Positions 1 to 56,284 of a stretch of 56,284 nt of DNA are shown one piece after another. A model generated the notes under the pieces. That model was not told the DNA's origin, searched no databases, and saw only the letters and a list, made by a program, of their open reading frames with translations. The stretch's first letter is position 1. The number at the start of each line of letters is the position of its first letter. This DNA comes from Bacteroides sp. UBA7335 (lineage in GTDB: Bacteria; Bacteroidota; Bacteroidia; Bacteroidales; Bacteroidaceae). The stretch is from positions 1 through 56,284 of the forward strand of contig DKPL01000003.1 of assembly GCA_002471185.1 (NCBI GenBank), given 5' to 3'. Made by a program: the position numbers and the translations under genes.

Positions 1-61
1 TTTCAGATTATCAAGTTTAGTTTTTTTTGTTTACTTTTGTTTAAAATAGATGTGATATATT

Positions 62-592
62 ATGAAATGGATTGTTCTACTTGTATTTACAGCTTTAAGC
101 TTTGCAGCTTGTCGCACTTCCACTCGCATGAAAACAGATAATCAAACAGTTACACCTCAGCCCGATGAGATAAAACTAGAGCTTCCTGCTGCAAACAGCT
201 CAGCAGTTCGTTCTCCCCAAGTTTTTATTTATAAAACCAAAGGAGATTATTACAACAACGTACCGGTGTTAATGAATAATGAAAGAACCCAAATCGTTTC
301 ATATCCGGCGCCTGTTGATTTGACTATCGGTGGAAAATTGCGTCTTCCAACCCGTCTTGTCGAAGGCTATTTGCTTGATAATAAAGGTATAGGGCCAAAT
401 GTGGCTTTTCTCTCGTATACCTACGAAGAGTATAGCAAGATGGCTACAGCTCCTACCATGACCGAATTGATGAATCATATCATAGCTAAATACCCATTAA
501 CTACCTGGCATTACTGTGGCCCTCGTGCCGATTATACCGACCTTGTTCCGCAGTTAAATGCATTGATTTTGAAAGACTACTCGCAAAAATAA
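62..592 (+). CDS. Hypothetical lipoprotein
   Basis: 176-aa ORF with a hydrophobic signal ending in lipobox FAAC; function not recognised. Confidence 0.75.
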   Translation: MKWIVLLVFTALSFAACRTSTRMKTDNQTVTPQPDEIKLELPAANSSAVRSPQVFIYKTKGDYYNNVPVLMNNERTQIVSYPAPVDLTIGGKLRLPTRLVEGYLLDNKGIGPNVAFLSYTYEEYSKMATAPTMTELMNHIIAKYPLTTWHYCGPRADYTDLVPQLNALILKDYSQK

Positions 593-595
593 TTT

Positions 596-603
596 TATCT
601 TTG
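596..603 (+). promoter_or_regulatory. Bacteroidota sigma70 -7 element for hflX
   Basis: TATCTTTG matches TAnnTTTG, about 30 nt before the ATG at 636. Confidence 0.6.
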
Positions 604-635
604 CATCACATTTAATAATTAGAGAACTCATATAC

Positions 636-1901
636 ATGAAAGAATTTGTAATATCCGAAGCCAAAGTTGAAACAGCCATACTCGTAGGTATTATTACGCA
701 AACACAAGATGAGCGTAAGACGAATGAGTATTTGGATGAATTGGCGTTTCTTGCCGAGACGGCTGGAGCGGAAGTCGTAAAAAGATTTACTCAGAAGTTG
801 CCCATTGCCAACTCAGTGACCTATGTTGGAAAAGGTAAACTCGAAGAAATAAAAGAATATATCTTGCAAGAAGAAGATAACGAGCGAGAAATTGGTATGG
901 TGATTTTTGATGATGAACTCTCTGCTAAGCAGATTCGCAACATCGAAGCCGTATTGAAGATTAAGATTCTTGATCGTACCTCTTTGATTCTCGATATTTT
1001 TGCCATGCGTGCTCAAACGGCTCATGCCAAAACTCAAGTTGAGTTGGCACAATATAAATACATGCTGCCTCGCCTACAAAGATTGTGGACCCACTTAGAG
1101 CGTCAAGGTGGTGGTTCAGGATCGGGTAGTGGTAAAGGCGGTTCGGTAGGTTTGCGTGGTCCGGGTGAAACCCAGCTTGAGATGGACCGCCGTATCATCT
1201 TGAACCGTATGTCGTTGCTCAAAGAACGATTGGCCGAGATTGATAAGCAGAAAACAACCCAACGCAAAAACCGTGGACGTATGATTCGCGTAGCGTTAGT
1301 AGGTTATACCAATGTTGGTAAATCTACCATTATGAATTTGTTATCCAAAAGCGATGTTTTTGCGGAAAACAAACTGTTTGCCACGCTCGACACCACCGTT
1401 CGAAAAGTTATTATCGACAATTTGCCATTTTTGCTTTCAGATACTGTAGGGTTTATTCGTAAGCTACCCACTGATTTGGTAGAGTCGTTCAAGTCTACCC
1501 TTGATGAAGTACGCGAAGCCGATTTACTACTTCACGTAGTCGATATCTCACATCCCGGATTTGAGGAGCAGATTGAGGTAGTAAACAGAACCCTTGCCGA
1601 TATCGAAGGAAGCGGCAAACCCATGATTCTTATATTCAACAAAATAGATGCTTATCATCACATTGAGAAAGCAGCTGATGACCTTACCCCCCGCACAAAA
1701 GAAAACTTAACACTCGAAGAGCTGATGAAGACGTGGATGGCTAAGATGGAAGACAATTGTCTCTTTATCTCTGCCCGCGAAAAAATCAACATAGACGAAT
1801 TGCGCAAAGCGGTTTACGATAGAGTAAAAGAGCTTCACGTACAAAAGTACCCCTATAATGATTTTCTTTATCAAGTCTACGACGAAGAAGAGGAAGAGTA
1901 A
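636..1901 (+). CDS. hflX: GTPase HflX
   Basis: LRGPGETQLE, GYTNVGKS (G1), LFATLD, DTVGF (G3), NKID (G4). Confidence 0.97.
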   Translation: MKEFVISEAKVETAILVGIITQTQDERKTNEYLDELAFLAETAGAEVVKRFTQKLPIANSVTYVGKGKLEEIKEYILQEEDNEREIGMVIFDDELSAKQIRNIEAVLKIKILDRTSLILDIFAMRAQTAHAKTQVELAQYKYMLPRLQRLWTHLERQGGGSGSGSGKGGSVGLRGPGETQLEMDRRIILNRMSLLKERLAEIDKQKTTQRKNRGRMIRVALVGYTNVGKSTIMNLLSKSDVFAENKLFATLDTTVRKVIIDNLPFLLSDTVGFIRKLPTDLVESFKSTLDEVREADLLLHVVDISHPGFEEQIEVVNRTLADIEGSGKPMILIFNKIDAYHHIEKAADDLTPRTKENLTLEELMKTWMAKMEDNCLFISAREKINIDELRKAVYDRVKELHVQKYPYNDFLYQVYDEEEEE

Positions 1902-2000
1902 TTATTAGTTTTATAACATACTATTCATAGATTTCACTCCCGCTTTGATTGCACTTTGCAGTCGAAGTAGGATGTCTATGAAAAGTTTAAAAGGTATATT

Positions 2001-3989
2001 ATGAGGAACTACAGAAAACTGACAGAAGAAGAAATTCTACTCCTAAAAAGTCAGTCGTGTCTAGCAGATGATTGGAGTAAGGTAGAAGTTGTTGATGCAT
2101 TTACCACCGACTATGTTCATCACACTCGATTTTCGGGAGAGGTTAAGTTAGGTGTTTTCGAATCGGAGTTTACGCTGCCCGGCGGAATAAAAAAACATTC
2201 AGGTTTGCGCCATGTCACGCTGCACAATGTGCAAGTAGGCGATAACTGTTGCATCGAGAATGTACAAAACTACATTGCCAACTATGAGATTGGCAATCAC
2301 ACATTTATAGAAAACGTCGATATCATTTTAGTAGACGGCCACACCACCTTTGGCAATGGCATAGAGGTAGCTGTGCTCAATGAAACCGGTGGCCGCGAGG
2401 TGCTAATCAACGATAAGTTGTCAGCACACCAAGCCTATATTTTAGCACTCTATCGTCATCGTCCCGAGTTGATTGATCGCATGAAAAAGATGACCGATTA
2501 CTACTCTAACAAGCATGCCTCGAGTGTAGGTACCATTGGTAGTCACGTGATGATTCTCAATACCGGATCGATTAAAAATGTTCGTATTGGCGATTACTGT
2601 CACGTATGTGGTGCTTGTCGCATGAGCAATGGTAGCATCAATAGCAATCAGGCCGCCCCGGTACATATCGGGCATGGAGTAATTTGCGACGATTTCATCA
2701 TCTCGTCGGGCTCGCATGTAGACGATGGCACCATGCTCACCCGTTGTTTTGTAGGACAAGCCTGTCAGCTCGGACACAACTATTCTGCTTCCGACTCACT
2801 ATTCTTTAGCAACTGCCAAGGCGAAAACGGAGAAGCTTGTGCCATATTTGCCGGTCCTTATACCGTAACCCATCATAAATCGACCCTGTTGATTGCCGGT
2901 ATGTTTTCATTTATGAATGCCGGTTCAGGCTCTAATCAGAGCAATCACATGTATAAGTTAGGCCCTATCCACCAAGGCACGTTAGAGCGTGGTGCCAAAA
3001 CCACCTCCGACTCGTACATCCTGTGGCCGGCTCGTGTGGGCGCATTTTCACTCGTTATGGGGCGTCATGTCAACCATTCCGATACGTCCAACCTACCTTT
3101 TTCGTATCTCATAGAGCAGCGCAACACCACCTATTTAGTGCCCGGAGTCAACCTACGCAGCGTAGGTACCATTCGCGATGCCCAAAAGTGGCCTAAGCGC
3201 GACAAGCGTAAAGACCCCAACAAGCTCGACTTCATCAACTACAACCTACTGAGCCCTTACACCATTCAGAAGATGATGAAAGGTCGTCAAGTACTCAAAG
3301 AGTTAAAGCGTGTATCGGGCGAAACCTCTGAAACCTACTCGTATCAAAGTGCAAAAATCAAGAACTCCTCCCTCAATAATGGAATACGCTTTTACGAAAT
3401 AGCCATCCATAAGTTTTTGGGCAACTCCATCATTAAGCGTCTCGAAGGAGTAGTTTTCAAGAGCAACGAAGAGATTCGTCAGCGTTTGGCACCCGATACC
3501 GAAGTTGGTCAAGGCGAGTGGGTAGATATCTCCGGACTGATTGCTCCAAAAACAGAAATAGACCGCTTGATTGCAGGTGTAGAAACGGGCGAAATAGACC
3601 GCTTGAAGAAGATGAATGCCTGTTTTGCCGAGATGCACAACAACTACTACACGTACGAGTGGACATGGGCATATCACAAAATTAAGGAGTTCTATAAGAT
3701 TAATCCTGAAGAGATAACCGCTGCCGATGTAATTCACATTGTAGAGTGCTGGAAAGAGGCAGTCGTTGGATTAGACCAAATGGTATATAGCGATGCGCGC
3801 AAAGAGTTCTCGCTCTCATCGATGACCGGTTTTGGTGCCGATGGTTCGCACGACGAAATGATACTCGACTTTGAACAAGTGCGTGGCGATTTCGAAAGCA
3901 ACCCATTTGTAACTGCCGTGTTAAAGCATATAGATGACAAATCTACCTTGGGCGATGAACTAATCAATCGCATCAAGCCACTAGCTTGA
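2001..3989 (+). CDS. DUF4954 family protein (hexapeptide-repeat-like)
   Basis: 662 aa with NETGGREV and GPYTVTHHKSTLLI motifs of this conserved Bacteroidota family; follows hflX. Confidence 0.85.
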   Translation: MRNYRKLTEEEILLLKSQSCLADDWSKVEVVDAFTTDYVHHTRFSGEVKLGVFESEFTLPGGIKKHSGLRHVTLHNVQVGDNCCIENVQNYIANYEIGNHTFIENVDIILVDGHTTFGNGIEVAVLNETGGREVLINDKLSAHQAYILALYRHRPELIDRMKKMTDYYSNKHASSVGTIGSHVMILNTGSIKNVRIGDYCHVCGACRMSNGSINSNQAAPVHIGHGVICDDFIISSGSHVDDGTMLTRCFVGQACQLGHNYSASDSLFFSNCQGENGEACAIFAGPYTVTHHKSTLLIAGMFSFMNAGSGSNQSNHMYKLGPIHQGTLERGAKTTSDSYILWPARVGAFSLVMGRHVNHSDTSNLPFSYLIEQRNTTYLVPGVNLRSVGTIRDAQKWPKRDKRKDPNKLDFINYNLLSPYTIQKMMKGRQVLKELKRVSGETSETYSYQSAKIKNSSLNNGIRFYEIAIHKFLGNSIIKRLEGVVFKSNEEIRQRLAPDTEVGQGEWVDISGLIAPKTEIDRLIAGVETGEIDRLKKMNACFAEMHNNYYTYEWTWAYHKIKEFYKINPEEITAADVIHIVECWKEAVVGLDQMVYSDARKEFSLSSMTGFGADGSHDEMILDFEQVRGDFESNPFVTAVLKHIDDKSTLGDELINRIKPLA

Positions 3990-4012
3990 TAAAGAAAAGA
4001 GATATAAACCAT

Positions 4013-4055
4013 AAAAAAAATAGGGAATGATAACAATAGTCATTCCCTATTTTTT
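4013..4055. terminator. Bidirectional intrinsic terminator
   Basis: AAAAAATAGGGAATGA / TCATTCCCTATTTTTT inverted repeat between convergent genes. Confidence 0.85.
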
Positions 4056-4060
4056 ATTCA

Positions 4061-4318
4061 TCACTCTTCGGCCCATTGATGAATCACCTCACTCTTCACA
4101 TTCACCCCATACTCGGCTGCACGTTTCAGAATGTTGCGTGCCAGCTCCGCTTTACGGTCTTCGGGGGCATAGCGAAAATAAGCCTCAGCCGCTCTAACGT
4201 GAGTTGCGTCGGGCATCGGAAACTCTCTCAAATCGGGTAGTCCGTATACCGAATCGGGCAATTCTCTTTTTTCTTCGGTAGTCAGCTTATCGGCTCCCGG
4301 ATTACTAACTCTTGTCAT
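4061..4318 (-). CDS. Small protein, DUF6582-like
   Basis: 85 aa; KLTTEEKRELPDSVYGLPDLREFPMPDATHVRAA...ILKRAAEYGV resembles DUF6582 as I recall it; ends at a terminator. Confidence 0.7.
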   Translation of the reverse strand: MTRVSNPGADKLTTEEKRELPDSVYGLPDLREFPMPDATHVRAAEAYFRYAPEDRKAELARNILKRAAEYGVNVKSEVIHQWAEE

Positions 4319-4396
4319 ACCATCTATTTTTAAAGTTTTAAATAAAGTCTGTATAATAACCTTTTTTCTATTTGCTGAGTAAGGTTGTTTCAGTTA

Positions 4397-4459
4397 GTTT
4401 CAAGGGCTTGAAACTAAAGTTCCAATAGTTCGGAAGCAAAGTTCCAAGCCTTTAAAACC
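4397..4459. repeat. Three degenerate 22-nt palindromic tandem units
   Basis: GTTTCAAG at 4397, GTTCCAAT at 4419, GTTCCAAG at 4441; the first unit is the palindrome GTTTCAAG-GG-CTTGAAAC. Confidence 0.65.
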
Positions 4460-4643
4460 AATACAACAATAAGCTTGTTGTTAATGCTATAACAACAGCT
4501 ACCTGCAAAAAGATGAAAAATAAAGGTTAAACTTTAGGCTACTTGCACATCGCCCTCTATAAACTGCCCTACATCCCGCTTGGCTTTCATCTTATCGAAA
4601 CACTTTTAAGCTTAAATAAATTTACTGCTTGCATATTTTGTTA

Positions 4644-4651
4644 TATCTTTG
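4644..4651 (+). promoter_or_regulatory. -7 element for fumarase
   Basis: TATCTTTG about 45 nt before the ATG at 4698. Confidence 0.6.
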
Positions 4652-4697
4652 GCAGACTAATTAACCCATATTACGTAATAAAATAATAATAAAGACT

Positions 4698-6344
4698 ATG
4701 GCATTACCTCCGTTTAAATACGAACCCATGTTTCAATTGGGTGAAGATAAAACCAAGTACTACCTACTTACCGATAAGTATGTATCAGTGAGTGAGTTTG
4801 ATGGTAAACCAATTCTGAAAATTGCTGAAGGTGCGTTAGAGCTAATGACTCAAACAGCATTTCGCGATGTGTCGTTCATGTTGCGTCGTGAGCACAATGA
4901 GCAAGTAGCTAAAATTCTTAGCGACCCCGAAGCAAGCGATAACGATAAATACGTGGCACTTACCATGCTTCGCAATGCCGAAGTTGCCTCAAAAGGATTA
5001 CTTCCTTTCTGTCAAGATACAGGTACAGCTATTATCCATGGCGAAAAAGGCCAGCAAGTATGGACCGGGTTTGATGACGAAGAAGAGATTGCTCACGGGG
5101 TGTACAACACCTATACGCAAGAGAATCTTCGCTACTCGCAAAACGCTCCTCTCAATATGTACGATGAGGTAAACACCAAGTGTAACCTACCTGCACAAAT
5201 TGATATCGAAGCTACACACGGCATGGAGTACAAATTTCTTTGTGTAGCCAAAGGTGGTGGTTCTGCCAACAAAACCTACCTTTACCAAGAAACAAAAGCC
5301 ATCTTAAACCCCGATACGTTGGTTCCTTTTCTTGTTGAAAAGATGAAGACATTGGGCACAGCAGCTTGTCCTCCCTACCACGTAGCATTTGTAATTGGTG
5401 GAACTTCTGCCGAGAAGAATCTGCTAACCGTGAAGTTAGCCTCTACACACTACTATGATGAGTTGCCTACTACCGGAAATGAACACGGACGTGCTTTCCG
5501 CGATGTAGAACTAGAAAAAGAGGTGTTAAAGGCAGCACAATGCATCGGTCTTGGTGCTCAGTTTGGTGGTAAATATTTTGCTCACGATGTTCGTATCGTT
5601 CGTTTGCCACGTCATGGCGCATCTTGCCCCGTAGGTATGGGTGTGTCTTGCTCGGCCGACCGTAACATCAAATGCAAAATCAACAAAGATGGTATCTGGA
5701 TTGAGAAGATGGATGACAATCCGGGCGCTTTGATTCCTGAGTCAATGCGTACTGCCGGCGAAGGTGCTGTTGTTAAAATCGACTTAAACCGTCCGATGCC
5801 GGAAATTTTGAAAGAACTATCAAAATACCCAGTATCTACTCGTTTGTCGCTCAACGGAACAATCATTGTAGGTCGTGACATTGCTCATGCCAAACTAAAA
5901 GAAATTTTAGACAGAGGCGAAGAGTTGCCACAATACATCAAAGATCACCCAATCTACTATGCCGGTCCGGCAAAAACCCCCGAAGGTATGCCTTGCGGCT
6001 CAATGGGCCCAACCACAGCCGGTCGTATGGACTCATATGTAGACTTGTTTCAAAGCCATGGCGGTAGCCTTATCATGTTGGCCAAAGGAAACCGTAGCCA
6101 GCAGGTTACTGATGCTTGCCAAAAACATGGAGGTTTCTACCTCGGATCAATTGGTGGTCCTGCTGCCATCTTAGCTCAAAACAACATTAAGCACATCGAG
6201 TGTGTGGCTTATCCTGAGTTGGGCATGGAAGCCATTTGGAAAATCGAAGTAGTAGACTTCCCCGCATTCATCCTAGTAGACGACAAGGGAAATGACTTCT
6301 TCAAGCAAATTAAACCACGTTGTCCGGTAGATAGCTGCAAATAA
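4698..6344 (+). CDS. fumB: Class I (Fe-S) fumarate hydratase
   Basis: [30 protein letters not shown] and GPTTAGRMD motifs. Confidence 0.95.
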
Positions 6345-6388
6345 TGGTAAGGTAATCATCACGATTACACTACACTTATGATACTTAT

Positions 6389-6442
6389 AAGCCTTACAAG
6401 AGTTGCCTCTTTATGATGCACTTTTGTAAGGCTTGTCTTTTT
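6389..6442 (+). terminator. Intrinsic terminator after fumarase
   Basis: AAGCCTTACAAGAG / CTTTTGTAAGGCTT stem followed by a T-run. Confidence 0.7.
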
Positions 6443-6759
6443 ATTGAGTATTGGTGAATATTGCACCAACTTGGTGCAATAGTAAACGAGAAGCTATTTT
6501 CTATACCTTGGCCGCATCATATTAAAACAATAGCAAAGTGTAAAGATGTAGAGACTTAATCATACTCAAATCCGATACCATTTTATAGTGATGATTAATT
6601 AGTGTTAAGTATTTGTTTGGTGAACATCTTAGTTGAGTATGCTACTAAAGGGATAAAGGCAGTCTGTGATGTGTTGTATGATAGTCCTTGGAGTTGAACA
6701 AAACAAAATCGACTTTAAGGATCAGATGATGGGATTTAGAAGATACAGAGAGCGCATCA

Positions 6760-6998
6760 AATAAAGTACGTACGCTTTAGAATGATGAACAGGCGAAATG
6801 ATATTTCTTTATTGTCGATGTAGTTGTAGTATTTACCGACAGTATTAGCTCTCGCAAATATTGGGGTGTGCTCAAAACATACCTAAAGAAAGAAGTGAGT
6901 TGACTACAAATTGTAGTCGACTGAAAATGTGCTCAGCAGATGGTAAGAATTACCTAACAGATGTAGCTGATGTAGAGCAACTATTCTGTCTGATCCAT
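6760..6998 (+). pseudogene. Decayed Bro-N (phage antirepressor-like) DNA-binding protein
   Basis: Manual translation: NKVRTL*NDEQAK*YFFIVDVVVVFTDSISSRKYWGVLKTYLKKE, frameshift, then ELTTNCSRLKMCSADGKNYLTDVADVEQLFCLIH. The stops at 6778-6780 and 6799-6801 fall where the family has Trp. Confidence 0.8.
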
Positions 6999-7216
6999 TT
7001 TTTATATCCTTTTCTTCACCAGTAAGCAACGTTGTTGATAACCAATAGACTACGCAACACGAAAGTAATAAAACAAAATAGACCACATTGGGGGTTCGTT
7101 AATACTTCACACTAGGCTCTGTTGCAAATATCTGAGTGGCAGTAATCTATAGCAAAACCTGTGCTTCGCAATCAGAATAAAAACCCATAACTCTTGAATT
7201 TAATTAATAATTGAGC

Positions 7217-7224
7217 TACCTTTG
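7217..7224 (+). promoter_or_regulatory. -7 element for the btu operon
   Basis: TACCTTTG immediately 5' of the riboswitch. Confidence 0.75.
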
Positions 7225-7229
7225 CCGCG

Positions 7230-7405
7230 CTTTGGTGATATTCATGAACTTCTTTCATGAAATCTTAAAAGGGAATCCGGTGTAAATCCGGAGCTGTACC
7301 CGCAGCTGTAAGTTCCATAAAATGTTTTGATAATCTAATTGTCACTGTTTTTTCTGAAATGGGAAGACATTCAAAACATGGAATGAGTCAGAAGACCTGC
7401 CAGAA
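7230..7405 (+). ncRNA. Cobalamin riboswitch
   Basis: TTGGTG...AAAAGGGAATCCGGTGTAAATCCGGAGCTGTACCCGCAGCTGTAA...GTCACTG...GGGAAG...GAGTCAGAAGACCTGCC (B12 box), upstream of btu genes. Confidence 0.95.
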
Positions 7406-7525
7406 CGTTTTTTTATATTTGCTTCGGGTGAAGGCATTGTGAAATCCTCTTTTTAAGACGTTCTATATAAAAGAAATCACACTAATCTACTCGAGGTATT
7501 ATGTTTAATCATTAATACTTTACCT

Positions 7526-8689
7526 ATGTTTAAGAAGACTTTTTTCTTAACGATGAGTGCCCTGTTTGCACTAACACTTATTGCTACATCGTGTAGCGAA
7601 GACAACAATGACCTCAAGACTGAGGTTGATGAAACTACCCCAGTTAAAACTAGTTTTAAGTTTCTGACAATCAATCACTCCAGTAGTCATGGAGACTCTC
7701 CTTCTTTGTCGCATGTAGCTCATGATGGAACAGTGACATCAGATGTTTTTTACTCTGCAAACGGAAGTACGATGCCTGATAAAATGAGTGAGTTTAACCT
7801 TATTGGTGATAAATTTTATGCCACTAGGTCGGGCTTAAATAGTAAATGGTATTTGGATGCATTTATTCACGTGATGGATACGGCTACTTTTAAAATAGAA
7901 AAGACTATTGAACTGAAATACGATGACACGCTTCAAGAGCTAAACTTGAACTCGACTGTAAAATTACCAAACGGACTGCTGCTTTCTGCCGGAGCATTAT
8001 CAAATGATGAAACGATACAGAATTTTGCTATCATTTCTCCTGATGATAATTCAATAGTTAGCAGTACTCGATTAGACTTTGCTGTGAAAAAGATGATTTA
8101 TACTCAGAATAAGATTTTTATGGCTGGTCCGGAAAGTAACTTTAAGCTAAATAAAATAGCCGTTATCGATGAAAATAACCCAAATGCGGAAGCCATACGT
8201 ACAATCTGCAATGGATCGCTTTTTGATGGCAGTAGCCCTACTATGTTGATTGACTCTAAAGGGATGATTTGGGCTGCAATTCATGATGAAGAAAGAGCAT
8301 CTGTTATCTGCATAGATCCTAAATCGGAAGCTGTAATTCATCGTATCAACTTGCCTTATTCTATAACCCCTTTGTCATCTGTAGGGATGGCCATTGACAA
8401 AGCGGCTAAATGGCTTTACATCAGAACGGGACGAGCTTTCTATAAGTTAGATACCTCCTCTGATAAAGAACCTGAAGATGTTGCGTTCGAAATAACTTCT
8501 GAAGTAGTAGATGGTGGCATGACTTGTGCAGACCTTAAAATGGGATATAACGGGAACTTACTATTTATTAGATCAATTTCTGATAAAGGGAAAAGTTGTG
8601 AGGTGTACGAGCTAAACCCTGAAACCTGGGAGACTGTTGAAATTTATACCACAAACATTAACTCAAGATATATTTATACAGTAAATTAG
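7526..8689 (+). CDS. Beta-propeller surface lipoprotein, divergent BtuG/YncE-like
   Basis: Lipobox ATSC followed by an acidic stretch (SEDNND); DVFYSANG resembles the BtuG N-terminal blade; first gene after the riboswitch. Confidence 0.75.
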   Translation: MFKKTFFLTMSALFALTLIATSCSEDNNDLKTEVDETTPVKTSFKFLTINHSSSHGDSPSLSHVAHDGTVTSDVFYSANGSTMPDKMSEFNLIGDKFYATRSGLNSKWYLDAFIHVMDTATFKIEKTIELKYDDTLQELNLNSTVKLPNGLLLSAGALSNDETIQNFAIISPDDNSIVSSTRLDFAVKKMIYTQNKIFMAGPESNFKLNKIAVIDENNPNAEAIRTICNGSLFDGSSPTMLIDSKGMIWAAIHDEERASVICIDPKSEAVIHRINLPYSITPLSSVGMAIDKAAKWLYIRTGRAFYKLDTSSDKEPEDVAFEITSEVVDGGMTCADLKMGYNGNLLFIRSISDKGKSCEVYELNPETWETVEIYTTNINSRYIYTVN

Positions 8690-8691
8690 TG

Positions 8692-9789
8692 ATGAAAATT
8701 GATTTTATACAATATGGAAAGGCAACTCTTGGAGCGATGTTGCTTTGTGGCTTAGTAGTAGCCTGCGATAAAGAGGTTATCTACGATGACTTTACTCCCG
8801 ATGAAAACGACGATTGTCGTGCTGTTGTAGTCAACGAGGGACAGTTTGGCTACGGCACTTCTTCGCTTACTATGCTTACTCAGCAAGGTGTAGTGAAACA
8901 AGATGTGTTTCGTGGCGTCAACAATCGTCCTATGGGCGATGTTGCCCAATCTATGACACGCATTGGCGACAACCTCTATGTGCCACTCAATAACTCTCGT
9001 AAAATAGAGGTGTTCAATCACGAAACCTTCAAAAGTGTTGAAACGATATCTATCAACGAAGATGTTATTCCCATGTATGTGCAGCACTTGGGAGGCGACT
9101 CTATAGCTGTGACCGATCAGATGTGGCGTAACTCTGCCTCTAAGTTGATGATTATCGATATTAATCATGGTAGTCAGCGTGAGCCGCTACGTCGCTACGT
9201 GAAGATGGATGGACAAACATTTCAGATGGCATTGGTACAAAATAAGCTTTTTGTAGGAGGTAGCAAACTAGCCGTGTTCGATTTAGGAAATATCACCGAA
9301 AGCGGGCGTCGTCATGTTTTAACCTCAGGTGGTGAAACCATTCAAACGGTAGACTTCTCGAAGATTGTAACCGATAAGAATGGTAACGTTTGGGTGCTCA
9401 CTGCGTATTGGCTCTATTGCATCGATCCCAAAACTGAAAAGGTATTGCATACTCTCGATGTGGGCAGCTTGAATATTAATGCACGGGTTTCTAGCTTTGA
9501 TTGTTCGCCCGATGGGGGTACCCTTTATTTTAATGTTCACTCGTCTGTATATACGGTAAATGTTGATGATATAAAGGTGCCTACTGCTCCAATTATAGCT
9601 CCTGTAGTAGATAAAGCACGTACCATCTATCACATGTGTGTATCCAAAGAAAACACCATCTTTATGTGTGATGTGCTTTACGGTTCGCTGTCTCGTGCTA
9701 TTATTCACGAGTACGACCCCACTACAGGTCACACAGTTAGAGACGATTTTAAAGCGGGTATTTTCCCTCACGCTATCTATTTTAAATAA
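8692..9789 (+). CDS. btuG: BtuG-type cobalamin-binding surface lipoprotein (DUF5074/YncE)
   Basis: Lipobox VVAC; NEGQFGYGTSSL, FRGVNNRPMGDVAQSM and C-terminal AGIFP match BtuG hallmarks. ATG at 8692, GTG at 8689 also possible. Confidence 0.85.
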   Translation: MKIDFIQYGKATLGAMLLCGLVVACDKEVIYDDFTPDENDDCRAVVVNEGQFGYGTSSLTMLTQQGVVKQDVFRGVNNRPMGDVAQSMTRIGDNLYVPLNNSRKIEVFNHETFKSVETISINEDVIPMYVQHLGGDSIAVTDQMWRNSASKLMIIDINHGSQREPLRRYVKMDGQTFQMALVQNKLFVGGSKLAVFDLGNITESGRRHVLTSGGETIQTVDFSKIVTDKNGNVWVLTAYWLYCIDPKTEKVLHTLDVGSLNINARVSSFDCSPDGGTLYFNVHSSVYTVNVDDIKVPTAPIIAPVVDKARTIYHMCVSKENTIFMCDVLYGSLSRAIIHEYDPTTGHTVRDDFKAGIFPHAIYFK

Positions 9790-9794
9790 GATTT

Positions 9795-11711
9795 ATGAGA
9801 TTTCGATTGTTTACAGGATTATTGTGTTTGGTAAGTTTTGTCTATGGGCAAGAGCGAATTCATGTTAATCTAGACACGGTAATGGTTGTTGGACAAAAAG
9901 TAGATAACCGCGGTGGAGTAGGGGTGCGCAAAACTCAGGTTGATAAAGGTGAGCTGAAGCGTAATGCTACTCGAAGCTTGTCGGAGTTGTTGCTCGAAAG
10001 TACCTCGTTGCAGATTAAAAGCATGGGGCAGGGGGCACAGGCTACTGTTTCTTTTCGAGGCACTTCTTCCAATCACACGCAAGTGCTATGGAATGGGGTG
10101 TCTATCAATTCGCCGCAGTTGGGCAGTTTCGATTTCTCACAAATTCCGGTTTACTTTGTTGATGAAGTTACCTTAGTACATGGTAGTTCTACCCCATATG
10201 CATCGAGTGGTGCATTGGGGGGAACCATCAACTTTGCTAACCAAAACACACCGGTCGATGGACTGAAGGTAAACACCATAACCGAGCTGGCTTCTAATCA
10301 TACCTTTACTCAGGCTGCTACGTTTCGCTATGGTGCGGGACGGGTCACGGCTACTACTCGAGGTTATTATCAGCAGTCTGACAACGACTATAAATACATA
10401 AACAAAGTATATAGCAACAACCACACCATCGAACGTCGCAAAGAGGCCGACTATAAACAAGGGGGATTTATGCAAGAGGTGGGGTGGCAAATCTCCGACC
10501 GAAATAAATTGGCATGGAGTGGCTGGTATCAAGCCGACTCTAGGTCTTTGCCACAATCTATTATTGTAAATGTTACTGCTTCGGAGCAAAGCAAATCGCA
10601 AAACTACCGCACCATGCTCAATTATGAACACATGGGAACAGTGCACCGGGTAAATGCTACATGGGCTTATCTGCATGGTAAGATGGATTATAAACGCGAC
10701 TTTGGTATGTCTACTACCGACCATAGTGTCAATATCTTCAATAGTGTGGTGGGCAATGCCGAGTATCGCTATTTGGGATGGAAGAAGTTGATACCTACCG
10801 CCCTGGTGAGCTATCGCTTCGATAATGTTAACTCCGACAATTACGAAGGCAACAGGGCTTCGCGCAATAGCTACTCGTCGAAGTTGTTATTAACCTATTA
10901 TGCGTTATCTCGATTGCAGCTTGATGCAAGTGGTACTCTACAAGGGGTCGATCGTAAAGTTTTTGGTACCTATTCGGTATCGGCACGCTATCGGTTGATT
11001 CCGCAATACCTAGAGGTGAAAGTTTCACAAAGCTACAATCATCGTGTTCCAACGCTCAATGATTTGTATTGGAACCCCGGTGGAAATCCTGACCTGAAAG
11101 ATGAAACGTCGATGGGGTGGGATGCTACTTTGTCATCGCACTATAACTTATCAAACAAGTTACTGCTCGAAGGCGAAGCAACCTATTACGATATGTACGT
11201 AGACAACTGGATTATGTGGATTCCTAAAGGAAATGGCTACATCTGGGAGCCTGTGAATTTTAGTAATGTGCGTTCAAGTGGTGTAGAACTTAACGCACGC
11301 ATTAGTTTGTTGCTAGGCAGATTCAGACAAACGGCTTCTGCCATCTATACTTATGCACGCTCGGTCGATCAAAGCAATCGCGGTGATGGGGTAGAAGGGA
11401 AACAATTGCCCTATGTGCCACGCAACCGCTGGAGTATTGGCTACCGACTGGAATATCGCAATCAGTGGTGGTTTCATTACAACTCATCTTACACCGGCGT
11501 ACGCTTTACTTCTGCTGATGAGTCTTATCAAACCAATGCTTACACGTTGCACAATTTTGAGTTAGGCTATCGCACCAAACGTATCAAAGAGAAGTATCAG
11601 TTGGCTCTATCGGCTAAATTAGAAAATGCATTCAATGCTTACTACGAAAGTACGCAGTATTATCCCATGCCATTGCGTATGCTTTGGTGCCGTTTGACTT
11701 TCGATTTTTGA
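9795..11711 (+). CDS. btuB: TonB-dependent cobalamin receptor
   Basis: Plug motif FRGTSSNHTQVLWNG, PTLNDLYWNPGGNPDL, C-terminal Phe; lies in a cobalamin-riboswitch operon. Confidence 0.9.
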   Translation: MRFRLFTGLLCLVSFVYGQERIHVNLDTVMVVGQKVDNRGGVGVRKTQVDKGELKRNATRSLSELLLESTSLQIKSMGQGAQATVSFRGTSSNHTQVLWNGVSINSPQLGSFDFSQIPVYFVDEVTLVHGSSTPYASSGALGGTINFANQNTPVDGLKVNTITELASNHTFTQAATFRYGAGRVTATTRGYYQQSDNDYKYINKVYSNNHTIERRKEADYKQGGFMQEVGWQISDRNKLAWSGWYQADSRSLPQSIIVNVTASEQSKSQNYRTMLNYEHMGTVHRVNATWAYLHGKMDYKRDFGMSTTDHSVNIFNSVVGNAEYRYLGWKKLIPTALVSYRFDNVNSDNYEGNRASRNSYSSKLLLTYYALSRLQLDASGTLQGVDRKVFGTYSVSARYRLIPQYLEVKVSQSYNHRVPTLNDLYWNPGGNPDLKDETSMGWDATLSSHYNLSNKLLLEGEATYYDMYVDNWIMWIPKGNGYIWEPVNFSNVRSSGVELNARISLLLGRFRQTASAIYTYARSVDQSNRGDGVEGKQLPYVPRNRWSIGYRLEYRNQWWFHYNSSYTGVRFTSADESYQTNAYTLHNFELGYRTKRIKEKYQLALSAKLENAFNAYYESTQYYPMPLRMLWCRLTFDF

Positions 11712-11716
11712 TAAAT

Positions 11717-11758
11717 AAAGCGACCTACTGCTGTTGGGCAATAGGTCGCTTTCTTTTT
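11717..11758. terminator. Bidirectional terminator between btuB and pelA
   Basis: AAAGCGACCTA / TAGGTCGCTTT stem with a T-run. Confidence 0.8.
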
Positions 11759-11776
11759 ATTGAGGTAGTGTAAGTA

Positions 11777-12859
11777 TTACTTTTTACTATCTAGTTTCTT
11801 TTTCCATTGATCATACTTCTTCAACACTTTGCTGCCGTGGTTGTTGTACCAGCTATAGCCGTTGCGACGCTCGTGGCCAATCTCTGCAATGTCGTTTTTC
11901 TTTACGCCATCGCGGTCGCTAAAGAAAGGTTGATTGGTATCTAAATCGTAAAAACGTGCCCAAAGTGGCTCACAGTCTGTGCAAGGCACCATGCGATAAT
12001 CCTTCTTACCATTGGCATCGGTGAAAAACTCTTTCTTCAAGCCGGTCACTTGTGATGTTTTAAACCACTCTACTGCTCCCTCAACCGATGCTATAATTTC
12101 GGGCGATGGGTTAGGAATTGTCATCAACAGCAATACAATATCGTCAGATTCTTGACCACTGAACGAAGGAAGTTCGTAAGCTCTTGCCTTTGCCGGCTCC
12201 AAAGTCACCTCGTCGTGTTGAGCACACCATACAGTCAGTTTATTATCTTTCTTGATTTGTGTAGCCAATATACATGATACTCCCTTATCAAACGAAGCAC
12301 GAGCTTGCTCTACAATGTTTTCGGGAACAAACTGATAGGGTGCTTTCTTTTCGTATATATCGCGCAAAAGCTTCATCACATTGATCATGGCATTGTCATT
12401 GTAAGTAATGTGAGTGTAGTAGCCTTTGGGACGAGGCCAGAATTGAGGCCATCCACCATTGGGATATTGTGATTTGAAAAGATATTCGATACCACGAATG
12501 GCTGCTTCCTTGTACTTCTCAACGCCGGTAGCATTATACATACGAGCCAAGTACTGGATTTCGGTACTGGTAGCTCCATTGTCTATGGTGCTTTCGTTTA
12601 CCTTATCTTTTAGTTTGAGTGCCTTTTCGTGATCTTCGGGAGTCAACACGCTTTGCATTCTGATATTTTTGGGCCATCCACCGGTAGTTTGCTGATACAG
12701 CAATACATTATCAGCTATTCGGGCTGCTTCGGGGGTGGTAAGAAACGAGTCTTCAAACTTAGGGGCATCTTTTACCCAATCTTTATATGACATAGGATTT
12801 TGTGCTACGGCAGGTAAGCCGCACACAAAAGCAGTCGCAATCAAAATGAATTTTTTCAT
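11777..12859 (-). CDS. pelA: Pectate lyase, family PL10
   Basis: GGWPKN, TIDNGAT, NGGWPQF, ITYNDNAM, WCAQHD, ARAYELPS and ERRNGY motifs; signal peptide. Confidence 0.93.
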   Translation of the reverse strand: MKKFILIATAFVCGLPAVAQNPMSYKDWVKDAPKFEDSFLTTPEAARIADNVLLYQQTTGGWPKNIRMQSVLTPEDHEKALKLKDKVNESTIDNGATSTEIQYLARMYNATGVEKYKEAAIRGIEYLFKSQYPNGGWPQFWPRPKGYYTHITYNDNAMINVMKLLRDIYEKKAPYQFVPENIVEQARASFDKGVSCILATQIKKDNKLTVWCAQHDEVTLEPAKARAYELPSFSGQESDDIVLLLMTIPNPSPEIIASVEGAVEWFKTSQVTGLKKEFFTDANGKKDYRMVPCTDCEPLWARFYDLDTNQPFFSDRDGVKKNDIAEIGHERRNGYSWYNNHGSKVLKKYDQWKKKLDSKK

Positions 12860-12879
12860 GATAATTAGTTTTTGTAATA

Positions 12880-12887
12880 CAAAGGTA
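12880..12887 (-). promoter_or_regulatory. -7 element for pelA
   Basis: Reverse complement is TACCTTTG, about 20 nt upstream of the start. Confidence 0.6.
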
Positions 12888-12948
12888 GCATGAAACGTGG
12901 TGTACTACTTTGTAATAATTGTTATATGAGGTGAATAAATTGACCTTT

Positions 12949-14292
12949 TTACTGTAAATAAACCAGTACATTGCCACTGATGAGCAATAATGATACCTCA
13001 CACAACTTGGTGTTGTACTCTGAGGTTAACAATCGTTCCTCAGCGTCTAGCAGACTTTTTTGAGCTTCGCGCATCTCTATTCCCGATAAATCGCCCAAGA
13101 GGTAACGCTCCATAGCAATGTTATAATTGTCTTTTGCGGTAATCAGGTTTTGGCGTTCAAGCGTAACCAACTTGAAGTTATTAAGATAGGATTGCCAAAT
13201 GTTGCTTAAGTCGGCTTTCAGGGCCAACTCTAACTCTTCGCGTTGCAGCTGTTTGTTGCGAATGGCGAGGTTGGCATTTTGCTTTTCGCGTCGGCGGTTG
13301 CCATCAAAAAGGTTGATACCTACCGTCACTCCACCGTTAAACCCGAAGTTGCTACGTTCGCTATTGGCATTGATATCATACTTATTGAAGGTATATCCAT
13401 AACCGGCATTCAACCTCACATAGGGGTAATTGCGCGAAAGTACCTTTTTGTAATCCAATTGAGCCAAAACCGTGTTTTGATCGGCTTTGAGCAAAGAGGC
13501 ATTGGTAAGTAGGGTAGATTGCCACAATTCATCGAAGTTAAGCTGCTCTTTGAGCACAATCAGGGTGTCGATAATATGAACCGGTATATCTATTTGTTTA
13601 ATGGCCATCCACTCATTCAGGTTGATGCACGAGGATTGAAGTGCCTCTTGTTGTTGCAAGTACTTGGCTTTGTCGGCATTGTAATCGACCTTTGCCTGTT
13701 GATAATCGAGCCCCGAGAAGTTGCCAATGCGATATCGCTCTTCTACAATGCGTAGTCGCTCAGCCGATAGTTTCACGGCATAATGCAAGTTGGCCAAGCG
13801 AATGTTTTGCTGAATGTAGTTGTAGTATTCGGCAGTTAGTCCTGCCACAAAGTCCTCGATAGCAATCCGAGTGTTTGTCTCGCCTTGGCGCTCAAGCTCT
13901 TTTAGTTTTTTATAGTTGGTCGAAATGTTGAAACCATCAAATAGTGTCCAGTTAAGGTTGACTCCGGCATTCAGGGTCTGATCAAATACATTGCGTTCAG
14001 AATTAACCTCACCGGTACTGCGAAGTGTGGCATTGGTATTCTCTACTGTTCCTCGATAGCTACCGCTTAAATCTACAGTAGGCAGATACCCGGCATTGCC
14101 CGGGGTGGCATTGTTGGCACTTATCTGTTGTTCGTTGTGAGCAATACGTAGCGAATAGTTGTTCTCCAATCCTATATTGAGACACTCTTGCAAACTAAGG
14201 GTATCATTGGCTGCCTGTTGAGCTGCTACCGAGATAAAACATCCACCAACGGCTACACTCAGTAATAAACATTTCCAACTTCTATTTTTCAT
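12949..14292 (-). CDS. TolC family outer membrane efflux protein
   Basis: Signal peptide; LSLQECLNIGLENN and LNWTLFDGF motifs; last gene of an RND operon. Confidence 0.9.
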   Translation of the reverse strand: MKNRSWKCLLLSVAVGGCFISVAAQQAANDTLSLQECLNIGLENNYSLRIAHNEQQISANNATPGNAGYLPTVDLSGSYRGTVENTNATLRSTGEVNSERNVFDQTLNAGVNLNWTLFDGFNISTNYKKLKELERQGETNTRIAIEDFVAGLTAEYYNYIQQNIRLANLHYAVKLSAERLRIVEERYRIGNFSGLDYQQAKVDYNADKAKYLQQQEALQSSCINLNEWMAIKQIDIPVHIIDTLIVLKEQLNFDELWQSTLLTNASLLKADQNTVLAQLDYKKVLSRNYPYVRLNAGYGYTFNKYDINANSERSNFGFNGGVTVGINLFDGNRRREKQNANLAIRNKQLQREELELALKADLSNIWQSYLNNFKLVTLERQNLITAKDNYNIAMERYLLGDLSGIEMREAQKSLLDAEERLLTSEYNTKLCEVSLLLISGNVLVYLQ

Positions 14293-17200
14293 CTTCTTCG
14301 TTTTTAATGATAGCTGTTTTATTTGATCTGCTAGTCGATATAAAACTATAAATGGCGGGTACGATATACATGGTTAGTAGTGTAGAAATAACCATTCCGC
14401 CTACTACTGCGCTTCCCATGGCGATGCGTTGATTGCTACCCTCGCCCGATGCAACTGCCAAAGGCATCAATCCTAAAACGGTCGAAGCACTGGTCATTAA
14501 GATAGGACGAAGACGTTGCAGTGAAGCATCTTTGATGGCAGCTAGTTTCGATTCTCCCCACGCTTGTTTTTGGTTGGCAAACTCTACAATTAGGATACCA
14601 TTTTTTGCTACCAACCCAATCAGCATAATAATCCCAATCTGACTGAAGATGTTCATGGTGATACCACCAAAATGCATAAAGAGTAAGGCTCCTGCAATGG
14701 CCAATGGCACGGTAAGCATAATAATCAATGGGTCTTTGAAGCTTTCGAACTGAGCAGCAAGAATCAAGTAAATCAGTACAATGGCTAGAATGAAAGCAAA
14801 CATTAAGCTAGAAGAGCTTTCGCGGTACTCTTTCGAATCACCCGATAAAGCGGTTCGGAAAGTGTCATCAAGTGTCTCTTTGGCTATCTCGTCCATGGCA
14901 TCCAGTCCCTCACCAATTGTTTTGCCCGGTGCTAAACCGGCAGAGATGGTGGCAGATACAAAACGGTTGTATCGATAGAGCTGTGGCGGAGCAATGCCTT
15001 CGGCTAGTTCAATCAGGTTATCAAGCTGAATCATTTCTCCTTTGTCGCTACGGATGTAGATGGATTTCAAATCAGCAGGTTTGTTGCGCTGCTGACGGTT
15101 GATTTCGCCTAAGATTTCATACTGTTTTCCATTCATGTAGAAGTAACCCATGCGCTGACCGCTCAATCCGTATTGAAGGGTTTGTGCGATGTTGCGTGTA
15201 CTTACTCCCATCGTATTGGCCTTGTCGCGATTGATGTTGATTCTTGATTCCGGTTTGCTAAACTTTAAGTTAACATCAGCCATCTGAAAAGTGGGGTTTT
15301 CATAAACTTTGGTCATGAATATCGGCAATACCTCTTGAAGTTTCTCAATATTAATGGCTTGAAGCACATATTGCACAGGCATACTTCCACGGCGTCCGCC
15401 AAACGATGAGGCTTGTTGCACAAACGAGCGAGCCATGGTTTGTTTTTGCACAGCTTTTGATAATTTTTCAGCAACCTCCATTTGAGTGTAGTCGCGCTCA
15501 TTCATCTCTTTTAGGGTGATGCGCACATTCCCACTTCCACTCGATACACGTGCCGTTACTGCTTTAGCATCGGGCACAATAGAGTCTACCAATTGGTTGA
15601 TGTGTTCGGTATAGTCGCGTATATACTCATACGTTACCCCTTCTGCACCACGTGTAGAGATGGTAATCTGCGAACGGTCTTCCAACGGTGCCATCTCACT
15701 TGGAATGTGTGTCCATAGGTAGACAATCACGCCCAGCGTTAAAGCTGTAAAAGGTAAGGCAACCCAACGAACTTTTAAGAAACGGTCTAGTGACTGACTA
15801 TACAACCGGTTCATACCTTCAAAAAAGGGTTCTGTTTTTGTATAAAACCAGTTTTTCTTTTCGCGACGCACCAATAGTTTGGTAGCCAACATCGGTGTAA
15901 AGGTTAGTGCTGCAAAAGATGAGATAATAACCGAACCTGAAATAACGATGCTAAACTCGCGGAATAGACGACCGGTAATTCCATCCATAAATAAAATAGG
16001 AAAGAACACAGCAACTAGCGTAATGGTGGTGGAGATAACCGCAAAAAATATCTCTTTTGCTCCCTCAATGCCGGCTTCTTTGGGAGGCATGCCTCGCTCT
16101 ATGCGTACGTAGATATTCTCGGTCATAACAATGGCATCGTCTACTACCAACCCTACAGCCAAAACAACTGCTAGCATGGAGAGAACATTGATTGAGAATC
16201 CTGCCACATACATCACAAAGAATGCACCGATAAGAGATACCGGTATAACGATGCAGGGAACCAATGTTACGCGCCAATCGCGCAGGAAAAGAAAGATAAT
16301 CACAATAACCAATGCGAAGGCTATGAATACCGTGTCTTTCACCTCCTTGATGGAAGCACGAATAAACTTTGTGCTGTCGAATCCATAATCGTAATGAACA
16401 TCCTCCGGGAGGTCTTTCTTCATTCGTTCCATGCGGTCATAAACCGCGTCGGCAATCTGAATGTGGTTGGCACCTGGTTGAGGAGTAACTACTACACCCA
16501 CCATCGGCACACCGTTCATCTTCATGTAGCTTCGTATGTTGGCAGGTCCCAATTCGGCTCTACCAATATCACTAAATCGTATGATGCGGTTATTGTCTTC
16601 TTTTATAATTAGGTTGTTGAACTCTTCTGCCGTGTGCATCAAGCCTAAGGTACGTATGGTTAGCTCGGTTGTTTCGCCTTCAATACTACCCGAGGGAAGT
16701 TCTACATTTTCGCGGTCTACGGCATTTTTCACATCAATAGGAGTAACTCCGTATCCCGACATTTTAATGGGATCGAGCCACAAACGCATGGAGTATCTTT
16801 TTTCTCCCCAGATAGAAACTCCACTCACATCGGCAATGGTTTGAAGCTGCTCTTTTACGGTTAGTTCGGCAATTTCGCTGAGTTCAAGCAAAGAGCGCTT
16901 ATCGCTTTGCAACGCTACCATTAAGATAGGCATGGCATCTGCGTCTGCTTTCGAAACTGTTGGAGGGTCGCAATCGCGGGGTAAATAGCGCTGAGCACGC
17001 GACACTTTATCGCGCACGTCATTGGCTGCTGTCTCTAAGTCTACCGAGAGTTCAAACTCTACGGTAATGCTACTTTTGCCTTGTTGACTTACGCTCGATA
17101 AAGAACGAATGCCGGGAATGCCGTTGATGTTTTGTTCTAGTGGTTCGGTGATTTGGTTTTCTATTACATCGGCATTAGCACCGGGGTATGAACAGCTTAC

Positions 17201-17338
17201 CGAGATGATTGGATTATCTACCGAAGGATATTCACGTACTCCTAAATAGGTGTAGCCTATGATACCGAATATAAGTATGATAATGGTGAGAACTGTAGCA
17301 AGTACAGGTCTGCGTATGCTGAGTTCGGATATATTCAT
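14282..17338 (-). CDS. RND efflux permease (AcrB/AcrD/AcrF family)
   Basis: 1018 aa; GLVVDDAIV, KNGILIVEF and RLRPILMT motifs. Confidence 0.95.
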   Translation of the reverse strand: MNISELSIRRPVLATVLTIIILIFGIIGYTYLGVREYPSVDNPIISVSCSYPGANADVIENQITEPLEQNINGIPGIRSLSSVSQQGKSSITVEFELSVDLETAANDVRDKVSRAQRYLPRDCDPPTVSKADADAMPILMVALQSDKRSLLELSEIAELTVKEQLQTIADVSGVSIWGEKRYSMRLWLDPIKMSGYGVTPIDVKNAVDRENVELPSGSIEGETTELTIRTLGLMHTAEEFNNLIIKEDNNRIIRFSDIGRAELGPANIRSYMKMNGVPMVGVVVTPQPGANHIQIADAVYDRMERMKKDLPEDVHYDYGFDSTKFIRASIKEVKDTVFIAFALVIVIIFLFLRDWRVTLVPCIVIPVSLIGAFFVMYVAGFSINVLSMLAVVLAVGLVVDDAIVMTENIYVRIERGMPPKEAGIEGAKEIFFAVISTTITLVAVFFPILFMDGITGRLFREFSIVISGSVIISSFAALTFTPMLATKLLVRREKKNWFYTKTEPFFEGMNRLYSQSLDRFLKVRWVALPFTALTLGVIVYLWTHIPSEMAPLEDRSQITISTRGAEGVTYEYIRDYTEHINQLVDSIVPDAKAVTARVSSGSGNVRITLKEMNERDYTQMEVAEKLSKAVQKQTMARSFVQQASSFGGRRGSMPVQYVLQAINIEKLQEVLPIFMTKVYENPTFQMADVNLKFSKPESRININRDKANTMGVSTRNIAQTLQYGLSGQRMGYFYMNGKQYEILGEINRQQRNKPADLKSIYIRSDKGEMIQLDNLIELAEGIAPPQLYRYNRFVSATISAGLAPGKTIGEGLDAMDEIAKETLDDTFRTALSGDSKEYRESSSSLMFAFILAIVLIYLILAAQFESFKDPLIIMLTVPLAIAGALLFMHFGGITMNIFSQIGIIMLIGLVAKNGILIVEFANQKQAWGESKLAAIKDASLQRLRPILMTSASTVLGLMPLAVASGEGSNQRIAMGSAVVGGMVISTLLTMYIVPAIYSFISTSRSNKTAIIKNEEDEK

Positions 17339-17356
17339 GATAAAAGATTGAGTAGA

Positions 17357-18439
17357 TTAGTCGATATTGTCTAAAGTTACCGGCAGCCCCATACGCAACT
17401 GTAAGGTTCCTGAGGTAATGATTGTGTCGCCTATCGCTAGACCTTTTACCACTTGCACCTCTCCCGCAGTGCGAATGCCGGTCGTGATTTCTGCCGGTTC
17501 GGCTTTTCCTGCTTTATACAAGTAGATTATGTCTTTTCCCATTTCGGGAATTATGGCTTGCGAGGGAACTGCAATCGCATCTTTGATTTCTGCTCTTTTC
17601 AGTTGCACACTGGCATAGCGTCCCGGTAGCAATTCTCCGTTGCTATTGGCATATAAGGCACGGATGGGTAGGGTATGAGTGGCGGGATCTATTTTCGACT
17701 CCAAGGCATAGACTTGTGCTGTATAATTTTTTAGCTTACCTTCGATGTTAAAGGTTAGATTGGTTCCTTTTTTTACATCTCCTGCATAGCGTTCGGGTAC
17801 GGCAAACTCCACCTTGAGTGGTGAAATGCGTGTTAGTTTGGCTACTTGTGTACTTGGAGTTGCGTAGGTACCCACACTGATTTGGCGAAGCCCAATCACT
17901 CCTTCGAAAGGTGCCCGAAGTTCGGTGAGTGCAATATTGGCTTTTACTAATTCAATATCAGCATTGAGAGTGGCCAATTCGGTTTGAACCTGTTCGAGCG
18001 CCTCCTGACTTACTGCATCTTTCTTTAGCAAGGCACTTTGTCTATATACTCTATCTTCGGCTAGCTTTAGTTGCGATTCTAGTTTTTGCAGTTGTGCCTG
18101 TAGCGAACGGTCGTTCACTTTAGCCAGTAGCTGTCCTTTTTTTACTAAACTGCCCTCTTCAAAATAGATATCCGTCACCTTGCCGGATGTTTCAAAAGAG
18201 AGATCTACCTCTTCATCGGGCACCAAACTGCCACTAATGAATATTTCGTCAGTTAAAAGTTGGGGTTTTATGATTTGGGCATTTACATTTAATGTACGTT
18301 TGGCATTACTTTTAGGTTTTGCAATTTTATCGGCCGCCTCCAACTCTTTATTCGATTTGGGTAATTGCGAGTAGACAATGCCTCCAATAACTCCTACACC
18401 TATTAAAACAATAATGCTCCACTTCACTCTTTTGTCCAT
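17357..18439 (-). CDS. RND periplasmic adaptor (membrane fusion protein)
   Basis: N-terminal TM anchor; lipoyl-like motifs VKKGQLL and RAPFEG; start moved to MDKRVKW at 18439. Confidence 0.9.
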   Translation of the reverse strand: MDKRVKWSIIVLIGVGVIGGIVYSQLPKSNKELEAADKIAKPKSNAKRTLNVNAQIIKPQLLTDEIFISGSLVPDEEVDLSFETSGKVTDIYFEEGSLVKKGQLLAKVNDRSLQAQLQKLESQLKLAEDRVYRQSALLKKDAVSQEALEQVQTELATLNADIELVKANIALTELRAPFEGVIGLRQISVGTYATPSTQVAKLTRISPLKVEFAVPERYAGDVKKGTNLTFNIEGKLKNYTAQVYALESKIDPATHTLPIRALYANSNGELLPGRYASVQLKRAEIKDAIAVPSQAIIPEMGKDIIYLYKAGKAEPAEITTGIRTAGEVQVVKGLAIGDTIITSGTLQLRMGLPVTLDNID

Positions 18440-18558
18440 GTTTATATTCGCTTTGATGAGAGTCGTGTTTTCAAACAAGACTCTATGTTTTTAATCGTGG
18501 TATTTGATTTAAGACGAAGTAACCGGGCAAAAGTTTAATTCCCTTTTGGTAAAAAAGG

Positions 18559-19491
18559 TTAATGAGCTGCCCGATACTTTCCCTCTTCTTTGTCTTCAAG
18601 CATACTCAAATACGAGTTATATCTTGACTCGCTGATGTGATGTTGCTTCACAGCCTCCAAAACAGCGCATCCCGGTTCGTGACGATGCGTGCAGTTGTTG
18701 TATTTACACTGTTCCGAAGCTTTAAATATTTCAGGGAAGTAGTGTCCTATCTCTTCTACCTCCATGTCGAAAGTTCCGAAGCCTTTGATGCCCGGTGTGT
18801 CAATAATATATCCGCCATCTTCTACAGGAAACATCTCGGAGAAGGTGGTGGTGTGCATCCCTTTTTTATGATAAGATGAAATTTCAGCCGTTTTCACATG
18901 GATGCCTGGCACCAATGCATTAATCAGCGTAGATTTTCCTACTCCGGAGTGTCCCGAAAAAAGAGTGATTTTACCTTTTAATTCATTTTGAATGGTCTCA
19001 ATACCTATTCCTTCTTTAGCCGATACCTTAAAACAAGGGTAGCCAATGTAGGTGTAAAGGCTTATTAAACAGTCCAAATAGCTCAGGTCGTCTTCGTTGT
19101 ATGCATCGATTTTGTTAAAGATAATTTTAACCGGTACTCGATAAGCTTCGGCTGAGGCCAAAAAACGATCGATAAAGGTCGTTGATGTTTCGGGATAGTT
19201 TACCGTGACAACGAGTAGACACTGGTCGAGATTGGCAGCAAGAATATGCGATTGTTTAGAAAGGTTTGACGAACGTCGTACAATGTAGTTCTTGCGCTCT
19301 TCAATGTCCGATATGAAAGCTGTTCCCTCTGCATTCATCACAATTGTCACGCGGTCGCCTACGGCAATAGGATTAGTGCTTTTGATATCTTTCAAGCGAA
19401 AGTTACCCTTGATTTTACAATCAACAATTCGGTCGTCATCGGTTTTTACCTGATACCAACTTCCGGTATTTTTAATCACTAATCCTTTCAT
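18559..19491 (-). CDS. rsgA: Ribosome small subunit-dependent GTPase A
   Basis: [16 protein letters not shown] and DTPG motifs plus Zn site [14 protein letters not shown]; start moved to MKGLVIK at 19491. Confidence 0.96.
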
Positions 19492-19525
19492 AAATGGTGG
19501 TTTTGCAATACTTATATATAAATGA

Positions 19526-19595
19526 CTAAACACGGATTTCACGGTTACACTATCCTAAAGAATAATGTTTTAATGCCCGTGTAATCCGTGTTTAG
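19526..19595. repeat. REP-like inverted repeat
   Basis: CTAAACACGGATTTCACGG (19526-19544) / CCGTGTAATCCGTGTTTAG (19577-19595), one mismatch. Confidence 0.8.
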
Positions 19596-19636
19596 AATGA
19601 TAATAAAAATCGTTATATCTGAGAATGTAATTGAAA

Positions 19637-20197
19637 TTACACAGTCATTATTTCTTTATCTTTTTCGGCAAGCATATCATCAATTTGCTTGATGTACTTA
19701 TCGTGAAGCTTCTGAAGTTTTGCTTCGGCATTCTTTTGCTCATCCTCAGCAAGTCCGTCTTTTACTGCTTTCTTAAGTGTATCAATTGCTTCACGACGTG
19801 CGTTGCGAACACTCACTTTAGCTGTTTCGCTTTCAGCTTTACACTGTTTGGTAAGCTGTTTACGGCGTTCTTCAGTCAATGGAGGGATACCCAAACGAAT
19901 GATTTCTCCATTATTTTCGGGCATGATACCAAGGTCAGAGTCGATAATTGCTTTTTCTATTACACGAAACATGCTCTTATCCCAAGGCTTAATTGTGATG
20001 CTGCGAGCATCCGGAGTAGAAACCGCTGCAACGTTATCAATAGGCACCATGCTACCGTATGAATCAACACGAATACCGTCTAACAAGCGTGTGCTGGCTT
20101 TTCCGGCGCGAATATGAGCAAATGCTTCATCTAAATAGATCATTGCCATATCCATTTTTTCTTGTGCTTCGTTCATGCAAGTCTTTACGTCTACCAT
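19637..20197 (-). CDS. frr: Ribosome recycling factor
   Basis: [17 protein letters not shown] and VRNARR motifs. Confidence 0.97.
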
Positions 20198-20452
20198 ATT
20201 CTTTTGTTTTATAGATTGCTATGTTATTATATAGAATTAAAAACAAAAATAGAGCATTTGTTTTAAATGACAAAATAAAAATAGTTATATCAATCTTTAC
20301 ATCTCCCACAAAATGCTTTGCTGCTTATTTCTTTCAACGAAAAATCTAAATATGTGAGTACAAAAAGCGAGGTTGTCTAGTCTTATTCTTGTTTATAGAA
20401 ATGAGTATTTAGTGTTTATAACACTATGATTATATAACCGAAAGTATCAATA

Positions 20453-21925
20453 ATGAAACACTCTTTTTTTGCGGTAGATTTAGGTGCCACTAGTGGGCGT
20501 ACCATTGTTGCCTCGCTTACTGATAAGGGGCTTGAACTAGAAGAGATCAATCGTTTTCCGAACCACTTGACTGAGGTAGGAGGACATTTTTATTGGGATA
20601 TAAACGAACTTTATCGTCATATTATCGAAGGACTTAAACTTGTAGCGCAACGTCAGTTGCCCATTGCCTCTATCGGTATTGATACTTGGGGAGTCGATTT
20701 TGTCTGCATCGGAAAAGATGGTCACATCCTTCGTCAGCCTTACGCCTATCGTGATCCTCATACGGTGGGAGCGCCCGAAGCATTTTTTGCTCGTGTTCCT
20801 CGCGAAGAGGTTTATCGCACCACCGGTATTCAAGTGATGAACTTCAACTCTCTTTTCCAACTCGATACATTGCGTCGTAATAATGACAGTGCACTCGAGG
20901 CTGCTGATAAAGTTGCCTTTATGCCCGATGCTTTAAGCTATTTGCTCACTGGTAAACTGGTAACCGAATATACCATTGCTAGTACTTCGCAGCTGGTGAA
21001 TGCTAAGACTAAAGCGTTGGCTCCTGAGCTACTTAAAGCGGTAGGACTGACCGAAGGTAATTTTGGAGAGTTTGTATTTCCCGGACATCATATTGGTACA
21101 CTTACCCAAGAGGTGCAACGCATGACCGGTCTTGGGGCCATTCCGGTAGTTGCCGTAGCCGGACACGACACCGCATCGGCAGTTGCAGCCGTACCTGCTC
21201 TAGATAAGCACTTTGCTTATTTGAGTAGCGGCACTTGGTCGCTTTTAGGAATCGAAACCGAAGCACCCGTCATAACACAAGACACTGAACGATTAAACTT
21301 TACCAATGAAGGTGGAGTAGGTGGTACCATCCGTTTGTTGAAGAACGTTTGCGGCATGTGGCTGTTAGAACGTTGTCGCGAAGGTTGGGGCGAAACAACT
21401 TATCCTGAGTTGATTGCTGAAACTGAAGCGTGTGAACCTTTCCGCAGTTTAATCAACCCCGATGATAAAATTTTTGCCAATCCTGCCTCGATGGAGAAAG
21501 CCATCTGTGAATATTGCGAATCAACCGGACAACCTGCACCCGAAACTCGCGGACAATTTACACGTTGCATCTTTGAAAGCTTGGCGCTTAGATACCGTCA
21601 AGTCATTGAAGACCTGCAAGCTCTTTCGCCCAACACGGTCGAAACGTTGAACATTATCGGCGGGGGAAGCCGCAATGCTTTGCTCAATCAATTTACTGCC
21701 GATGCCACTCACTTGAAAGTGGTAGCCGGTCCGTCAGAGGCTACAGCCATTGGTAATGTGATGATTCAAGCAATGGCTGCCGGTGTGGTAGCCAACATCG
21801 AACAAATGAGAAAACTAATTTATAAATCGGTACCTACGCAAACCTATTTACCTGCGCAAACTACCGATTGGGATATTGCATATATACATTTTAAAAGATA
21901 TTGTCATGAAAGAAGAACTAATTAA
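20453..21925 (+). CDS. rhaB: Rhamnulokinase
   Basis: AVDLGATSGR, GIDTWGVD, GHDTASA and SSGTWSL motifs (FGGY kinase). Confidence 0.93.
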   Translation: MKHSFFAVDLGATSGRTIVASLTDKGLELEEINRFPNHLTEVGGHFYWDINELYRHIIEGLKLVAQRQLPIASIGIDTWGVDFVCIGKDGHILRQPYAYRDPHTVGAPEAFFARVPREEVYRTTGIQVMNFNSLFQLDTLRRNNDSALEAADKVAFMPDALSYLLTGKLVTEYTIASTSQLVNAKTKALAPELLKAVGLTEGNFGEFVFPGHHIGTLTQEVQRMTGLGAIPVVAVAGHDTASAVAAVPALDKHFAYLSSGTWSLLGIETEAPVITQDTERLNFTNEGGVGGTIRLLKNVCGMWLLERCREGWGETTYPELIAETEACEPFRSLINPDDKIFANPASMEKAICEYCESTGQPAPETRGQFTRCIFESLALRYRQVIEDLQALSPNTVETLNIIGGGSRNALLNQFTADATHLKVVAGPSEATAIGNVMIQAMAAGVVANIEQMRKLIYKSVPTQTYLPAQTTDWDIAYIHFKRYCHERRTN

Positions 21926-23156
21926 AAAAGCGTATGATATTGCGGTAGAACGCTATGCCGCTGTGGGAGTTGATGTGGAAAAAGCATTAGAGAAACTTCA
22001 ACAAGTTGCGTTGTCATTGCATTGCTGGCAAGCTGACGATGTGGCTGGTTTCGAATCAAAAGGCTCATTGTCGGGAGGTATTCAAGCTACGGGTAACTAT
22101 CCGGGCAAAGCACGCAATATGGAAGAGCTTCGTGCCGATATCTTAAAGGCTGCAAGTTACATTCCGGGACAACATCGCTTGAACCTTCATGCCATTTATG
22201 GAGATTTTGGTGGTCAGTTTGTTGACCGCGATGAAATTGAGCCAAAACACTTTACTAGCTGGATGGAATGGGCTAAAGAGCACAACATGAAGCTTGATTT
22301 CAACTCATCTTCTTTCTCGCACGCTAAGAGTGGCGATCTTTCGCTTTCAAATCCCGATGAGTCTATTCGTCAGTTCTGGATTGAACACACTAAGCGCTGT
22401 CGTAACATCGCCAACGAAATGGGTAAGTTCCAAAACGACCCTTGTATCATGAACCTTTGGGTACACGATGGTAGCAAAGATCAAACAGTAAATCGCATGA
22501 AGTATCGTGAGTTGTTGAAAGACTCATTGGATCAAATTTTTGCGGTAGATTATAAAGACATGAAAGACTGTATCGAATCGAAAGTATTCGGAATTGGTCT
22601 TGAAAGCTATACAGTAGGTTCAAACGATTTCTATATCGGTTATGGAGTAAGTCGCCAAAAGATAGTAACTTTAGATACCGGTCACTTCCATCCTACTGAA
22701 AGCGTAGCTGATAAAATCTCTTCTTTATTGCTTTACATTCCCGAAATTATGCTTCATGTTAGTCGTCCTATTCGTTGGGATAGCGACCACGTGACTATAA
22801 TGAACGATGACACACTAGAGTTGGCAAAAGAGATTGTACGCTGCGACGCATTAGACCGTGTACATATTGGTCTTGACTACTTTGATGCAAGTATCAACCG
22901 CATCGGTGCTTATGTAGTAGGTAGCCGTGCTACTCAGAAGTGCATGATGCAAGCATTGCTTGAGCCACTGGCATTGCTTCGCAAGTATGAAGCTAACGGT
23001 CAATATTTCGAAAGATTGGCTTTGCTTGAAGAGTCTAAATCTCTTCCTTGGAATGCAGTATGGGATATGTTCTGTTTAAGAAATAACGTTCCTGTGGGCG
23101 AAAGCTTCATCGCTGATATTCAGAAATACGAAACTGAAGTTACTTCAAAACGATAA
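21906..23156 (+). CDS. rhaA: L-rhamnose isomerase
   Basis: SLHCWQADDV, ATGNYPGKAR, ESKVFGIGLESY and GHFHPTE motifs; start moved to MKEELI at 21906. Confidence 0.95.
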   Translation: MKEELIKKAYDIAVERYAAVGVDVEKALEKLQQVALSLHCWQADDVAGFESKGSLSGGIQATGNYPGKARNMEELRADILKAASYIPGQHRLNLHAIYGDFGGQFVDRDEIEPKHFTSWMEWAKEHNMKLDFNSSSFSHAKSGDLSLSNPDESIRQFWIEHTKRCRNIANEMGKFQNDPCIMNLWVHDGSKDQTVNRMKYRELLKDSLDQIFAVDYKDMKDCIESKVFGIGLESYTVGSNDFYIGYGVSRQKIVTLDTGHFHPTESVADKISSLLLYIPEIMLHVSRPIRWDSDHVTIMNDDTLELAKEIVRCDALDRVHIGLDYFDASINRIGAYVVGSRATQKCMMQALLEPLALLRKYEANGQYFERLALLEESKSLPWNAVWDMFCLRNNVPVGESFIADIQKYETEVTSKR

Positions 23157-23192
23157 CGAATCAACAGATAATCAAACAACAAGATAAGAACC

Positions 23193-24224
23193 ATGAACAC
23201 ACTGTTAGGACTTATAATCATTGCAATCGGTAGTTTCGGGCAGAGTAGCTCGTATGTTCCCATCAACAAGGTGAAAAACTGGTCGTGGGAGAATTTTTGG
23301 TTAACTCAAGGTGTCTTTGCCTGGTTGGTATTTCCATTTTTAGGTGCCTTATTGGCTGTTCCTACTGGTGGTAGCTTAATTGATTTATGGGGTGCAGGTG
23401 GTGCGCTTGGTTCTATCATTTATGGTGTACTTTGGGGAATTGGTGGGTTAACCTTTGGCTTAAGTATGCGCTATCTTGGAGTAGCGTTGGGACAAAGCAT
23501 CGCCTTGGGCACTTGCTCGGCATTTGGTACCTTGTTTCCTGCTCTTTTTGCAGGCGACAACTTGTTAGAAGGCGAGGGGCTGATGCTACTTATTGGTGTC
23601 TGTGTTACTTTGGCGGGTATTGCCATCATCGGTTATGCCGGTAGCCTCCGTTCTAAGAACATGACCGACGAAGAGAAGAAAGCGGCAGTCAAAGATTTTG
23701 CATTGACAAAAGGACTTGCGGTAGCTTTGTTGGCGGGTGTGATGAGTGCTTGTTTTGCCTTGGGATTGGCATCGGGGGCTCCTATCAAAGAAATGGCTTT
23801 GGCTAGTGGTGTCGATCCTCTCTTTGCCGGATTGCCTATTGTGTTTTTGGTTACTATGGGTGGTTTTTTTACCAATGCTGCTTACTGTATTCAACAAAAC
23901 ATTAAGAACAAAACCGGAAAGGAATATTTGTCAATCACCGGTAAGCAATTTGCCAACAATGTATTGTTTTGCGCTTTAGCCGGTGTGCTTTGGTACTCGC
24001 AATTTTTCGGATTAGAGATGGGAAAGAGCTTCCTAGTAGATAACCCACTATTATTGGCTTTCTCGTGGAGCATCCTAATGTCATTGAATGTAACATTCAG
24101 TAATGTGTGGGGCATCATCTTGAAAGAGTGGAAAGGAGTTGGTATGAGCACCATTACCGTTTTGGTACTAGGCTTGTTTGTGCTTATCTCTTCTATTATC
24201 TTGGTGGCTATGTCGCAAATCTAA
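23193..24224 (+). CDS. rhaT: L-rhamnose/proton symporter
   Basis: WSWENFW, LSMRYLGVALG and WGIILKEW motifs; multi-TM protein. Confidence 0.93.
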   Translation: MNTLLGLIIIAIGSFGQSSSYVPINKVKNWSWENFWLTQGVFAWLVFPFLGALLAVPTGGSLIDLWGAGGALGSIIYGVLWGIGGLTFGLSMRYLGVALGQSIALGTCSAFGTLFPALFAGDNLLEGEGLMLLIGVCVTLAGIAIIGYAGSLRSKNMTDEEKKAAVKDFALTKGLAVALLAGVMSACFALGLASGAPIKEMALASGVDPLFAGLPIVFLVTMGGFFTNAAYCIQQNIKNKTGKEYLSITGKQFANNVLFCALAGVLWYSQFFGLEMGKSFLVDNPLLLAFSWSILMSLNVTFSNVWGIILKEWKGVGMSTITVLVLGLFVLISSIILVAMSQI

Positions 24225-24275
24225 CCGCCTCAATTTACCTATTACTATTTATTCTAAATCATATCAATAAGAACA

Positions 24276-25085
24276 ATGAAATCAATTTTAGATAATCGTC
24301 CCGGATTGGCAAAAGAGGTTGGTCGCATTGCCGAAGTGGCAGGCTACCTATGGCAAAAAGGCTGGGCCGAACGCAACGGTGGAAACATTGTTGTAAACGT
24401 TACTGAGTATATCGATGATGAAATAGCAGCAATGCCTGCTATTGGCGAAGCAAAACCTATTGGGGCTACTCTTCCTCACATAAAAGGTTGCTATTTCTAC
24501 TGCAAAGGAACCAACAAACGCATGCGCGACTTGGCTCGCTGGCCAATGGAGAATGGCTCTATCATTCGTATTCTTGACGACTGTGCCAGTTATGTGATTA
24601 TTGCAGATGAACCGGTGGCACCCACTTCTGAGTTGCCTTCACACTTGAGTGTTCACAACGATTTAATTGGCAAAGGATCTCCTTACAAGGCATCTGTGCA
24701 TACACATCCTATTGAACTAATCGCCATGTCTCATTGCAACAAGTTCTTAGAAAAAGATGTAGCTACCAACTTGTTGTGGAGCATGATTCCTGAAACTAAA
24801 GCTTTCTGTCCACGCGGTTTAGGTATTATTCCTTACGAACTACCTAGCTCGGTGGCCCTAGCAGGATCAACACTAAGCGAGTTGGAAGATTATGACGTAG
24901 TGCTGTGGGAGAAACATGGAGTGTTTGCAGTCGATACAGATGCTATGCAAGCTTTCGATCAGATTGATGTGCTTAATAAATCGGCATTGATTTATATTGC
25001 TGCCAAAAACATGGGTTTTGAGCCTGATGGTATGAGCCAAGAACAGATGAAAGAAATGAGTGTAGCTTTCAATTTACCTAAGTAA
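24276..25085 (+). CDS. rhaD: Rhamnulose-1-phosphate aldolase
   Basis: GWAERNGGN, PTSELPSH, HTHP and WEKHG motifs. Confidence 0.94.
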   Translation: MKSILDNRPGLAKEVGRIAEVAGYLWQKGWAERNGGNIVVNVTEYIDDEIAAMPAIGEAKPIGATLPHIKGCYFYCKGTNKRMRDLARWPMENGSIIRILDDCASYVIIADEPVAPTSELPSHLSVHNDLIGKGSPYKASVHTHPIELIAMSHCNKFLEKDVATNLLWSMIPETKAFCPRGLGIIPYELPSSVALAGSTLSELEDYDVVLWEKHGVFAVDTDAMQAFDQIDVLNKSALIYIAAKNMGFEPDGMSQEQMKEMSVAFNLPK

Positions 25086-25119
25086 AAGGGGCTATAAACC
25101 AATCATAATAATGTGTAAG

Positions 25120-25153
25120 AGGAGTTTATCAACCGTTGATAGACTCCTTTTTT
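25120..25153 (+). terminator. Terminator of the rha operon
   Basis: AGGAGTTTATCAAC / GTTGATAGACTCCT stem followed by a T-run. Confidence 0.85.
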
Positions 25154-25268
25154 ATGTAGAGATTAAAACCTTATTTTTATTTCTTGTTGTTTATTCAAAA
25201 CCATGATGGAATGTTTTTGTTATTATATCATTAAATGATATGAAATTCTAACTAAACAATAACTAATT

Positions 25269-26240
25269 ATGGAACGAACAAGAAATAGAAAATCCATCTT
25301 TGCCGTGATGTTGCTTTGTGCATTGGCACTAACAGGATGCGTGAAAAACTATTATTATGAATGTGATGGATCGGGCGATGACTCCTCTGGCGGAGGTGGA
25401 ACAAACGCTCAAGAGTATGCAGTTAAGTTTCGAGCAAATGTTAACCAAGAAAGTAATGCTATTGTAAGAGCAGGAACTTCTACACCATTGCAACAAAACA
25501 GATATGTTACAGTGTACTCATTTATTTATCAAGATGATAACTTAGCAGAATTGTCTGATTATCATACTGTTCAAAGTGGTATATTGTCTCCGGTAACTGG
25601 TGATGGTCTTTATCTTCCTTCTGCTAATTATGATTTTTATGCTTTGACTATTGGTAATAAACCTATTTATGCTCCTACGGTTTATGACTATCAAACCGGT
25701 ATGGTAAGTGGTTTGAGTAATGGACTTGATTATTTGAGCTGTGTGATAGAAAAACAAACCATAAGTGGTCCTACTTCACTCAACTTAACATTCAACCATA
25801 TGGCTTCGCAGTTGAAAGTTATTGTTGAATCGGGTGCATCAACTACTGTTGTCGACTCTATTGTTGATGCCACTATTACTCCTCCGGTGGCAAGTTCTGC
25901 ATCTATTTTCTTGTATACAGGTACAATATTAAGTGCTACATCTTTATCTACACAGCCATTATCTATGGCTATTACCGATTCGTTGTGTCAGCAAATCTTG
26001 TTACCTTTAAAATATTCTGGCAATCTTACTATGGATTTTGCTGCATACGTTAACGGATCAACTACTCCTGTCAATTATTCGGTAGCCATTCCGTTGGTCA
26101 ATGGTATGTTGAAATCGGGTTCATCATACGAATATAAAGTATTGATTAACGAAAGTAAAGTAGATATAGCCACTGCATCGGTCAACCCTTGGACAGAAGT
26201 TGACGAAACCGGTACACCACTCAATCCAACCCCCTTATAA
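25269..26240 (+). CDS. Fimbrillin-family (type V pilin, Mfa-like) lipoprotein
   Basis: Lipobox LTGC; putative Arg processing site IVR/AG; LTFNHMASQL; C-terminal SGSSYEY...VNPW. Confidence 0.75.
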   Translation: MERTRNRKSIFAVMLLCALALTGCVKNYYYECDGSGDDSSGGGGTNAQEYAVKFRANVNQESNAIVRAGTSTPLQQNRYVTVYSFIYQDDNLAELSDYHTVQSGILSPVTGDGLYLPSANYDFYALTIGNKPIYAPTVYDYQTGMVSGLSNGLDYLSCVIEKQTISGPTSLNLTFNHMASQLKVIVESGASTTVVDSIVDATITPPVASSASIFLYTGTILSATSLSTQPLSMAITDSLCQQILLPLKYSGNLTMDFAAYVNGSTTPVNYSVAIPLVNGMLKSGSSYEYKVLINESKVDIATASVNPWTEVDETGTPLNPTPL

Positions 26241-26260
26241 AACATGGGGTTTGAAAATAG

Positions 26261-26309
26261 AAAAAGCAATCCTCTTGTGCATCATTACAGCACAAGAGGA
26301 TTGCTTTTT
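26261..26309. terminator. Bidirectional terminator
   Basis: Perfect 20-bp inverted repeat AAAAAGCAATCCTCTTGTGC / GCACAAGAGGATTGCTTTTT. Confidence 0.9.
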
Positions 26310-26333
26310 ATTTATGCTAAGTCGCTTTTTCTT

Positions 26334-26660
26334 TTACTCTAATGAGATCACTTTTTTGATGCCCAATATCAATAACACTACTACTGCAATAATAATTGAT
26401 TTAGGATTGGTATACAAGTCGCTTGATTGCGCAATCGATACAAAAATATCGCGGAAGATATAAATCAGTCCTAAGAACCCATCATACATAATGAAGAGTA
26501 CAAATGCCAAAAGTGTAATAATCAGGGTGCAGATTTTAAATGCAACTCTTCTCTCTTTAGGTAAGCTTTGCATTACTTTGCGACTGAATCCTCGGTCGGC
26601 TATCTCTTTCTTGTTGTCTTCAAAAAAGTGACGAATCATTTTATCATCTGTTTCCATCAT
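26334..26660 (-). CDS. DUF5056-like membrane protein, putative anti-sigma factor
   Basis: IADRGFSRKVMQSLP followed by two TM segments; overlaps the ECF sigma stop codon. Confidence 0.75.
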   Translation of the reverse strand: MMETDDKMIRHFFEDNKKEIADRGFSRKVMQSLPKERRVAFKICTLIITLLAFVLFIMYDGFLGLIYIFRDIFVSIAQSSDLYTNPKSIIIAVVVLLILGIKKVISLE

Positions 26661-27192
26661 AACCGTTTTGTTTTAAATAAGAAGCCATTTTCTCTTTGGC
26701 TCTCGACAGGTGGCTCTTTACTGTTCCTGTAGGGAGACCGGTTATACCCGATATTTTGTCAATACTTACATCTTCCATATAAAATAACGTAATGCAAGTA
26801 CGTTCGGTTTCCTTGAGCTGCCTTAAAGCTTCATAAATATCCATTTTTTGTCCCACATTGACTTGCTCTGTGTTGTATTGGTTATCTATTTCGCGTGCAT
26901 TCAAGTCGGCCGTTAGCTTCTGGCTGCGAATATAATCATAAAATACATTATAAGCAATTCGATAGAGCCAAGTTGAGAAGCTAGAAAGATTTTGAAAGCT
27001 AGCTATGTTTGTGTAAGCTTTGATAAACGTATCTTGGGCTAGGTCGTCGCTTAGTTCGCTATCGCCACACGTCTGGTTTAAGAAAAACCGGCGGATGGGC
27101 GATTGATACTTTTGCACCAACTGGTCGAAGGCCTTAGTGTTGCGAAACACTACGACCTGCGCCACCAATGATATGTCGTTTAGTTGGCTCAT
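26644..27192 (-). CDS. ECF RNA polymerase sigma factor
   Basis: Region 2 DDLAQDTFIKAY and FSTWLYRIAYN; region 4 GTVKSHLSRAK. Confidence 0.95.
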   Translation of the reverse strand: MSQLNDISLVAQVVVFRNTKAFDQLVQKYQSPIRRFFLNQTCGDSELSDDLAQDTFIKAYTNIASFQNLSSFSTWLYRIAYNVFYDYIRSQKLTADLNAREIDNQYNTEQVNVGQKMDIYEALRQLKETERTCITLFYMEDVSIDKISGITGLPTGTVKSHLSRAKEKMASYLKQNGYDGNR

Positions 27193-27854
27193 TCGTTATT
27201 ATTGTTCGAGCTGTTTTTGCGAGCTACCAAGTATTGCCCTACTCCATTGAAAAATACTAGAATACCGATACAGCCTACTCCAAAACTACCTGTAATGGCC
27301 CATAAGAAGATAAAGAGTCCTAAACCGGTACACATATTCTTTATCCCTTTGTTTTGGGTGTCGAGCTTATCTTTCAGGATACCCTCGGGTAGTGGCTGTC
27401 CCGACTCTAAGGCCTTCTCTACCAATCGGTAGCGTTCGCGACGGTTGCGGTAGCGGAAGTAAAAAGCCAATAGGATAATAATCAGTGGGAAGGCAAATAC
27501 TACAGCTATAGAAAAAAAGGCCAATGAGATGCCTGCGCTAGCCGTAGCTCCTATATCTTTTAAAAAGCTACTGTCAATATTCAGACCTTTAGTGAGGTCG
27601 GCAACACCATTACCATAATCGTCGTTTACACTATCTATCACGGTACTCTCAACGGTTATTCCTTCTTCGTCTGTGTCGGTATAAGAGGGCGTATAACTGG
27701 TCGTTGTAGCGACTTTCTTTTGTTGCACCACAGTCTGTGCAGCCTTTTTGTTTCCACTGCTATCTGTATTGCTGACTGTGATTTTGGCTGATTGAGCAAG
27801 TGCTATTGAGCAACTCATCAACACAATCGTTAAAGTGGTTAAAATCTTTTTCAT
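27189..27854 (-). CDS. DUF6249-like membrane protein
   Basis: Signal peptide, TM segment, RYRLVEKALESGQPLP, two more TM segments; translationally coupled to the ECF sigma. Confidence 0.75.
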   Translation of the reverse strand: MKKILTTLTIVLMSCSIALAQSAKITVSNTDSSGNKKAAQTVVQQKKVATTTSYTPSYTDTDEEGITVESTVIDSVNDDYGNGVADLTKGLNIDSSFLKDIGATASAGISLAFFSIAVVFAFPLIIILLAFYFRYRNRRERYRLVEKALESGQPLPEGILKDKLDTQNKGIKNMCTGLGLFIFLWAITGSFGVGCIGILVFFNGVGQYLVARKNSSNNNNE

Positions 27855-27885
27855 ATTGGGTATCGTTATTATTTTTATTTGAGTA

Positions 27886-27916
27886 TTAGACGTAGTTCGT
27901 GTTGCCTAAAGTTGCA
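27886..27916 (-). promoter_or_regulatory. Putative ECF-sigma promoter (autoregulation)
   Basis: Minus strand reads TGCAAC-N18-CGTCTAA, about 30 nt upstream of the ECF operon. Confidence 0.55.
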
Positions 27917-28006
27917 AAGGGACTATTTTTTTTTGATATTTGCAGCAAGATAATAAATAAATCGTCTCATTAACAATGAGATTACCCCTTTTCTGAGGCA
28001 AAAGAT

Positions 28007-29437
28007 ATGAATTTACCTGCTCCATTTATTGAATATACTCGCAGTCTGTTGGGCGATGAGGCTTACCAAAAATTAGCCCAAGCACTCTCTGAAACTCCTC
28101 CTGTTAGCATTCGTTTCAATCCCGAAAAGTACAACTTACCTTCGGTTGCATACGATAAGGTTCCTTGGAGTAGCGAGGGAGTTTATTTAGACGAACGACT
28201 TACGTTTACTTTCGATCCGTTGTTTCATGCGGGTTGTTACTATGTACAAGAAGCCTCTTCGATGTTTGTTGAGCAAGTGTTGCGTCAGTATGTCAGTGGA
28301 GCCATTAAAATGCTCGACCTTTGTGCGGCACCCGGTGGAAAGTCCACACACGCTCGTAGTGTGTTGCCTCAAGGCAGCTTGTTGGTGTCCAACGAACTGA
28401 TGCGCAATCGCTCGCAGGTGCTTGCCGAAAACCTGACCAAGTGGGGCTACCCCGAAGTGGTGGTAACCAATAACGATCCTGCCGATTTTACTTCTTTGAC
28501 CGACTTCTTTGATGTGATACTAACTGATGTGCCTTGTTCGGGTGAGGGAATGTTTCGCAAAGACGAAGTTGCCATTGAAGAGTGGAGTCCCGAGAATGTT
28601 GAAATCTGCTGGCAGCGTCAACGTCGTATCATTGCCGATATATGGCCCTCGTTGAAACCGGGCGGACTACTGATATATAGCACTTGCACCTACAATACTA
28701 AAGAGAACGAAGAGAATGTGCAGTGGATAAGCCAAACCTATGATGCTGAGGTACTGCCAGTGGCTACTCAAACCGATTGGAACATCACCGGCAATCTCTT
28801 GGCTGGAGCCGATTTCCCCGTTTATCGCTTTTTGCCCTCACGCACTCGTGGCGAAGGTTTCTTTTTGGCCTTGCTACGCAAACCGGCTGATGAAGATGAA
28901 GTGGGGCAAAACTACCAAGCTAAGTCAAAAAAAGGTCGCAAGAAACTCGATAACAAAGCGCGTAAAAAGGCACCAATCATTACCAAAGAACAGCTGAAGT
29001 TGGCTAGTAGCTGGCTCAATCAAGTCGATAGCTTCAGCTTACAGACCGATGATACCACGGTGAGCGTATGGCCCGTGCGCTATGCCGACGATATCGAAAC
29101 CCTACGCGATGCACTTCGCGTGGTTCAAGCCGGTGTAACAGTTGCCGAAGTGAAAGGACGCGACCTAATTCCAGATCATGCCTTGGCCATGAGTAATCTA
29201 TTGGCTGATGATGTTTTTGCACAGCAAGAGGTCAGTTACGAACAAGCCATTGCCTATTTGCGCAAAGAAGCCATCTGTTTACCCCTCGAAGCTCCCAAAG
29301 GATATGTACTACTGACTTACCGACAAAAACCGCTGGGCTTTGTGAAGAATATAGGTAACCGTGCCAACAACTTGTATCCACAAGAGTGGCGCATCCGGAG
29401 TGGTTATTTGCCTGAAGAGATTAAAACCATTGATTGA
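28007..29437 (+). CDS. rsmF: rRNA cytosine-C5 methyltransferase (RsmF/YebU, NOL1/NOP2 family)
   Basis: YYVQEASSM, DLCAAPGGKS, DVPCSGEGMFRK, YSTCT and NNLYPQEWR motifs. Confidence 0.9.
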   Translation: MNLPAPFIEYTRSLLGDEAYQKLAQALSETPPVSIRFNPEKYNLPSVAYDKVPWSSEGVYLDERLTFTFDPLFHAGCYYVQEASSMFVEQVLRQYVSGAIKMLDLCAAPGGKSTHARSVLPQGSLLVSNELMRNRSQVLAENLTKWGYPEVVVTNNDPADFTSLTDFFDVILTDVPCSGEGMFRKDEVAIEEWSPENVEICWQRQRRIIADIWPSLKPGGLLIYSTCTYNTKENEENVQWISQTYDAEVLPVATQTDWNITGNLLAGADFPVYRFLPSRTRGEGFFLALLRKPADEDEVGQNYQAKSKKGRKKLDNKARKKAPIITKEQLKLASSWLNQVDSFSLQTDDTTVSVWPVRYADDIETLRDALRVVQAGVTVAEVKGRDLIPDHALAMSNLLADDVFAQQEVSYEQAIAYLRKEAICLPLEAPKGYVLLTYRQKPLGFVKNIGNRANNLYPQEWRIRSGYLPEEIKTID

Positions 29438-29456
29438 TGCTGGTTGTATAAAAAAG

Positions 29457-29502
29457 ATAGAAAGCGAGCCGAAGTTAACAGTAACTTCGGCTCGCTTTCT
29501 AT
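29457..29502. terminator. Strong hairpin or terminator after rsmF
   Basis: Perfect 21-bp inverted repeat ATAGAAAGCGAGCCGAAGTTA / TAACTTCGGCTCGCTTTCTAT. Confidence 0.8.
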
Positions 29503-29522
29503 AATAGTACCTTAGAAAGAGT

Positions 29523-29744
29523 CTAAAACTCCTTTTCTACCGATAGAGTAGTTCCTTTCTACGGACTAAAACTCCTTTTCTAACACCAATAACATCCCCA
29601 TGTTATTACCAACAACATCCCCATGTTTTTACTAACAACATCCCCATGTTTTGATAGACAACATCCCCATGTTGTTACTGCTGAAAGCCTATTTGCTATT
29701 TATAAGAAACAGACTTTCAGCAATTCAGAAAGAGAGTTTCAGCA
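29523..29744. repeat. Mosaic of three short tandem repeat types (21-23 nt period)
   Basis: Three CTCCTTTTCTA-type units (29529-29582); AACATCCCCATGTT at 29591, 29614, 29637 and 29660; AGAAAsAGAsTTTCAGCA at 29705 and 29727. Confidence 0.85.
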
Positions 29745-29754
29745 GAAAGATAAG

Positions 29755-30933
29755 CTATAGCCTGCTTTTATACAACTGAGCCATAACCTTTTGATACTGG
29801 CTTTCTAGTTGCAGGTAGTTCAGTTTGCTTTGATAAATTACCGATACCTCTACAAAGTATTCAATCATACTGATTTGTCCACCCGTAAGTGCCTGTTTCA
29901 GTAAGCTCAAATCTTGTTGAGCCTGAAACGTAGTTTGATATGCTTTCATCGAAGTGTATAAACTTTCTGCTTCACGATAGTTGCGTAAAAGCGACGACTC
30001 CAACTGTTGAGAGGCATTTTCTTTACTGAAATCATTGTTGAGCAGTTGCGCCTTGGCAATCTTTACTTTATTGCGATTTTGAAATAACGGCAACGAGCCG
30101 CCTACCACAATACCATTGAAAGGGGCACCCGTCTCGGTGTTGCGTCTATACCCAACTTCCAGTTTCGGAATCCACCCTTGTCGCTCTACTGACACTTGTC
30201 GGCGAAGTGCATTGCCTTGGTTGGTGAATTGCTGTAAGGTGGGGTCGGACTGCATCACCTCGGCCTTGAGCTGCTCAAAATCGAGTGGAAACTCAGTTGC
30301 CGGATAACTCTGGGCGGTGAAGTTGATGGGGACATTGCCATTGAGCGCCGTTAGCTCTTCTAGCTTGTTGCGCAAAGCAGTGTTGTTGAGTGTAGCTTCG
30401 GTCTTTACATTAAGTAGCTCCAAGTTGATTTTGTTGGTTTCAAGAATGTTGGCATCGCCCGCTTGCAATCGTTGTTGATAAAGCGAAGCCAGTTCGTTGG
30501 CATTGCGAAGACGTTCTTGAAGAATCTGCTGCTCTTGTCTAAGCATGATGATGTCCATGCACAACTCTTTGGCCTGCAACAAAATGGTTTGTCGCAAGGC
30601 TTGATACTCATTGTCGTAAGCTGCCGATTTTATTTTGTTGACTTTGTTACGCTCTACATATAACGTAGGAAAATCGAACGACTGTGTAACCACCAACTCG
30701 CCAATGGTTTGACTTTTATCGTCTGCACCCCATAAGTGAGCATACGACACTGTGGGGTCGGGGAGGTTATTGTCGGTACGCGTTTCTAACTTCTGAGCCT
30801 TTACCAGTTGGGCATTTGCCTGCAACGCCTTATTGTTAGCTTCGATGGTTTGCAGGGTTTGCTCTATATTGTTTTGTGCCTTTGCCTGACTAAGCATCAA
30901 CAGTGCACATGCATATATCCATAATCTTTTCAT
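29755..30933 (-). CDS. TolC/CzcC-type outer membrane efflux protein
   Basis: Signal peptide; SLPLFQNRNK motif; last gene of the metal RND operon. Confidence 0.85.
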   Translation of the reverse strand: MKRLWIYACALLMLSQAKAQNNIEQTLQTIEANNKALQANAQLVKAQKLETRTDNNLPDPTVSYAHLWGADDKSQTIGELVVTQSFDFPTLYVERNKVNKIKSAAYDNEYQALRQTILLQAKELCMDIIMLRQEQQILQERLRNANELASLYQQRLQAGDANILETNKINLELLNVKTEATLNNTALRNKLEELTALNGNVPINFTAQSYPATEFPLDFEQLKAEVMQSDPTLQQFTNQGNALRRQVSVERQGWIPKLEVGYRRNTETGAPFNGIVVGGSLPLFQNRNKVKIAKAQLLNNDFSKENASQQLESSLLRNYREAESLYTSMKAYQTTFQAQQDLSLLKQALTGGQISMIEYFVEVSVIYQSKLNYLQLESQYQKVMAQLYKSRL

Positions 30934-30938
30934 AAAAC

Positions 30939-33900
30939 TTACTCCTTATCATTATTTATCATTACTTGGTGAGCCTCTACGCTCGCATTTCTGCGATGAA
31001 TCATTAAATAAACAATGGGGATAATAAAACCATTGAGAAAGGTAGAGGTCAGCAATCCGCCCAATATCACTTTGGCCATGGGACTCTGAATCTCATTGCC
31101 CGGTTGGTCGCCCGCTAGTGCTAGCGGAATCAGTGCCAATGCCGACGAAAGAGCCGTCATCACAATGGGGTTTAAGCGGTCTAACGAACCCTTTATCACA
31201 CTGTCGTATATGTTGATGCCTTCGACCTTCTGCAAGTGATTGTAGTGGCTGATGAGCAACATGCCGTTGCGAGTGGCAATGCCGAATAAAGAGATGAAGC
31301 CGATGATGGCCGGTATGCTGATTTCGCCTGTGGTGATGAGAAGTGCAAACACACCGCCAATGAGGGCCAACGGTAGGTTGAGCAAAATAATGCCCGACTC
31401 TTTGAGGTTGCGGAACTCGTGGTAAAGCAACAGAAAGATGATGACGATGCTCATTAATGATGTCAGCAGCAAGATGCGACTGGCTGCCTGTTCGCTTTCA
31501 AACTGTCCACCATACTCTATATGATACCCTTCGGGCAGTTGCACTTGAGTAGATACAATCTGCTGAATATCGTTGACCACACTGCGCAAGTCGCGGTCGG
31601 ACACATTGGCCGATATTACAATTTTGCGCTTCACATTCTCTCTGCTGATGGTGTTCGGCCCCATGGCAGAGGCTACATCTGCTACATAGTTCAGCGGCAC
31701 TTTGGTGCCATTGCCGGCATCAATGGTCAAGTCACGAATCTTATCAATGGCATCTCGATAATTATCATTCACCTTCACAATCAGGTCGAAGGCTTTGCCT
31801 TTGTCATAAACTTGTGAAATAACCTCGCCCGCCAAAGCCACGTTGACATATTCTGAAAATTCGGGCAACGTAATGCCAAACTTCGCTAACATTTCGCGTT
31901 TGGGTGTGATTTTGAGTTGAGGCCGTTCAACCTGTTGCTCTACATTCAAATCGGCAATACCCGGCACATCGGCAATAGCACCTTTTATCTCATTACCCAG
32001 CGAGAACATTTTAGTAAGATTGTCGCCAAAAAGCTTGATTGCAATGTTTGCCTTTGTACCGCTAAGCATAGCATCAATGCGGTGGCTGATGGGTTGACCG
32101 ATTTCAATGTTGGCCCCCACTAACGTGCCCAGTTTCTCTCTGATTTCGGCCATTACCTCCGAACGCGAACGCTTATCAAGCACAAAAGGCGCTTCAATCT
32201 CTGAGGTGTTCACCCCCAAAGCATGCTCATCCAATTCAGCCCTACCCGTTTTGCGTGCCACCGTTTGAATCTCCGGAATAGTAAGCAGTAGCAGTTCGGC
32301 ACGCTCCCCCATACGGTTGCTCTCTTCTAAAGAGATACCGGGAAGCGAAGAGATATTGATGGTAAACGAACCCTCGTTGAAAGGCGGAAGAAATGAGCGC
32401 CCTAACGTAAAGAAACAAATGACTGCTGCCACAAACACTGCGATGGTAGAGGATAAGGTGACTGTTTTGTGGCCTAGCACCCAGGTGAGCATTTTGCCAT
32501 AAACCCTTTTCATATTTCGAGTGATAAACGACTCCTTATTCGGTTTGTCTTTCTTCTTATCATTGCCCAATAAGTAAGAGCATAGCACCGGGGTAAGGGT
32601 AAGCGCCACTATGGTAGAGGCAAAGAGTGCAACAATAAAAGCAATGCCTAGCGGTACCAACATACGCCCTTCCATGCCGGTGAGGAAGAAGAGTGGAATG
32701 AAGCTGGCAATGATAATGAGTGTAGAGTTCAAGATAGGCATACGTACCTCTTTTGAGGCTTTAAACACCACCTCCTTGATAGGCAACTGCTCGCTTTTGG
32801 GCAACAACCTATTCTCGCGCAAGCGTTTATATACGTTTTCTACATCCACAATGGCATCATCTACCAGCGAACCGATGGCGATGGCCATACCACCCAGACT
32901 CATTGTGTTGATGGTCATGCCCATGAAGTGAAGCGTTAATATGGATACCAGCAAGGCTAAAGGTAGCGTAACTAACGAAATGAGTGTGGTGCGGACATTG
33001 GCTAAAAACAAAAACAGAACGATGACTACAAAAATACCTCCTTCGAACAATGCTTTCTTAACATTGTCTATGGAGTTTTCGATAAATCGGCTTTGACGGA
33101 AAATATCGGTAGAGATCTTTACATCTTTCGGTAGGTTTTGTCTTAGTTCGGCAATGGCATCTTCTAACTTTTTGGTTAGCTCGATGGTGCTTGTAGCCGG
33201 TTGTTTGGTCACCGTCATCAACACAGCCGGTTTGCCTCGCTCGGAGGCAGTACCTAGCCTAGGTGCTTTAGGTCCAATCACTACATCAGCAATATCTTCG
33301 AGCAGTACCGGGTAATTGTCTACACTTTTCACTACTCCTTTGCCCAATTGCTCAATGTCATTGGTGGCTAACACTCCACGTACAATATATTCATTGCCAT
33401 ACTCATAGAGCACACCCCCGTTGGCATTTAAGTTCATGTTGCGTGTGGCAGTCATCACCTCATCCAGCGATACATTGTAGTGACGCATTCGTTGCGGATC
33501 GAGCTGAATTTGGAACTCTTGAATATCTCCTCCCAAAACAGCAACCTGCGCTACACCACCGGTAGATAGCAGGCGTGGACGAATGGTCCAATCGGCCAAG
33601 GTGCGCAAGTCGAGCATCGAAGTCGTGTCGGCAGTAATACCGATAATCATGACTTCGCCCAAGATAGACGATTGCGGACCTAGCGTAGGACTGCCTACGT
33701 TGGGTGGAAGTGACTCGCCCATAGCGGCCAGCTTTTCGCTTACAATTTGGCGCGCCAAGAATACATTGGTTCCCCAATCAAACTCTACCCAAACTACCGA
33801 AAAACCATTAGTCGAAGACGAACGCACACGGCGTACTCCGGTTGCTCCATTCACCGATGTTTCGATGGGAAACGTTACCAACTGTTCTACCTCTTCGGCA

Positions 33901-34070
33901 GCCATCCCATTGGCTTCGGTCATTACTACCACTGTAGGAGCATTCAAATCGGGGAATACATCGACATCCGTATTCATGGCTGTATAGGTGCCCACTACCA
34001 TTAATATAAGTGCGGCAGCCAACACCACAATTCGGTTGTGTAACGAGAATTGTAATATCTTATTAAGCAT
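30939..34070 (-). CDS. Heavy-metal efflux RND permease (CzcA/CusA family)
   Basis: VDVFPDL, EEVEQLVTFPIE, MSLGGMAIAIGSLVDDAIV and GIATRNG motifs. Confidence 0.92.
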   Translation of the reverse strand: MLNKILQFSLHNRIVVLAAALILMVVGTYTAMNTDVDVFPDLNAPTVVVMTEANGMAAEEVEQLVTFPIETSVNGATGVRRVRSSSTNGFSVVWVEFDWGTNVFLARQIVSEKLAAMGESLPPNVGSPTLGPQSSILGEVMIIGITADTTSMLDLRTLADWTIRPRLLSTGGVAQVAVLGGDIQEFQIQLDPQRMRHYNVSLDEVMTATRNMNLNANGGVLYEYGNEYIVRGVLATNDIEQLGKGVVKSVDNYPVLLEDIADVVIGPKAPRLGTASERGKPAVLMTVTKQPATSTIELTKKLEDAIAELRQNLPKDVKISTDIFRQSRFIENSIDNVKKALFEGGIFVVIVLFLFLANVRTTLISLVTLPLALLVSILTLHFMGMTINTMSLGGMAIAIGSLVDDAIVDVENVYKRLRENRLLPKSEQLPIKEVVFKASKEVRMPILNSTLIIIASFIPLFFLTGMEGRMLVPLGIAFIVALFASTIVALTLTPVLCSYLLGNDKKKDKPNKESFITRNMKRVYGKMLTWVLGHKTVTLSSTIAVFVAAVICFFTLGRSFLPPFNEGSFTINISSLPGISLEESNRMGERAELLLLTIPEIQTVARKTGRAELDEHALGVNTSEIEAPFVLDKRSRSEVMAEIREKLGTLVGANIEIGQPISHRIDAMLSGTKANIAIKLFGDNLTKMFSLGNEIKGAIADVPGIADLNVEQQVERPQLKITPKREMLAKFGITLPEFSEYVNVALAGEVISQVYDKGKAFDLIVKVNDNYRDAIDKIRDLTIDAGNGTKVPLNYVADVASAMGPNTISRENVKRKIVISANVSDRDLRSVVNDIQQIVSTQVQLPEGYHIEYGGQFESEQAASRILLLTSLMSIVIIFLLLYHEFRNLKESGIILLNLPLALIGGVFALLITTGEISIPAIIGFISLFGIATRNGMLLISHYNHLQKVEGINIYDSVIKGSLDRLNPIVMTALSSALALIPLALAGDQPGNEIQSPMAKVILGGLLTSTFLNGFIIPIVYLMIHRRNASVEAHQVMINNDKE

Positions 34071-34084
34071 CTTTTCCTCCCTTC

Positions 34085-35296
34085 TTAATGTTCGTGACTG
34101 TGTGCAGGTAGTGATGCCGATGCCGATGCCAATCGTACTTGGTATGCTCCTTTAGTTACTACATTGTCGCCGGCGTGAATACCCGAAACAATTTGTACAT
34201 CCACTCCATTATCTGCCCCTAAGATTACTTCTCGTCGCTGATACCCTTCATCATCTAACTTTACATAAACAAAGTGCAATCCTTGCTCTTCGGTTAGGGC
34301 CGTGCGCGGTAGTACCAAAGCATTGTCAATAGGCGATGATAATAGGTAAATCTCTACAAACGAACCGGGTATGATGTCTCCTTGATTGTCGAACTCAAAA
34401 ACAACCGGCACGTAAAACGTGTTAGCCTCTGCTGTTTTTCCGGTTGAAAGTAATTTTCCATTCAAGGCAGCCAATTCATATACGCGGTTGTCATAAGGTG
34501 TTTGAAAGTTGGCCGAACGAATGGTGGTTAAATAAGGATAATATTTTTCTGATACATCAGCTCTAAGAAATAACTTTTGATTTTGAGTGACACTAACCAA
34601 AGGTTGCCCAATAGTTACATAATCTCCTTCGTTTACCAATACATTTTTTACATATCCGTTGATGGGAGCTTTGATGGCTTGTCCGCTTTTGGTGTTTCCG
34701 CTGGCCAATGCCTCGTAACTGATGCGAGCATTCTCAAAGTTTTGTTCGGCTTGTGCGAACTCTCGTTCCGAAACAATCTTATTGCCTACCAATGCCTTCA
34801 TACGCTCGTACTCTTTTTTAGCAATGTCGTATGCTATTTGAGCACGTTGCACCGGATCTCCATCAGCAATGTTGCTCGATGAAATGGTGACCAGTGTAGT
34901 ACCCTTACTCACACTCTTTCCGGGGGTTACACTACCATTAAAGCTCACCACACCAGCTACAGTGGCTACTGCTACCGACTCATCGCCTTGTGCCACTTGC
35001 ACCTGTCCACTAGTCTTAATCACTTGTTGAAATGCCGAAGGCTGAATAATGGCCGTTTGTACTCCAGCTGCTTTGGCTTGTGCAGCGCTCATTACAATCT
35101 CATCGCCATGCGACTCGCTCTGGGCAGTTGCTGCTGTATTATGTTCTTCTCCTTCTATATGGTTGTGGCCATCATTGGCTGCATGCTGTTCGTCAATTGC
35201 ATGATCGTGTCCTTCATGCTCGTTTGTGGTATGTTTGCCGCAAGAGCTAATAGCGAATATTGCTATTACTCCCATAAATATAACTTTCCTCATCAT
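34085..35296 (-). CDS. His-rich RND periplasmic adaptor (CzcB-like) lipoprotein
   Basis: Lipobox ISSC, His-rich N-terminus, KAPING motif, C-terminal HSHEH. Confidence 0.9.
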   Translation of the reverse strand: MMRKVIFMGVIAIFAISSCGKHTTNEHEGHDHAIDEQHAANDGHNHIEGEEHNTAATAQSESHGDEIVMSAAQAKAAGVQTAIIQPSAFQQVIKTSGQVQVAQGDESVAVATVAGVVSFNGSVTPGKSVSKGTTLVTISSSNIADGDPVQRAQIAYDIAKKEYERMKALVGNKIVSEREFAQAEQNFENARISYEALASGNTKSGQAIKAPINGYVKNVLVNEGDYVTIGQPLVSVTQNQKLFLRADVSEKYYPYLTTIRSANFQTPYDNRVYELAALNGKLLSTGKTAEANTFYVPVVFEFDNQGDIIPGSFVEIYLLSSPIDNALVLPRTALTEEQGLHFVYVKLDDEGYQRREVILGADNGVDVQIVSGIHAGDNVVTKGAYQVRLASASASLPAHSHEH

Positions 35297-35340
35297 GATA
35301 TAGTTATTCGTTATCTTAATAAATTTAGCTATTGTTAATA

Positions 35341-35406
35341 ATAAAACACCTGTATATGCAGTTTGTTTGCTTCAATAGTGAGTTGAAGCAAGGTAAATAA
35401 GGTGTT
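35341..35406 (-). terminator. Putative attenuator hairpin between the leader ORF and the efflux operon
   Basis: Inner stem TTGCTTCAA / TTGAAGCAA (35367-35391) and outer stem AACACCT / AGGTGTT; a U-rich tail follows on the minus strand. Confidence 0.5.
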
Positions 35407-35433
35407 AAATGGATTGATTCCTATTAAATTAAC

Positions 35434-35838
35434 TTAGCATTGAGGAGGACCACGAAGTAGTTTGCTGTGAGTAAAATCGGAGTTAAATAGTGCCTCTTTA
35501 TCGTGATGCTTTGGTTTTAGTTTGTATTCGCTCGTACAAATCAACCAATCTATCGTGAAATTTTCGGCAAATAGAGCAATAATAATGGGATGGGGAGAAA
35601 AACTCCCCTCTTCAGCACTAGCCACATACGAGCTGAACTTAGCTTGACACATACTATTACAACACGAATCGTCTTCAGACTCTGCGCTATGATTATGTTT
35701 CGAACAATAGTTGTTGTTCTCACCAGTCAGTAAACAAATCTGTCCATCTTGATGATGGTGGTGGGGGATGAGAGGAATGGCCAGCAATGCAATTGTGGCG
35801 AGCATTATAATAAATAATATGTAGTGCTTATTCCTCAT
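35434..35838 (-). CDS. His/Cys-rich leader protein (DUF6769-like) with C-terminal RGPP
   Basis: Hydrophobic N-terminus, PHHHHQDGQIC, CSKHNH, CCNSMC; ends LLRGPPQC; has its own -7 element. Confidence 0.8.
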   Translation of the reverse strand: MRNKHYILFIIMLATIALLAIPLIPHHHHQDGQICLLTGENNNYCSKHNHSAESEDDSCCNSMCQAKFSSYVASAEEGSFSPHPIIIALFAENFTIDWLICTSEYKLKPKHHDKEALFNSDFTHSKLLRGPPQC

Positions 35839-35857
35839 GGTCTATATTTATGCATTG

Positions 35858-35865
35858 CAAATGTA
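35858..35865 (-). promoter_or_regulatory. -7 element for the leader/metal efflux operon
   Basis: Reverse complement is TACATTTG, about 20 nt upstream of the ATG at 35838. Confidence 0.65.
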
Positions 35866-36198
35866 TGCAATTCATTTCTACTAGCCAATAATAAATAGTA
35901 AATATTTGATTAATAGGTTTGTAATCGGTTACTGAAAGCTTTATGAAAAGCGCGTAAATGTTCATTTCTATATAGTTAATAAAGTTTAAAGAATATTTAT
36001 AAGTTTGATAGTACCTCCCTAAAAGCCTATATTTGCTTTATCTGATGAATAGAGATAGTTGTTGATGATACTATGTGTACTAAAGGGCTTAATCTCTTTT
36101 TTATTCCCCCTCTATGTTTTAAGCTCTTCTTGCTCGTTCTTGCCTTTTGCGCAATTATGTTTAGTTTGATTCTGTCACTTATACTTTGAAAAATGATA

Positions 36199-36582
36199 AT
36201 GAAAAAGAATTTATTAATTTTACTAGTCATGTTTTTGTTTGGACTCCAAAGTTGTAATACTTCTATTCCAAACGAACCTGATGCTGTAGCTGCAGCTGTC
36301 GTAAAGTCTCTCTTACTGGGAGATATAACTCAAGCAAAAGCCTTTGCAACAAGTGATATTGCACGTATGATTGATTCTGATGGTTTACAGAATTTAATGA
36401 ACGAGGCTGAATTAGTTAAAGATATGGATATTGAGCTTGACCACATGTCTGATGTGTCTAGTGACGGCGCTATAAAAAATGTGCACTTTATTATGAGAAA
36501 GGGTGATTACTCTTGTCGCCTAAGAATTACGATGGTAGATGAAAATGGAAAATGGCTTTTTAGTAATATTCAACATCGATGA
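36199..36582 (+). CDS. Small lipoprotein, DUF4878/NTF2-like
   Basis: Lipobox LQSC; PDAVA...GDITQAK; C-terminal MVDENGKW. Confidence 0.7.
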   Translation: MKKNLLILLVMFLFGLQSCNTSIPNEPDAVAAAVVKSLLLGDITQAKAFATSDIARMIDSDGLQNLMNEAELVKDMDIELDHMSDVSSDGAIKNVHFIMRKGDYSCRLRITMVDENGKWLFSNIQHR

Positions 36583-36626
36583 AAACAGTGACTAAGGCGA
36601 ATAATTATTATTCGATAGTATACAAT

Positions 36627-36669
36627 TAATAAACCCTCATTGACACTTGATATCAATGAGGGTTTATTA
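36627..36669. terminator. Bidirectional terminator
   Basis: 17-bp inverted repeat TAATAAACCCTCATTGA / TCAATGAGGGTTTATTA. Confidence 0.8.
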
Positions 36670-36682
36670 GTTACGGCTATAG

Positions 36683-37024
36683 CTATTTCAAAAAATCATC
36701 TCTCATAGGGCTGAAGCAATCTATTAATGTTCCTTCTTCTAAACAAACACAACCGTGTAAAGCATCGGGTGCAATGTATAAGCCATCTCCTTGAGTTACA
36801 ATCTTCTTTTCGCCATTTACAGTAAACTCAAACATACCACTCACTACATAAGTGGTTTGTGTATGAGGATGAGTATGAGCCGAACCAATTGCTCCTTGAT
36901 TGAACTTTACTTTTACCATCATCATTTGTTTGTCATACCCCATAATTTGTCTAACTACACCTTCGCCGGCAGGTTCCCAAACTATTTCATTTTCAAAAAG
37001 AAAAGTTTTGCTATTTGTTTTCAT
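36683..37024 (-). CDS. kdgF: Cupin, pectin degradation protein KdgF-like
   Basis: GVVRQIMGY, HTHPHTQ, HG and DCFSPMRDDFL motifs; start moved to MKTNSK at 37024; -7 element TATATTTG at 37064-37071 on the minus strand. Confidence 0.85.
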   Translation of the reverse strand: MKTNSKTFLFENEIVWEPAGEGVVRQIMGYDKQMMMVKVKFNQGAIGSAHTHPHTQTTYVVSGMFEFTVNGEKKIVTQGDGLYIAPDALHGCVCLEEGTLIDCFSPMRDDFLK

Positions 37025-37164
37025 AATGCTGATTCTTTTAGATAATAATTCTTTTTTTGTGCCCAAATATACAATTATTCCACCTGAAACAACGGTTTTT
37101 ATACTCAATTGCACGAAAAACTCTGTAAGTTTGCATCTATATTATACTATCAAGTAACAAAGAA

Positions 37165-38892
37165 ATGAAAAACAAATTACTACTTATTTTAGGCTTATTT
37201 TGTCTGTTTACCGCTTTCCGATCAGATCGTCCTGTTACTACTATCTTTATGATTGGCGACTCTACAATGGCAAACAAATCGATTGTTGGCGGAAATCCTG
37301 AAAGGGGATGGGGAATGATGCTTCCGGGCTATTTTACAGAAGATATTCGTATAGACAACCATGCTATGAATGGTCGTAGTTCGAAGAGTTTTATTGGCGA
37401 AGGACGCTGGAATAATGTGTTGTCTAAAATTAAAAAAGGAGACTATGTGTTTATTCAGTTTGGTCATAACGATGAGAAAGCTGATACTACCCGACATACT
37501 GTTCCCGGTGGAACATTCGATGATAATTTGCGTCGTTTTGTAAACGAAACACGCCAAAGAGGAGGTATCCCGGTTTTGTTTAATTCGATTGTTCGTCGCA
37601 ACTTTGTGAAACCTTTGGATGAGTCAATTAGCAAAGATACTCGTCACGAGGCTGGTGCAACAGAGCAACCGATTGAGGGTAATGTACTTTTCGATACTCA
37701 CGGAGCATATCTCGATTCGCCTCGCAATGTGGCTGCCGAACTGAATGTGCCTTTTATTGATATGAATAAGATGACTCATGACTTGGTAGAAAGCATGGGG
37801 GCTGCTGATTCTAAACGTTTGTTTATGTGGGTTGCTTCTAACTCGGTTCCTGCATTTCCTAAAGGTCGTGAAGACAACACTCATCTCAATATATATGGTG
37901 GTAGAACGGTAGCTAAACTGGCTGTTCAAGCCATAGCCGAAGCGGTTCCTGCCCTTGCTCCATATGTTCGTTACTACGATTATGTGGTAGCTCAAGATGG
38001 TAGTGGCGATTTCTTTACTGTGCAAGATGCGATTGATGCTGTGCCCGATTTTCGTAAAAACAACCGGACTACCATTTTGGTACGCAAAGGTGAGTATAAA
38101 GAGAAAGTGGTGATTCCGGAAAGCAAAATCAATGTATCGCTTATTGGCGAAGATGGTGCAGTGATTACTTACGATGATTATGCAAGCAAAAAGAATGTGT
38201 TTGGAGAAGAGAAAAGCACATCGGGTTCATCTTCGTGCTATATCTATGCTCCCGATTTTTATGCTGAGAATATTACTTTCGAGAACTCTTCTGGTAAGGT
38301 AGGGCAGGCAGTGGCTTGCTTTGTATCGGGCGATAGAGCCTACTTTAAAAACTGTCGCTTCTTAGGCAATCAAGATACGCTTTACACTTACAGCAAAAAC
38401 AGTCGTCAATATTACGAGAATTGCTACATTGAGGGAACTGTCGATTTTATTTTTGGATGGTCTACGGCTGTTTTCAATAACTGCCAGATTCATAGCAAAG
38501 GAAAAGGCTACCTAACAGCTCCGGCTACTGATAAGGGAAAAGAGTATGGCTATGTGTTTTATAACTGCAAACTGACTGCCGATGATGATGTAGAGGGAGT
38601 TTATCTATCTCGCCCTTGGCGCCCTTATGCGCAGACTGTATTTATCAACTGCGAAATGGGTAAACACATTCTGCCCGCAGGTTGGAACAATTGGAATAAA
38701 AAAGATGCTGAGAAAACGGTATTTTATGCCGAGTATGGAAGTACTGGTGAAGGTGCTAATCCAAAAGCGCGTGCAAAGTTTGGTCGTCAGCTAAAAAGTT
38801 TGAAAGGATACGATATTGAAGAGGTCTTGAAAGGTGCTGATAATTGGAATCCTACGGCTAAGGGTAATCTAATCTTCGAAGTTGCACGATAA
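37165..38892 (+). CDS. Bifunctional pectin acetylesterase (CE12, SGNH) / pectin methylesterase (CE8)
   Basis: N-terminal GDST, GRSSKS, QFGHND and DNTH; C-terminal GQAVA, QDTLY, GTVDFIFG and RPWR; -7 element TAAGTTTG at 37126-37133. Confidence 0.92.
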   Translation: MKNKLLLILGLFCLFTAFRSDRPVTTIFMIGDSTMANKSIVGGNPERGWGMMLPGYFTEDIRIDNHAMNGRSSKSFIGEGRWNNVLSKIKKGDYVFIQFGHNDEKADTTRHTVPGGTFDDNLRRFVNETRQRGGIPVLFNSIVRRNFVKPLDESISKDTRHEAGATEQPIEGNVLFDTHGAYLDSPRNVAAELNVPFIDMNKMTHDLVESMGAADSKRLFMWVASNSVPAFPKGREDNTHLNIYGGRTVAKLAVQAIAEAVPALAPYVRYYDYVVAQDGSGDFFTVQDAIDAVPDFRKNNRTTILVRKGEYKEKVVIPESKINVSLIGEDGAVITYDDYASKKNVFGEEKSTSGSSSCYIYAPDFYAENITFENSSGKVGQAVACFVSGDRAYFKNCRFLGNQDTLYTYSKNSRQYYENCYIEGTVDFIFGWSTAVFNNCQIHSKGKGYLTAPATDKGKEYGYVFYNCKLTADDDVEGVYLSRPWRPYAQTVFINCEMGKHILPAGWNNWNKKDAEKTVFYAEYGSTGEGANPKARAKFGRQLKSLKGYDIEEVLKGADNWNPTAKGNLIFEVAR

Positions 38893-38910
38893 AATAATAC
38901 TGACTAAACT

Positions 38911-40065
38911 ATGCGGATGAAAACCATTGCTCTTTATGTGTTTCTTTTGTTTTGTGGAGTCGCTTTTGCTCAACAAAGCAAGCAGGCGTATGAGTTCGAA
39001 AAAGACTATCCTGTTTTTCTTGATCGCATAAAGTCGGAACTGACTTATCCACTGGCTTGGGGGAATAGCTCTATTCAAAACTTTGAGTACTGGAAAGACA
39101 GTGCACGCAGTGTGGTGTTTGAGGCTATGCTTACTCCACCTCCGTATGCACCTAGTTTCGATATGGAAGTTGTGGCTGTTGAACAAAGAGAAGGGTATGA
39201 GGCACGTAAAATCAGGTTTAACCTGACCGATTATTCACGAGTGCCAGCCTATGTGCTGGTGCCCAATGGCAAAGGACCGTTTCCCGCTGTGGTTTTGCTG
39301 CACGATCATGGAGCTCATTTTTCTATCGGAAAAGAAAAAATGATTCGTCCTTTTGGGGTTGATTCATTAACCACTGCCGATGCTCACGAGTGGGCAAATC
39401 GATGTTATGAAGATCAGTTTGTAGGCGACTATCTAGCTGCCAATGGTTATGTGGTAATCGCAGTAGATGCCCTGTTTTGGGGTGAAAGAGGACGTAAAGA
39501 GGGAACACGGTACGAAAGTCAACAAGCCATTTCATGTGTGTTTGATATGCTGGGTAGAAGTTGGAGTGCTTTTGTGAATTATGAAGACTTGTACACTACT
39601 GATTTTCTGGCTACATTGCCCGAAGTCAATCGCAATCAAATAGGATGTATCGGCTTTTCTATGGGAGCATATCGTTCGTGGATGCTTTCTGCTTTGTCGG
39701 ATAAGATTAAAGCAGGTGCAGCAATTTGTTGGATGACAACTACCGATGCTCAACTCTCTTCTCAATCTGGTCGTGGTAAAGGGGATTCTAATTATGCTAA
39801 TGTGTTGCCGGGGCTTCGCCGCTATTTAGACTATCCACATATTGCTTCAATTGCTTGTCCAAAACCCATGTTATTCTTTAATGGTCGTTACGATAAATTG
39901 TTTCCGGTGCCTGCTGTTGAAGATGCCTACGCAACCATGCACAAGGTTTGGCAGAGCCAGAATGCGTCAGAAAAACTAGTTACTAAACTGTGGGATGAAC
40001 CTCATGTTTGTAATCGTTCGATGCAAGTAGATATTGTATCATTTTTTAATAAATACTTGAAATAA
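38911..40065 (+). CDS. Secreted alpha/beta hydrolase (dienelactone hydrolase-like esterase)
   Basis: PAVVLLHDHG; nucleophile motif GFSMG; signal peptide. Confidence 0.85.
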   Translation: MRMKTIALYVFLLFCGVAFAQQSKQAYEFEKDYPVFLDRIKSELTYPLAWGNSSIQNFEYWKDSARSVVFEAMLTPPPYAPSFDMEVVAVEQREGYEARKIRFNLTDYSRVPAYVLVPNGKGPFPAVVLLHDHGAHFSIGKEKMIRPFGVDSLTTADAHEWANRCYEDQFVGDYLAANGYVVIAVDALFWGERGRKEGTRYESQQAISCVFDMLGRSWSAFVNYEDLYTTDFLATLPEVNRNQIGCIGFSMGAYRSWMLSALSDKIKAGAAICWMTTTDAQLSSQSGRGKGDSNYANVLPGLRRYLDYPHIASIACPKPMLFFNGRYDKLFPVPAVEDAYATMHKVWQSQNASEKLVTKLWDEPHVCNRSMQVDIVSFFNKYLK

Positions 40066-40088
40066 ACCATACGTAGTAACGTTTATAT

Positions 40089-40136
40089 TACTCCTCATTT
40101 TTCGATGCATAATTGAAATGGGGAGTATTTTGTTTT
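40089..40136 (+). terminator. Terminator after the esterase genes
   Basis: TACTCCTCATTT / AAATGGGGAGTA stem with a T-rich tail. Confidence 0.65.
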
Positions 40137-40406
40137 ATCTACTTATACTTTGATTTTCTGATGAGTTTATAACAAAAAGTACCATGCTTTATTTAAAGTG
40201 AGTTATAGATTATGTCTGTATATTTTGTTGCAGTAAGTGGAATTATTGGTGCTTTATTTTGAGGCCTTCTTGTATTAATTAAATAATATGTCTTTGTAAT
40301 TGCTTACAAAAGTTTACTAAAATGCTCTTAACTACCTGTAAAATAAGGCTAAACCTGTCGTACGCAAACGTTAAATTAGTATCTTTACGGCATGGAATAT
40401 TACAAT

Positions 40407-43400
40407 ATGATGAAAAAGGTCTTATTTCTAATCACTTTTTTAGGTGTAACTTTTGGTCTTAGTGCTCGCCAGAGCAGTTTTTTTACCCACTACTCATCAG
40501 AGGATGGCTTGTCGCAAAACACTGTGATGGGAATGTTGCAAGACCGCAAGGGAAATCTTTGGTTCTCTACTTGGGACGGTATAAACCGTTTCAACGGATA
40601 TGCTTTTAAAACTTATAAAGCAAGACAAGGCAACTATATCAACCTAACAAATAATCGTGTTGATCGTATTTATGAGGATAGTAATGGATTTCTATGGCTA
40701 TTCACATACGATAATCGTGCTCATCGGTTCAACCCTTTGACCGAAACTTTTGAACAGGTTCCGGCTGCTGATCAACCCGGATCAAATTTTAATATTAGTA
40801 CCATCTCTGTACTGCCCAATGGAGTAGTATGGCTGCTAACCGAGAATGATGGTGCAATGCGTGTGGTGACCGACCCTGCCGATAAACATCTTACCACTAA
40901 AACTTATTCGGTTAAGTCGGGATTATTTCCCGCTACCAAAGTTTATAAAGTCCATCAGGACAAGAAAGGCAATGAATGGATGCTTACCGATAACGGTTTA
41001 GGTATGCTACCTGCAGGAGAAGAAAACTTAAACTCTTATTTTGTAGAGACCAAAGAACGCTTTACAGACCCTAAACAAGCTTTTTATACCATTCAAGAAG
41101 GAACTGATGAAATTTGGTTTGGATCTGATCGCGGACGTGTGTGGCGTTATTTGAAAAATAAAGATCGCTTCGAGTTGTTGGAGTTACCAACCAGTGCGCG
41201 TATTAGTTCAATAAACTCCATTTCGCCAACCGAGATGATTGTTGCTACCGACAAAGATGGCTTTTTTACCTATGATTTAACCCAGAGCGACTATAATCAT
41301 TATAAGCCCTATGTTTATCCCGATTTTACTGAAGAACCTATTCTCTCTACCTATGTTGATCGGACCGGTGAAGTGTGGTTTGAACAAGAAACTCCCGGTA
41401 GAGTGTTGCACTTTAACCCACACACTAAAACTCTAAAAGCAGAGCAAATTCGTGTGGAACCTACGGCTGCCGATCGCTCGCGACCTTCGTTCCATATTCA
41501 CGAAGATGTGAATGGATATTTGTGGGTCCACCCTTATGCCGGTGGCTTTTCTCGTTTCGATCGTAAACAAAATAAACTAGTTCCATTCTATAATGAATTA
41601 GGTAGTCCGGAGTGGCGTTTCTCAAACAAAATTCACTCTAGCTTTTCTGATAAGCAGGGTAATCTTTGGATGTCTACTCACTCTAAAGGATTAGAAAAAG
41701 TAACCTTTCGCTCAGTACAGTTTAATATGCTTACTCCTGAGGTGCACGACTATGAATCGCTTGCCAATGAGGTACGTGCTTTGTGCGAAGATAAAAATGG
41801 CAACATCTGGGTGGGGTTGAAAGATGGTCGCTTGCGTATATATGATAGAGATTTAAACTATTTAGGAGTATTGACTGAGCAAGGGCAAATCTCAAAAACC
41901 GGTACTTCAATGAAGGGTACGGTTTACGACATTCGTCAAGATAAGAGTGGTGACATGTGGATAGCAACCAAAGGTGATGGGTTGGTTCACGCCAAAGCCT
42001 CAGGTCGCAATGATTTATCGTTTAATCTATCTCGCTATCGTTATAACAAAAACGATATGTATAGCTTGAGTAGCGATAATGTCTACTCTATCTTCGAAGA
42101 CAAAAATGGTAGAATATGGGTAGCTACGTTTGCCAATGGCATCAACTATTTATCAAAAGATGCCAATGGTAATGTGATTTTTGTAAATCATCGTAATAAC
42201 TTAAAAGGCTATCCTATTGACCAATGCTATAAGGCACGTATTATTACCTCCGACAATAAAGGGCATTTGTGGGTGGGTACTACCGCAGGTGCTGTAGCTT
42301 TCGATGAAGACTTTCAGACTCCCGAGGCGATAAACTTTCACTTGTATCAGCGTACCCCCGATGATACTAAAAGCTTGAGCAATAATGATGTACATTGGAT
42401 TCTATCTACTCGCAAGAATGAGTTGTATTTTGGAACTTTTGGAGGTGGCTTAAATAAGCTCTTGTCGATGGACAATGAGGGAAATGCTGTTTTCAAATCC
42501 TTCTCTGTGCTCGATGGACTCCCTTCGGATGTGTTGTTATCTATTCGCGAAGACAAAAAAGGAAATCTATGGATTAGTACCGAAAACGGAATAAGTAAGT
42601 TTATGCCTCATATGGAGCGCTTTGATAACTATGACGACCGCAGTATAACGTTCCGTGTTCGTTTTAGTGAAGCGGCTTCTACTGTGACTTCACAAGGTGA
42701 GATGTTGTTTGGTGCTAGCAATGGTGTTTTCTACTTTCATCCCGATTCGGTCAATAAGAGTCGTTTTGTACCTCCCATCGTGTTCTCTAAATTGGTGATT
42801 GCCAACAAAGAGATTGTGCCGGGTGATGAATCGGTTTTATCAGTAGGATTGGATGACACTGATGTATTAAAACTTTCGCACAAAGCCAATGTGTTTACCA
42901 TTAATTATGCAGCACTCGACTATACAAACCCACAGAATATTCAGTATGCCTATATTCTAGAAGGTTTTGAAAATGAATGGACTTTGGCTGATAAGCTGCG
43001 TAGTGCTACTTATACAAATTTGCCAAAAGGACATTATACTTTCAAGGTTAGGTCTACCAACAGTGATGGAGTATGGGTTGAAAACACTCGTATGCTTCCT
43101 ATTGAGATATTGCCCTCTTTCTGGGAAACTCCTTTGGCTTATTTCTTATATGTGCTTTTTGTGCTTATAGTAATCTTTGTTGCAGTCTACTTCTTGTTTA
43201 TTATCTATCGCCTTAAACACGAGGTTTCGGTTGAGCAACAAGTGTCTGACATTAAGCTACGTTTCTTTACTAATATATCACACGAGCTTCGTACCCCTTT
43301 GACATTGATTTCGGGACCTGTAGAACATATTCTTCAAAACTCGAATCTTTCGACTGATGTGCGCGAACAGTTGGTGGTGGTAGAACGTAATACCAATCGT

Positions 43401-44882
43401 ATGCTCCGGTTGGTCAATCAAATTCTAGATTTCCGCAAGATTCAGAATAAGAAGATGAAGATGCAAGTTGAACGAATCAACATTATCGACTTTATTCGTA
43501 AGGTGATGGGTAACTTCGAATCGCTGGCCGAAGAGCATAACATTGACTTCTTGCTTGAAGCCGAAAAGGATGATCTTTATTTGTGGGCGGATAGTGATAA
43601 GCTTGAGAAGATTGTTTTCAACTTGTTGTCGAATGCATTCAAATATACTCCTAATGGTAAATTAATTAAAGTATTTGTTCGCGAAGATGAGAAAACCATA
43701 TCCATAGGTGTGCAAGATCAAGGTATTGGTATAGCCGAGAATAGAAAGAAATCTCTTTTTGTTCGTTTCGAAAACTTAGTCGATAAGAACTTATTCAACC
43801 ATGTGCAAGCAAGCACCGGTATCGGACTCTCGCTTGTTAAAGAATTGGTCGAGATGCATCATGCCACTATCAAAGTTGATAGTAAGCTGGGTGAGGGTAG
43901 TTGTTTTGAAATCGATTTCTTGAAAGGAAAAGAACACTATTCGGATGGTGTGGAGTTCTTCTTAGACGATTCGGAATTGGCTGTTTCTCAGCTTACCCCT
44001 GTGCAGGGTGTAGTGCCTGAACAGGGCGAAGAACTATCGAAAGAAGAGGCTAATGATAGCGATGGTGCTACTATGCCATTGATGTTGTTGGTCGAAGATA
44101 ATCAAGAATTAAGCAATTTCTTACGTACCATATTTAGCTCTTCGTTTAGAGTGATACAGGCTAAAGATGGTATGGAGGGATGGAGTAAGGCTTTAAAATT
44201 TGTTCCCGATTTTATCATCAGTGACTTGATGATGCCCGAGAAAGATGGTATCGAGTTGGTTCGTGAGCTTCGTGCCGATATGACTACCAGTCATATTCCT
44301 ATTGTATTGCTCACGGCAAAAACATCAATAGAGAGTAAACTTGAAGGGTTAGAGATGGGGGCTGATGACTATATTACTAAACCATTTAGTGCTACCTACC
44401 TTAAAGCGCGTGTCGAGAATCTTTTGGAACAACGACAAAAGTTGCAACATATCTACCGTGACAACTTGATGAACAACGGCTTTGCCATTCCTGCGCTAAA
44501 CGATGAGGAGGTTTTGGAAGAAGAAGATAAGTTGCCCGAAATGTCACCTAATGATCGTCGCTTTATGGATAAACTTGTAGAGTTGATGGAGCGCAACATG
44601 GATAATGGCGACTTAGTAGTAGATGATTTGGTACGCGAAGTGGCTGTAAGCCGTTCGGTGTTCTTCAAAAAACTAAAAACGATTACCGGTTTGGCTCCCA
44701 TTGAGTTTATCAAAGAAATGCGAATAAACCGTGCCGTGCAATTGATTGAAACAGGAGAGTTTAATATGACACAAATCTCTTATATGGTAGGTATCAACGA
44801 CCCGCGCTACTTTAGTAAGTGCTTTAAAGCAAAAATGGGTATGACTCCTACGGAATATCGTGATAACGTAGTCAAAAAGTAA
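40407..44882 (+). CDS. Hybrid two-component sensor/regulator (HTCS)
   Basis: Reg_prop propeller repeats, Y_Y_Y domain, TM, HisKA (SHELRTPL), HATPase, receiver (SDLMMP) and AraC HTH; start 40392-40410 uncertain. Confidence 0.96.
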   Translation: MMKKVLFLITFLGVTFGLSARQSSFFTHYSSEDGLSQNTVMGMLQDRKGNLWFSTWDGINRFNGYAFKTYKARQGNYINLTNNRVDRIYEDSNGFLWLFTYDNRAHRFNPLTETFEQVPAADQPGSNFNISTISVLPNGVVWLLTENDGAMRVVTDPADKHLTTKTYSVKSGLFPATKVYKVHQDKKGNEWMLTDNGLGMLPAGEENLNSYFVETKERFTDPKQAFYTIQEGTDEIWFGSDRGRVWRYLKNKDRFELLELPTSARISSINSISPTEMIVATDKDGFFTYDLTQSDYNHYKPYVYPDFTEEPILSTYVDRTGEVWFEQETPGRVLHFNPHTKTLKAEQIRVEPTAADRSRPSFHIHEDVNGYLWVHPYAGGFSRFDRKQNKLVPFYNELGSPEWRFSNKIHSSFSDKQGNLWMSTHSKGLEKVTFRSVQFNMLTPEVHDYESLANEVRALCEDKNGNIWVGLKDGRLRIYDRDLNYLGVLTEQGQISKTGTSMKGTVYDIRQDKSGDMWIATKGDGLVHAKASGRNDLSFNLSRYRYNKNDMYSLSSDNVYSIFEDKNGRIWVATFANGINYLSKDANGNVIFVNHRNNLKGYPIDQCYKARIITSDNKGHLWVGTTAGAVAFDEDFQTPEAINFHLYQRTPDDTKSLSNNDVHWILSTRKNELYFGTFGGGLNKLLSMDNEGNAVFKSFSVLDGLPSDVLLSIREDKKGNLWISTENGISKFMPHMERFDNYDDRSITFRVRFSEAASTVTSQGEMLFGASNGVFYFHPDSVNKSRFVPPIVFSKLVIANKEIVPGDESVLSVGLDDTDVLKLSHKANVFTINYAALDYTNPQNIQYAYILEGFENEWTLADKLRSATYTNLPKGHYTFKVRSTNSDGVWVENTRMLPIEILPSFWETPLAYFLYVLFVLIVIFVAVYFLFIIYRLKHEVSVEQQVSDIKLRFFTNISHELRTPLTLISGPVEHILQNSNLSTDVREQLVVVERNTNRMLRLVNQILDFRKIQNKKMKMQVERINIIDFIRKVMGNFESLAEEHNIDFLLEAEKDDLYLWADSDKLEKIVFNLLSNAFKYTPNGKLIKVFVREDEKTISIGVQDQGIGIAENRKKSLFVRFENLVDKNLFNHVQASTGIGLSLVKELVEMHHATIKVDSKLGEGSCFEIDFLKGKEHYSDGVEFFLDDSELAVSQLTPVQGVVPEQGEELSKEEANDSDGATMPLMLLVEDNQELSNFLRTIFSSSFRVIQAKDGMEGWSKALKFVPDFIISDLMMPEKDGIELVRELRADMTTSHIPIVLLTAKTSIESKLEGLEMGADDYITKPFSATYLKARVENLLEQRQKLQHIYRDNLMNNGFAIPALNDEEVLEEEDKLPEMSPNDRRFMDKLVELMERNMDNGDLVVDDLVREVAVSRSVFFKKLKTITGLAPIEFIKEMRINRAVQLIETGEFNMTQISYMVGINDPRYFSKCFKAKMGMTPTEYRDNVVKK

Positions 44883-44888
44883 CAATCG

Positions 44889-44937
44889 AAGTGCTTCATT
44901 TTGTCACGAACTCAATCGTGAAGATGAAGCACTTTTT
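44889..44937 (+). terminator. Terminator after the HTCS
   Basis: AAGTGCTTCAT / ATGAAGCACTT stem followed by a T-run. Confidence 0.75.
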
Positions 44938-45093
44938 GTATGAAGGCGGTGAATAAAGCAGCATGAGTTAAGATAGTTTTTGTAATACAAACTTTGTCAT
45001 CTCGTTGTAAATGTCCATATTTGCCAATATAGAACTTCTTTCGATAAGAGGTCGATTTAAAATCGGTATTTTCCGAATAAATATAACGAAGCA

Positions 45094-45777
45094 ATGAATA
45101 TGATAAATAAGACTTTTATAGGAGTGATTGTTGGCATGGCGATGTCATTTTGTGCTATTTCGGTATCTGCTCAGCAGCAAGCCAAAACGCTGTTTGTGAA
45201 TATGCCAGACTCTCTTCTTCCTTTGCTCACAGCGGTAAATAGAGCCGACTGTATTGATTTTCTTGAAAGCAATATGCAGGCTAAGGTAGAAAACCGTTTT
45301 GGCAAAACAAGTGAGATGACAGCGCTCACAAAAGATTATATCAACTTACAAGTCACTCCGAGCAGTACTTGGCAAATGAAAATGCTTCCTGTGAACGATT
45401 CTACTCAAGTCATCTGTGTCGTATCTACTGTTTGTGCACCGGTTTGTGATAGCGACATTCGCTTTTACGATACTCAATGGAATGTGCTTCCTATCTCGCA
45501 ATTTATGCCAGGCAAACCTTTAGTTAGTGACTTCTTCTCTGTTCCCACAGACTCCGCATCTTACGTAGTCTTTAAAGAGGAAATAGATGCTGTTGATATG
45601 TTATTAACGAAAGCTCAACTATCTGGGGCAGGTGATGAATTAAACCTAGTTTTTACTACACCTGAATACATTGAAAAAGAAACGGCAGAAAAACTTGAAC
45701 CGTTTCTCCGCCGTCAGATTTCGTATGATTGGATTGCTGGTAAATACTTACCCGTGCAAACAACTGTTGATAAATGA
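45094..45777 (+). CDS. DUF3256 family exported protein
   Basis: FVNMPDSLLPLLTAVNRADCIDF and CAPVCDS motifs. Confidence 0.8.
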   Translation: MNMINKTFIGVIVGMAMSFCAISVSAQQQAKTLFVNMPDSLLPLLTAVNRADCIDFLESNMQAKVENRFGKTSEMTALTKDYINLQVTPSSTWQMKMLPVNDSTQVICVVSTVCAPVCDSDIRFYDTQWNVLPISQFMPGKPLVSDFFSVPTDSASYVVFKEEIDAVDMLLTKAQLSGAGDELNLVFTTPEYIEKETAEKLEPFLRRQISYDWIAGKYLPVQTTVDK

Positions 45778-46833
45778 TTTCATCTCTTCATTGTGTGCTT
45801 CTACACTTTGCAATAGTTTGAACTGTGCTTTAGTACGCACCAAGTTGTGTTCGGGATACTTAATTTTGTAATACGTATCGCCATTGATGTAGTCGGCCAA
45901 GAATCTCACACATTGCATATATGGGAATAGAGCCGCTGCATACGGAAGATTTTCTATCTCGATAGGAGTTAGAAATGTAGCTCCTTCTAAGTATCCTTTC
46001 GTAAAGGCCTTAAATATCTCCATATTAAACTCTACGCGACTTAAATCTTTGTCGTCTTCATCGCCAGTGTTGGCTCCTGTGCGCAAAAAATCGCCATAGT
46101 CTGAAAAGATAAAGCTTGGCATCACCGTATCTAAATCGATTACGCAAAGCACCTTGCCATCTTCATCAAACATCATATTGTTCACCTTTGTGTCGCAGTG
46201 GCACACACGCTTAGGTAGCTTGCCTTCGCGGTACAAACGTTCTGCCTTGCACATCTCTTCGGCACGAGCTTCAATTTCGTCAATGTAGTAGCTAACTTCG
46301 CCTAAGCGCCCTGCCGCATTGGCTTTCACCGCATCGCGTAGTTGTTTCAGTCTGAACTCCATGTTGTGGAAGTCGGGGATAGTTTCGCCCAATGTCTCGG
46401 GGATATCGGCCAATTTTGCCTGGAAATCGCCAAATGCCTTACCGGCATAGTATGAATATTCGGGATTGACAGTTTCATAGGTTTTAGCACGTGGAATGAA
46501 AGTCATCATGCGCCAATAGTTATCGCCATCAAACCAGTATGTTTTTCCGTTTTCAGCCGTGATAAAGTGCAATACTTTACGATCGATATCTTCTTCGCCT
46601 TGTTCTTCGAGCTTCTTGCGTATCTGTTTGGTTACAGCAGCAATGTTGCTTTGTAGCATTTCTACATCTTGAAATATGGCATGGTTGATTCGTTGCAATA
46701 CATATTCGGGAGTGTTAGGTTCGGTGGTAGTAACTTTGTAAGTGTCGTTGATAAGTCCACTGCCTAGTGGTTTTATCTCATGAATTGTACCCTGTGTGTT
46801 AAAGTGCGATACAATATCGATTAGTTCTTTCAT
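45748..46833 (-). CDS. APH-family phosphotransferase (N-acetylhexosamine 1-kinase-like)
   Basis: GLINDTY, LQRIN, ETIPDFH, HCDTKVNN and IDLDTVMP motifs. Confidence 0.85.
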   Translation of the reverse strand: MKELIDIVSHFNTQGTIHEIKPLGSGLINDTYKVTTTEPNTPEYVLQRINHAIFQDVEMLQSNIAAVTKQIRKKLEEQGEEDIDRKVLHFITAENGKTYWFDGDNYWRMMTFIPRAKTYETVNPEYSYYAGKAFGDFQAKLADIPETLGETIPDFHNMEFRLKQLRDAVKANAAGRLGEVSYYIDEIEARAEEMCKAERLYREGKLPKRVCHCDTKVNNMMFDEDGKVLCVIDLDTVMPSFIFSDYGDFLRTGANTGDEDDKDLSRVEFNMEIFKAFTKGYLEGATFLTPIEIENLPYAAALFPYMQCVRFLADYINGDTYYKIKYPEHNLVRTKAQFKLLQSVEAHNEEMKSFINSCLHG

Positions 46834-46930
46834 GGTAATTATAATTAAGTTGATGAATAAGCCTTAGTAAGTCTATTTTGCAAATTGCAAAAATAGAAAA
46901 TTCTAGCTTGATGTAGTATTAAAAGGATAT

Positions 46931-46966
46931 AAAAAAAAGAAGATCTGAAAAATCAGATCTTCTTTT
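46931..46966 (-). terminator. Terminator of the tRNA operon
   Basis: AAAAGAAGATCTGA / TCAGATCTTCTTTT stem; the A-run gives a U tail on the minus strand. Confidence 0.85.
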
Positions 46967-46970
46967 CGAG

Positions 46971-47043
46971 AGCGGAAGACGGGGCTCAAACCCGCGACCC
47001 TCAGCTTGGAAGGCTAATGCTCTATCAACTGAGCTACTTCCGC
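46971..47043 (-). tRNA. tRNA-Gly(TCC)
   Basis: 73-nt cloverleaf GCGGAAG...CTTCCGCT with anticodon loop CTTCCAA; CCA not encoded. Confidence 0.95.
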
Positions 47044-47051
47044 AATTTTTG

Positions 47052-47134
47052 TGGGCAAAGATGGATTCGAACCACCGAAGTCGAAAGACAACTGAGTTAC
47101 AGTCAGTCCCATTTGGCCACTCTGGTATTTGCCC
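47052..47134 (-). tRNA. tRNA-Tyr(GTA)
   Basis: 83 nt, GGGCAAA...TTTGCCCA, anticodon loop CTGTAAC, long variable arm, TTCGAAT T-loop. Confidence 0.95.
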
Positions 47135-47171
47135 TTTTGCTTTTGAGATAGTTTGTTTCTCAATTGCGATG

Positions 47172-47202
47172 CAAAGATACAACTATTTATTTAAACTCCA
47201 AA
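47172..47202 (-). promoter_or_regulatory. tRNA operon promoter (-33/-7)
   Basis: Minus strand TTTG near 47199-47202 and TATCTTTG at 47172-47179. Confidence 0.7.
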
Positions 47203-47677
47203 CAAAATCGATCATTTTTATTGCAGTAATTGCACATTCATCTCCTTTGTTGCCAAGTTTACCGCCACATCTGTCCTCTGCTTGTTCCATGGTATTGGTG
47301 GTTATCAAACCGTAAACTACTGGTATATCGCCAATTGCGTTTAAATGGGCAATGCCTTGCGTTACTCCTTGACAAACATAATCAAAATGTGGAGTATCTC
47401 CTCTAACTACACATCCAATGATAATAATTGCATCAAGATCGCAATTTTCTATCATTTGATTGGCTCCAAAAGTTAGTTCGAAACTTCCGGGAACTGCTTT
47501 TACTAGAATGTTTTCTAGTTTGGCACCGTGTTTTGTTAGTGTATTTACTGCTCCGTCCAAAAGTGGTCCGGTAATATTGCTGTTCCATTCAGAAACAACG
47601 ATACCAAATTTCATGCCTTCTGCGCTTGGTACAGAGTTGAAATCATAATCGGATAAATTGTGATAAGCTGTTGCCAT
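47183..47677 (-). CDS. ribH: 6,7-dimethyl-8-ribityllumazine synthase
   Basis: [26 protein letters not shown] and GNKG motifs. Confidence 0.96.
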
Positions 47678-47726
47678 ATATATAATAATGTATAGGTGAA
47701 TATTTAAATGGGTTTTTATCTAAAAG

Positions 47727-47782
47727 AAGAGAGAGTAAAAAGCCGCTGTCCATGAAGGTACAGAGCCTTTTTACTCTCTCTT
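47727..47782 (-). terminator. Hairpin or terminator after the TPR gene
   Basis: 16-bp inverted repeat AAGAGAGAGTAAAAAG / CTTTTTACTCTCTCTT. Confidence 0.7.
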
Positions 47783-47806
47783 GTTAATCGTTCACTTCCA
47801 GCTTGC

Positions 47807-48490
47807 TTATTTGCTCAACAATTCAGCTTGCTCAATGAACTTATCAATATTCATTGCTTGATAAGATTGGAAGTATTTATCTTTAATTTGATTGTACGCT
47901 TTGATTGCATCAGCATATTTCTTTTGGCTTACGAAGATTTCGCCAGCTTGTTGCAAGAAGATAGGGCTGATGGTATTGCTATTTGCTTTATCTGCAGCTT
48001 TCAATAAACTAGCAGTAGCTTTATCCAACTGTCCTAATTGAGCGTAGCAGTTACCCATTGCTCCGATAACAGCTGCACCAACCATTTGGTCTTTACCGTT
48101 GAAGTCATTCAAATAAGTCAAAGCCTTTTCATATTCGCCCAATTGCGCATAAGAAAGACCAGCATATGCTTTAGCCAAGTTGGCTGCTTTAGTTCCGCTA
48201 TATTGATCAGCTACTTGTAAGAAACCGATATATCCGGCATTGTCACCATTGATAGCCAATTCGTATGCATCTTGTGCAAACAAATCTTGACCTTTAAAAA
48301 GAGCTGCTTGTGCTTTTTCTTCGCGTGGTTCAGCATATAGGTGTTTGTGCATAATGAAACCTACTACGATAACGATTATGGCAATAATACCAATAATAAT
48401 CAGGTTTTTGTTTTTGATAAGGAATGCTTCAGATTGGCTAACTGCATCTTCTACATTCACGTTCCCGTTGTTGTGTTTTTGTTCTGTCAT
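47807..48490 (-). CDS. Membrane-anchored TPR protein (YfgM-like)
   Basis: N-terminal TM segment, YSGTKAANLA and TPR repeats; lies between ribH and recF. Confidence 0.85.
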   Translation of the reverse strand: MTEQKHNNGNVNVEDAVSQSEAFLIKNKNLIIIGIIAIIVIVVGFIMHKHLYAEPREEKAQAALFKGQDLFAQDAYELAINGDNAGYIGFLQVADQYSGTKAANLAKAYAGLSYAQLGEYEKALTYLNDFNGKDQMVGAAVIGAMGNCYAQLGQLDKATASLLKAADKANSNTISPIFLQQAGEIFVSQKKYADAIKAYNQIKDKYFQSYQAMNIDKFIEQAELLSK

Positions 48491-48651
48491 TATTATATGA
48501 TTTTTTTGTTATTATTCGTCAATGGATATTTAGACTCGCAAAAGTAATTGTTTTATGACTATCTATGAAATTTCAAACTATCTTTTTTTGTTTCTCAGGA
48601 CGTTAAACGGCGAATTCTTGCTAATTTTGCAACCTAATATCGGATGTAGAC

Positions 48652-49764
48652 ATGAGATTAAAGCATTTATCTATTTTGAATTATAAGAATATTGAGCAAA
48701 CCGACCTCGAATTCTCGGCCAAACTGAACTGTTTTTTTGGTCAGAACGGTATGGGTAAAACCAATTTGCTCGATGCAGTTTATTTTCTCTCTTTTTGTAA
48801 GAGTTCACTCAACCCGATTGATTCGCAAAATATGATGCACAATCAGGATTTCTTTATGATTCAAGGCTTCTACGAAACAGCCGATGGCACTCCCGAAGAG
48901 ATTTACTGTGGCATGAAGCGTCGTAGCAAGAAGCAGTTTAAACGAAATAAAAAAGAGTATTCTCGACTTTCCGACCACATTGGTTTTATCCCTTTAGTTA
49001 TGGTTTCGCCTGCCGATGCCGATCTTATAGCGGGTGGCAGCGAAGAGCGTAGACGCTTTATGGATGTGGTGATATCGCAGTATGATAAAGAATACCTTGA
49101 GGCTTTGATTCGCTATAACAAGGCGATGACTCAGCGCAACACACTGCTCAAAAGTGACACGGTGGTTGACGAAGAATTGTTTTTGATTTGGGAAGAGATG
49201 ATGGCACAAACGGGTGAAGTTATTTATCAAAAACGCAAACTCTTTATTGAGGAGTTTGTACCGATATTTCAGACTTTCTACTCCACCATCTCTCAAGATA
49301 AAGAGCGAGTGGAGCTAACTTATGAGTCGCACGCTGAACGGGGGCCGTTGCTCGATACATTAAAAGATAGTAGAACTCGCGATTTGATTATGGGGTATTC
49401 ACTGCGTGGCATTCATAAAGATGAACTGAATATGATGTTGGGTGGTTTTCCTATCAAGCGTGAAGGGTCGCAAGGACAAAATAAAACTTATCTCATAGCG
49501 TTGAAGCTGGCTCAATTTGATTTTCTAAAGCGAACACGCAATACGGTGCCGTTGTTGTTGCTCGACGATATCTTCGACAAATTGGATGCTTCGCGGGTAG
49601 AGCAGATTGTGAAGCTAGTGGCAGGTGATAGTTTTGGACAGATTTTCATTACCGATACCAACCGTGAACACCTCGACCAGATTCTGCAAAAAGTGGGAAG
49701 CGACTATAAAATGTTTGAGGTAGTAAATGGTGTGATTTCGCAAATGAAAGGAGAGCAGGCATGA
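48652..49764 (+). CDS. recF: DNA replication/repair protein RecF
   Basis: GQNGMGKTN, ERRRFMD, GSQGQ and LLLDDIFDKLD motifs. Confidence 0.96.
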   Translation: MRLKHLSILNYKNIEQTDLEFSAKLNCFFGQNGMGKTNLLDAVYFLSFCKSSLNPIDSQNMMHNQDFFMIQGFYETADGTPEEIYCGMKRRSKKQFKRNKKEYSRLSDHIGFIPLVMVSPADADLIAGGSEERRRFMDVVISQYDKEYLEALIRYNKAMTQRNTLLKSDTVVDEELFLIWEEMMAQTGEVIYQKRKLFIEEFVPIFQTFYSTISQDKERVELTYESHAERGPLLDTLKDSRTRDLIMGYSLRGIHKDELNMMLGGFPIKREGSQGQNKTYLIALKLAQFDFLKRTRNTVPLLLLDDIFDKLDASRVEQIVKLVAGDSFGQIFITDTNREHLDQILQKVGSDYKMFEVVNGVISQMKGEQA

Positions 49765-50051
49765 GAAAACGCAATAGTGAACAGATTGGCAAATTGATTC
49801 AGCAGTTTCTGCGTCAAGAGTCACTAGAGTCGCCTCTCAATGAACAGCGTTTGTTGAGTGCTTGGCCCGAAGTTATCGGTCCGGCGATGGCTGCCTATAC
49901 CGGCGATCTTTACATTCGTAATCAAACTCTATTTGTTCATGTTACTTCGGCTGCTCTACGTCAGGAGTTGATGATGGGGCGCGACTTGCTGGTTCGTACG
50001 CTCAATAAGCGGGTAGGGGCATCTGTTATCACAAATATTATATTCAGGTAA
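49761..50051 (+). CDS. DUF721/DciA family protein
   Basis: WPEVIG and VTSAALRQEL motifs; coupled to recF by an ATGA overlap. Confidence 0.88.
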   Translation: MRKRNSEQIGKLIQQFLRQESLESPLNEQRLLSAWPEVIGPAMAAYTGDLYIRNQTLFVHVTSAALRQELMMGRDLLVRTLNKRVGASVITNIIFR

Positions 50052-50078
50052 CTTATAGCGGATTGATTGATTAGGTCG

Positions 50079-50166
50079 CCTTTTCTACCACGGTAGGTCT
50101 TCTTTTCTACCACGGTAGATCTCCTTTTCTACCACGGTAGATCTCCTTTTCTACCACGGTAGATCT
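50079..50166. repeat. Four tandem copies of a 22-bp palindromic unit
   Basis: CCTTTTCTACCACGGTAGATCT starting at 50079, 50101, 50123 and 50145; core palindrome TCTACC-AC-GGTAGA. Confidence 0.95.
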
Positions 50167-50245
50167 CTATCTTTAATGGATGCTTTGCTAACTGCTTTAT
50201 AATCAGTTGTATTGTTTGTTTTTGAAAGAGAGGCTTTTTGTCAGA

Positions 50246-50779
50246 TTATTTACAGATAACCTCATCCATTTGTATATCGAAGGGTTCGGATGGAACATGG
50301 TCGATAAGTTGAAACGGAAAGCAGATACCAATCTTAATGGCGTCAATTTGTGGCAAAAGTCGGTCGTAGTATCCTTTACCTCTGCCCAATCGATTGCCCT
50401 GAGAGTCAAAGCCCACTCCGGGGATAATGGCCAAGTCTATCTTATCATAATCGGTAAAAGGTTTGCCTTGGGGCTCAAGAATATTGTAAGCTCCAATGGC
50501 CAAATCGTGACTATCCGTATAATGTCGAAGCTCTAACACATCTCCCACCACTACTGGCAGAACAATGGTTTTGCTCTCGCACCATTTCTCGATAAACTCG
50601 TGTGTGTGAACCTCATCGGGTAGTGAGTAGTATAGCAATAGAACACTTGCCTCTTTGAACGCAGAGTGCTGTTCTAAAGAGGCAAGTGCTTGAGTTGAAA
50701 GTGCTTTAAGCGTTGCAACGCTCAGCGTTTTCTTCTGTTGCGCTATATGTTTGCGCAGTTCTCTTTTTTTCTCCTTCAT
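50246..50779 (-). CDS. 5-formyltetrahydrofolate cyclo-ligase
   Basis: PGVGFDSQGNRLGRGKGYYDR motif; start moved to MKEKKREL at 50779. Confidence 0.93.
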   Translation of the reverse strand: MKEKKRELRKHIAQQKKTLSVATLKALSTQALASLEQHSAFKEASVLLLYYSLPDEVHTHEFIEKWCESKTIVLPVVVGDVLELRHYTDSHDLAIGAYNILEPQGKPFTDYDKIDLAIIPGVGFDSQGNRLGRGKGYYDRLLPQIDAIKIGICFPFQLIDHVPSEPFDIQMDEVICK

Positions 50780-52439
50780 CTTTTGCAGTTTCGCTAGGTT
50801 GCTCAATGGTTTCGGGCGCTTTTGGAAAAGCTTCTCCCTTTTTTAAAACATCCAAAGCTCGTTTCACCGTTGGGTCAAACTCGTTGATAAATTTGATGTA
50901 GGCCTCTTTGCCGAGCATATTGTAAATGATGTTACCATAAACACTTCGCTCTAGGAGCTTATATGATTTTTGAATCAATATATTGCGTCTTTTCACCCCT
51001 TTGCTGTCTGCATAGCGGATGAATTGCTCTATCACACCTTGTTGGCGAAGATATTTCAACAGAGACTCTTCTGTATCATAGTTTTTCATCTTCTCGCGAT
51101 TGTTGTCGGTATACTGAAAGGCGAACTGAACCGATAATCCTTTGCTGAGTACCTCCGAGGCATACGAGGTAATGCCGGTGGTATCTTGTGGAACAAAAAT
51201 ATCGGGCATGATACCACCACCGCCATATACGGGGCGTCCCAGACTGGTAGAGAATCGTTGCGACTCGTCCATCTTTATGCTGTCTTTCGAAAAGAATTCG
51301 CCATGTGTATATCGATTGTACAAATCCATCTCATAGTTACGGTCTTTTCCGTTTTCGTAAGGACGCTGTATGCATCGACCGGCAGGAGTGTAGTAGCGAG
51401 CTATCGTTAAACGGATGGCCGAACCATCACTAAAGTCAACCGGTTGTTGAACCAACCCTTTACCAAACGAACGACGGCCAACAATGATACCGCGATCATT
51501 ATCTTGTATTGCACCCGAGAAAATCTCGCTAGCCGAAGCCGATCCCTCATCAATCAGTACCACAACAGGCAAGTCTTGACAGCTACCTGTACCGTTTGCA
51601 AAATACTCGTCCATACGTTTGTATTTGCGACCTTGCGCATACACTATCAGTTTGCCTTGTGGCAAAAACTCATTAACCATGCGTGTGGCAGCTTCCATGT
51701 ATCCGCCAGTATTGCCACGTAGGTCTATAATTAGTCCTTTTGTGCCTTTATGGCGAAGTTGTGCCAACGCATTGAGCAACTCTACGTGCGTGGTACGACC
51801 AAACTTGCTGATTTGTATGTATCCAAAATCATCGTCCATCATATAAGCAGCGTCAACCGTATTTTGCGGAATGTCACCGCGGGTAATGTCGAATGAAAGT
51901 AAATCCTTCTCGGAAGCGCGTTTAATGCCAAGCTTCACATGACTACCTTTAGGACCTTTCAGTTTTTTCATGGCACGCTCATTAGTCAGCTCTTTGCCCA
52001 CAAATATAGAGTCGTCAACCGTTACAATGCGGTCTCCTGCCATTAGCCCAATCTTTTCGGATGGACCACCCGATACAACCGAGTTGATATGAATCGTATC
52101 ATTTTGGATGGTAAACTGAATACCAATGCCGCTAAAGCTACCTTCGAGTTCAGATACAACCTCTTCTAAATTTTGCGCCGGTATATAAGTTGAGTGGGGG
52201 TCGAGCTCTCCTAAAATTTGAGGCATAGCCTTTTCAACCAAATCACCCATATCGACTGAGTCAACATACTGATCGTCGATAATGCGTAGCAATGCATTTA
52301 GCTTATTGGATGAACCATTAATGATACCCAGTCGGTTTCCGGTATAATGTTTGGTGTAAAATGTGCCTATTAAGATACCAATTACCACGCTGATAGCAAT
52401 GATAAATGGCATAAATCGCGAGGAGCCTTTCTTACTCAT
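50706..52439 (-). CDS. ctpA: S41A carboxyl-terminal processing protease
   Basis: LDPHS, PDZ GIGI, DLRGNTGG, SASASEI and FGKGLVQ motifs. Confidence 0.93.
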   Translation of the reverse strand: MSKKGSSRFMPFIIAISVVIGILIGTFYTKHYTGNRLGIINGSSNKLNALLRIIDDQYVDSVDMGDLVEKAMPQILGELDPHSTYIPAQNLEEVVSELEGSFSGIGIQFTIQNDTIHINSVVSGGPSEKIGLMAGDRIVTVDDSIFVGKELTNERAMKKLKGPKGSHVKLGIKRASEKDLLSFDITRGDIPQNTVDAAYMMDDDFGYIQISKFGRTTHVELLNALAQLRHKGTKGLIIDLRGNTGGYMEAATRMVNEFLPQGKLIVYAQGRKYKRMDEYFANGTGSCQDLPVVVLIDEGSASASEIFSGAIQDNDRGIIVGRRSFGKGLVQQPVDFSDGSAIRLTIARYYTPAGRCIQRPYENGKDRNYEMDLYNRYTHGEFFSKDSIKMDESQRFSTSLGRPVYGGGGIMPDIFVPQDTTGITSYASEVLSKGLSVQFAFQYTDNNREKMKNYDTEESLLKYLRQQGVIEQFIRYADSKGVKRRNILIQKSYKLLERSVYGNIIYNMLGKEAYIKFINEFDPTVKRALDVLKKGEAFPKAPETIEQPSETAKDEGEKKRTAQTYSATEENAERCNA

Positions 52440-52473
52440 GGTGTTAATTTCTTGTTTTCTTTATTATTTTGAT

Positions 52474-52905
52474 CTAGATTTTGGTTGTCTCAGGTTCAAT
52501 GTACACAACTTCTACGCCTGCTCGATGCAATAGTTCAACTCCATCTTCCAATCTATAATGTTCGGAGTAAACCACGCGTCGGATACCGGCTTGAATAATC
52601 AACTTAGAACATTCAATGCAAGGCGAAGCAGTGACATACATTGTAGCCCCTTCGCTACTATTGTTTGAGCGAGCTATTTTTGTTATTGCGTTGGCTTCTG
52701 CATGCAATACGTAAGGTTTTGTCAAGTTGTTTTCATCTTCGCATACATTTTCAAACCCCGAAGGAGTTCCATTATATCCGTCAGAGATAATCATCTTATC
52801 CTTTACAATCAATGCGCCTACCTTTCTGCGCTGGCAATATGAGTTTTCTGCCCATATAGCTGCCATTCGTATATAACGTTTGTCTAATTCTAATTGTTTA
52901 TCCAT
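52474..52905 (-). CDS. dCMP deaminase
   Basis: GYNGTPSG, HAEANA and PCIEC motifs. Confidence 0.93.
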   Translation of the reverse strand: MDKQLELDKRYIRMAAIWAENSYCQRRKVGALIVKDKMIISDGYNGTPSGFENVCEDENNLTKPYVLHAEANAITKIARSNNSSEGATMYVTASPCIECSKLIIQAGIRRVVYSEHYRLEDGVELLHRAGVEVVYIEPETTKI

Positions 52906-52923
52906 AGTCGTGTTGCAATTTTA

Positions 52924-53424
52924 CTATTTGTCAGGAGTAAATACAATACAGAGTGTTTCTGCGTTATACTCAAAATAGAGATATAAGTTGTGTTCATCTC
53001 CTGTATATGAAGTAGCCTTAGTCATCGCTTCAATAATAAATTTTCCTAGGGTGTCTTTGCTATCCTTCACTGAACTACTTTTCACTCTAGTGCTAAATGT
53101 ATTATCTACTCCGTTGGCTTGCCAAGTCCCATTCATTACTACTGCTCCACTGCCTACAAAGTCACCGCTGATTATATCGTTCTCGGTGCTACCCGTAAAT
53201 TCTACCTTAAAATAACGCGTTCCGGTAAGCGGGTTGTATGAGTCGAGAATCTTTTCATCAACTCCCGGAAACTTATACCAACTATACTCGTTCTTTTTTA
53301 CAATGTAAGTCATTCTCCAAGTTTTCCCGGTGAAAATCTTTTGCACATCATCCGAGTCGTTGCAACTTCCCAATAAAAAAGGAAGTAGCAACACCATTAA
53401 CCAACCCCATTTACCTTTTGCCAT
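52924..53424 (-). CDS. DUF4847-like lipoprotein
   Basis: Lipobox LGSC followed by NDSDDVQKIFTGKTW. Confidence 0.75.
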   Translation of the reverse strand: MAKGKWGWLMVLLLPFLLGSCNDSDDVQKIFTGKTWRMTYIVKKNEYSWYKFPGVDEKILDSYNPLTGTRYFKVEFTGSTENDIISGDFVGSGAVVMNGTWQANGVDNTFSTRVKSSSVKDSKDTLGKFIIEAMTKATSYTGDEHNLYLYFEYNAETLCIVFTPDK

Positions 53425-53444
53425 CGCGTTGTTTTTTTAAGGAA

Positions 53445-55550
53445 TTAATCAACAAGAATACCGTTTCTTTTTAGCAAAGCATCGATAGTTGGTTCTTGTC
53501 CTCTAAAGCGCTTGTAAATAACCATAGGGTGCTCAGTCCCGCCAGTCGAAAGAATATTGTAGCGGAATGCATCAGCTACTTCTTGATTAAATAATCCTTT
53601 CTCTTTGAACATTGAGAATGCATCTGCATCGAGAACTTCGGCCCATTTGTAGCTATAGTATCCAGCCGAATAACCACCGGCAAAAATATGCGAGAATTGA
53701 GTACTCATACACGTTTCATCTACTACAGGCAGAATTTGCGCTTTGCTCCATGCCTCTTTTTCAAATGCTTTCACATCGCCTGTGAAAGGTGTGTTACGAG
53801 TGAACCAAGCCATATCGAGTAAACCAAAGCTTACTTGACGCAAACAGGTATAGGCTGCATTGAAATTGGCAGCATCTTTGATACGCTTAATCAACTCGGC
53901 AGGAATGTTTTCGCCAGTTTGATAATGTTTGGCAAATGTATTTAAGAACTCTTCTTCTGTTGCAAAGTTTTCCATAATTTGCGAAGGAAGCTCCACAAAG
54001 TCGCGATAAACACTCGTTCCACTCATGCTTTCGTAGGTAGTGTTTGCAAACATACCGTGTAGTGCATGACCAAACTCATGCAAGAATGTTTCAAACTCGT
54101 CATAAGTAAGCAAAGATGGCTTACTTTCAGTTGGTTTGGTAAAGTTCATTACAATAGATACATGCGGACGTGTCTCTTTACCTGTCTTCTCATCTTTGCT
54201 TTGACCCTTATAATCTGTCATCCAAGCTCCCGAACGTTTGCCGGCACGCGGATGAAAATCTGTATAAAGCACAGATAGAAATTTGCCGTCTTTGTCGAAA
54301 ACTTCGTATGCGTCTACATCTTTGTGATATACCGGAATGTCGCTATTCTTTTTGAACGTGATGCCGTAAAGTTGAGTAGCTAAACCAAATACCCCCTTCT
54401 TTACATTTTCCAACTCGAAGTAAGGACGTAGCATCTCTTCGTTAAAATTGAATTTTTTGTCTTTCAGCTGTTCTGCATAAAAACCCCAATCCCAAGGCAT
54501 TAATTGGAAATCTGTACCTTGATTTTGACGTGCAAACTCTTGTAACTCTTGATATTCATTTTGAGCAATTGGCATATATGCATCAATCAGCTGATTGAGC
54601 AATGCATAAACTGCTTCGCTGTTTTCGGCCATACGTTCTTTCAAAACATATTCAGCAAAATTGTCGAAACCAAGAAGCTGAGCAATCTCCATGCGGGTGT
54701 TTACTAGCTCTTTTACAATTTCGATGTTGTTGTAATCATTGGCTTTTGTGCACTTAGTATTGTATGCCAAATAAAGCTCTTTACGTAAATCACGATTTTG
54801 AGAATATTGCATAAAAGGAATGTAGCTGGGGGCTTGAAGCGTAAAGCACCATCCCTCTTTTCCTTTTTCTTTTGCCGTTTCAGCAGCAGCAGCTATTACA
54901 TCATCAGGAAGACCAATAAGTTGTGACTTATCAGTCAATAACAACGTATATTCATTTGTTTCCTTCAGGTTGTTTTGTCCAAACTGAAGACTCAGTAAGT
55001 TCAACTTCTCTGATAGTTTACGGTATTTTTGTTGATCAGCTTCTGATAGATTTGCTCCATAACGAACAAAACCTTTATAGATTTTCTCAGTCAATCTTTT
55101 TTGTTCCGGGTTCAGGTTTAGCTCATCCATCTGATCGTACACAGACTTGATACGTGCAAAAAGCTTTGCATTTAATTGAATGTTATTGCTATGCTCGTTG
55201 AGTGCTGGAGCTAACTTTTGAGCTAAGTCTAGCATTTCATCATTTGTTTCTGCACTTTGCAAATTGCCAAATACGGTACCCACATGTCCAAATAGCTCTC
55301 CCGATTTTTCGTAAGCCAATATTGTGTTATCAAAAGTTGGAGCAGCCGGATTGTTTACTATGGCATCAATGTCAGCATTGTGTTGACGCATACCTTCGAT
55401 AATGGCCGGTTCATAATGTTCAACTTTGATTTTATCAAATGGAGCAGTATTGTGCGGGGTATTGTACTTTTCAAAAAAAGGATTCTGAGCGTTTATCATA
55501 CTTATAATGCAAGATGCTACAAGTGTAGCAGTTATTTTTCTAATATTCAT
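53445..55550 (-). CDS. dcp: M3 family peptidyl-dipeptidase Dcp
   Basis: KRSGAWM, HEFGHALH, DFVELPSQ and YSAGYYSYKWAEVL motifs. Confidence 0.93.
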   Translation of the reverse strand: MNIRKITATLVASCIISMINAQNPFFEKYNTPHNTAPFDKIKVEHYEPAIIEGMRQHNADIDAIVNNPAAPTFDNTILAYEKSGELFGHVGTVFGNLQSAETNDEMLDLAQKLAPALNEHSNNIQLNAKLFARIKSVYDQMDELNLNPEQKRLTEKIYKGFVRYGANLSEADQQKYRKLSEKLNLLSLQFGQNNLKETNEYTLLLTDKSQLIGLPDDVIAAAAETAKEKGKEGWCFTLQAPSYIPFMQYSQNRDLRKELYLAYNTKCTKANDYNNIEIVKELVNTRMEIAQLLGFDNFAEYVLKERMAENSEAVYALLNQLIDAYMPIAQNEYQELQEFARQNQGTDFQLMPWDWGFYAEQLKDKKFNFNEEMLRPYFELENVKKGVFGLATQLYGITFKKNSDIPVYHKDVDAYEVFDKDGKFLSVLYTDFHPRAGKRSGAWMTDYKGQSKDEKTGKETRPHVSIVMNFTKPTESKPSLLTYDEFETFLHEFGHALHGMFANTTYESMSGTSVYRDFVELPSQIMENFATEEEFLNTFAKHYQTGENIPAELIKRIKDAANFNAAYTCLRQVSFGLLDMAWFTRNTPFTGDVKAFEKEAWSKAQILPVVDETCMSTQFSHIFAGGYSAGYYSYKWAEVLDADAFSMFKEKGLFNQEVADAFRYNILSTGGTEHPMVIYKRFRGQEPTIDALLKRNGILVD

Positions 55551-55690
55551 GAAGTTTATAAATGTGTATTAATAACAACGTTTACACAAACGTACAAATT
55601 TTGTCGCTATTTTTGCTTAGAAGTTGATTCTTTTTAAAAAGTATTAGTGATTAACCTAATTTTTAATAGTTAAGTGATAGGTTTATTAAT

Positions 55691-55728
55691 AAAAAAAGGT
55701 CGCTTTGAGTAATCAAAGCGACCTTTTT
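55691..55728 (-). terminator. Terminator after gap
   Basis: AAAAAGGTCGCTTTGA / TCAAAGCGACCTTTTT inverted repeat. Confidence 0.85.
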
Positions 55729-55747
55729 AAAAGTTATATAAGGCTGA

Positions 55748-56284
<537 letters not shown>

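What the first reader, a model, noticed from the sequence alone, without database searches (positions are those of the whole stretch)
35434..35838. Candidate metal-sensing ribosome-arrest leader (RGPP) upstream of a heavy-metal RND operon
Seen: the first ORF after the only clear -7 promoter of the czcB-czcA-czcC-like operon is a 134-aa protein. It has a signal-like hydrophobic N-terminus, clustered metal ligands (PHHHH-x5-C, CSKHNH, CCNSMC) and RGPP (35443-35454) two codons before the stop. Established: RAPP/RAGP/RGPP-type motifs drive stalling in SecM, ApdA and ApdP, and the DUF2946 leader CruR of Bordetella pertussis combines an export signal, CxxC and C-terminal RAPP to control a downstream copper operon. 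Inference: this is an analogous cis-acting leader in Bacteroidota, in which metal binding or membrane pulling on the nascent chain tunes stalling and so efflux pump expression. I know of no characterised example in this phylum.
Basis: partly seen in the sequence, partly recalled or inferred. Interest (0 to 1): 0.82.

Follow-up and report, generated by a model that had tools for sequence, protein, structure and literature searches.

The report
Ribosome-stall leader before Bacteroides metal pump
A small gene ending in a known ribosome-stalling motif sits in front of a heavy-metal efflux pump here and across many Bacteroidales, and it likely senses metal while being made and switches the pump on by a predicted RNA helix, an untested cousin of the copper sensors CruR and CutF.

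Summary
In detail: a 134-aa DUF6769 protein with a hydrophobic N-terminus, PHHHH-x5-C, CC-x3-C and RGPP, behind a full -33/-7 promoter and ahead of a B-A-C heavy-metal RND operon. All 78 relatives found through the pump adaptor with a readable leader carry R[AG]PP near the stop, while the middle drifts. The class is known (CruR, CutF), and DUF6769 members are already listed as candidates in a 2025 source-data table; I found no experimental study. Two additions. (1) In many relatives the codons just after R[AG]PP are predicted to pair with the pump's initiation zone; a parked ribosome would lower the opening cost by at least 2 kcal/mol in 15 of 26 and 13 of 40 representatives, against 1 and 1 for a control. 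That points to stall = pump on. The window itself does not show this. (2) 48 of 78 spacers hold a second promoter with a TGCAA-N5-TTGCA box that also precedes metal ATPases and a Fur-like gene; the window has lost it. Stalling, metal binding and the metal itself are untested.

The parts
35886..35888 (-). TTG core of a Bacteroides-type -33 element, 20 nt before the -7 box
   Evidence: the same spacing of 20 in 43 of 56 leader promoters examined; consensus recalled
35858..35865 (-). TAnnTTTG (-7) promoter box, 19 nt before the leader start
   Evidence: 66 of 78 loci have one within 100 nt upstream of the leader
35434..35838 (-). Leader ORF, 134 aa, DUF6769 (PF20558)
   Evidence: E 4.5e-17, 63 bits, cut-off 27
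35767..35820 (-). Hydrophobic N-terminal helix (aa 7-24); likely an uncleaved signal anchor
   Evidence: A-x-A before PHHH in 4 of 158 and a lipobox in 1 of 158 homologues; no signal-peptide predictor was available
35734..35766 (-). PHHHH-x5-C, candidate metal ligands at the membrane surface
   Evidence: fourth His 79 of 79, C35 78 of 79 (PHHH was the filter used to pick the ORF)
35647..35664 (-). CC-x3-C cluster (C59, C60, C64)
   Evidence: 68, 75 and 71 of 79
35524..35589 (-). Predicted amphipathic helix (aa 84-105), with L90 held 39 +/- 2 residues before the motif Arg
35443..35454 (-). RGPP arrest-type motif, two codons before the stop
35297..35433 (-). 137-nt spacer with a 9-bp hairpin (35367-35391) inside a 7-bp stem (35345-35351 with 35400-35406); no -7 box, no terminator-like site
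35357..35371 (-). Two-mismatch look-alike of the TGCAA-N5-TTGCA box without a -7 box behind it; remnant or chance
   Evidence: a further change inside it in runs X3 and X5
34085..35296 (-). RND periplasmic adaptor with His-rich N-terminus
30939..34070 (-). CusA/CzcA-family heavy-metal RND permease
29755..30933 (-). TolC-type outer-membrane factor
29457..29502 (-). Terminator-like 20-bp hairpin closing the operon

Best explanation
The gene encodes a small His/Cys protein with a conserved C-terminal RGPP and is likely a cis-acting leader whose ribosome would stall at RGPP for longer when metal binds the exported N-terminal part, which is predicted to free the pump's initiation zone and raise pump synthesis. 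Shown: the ORF, its motifs, their conservation, its position and the promoter boxes. Established elsewhere: RAPP/RGPP arrest in other contexts. Inferred: the helix anchors the nascent chain in the inner membrane with PHHHH and the Cys residues outside; the last Cys sits about 66 residues before the Arg, enough to clear ribosome and translocon; metal binding lowers the pull that would release the stall (CutF model); the stalled ribosome covers the tail codons that otherwise pair with the A-rich zone about 24 to 1 nt before the adaptor start. In this window that last step is not predicted by folding, so the output route here is open.
For: R[AG]PP 2-14 residues from the stop in 78 of 78 leaders found via the adaptor, with mixed synonymous codons. 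40 of 58 phmmer hits whose match ended before the motif still carry it. Next gene is an RND part in 59 of 69 wider loci. C64-to-Arg spacing 66 +/- 2 while the C35-C64 loop varies +/- 5 (163 sequences). Tail pairs better with its own initiation zone than with others: -8.8 vs -5.5 kcal/mol (34 representatives) and -5.6 vs -4.1 (57 wider ones), no permutation of 20,000 reached it; an upstream control segment gave -5.1 vs -4.5 and -4.2 vs -4.1. The signal peaks at R+6..R+35 and ATG-24..+5. Blocking the stall footprint gains >=2 kcal/mol in 15 of 26 and 13 of 40, control block 1 and 1. RGPP gave the most robust arrest in swaps (PMC12992588 section 8). CutF precedent.
Against: No expression, stalling or binding data. 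In the window the opening cost is 9.0 free and 10.0 stalled, and no gain appears in 24 settings. 11 of 26 and 27 of 40 representatives show less than 2 kcal/mol gain. 48 of 78 spacers hold an internal promoter whose transcripts would lack the leader. The B. thetaiotaomicron orthologue operon rises 2.5-3.3-fold under iron depletion, not a metal-excess condition. R[AG]PP arrest depends on context and was not tested on Bacteroidota ribosomes in what I read. Related genomes are not independent; I only dereplicated at 70% tail identity.
Confidence: 0.55

Rival explanations
1. Same arrest leader, but the output is transcriptional as for CruR: the stalled ribosome shields the spacer from Rho or from decay.
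For: The window shows no initiation-zone switch and has 16 C against 5 G in the 70 nt after the footprint; no intrinsic terminator-like site in the spacer; CruR has the same RAPP and a long spacer.
Against: C-over-G skew is modest across the family and does not mark loci lacking the helix (Spearman -0.12, p 0.55, n 26; -0.13, p 0.41, n 40). CruR logic (metal releases, gene off) is the wrong sign for an exporter.
Confidence: 0.15
2. Arrest leader with the opposite sign: stalling lasts when metal is scarce and the pump serves in starvation or metal rebalancing.
For: BT2038-40 and BT2511-12 are both up under iron depletion; the box regulon includes a TonB-dependent receptor and a Fur-like gene; some leaders precede uptake-type genes (TonB receptor, HupE/UreJ).
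Against: The same box precedes two P1B ATPases whose motifs look like Zn/Cd and Cu exporters (classes recalled), and sits where the -33 element is missing (4 of 36 have TTG), as an activator site would. Induction was only 2-10-fold against several hundred-fold for true iron uptake genes in the same table.
Confidence: 0.12
3. The leader monitors secretion capacity or periplasmic disulfide formation, not metal; the Cys residues fold by disulfides that pull the stall loose.
For: SecM-type leaders work this way and CutF is modelled with two disulfides; four conserved Cys could form two bridges.
Against: The four His are better conserved than any Cys, and the downstream genes are metal exporters rather than Sec or Dsb genes.
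Confidence: 0.1
4. A stable membrane-anchored metal-binding accessory protein that acts in trans (CzcI, CusF or SilE-like); RGPP is incidental.
For: Exported His/Cys-rich protein in an RND operon; CzcI-type proteins lack regulation by a proline motif; AlphaFold gives an ordered N-terminal part (mean pLDDT 73).
Against: Would not explain a near-invariant R[AG]PP on an unstructured tail, a motif that proteomes avoid, nor the tail-to-initiation-zone pairing; the sequence between motifs is only about 33% identical.
Confidence: 0.06

Closest known systems
CutF of Rhodobacter capsulatus (cutFOG; DUF2946-like; bioRxiv 2022.11.11.516240 = PMC9973294, bioRxiv 2025.02.05.636593)
   Same: Small exported first gene with Cys ligands and a C-terminal proline motif; copper-induced stall melts a structure over the next gene's start and turns a detox gene on.
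   Different: CutF has a cleaved signal, CxxxC and PPP, is EF-P sensitive and unmasks a Shine-Dalgarno site. Here: PHHHH plus four Cys, R[AG]PP, a likely uncleaved anchor, an RND pump as target, and a phylum that does not use Shine-Dalgarno sites (PMC6847099 abstract).
CruR (Bp2923) of Bordetella pertussis, DUF2946/PF11162 (PMC9426467; arrest shown in PMC12992588)
   Same: uORF with export signal, metal ligands at a conserved distance from a C-terminal RAPP, long spacer, first in a metal operon.
   Different: CxxC 45 residues before RAPP, copper releases the stall, Rho terminates, an importer is switched off. Here no CxxC at that distance (last Cys 66 before Arg), the target is an exporter, and the protein does not match PF11162.
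RAPP/RGPP uORF candidates of Fujiwara et al. 2025 (PMC12992588, Fig. 4 source data)
   Same: The list holds DUF6769 proteins upstream of RND adaptors (45 mentions in the held, cut file; adaptor class 620 RAPP vs 148 AAPP, 16-fold), including BT_RS10320.
   Different: Listed only; DUF and efflux are not mentioned in the main text, none was tested, and no RNA switch or second promoter is described in what I read.
SecM, ApdA, ApdP arrest peptides
   Same: RAGP/RAPP core; SecM stall melts a stem over the next gene's start.
   Different: They monitor secretion and precede sec genes; no metal-ligand cluster.

Membership tests
DUF6769 (PF20558) | Score above the Pfam cut-off over the whole model | tested here: met
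   63.3 bits vs 27, positions 2-129 of 130; ESM Atlas top hits 0.97 are DUF6769
DUF2946 (PF11162; CruR) | Match to the PF11162 model | tested here: not met
   No hit for the window protein; 4 of 74 relatives hit weakly, best E 0.0013
DUF2946 (PF11162; CruR) | CxxC about 45 residues before RAPP | tested here: not met
   CC-x3-C with last Cys a median 66 residues before the Arg vs 45 in CruR
CutF-like proteins (rule-based, Ozturk 2023) | <150 aa, PP in the last 15 residues, next gene on the same strand within 1000 nt | tested here: met
   134 aa, RGPP, 137-nt spacer
CutF-like proteins (rule-based, Ozturk 2023) | N-terminal signal peptide | tested here: inconclusive
   Hydrophobic helix present but no A-x-A or lipobox; no predictor available; their File S1 was not among the held supplements
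RAPP/RGPP arrest peptides | R[AG]PP near the C-terminus of a small exported protein, conserved at protein level | tested here: met
RAPP/RGPP arrest peptides | Arg-dependent peptidyl-tRNA accumulation or toeprint | not testable with these tools
   needs in vitro translation
Metal-sensing leaders (CruR/CutF type) | Metal- and ligand-dependent control of the next gene in cis | not testable with these tools
   the one RNA run covers 151 nt of the adaptor only
Stall-opens-start switches (SecM/CutF type) | Structure over the next start that overlaps the stalled footprint | tested here: inconclusive
   Met in 15 of 26 and 13 of 40 representatives, not in the window
HME1/HME2 pumps (CzcA, CnrA) | DFG-x3-DGA-x3-VEN in TM4 | tested here: not met
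   TM4 reads AIG-x3-DDA-x3-VEN here and in 73 related loci; signature from PMC3637150. Assignment to HME5 is recalled, not tested.

The most novel reading that the evidence does not exclude
Bacteroidales run metal export through a two-input gate: a nascent, membrane-anchored His4/Cys4 sensor reads periplasmic metal and, by stalling, peels its own last codons off a Shine-Dalgarno-free initiation zone, while an undescribed Fur-like activator binding TGCAA-N5-TTGCA reads cytoplasmic metal and either bypasses the leader from an internal promoter (many Bacteroides) or drives it from upstream (other lineages). The window would be a strain left with the leader alone.
Probability: 0.3. Interest if true: 0.72.

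Novelty: new variant of a known kind. Interest (0 to 1): 0.5.

Why it matters
Only two metal-sensing arrest leaders have been worked out, both for copper and in Proteobacteria. DUF6769 offers a His-rich version in dominant gut bacteria, with a genetically tractable member (BT_RS10320 before BT2038-40). The predicted helix shows how a stall could control initiation where ribosomes ignore Shine-Dalgarno sites, and gives a direct compensatory-mutation test. The box points to a metal-export regulon in Bacteroides for which my two searches found no paper.

Tried and rejected
No genome is held for the window, so its own regulon could not be scanned. Word-index protein search found only a near-identical copy. 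Foldseek against PDB: no match. Generic sigma-70 and terminator scans were at chance level (16 vs 14.9, 7 vs 7.5). Folding of the window's leader end plus spacer is not more stable than shuffles (z -1.19). A Rho-type C-over-G signature did not separate loci with and without the helix. The palindrome as an RNA hairpin tied to the stall was rejected: its distance to the stop ranges 0-95 nt, its distance to the -7 box is 12 or 13. The CCT bias of the first Pro codon (63 of 79) was not pursued. The DNA alignment for counting compensatory pairs (26 chosen loci) was out of register on the A-rich side, so no pair count was made. The RNA run X12 gave one 151-nt contig: no evidence on expression. L090 has stops and was dropped as a false hit. 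The only paper naming DUF6769 in its main text (PMC11669294, passages) proposes a Salmonella effector; I did not test it and see no link. Runs with small shares were not used for habitat.

Full report
Observation. It is a DUF6769 protein. It follows a TAnnTTTG box with a TTG 20 nt upstream (Bacteroides consensus recalled) and precedes an adaptor, a CusA/CzcA-family permease and an outer-membrane factor, closed by a terminator-like hairpin. Close relatives of the adaptor are Bacteroides. The stretch is held by fish-associated metagenomes, and contigs from runs X2 and X3 span it without indels; 7 of 10 strain differences in the gene are silent.

Conservation. I searched with the adaptor, not the leader, and got 80 loci. 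One has no upstream DNA and one only 328 nt, which still shows a RAPP tail. In the other 78 an ORF picked by PHHH lies directly upstream, and all 78 carry R[AG]PP (77 RAPP, 1 RGPP) 2-14 residues from the stop, with varied synonymous codons. Pairwise identity is 0.99 at the motif, 0.78 at PHHHH-C and 0.33 in the middle (PHHH is fixed by the filter). Of 107 phmmer hits, 48 of 49 whose match included the end and 40 of 58 whose match stopped short carry the motif; at least one of the rest ends in the other-frame text seen at L006 and looks frameshifted. Alignment A1 was built mostly from motif-bearing hits, so its invariants are by construction. With A1, 65 of 251 genomes of the order matched. Of 72 loci examined (69 of the 71 rows plus 3) 53 end in RAPP, 13 RGPP, 2 RGSP and 4 none, a count the profile biases upward. 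The next gene, readable in 69, is an adaptor in 53, an RND permease in 5, an outer-membrane factor in 1, a YHS protein in 3, a TonB receptor, a PAP2 and a HupE/UreJ protein in 1 each, and unassigned in 4.

Anatomy. AlphaFold (74 rows, mean pLDDT 73, pTM 0.42) gives a helix at 2-23, short strands at 26-28, 33-36 and 66-69, a helix at 84-105 and an unstructured tail; no solved fold matches. A-x-A sites (4 of 158) and lipoboxes (1 of 158) are rare, so the helix is likely an uncleaved anchor. Length changes fall in the C35-C64 loop (sd 5.0), whereas C64-Arg (66, sd 2.1), L90-Arg (39, sd 1.8) and L117-Arg (12, sd 0.1) are tight in 163 sequences. This fits a ruler between an exported sensor and a stalled ribosome; that reading is inference.

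RNA switch. Folding showed that the codons right after R[AG]PP often pair with the zone 10-25 nt before the adaptor start, with different sequences in different clades. Tails pair better with their own zone than with others in 34 representatives of the close set (-8.8 vs -5.5 kcal/mol) and 57 of the independent wide set (-5.6 vs -4.1), beyond all 20,000 permutations; a control segment shows little difference. Against shuffled partners the signal is confined to R+6..R+35 and ATG-24..+5 (mean z -0.8 to -1.5). Blocking a stalled-ribosome footprint lowers the cost of opening the start by >=2 kcal/mol in 15 of 26 and 13 of 40 representatives, raises it in 1 and 0, and a same-sized block upstream gains in 1 and 1. 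So where the helix exists, stalling would turn the pump on. Against this: over half of all representatives show no such gain, starts in the wide set were chosen by rule, and the window gives 9.0 free vs 10.0 stalled, with no gain in 24 settings, although its tail-zone duplex ranks 8 of 34.

Second promoter. In 78 spacers (77 relatives plus the window; L007 left out for an uncertain start) 52 hold TGCAA-N5-TTGCA with at most one mismatch, and 48 of these have a -7 box 12 or 13 nt later; equal-length DNA before the leader has it in 4. These promoters mostly lack the -33 TTG (4 of 36) that leader promoters have (48 of 56), as expected for an activator site. In 10 of 66 wide loci the exact box sits before the leader instead. 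In genome G001 the pattern occurs three times (control 0): before the adaptor, before a P1B ATPase followed by a Fur-like gene, and before a TonB receptor-HMA-P1B ATPase operon. It occurs in 3 of 5 further genomes, in G256 directly before the Fur-like gene; G259 has neither box nor close orthologue, G260 has the orthologue but no exact box. The window has only a two-mismatch look-alike and no -7 box, so here the leader promoter is the only visible one. In B. thetaiotaomicron BT_RS10325-35 and BT_RS12705-10 rise under iron depletion and the leader BT_RS10320 is not named in the text, weakly in line with a bypass promoter and a caution on the sign.

Literature seen. PMC12992588: outline, passages, sections 8 and 13, and rows of one cut supplement. 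PMC9426467: passages. bioRxiv 2025.02.05.636593: first of six parts and passages. bioRxiv 2022.11.11.516240: passages; it reports CutF-like proteins in Bacteroidota (19-40% of its list) and before OEP, CusA and CusB genes; its File S1 was not held. PMC10434189, PMC7060636, PMC3637150, PMC11669294: passages. PMC6847099: abstract. Searches for an experimental study of this family or box found none; the library omits most subscription papers.

Verdict. The feature is real and works like CutF more than CruR; it is a member of DUF6769, not of DUF2946. My rough odds: arrest at RGPP 0.85, cis control of the pump 0.75, metal as input 0.7, the full stall-on model 0.55 for the family and lower for the window's own spacer. 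The class is known and the family is already in a candidate table, and other windows of this scan raised similar leaders, so the basic idea is not new. The tail helix in a phylum without Shine-Dalgarno sites and the box regulon are the new, testable parts. Interest 0.5.

Noticed in passing
L096:2998-3417 (+), L088:1996-2520 (-), G256:C271:2171-2634: Fur-like regulator next to a CadA-type ATPase, with the TGCAA-N5-TTGCA promoter upstream of its own operon: candidate regulator of a metal-export regulon in Bacteroidales.
   Followed up: partly
L097:6242-6640 (-): A second, unrelated Cys-rich 132-aa leader with no Pfam hit and a PPPP run near its end precedes a TonB receptor-HMA-copper ATPase operon in G001; the spacer again holds the box and -7 promoter. 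CutF-like candidate.
   Followed up: partly
L091:1483-1899 (+), L092:1255-1680 (-), L151, L176: DUF6769-like leaders ending in RGSP instead of R[AG]PP; in L091 and L092 a methyltransferase and TolC follow.
   Followed up: no
L110, L111 (G258): Two extra leader copies in one genome, each with the exact box at its promoter, ahead of a PAP2-family gene (L110) and a similar-looking gene (L111) rather than a pump.
   Followed up: partly
L145, L147, L154, L166: Leaders with the box upstream that precede a small membrane protein with a YHS-like domain.
   Followed up: no
L026, L030, L032 spacers: Long near-perfect palindromes (about 40-100 nt) inserted in the spacer where relatives have the box promoter; look like REP- or MITE-type insertions.
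   Followed up: no
L016, L018, L019, L021, L022, L027, L065, upstream of the leader: A small two-gene cassette (an ATPase-like ORF with a GCNGAGKT loop, seen in L021, and a 65-85 aa partner) is inserted before the leader and displaces its promoter; zeta-toxin-like label recalled, not tested.
   Followed up: no
window 35847-35872: The -7 box is flanked by a perfect 6-bp inverted repeat with a 6-nt spacer, one base off the family box spacing.
   Followed up: partly
window 26334-27854 (-) and 28007-29437 (+): ECF sigma-like gene cluster and RsmF methyltransferase beyond the operon; RsmF and the membrane-protein gene next to it lie in the same order in G001 (L098), so the pump loci are orthologous.
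   Followed up: partly
L008: Record labelled Coprobacillus carries a Bacteroides-type locus nearly identical to L004; probably mis-binned.
   Followed up: no
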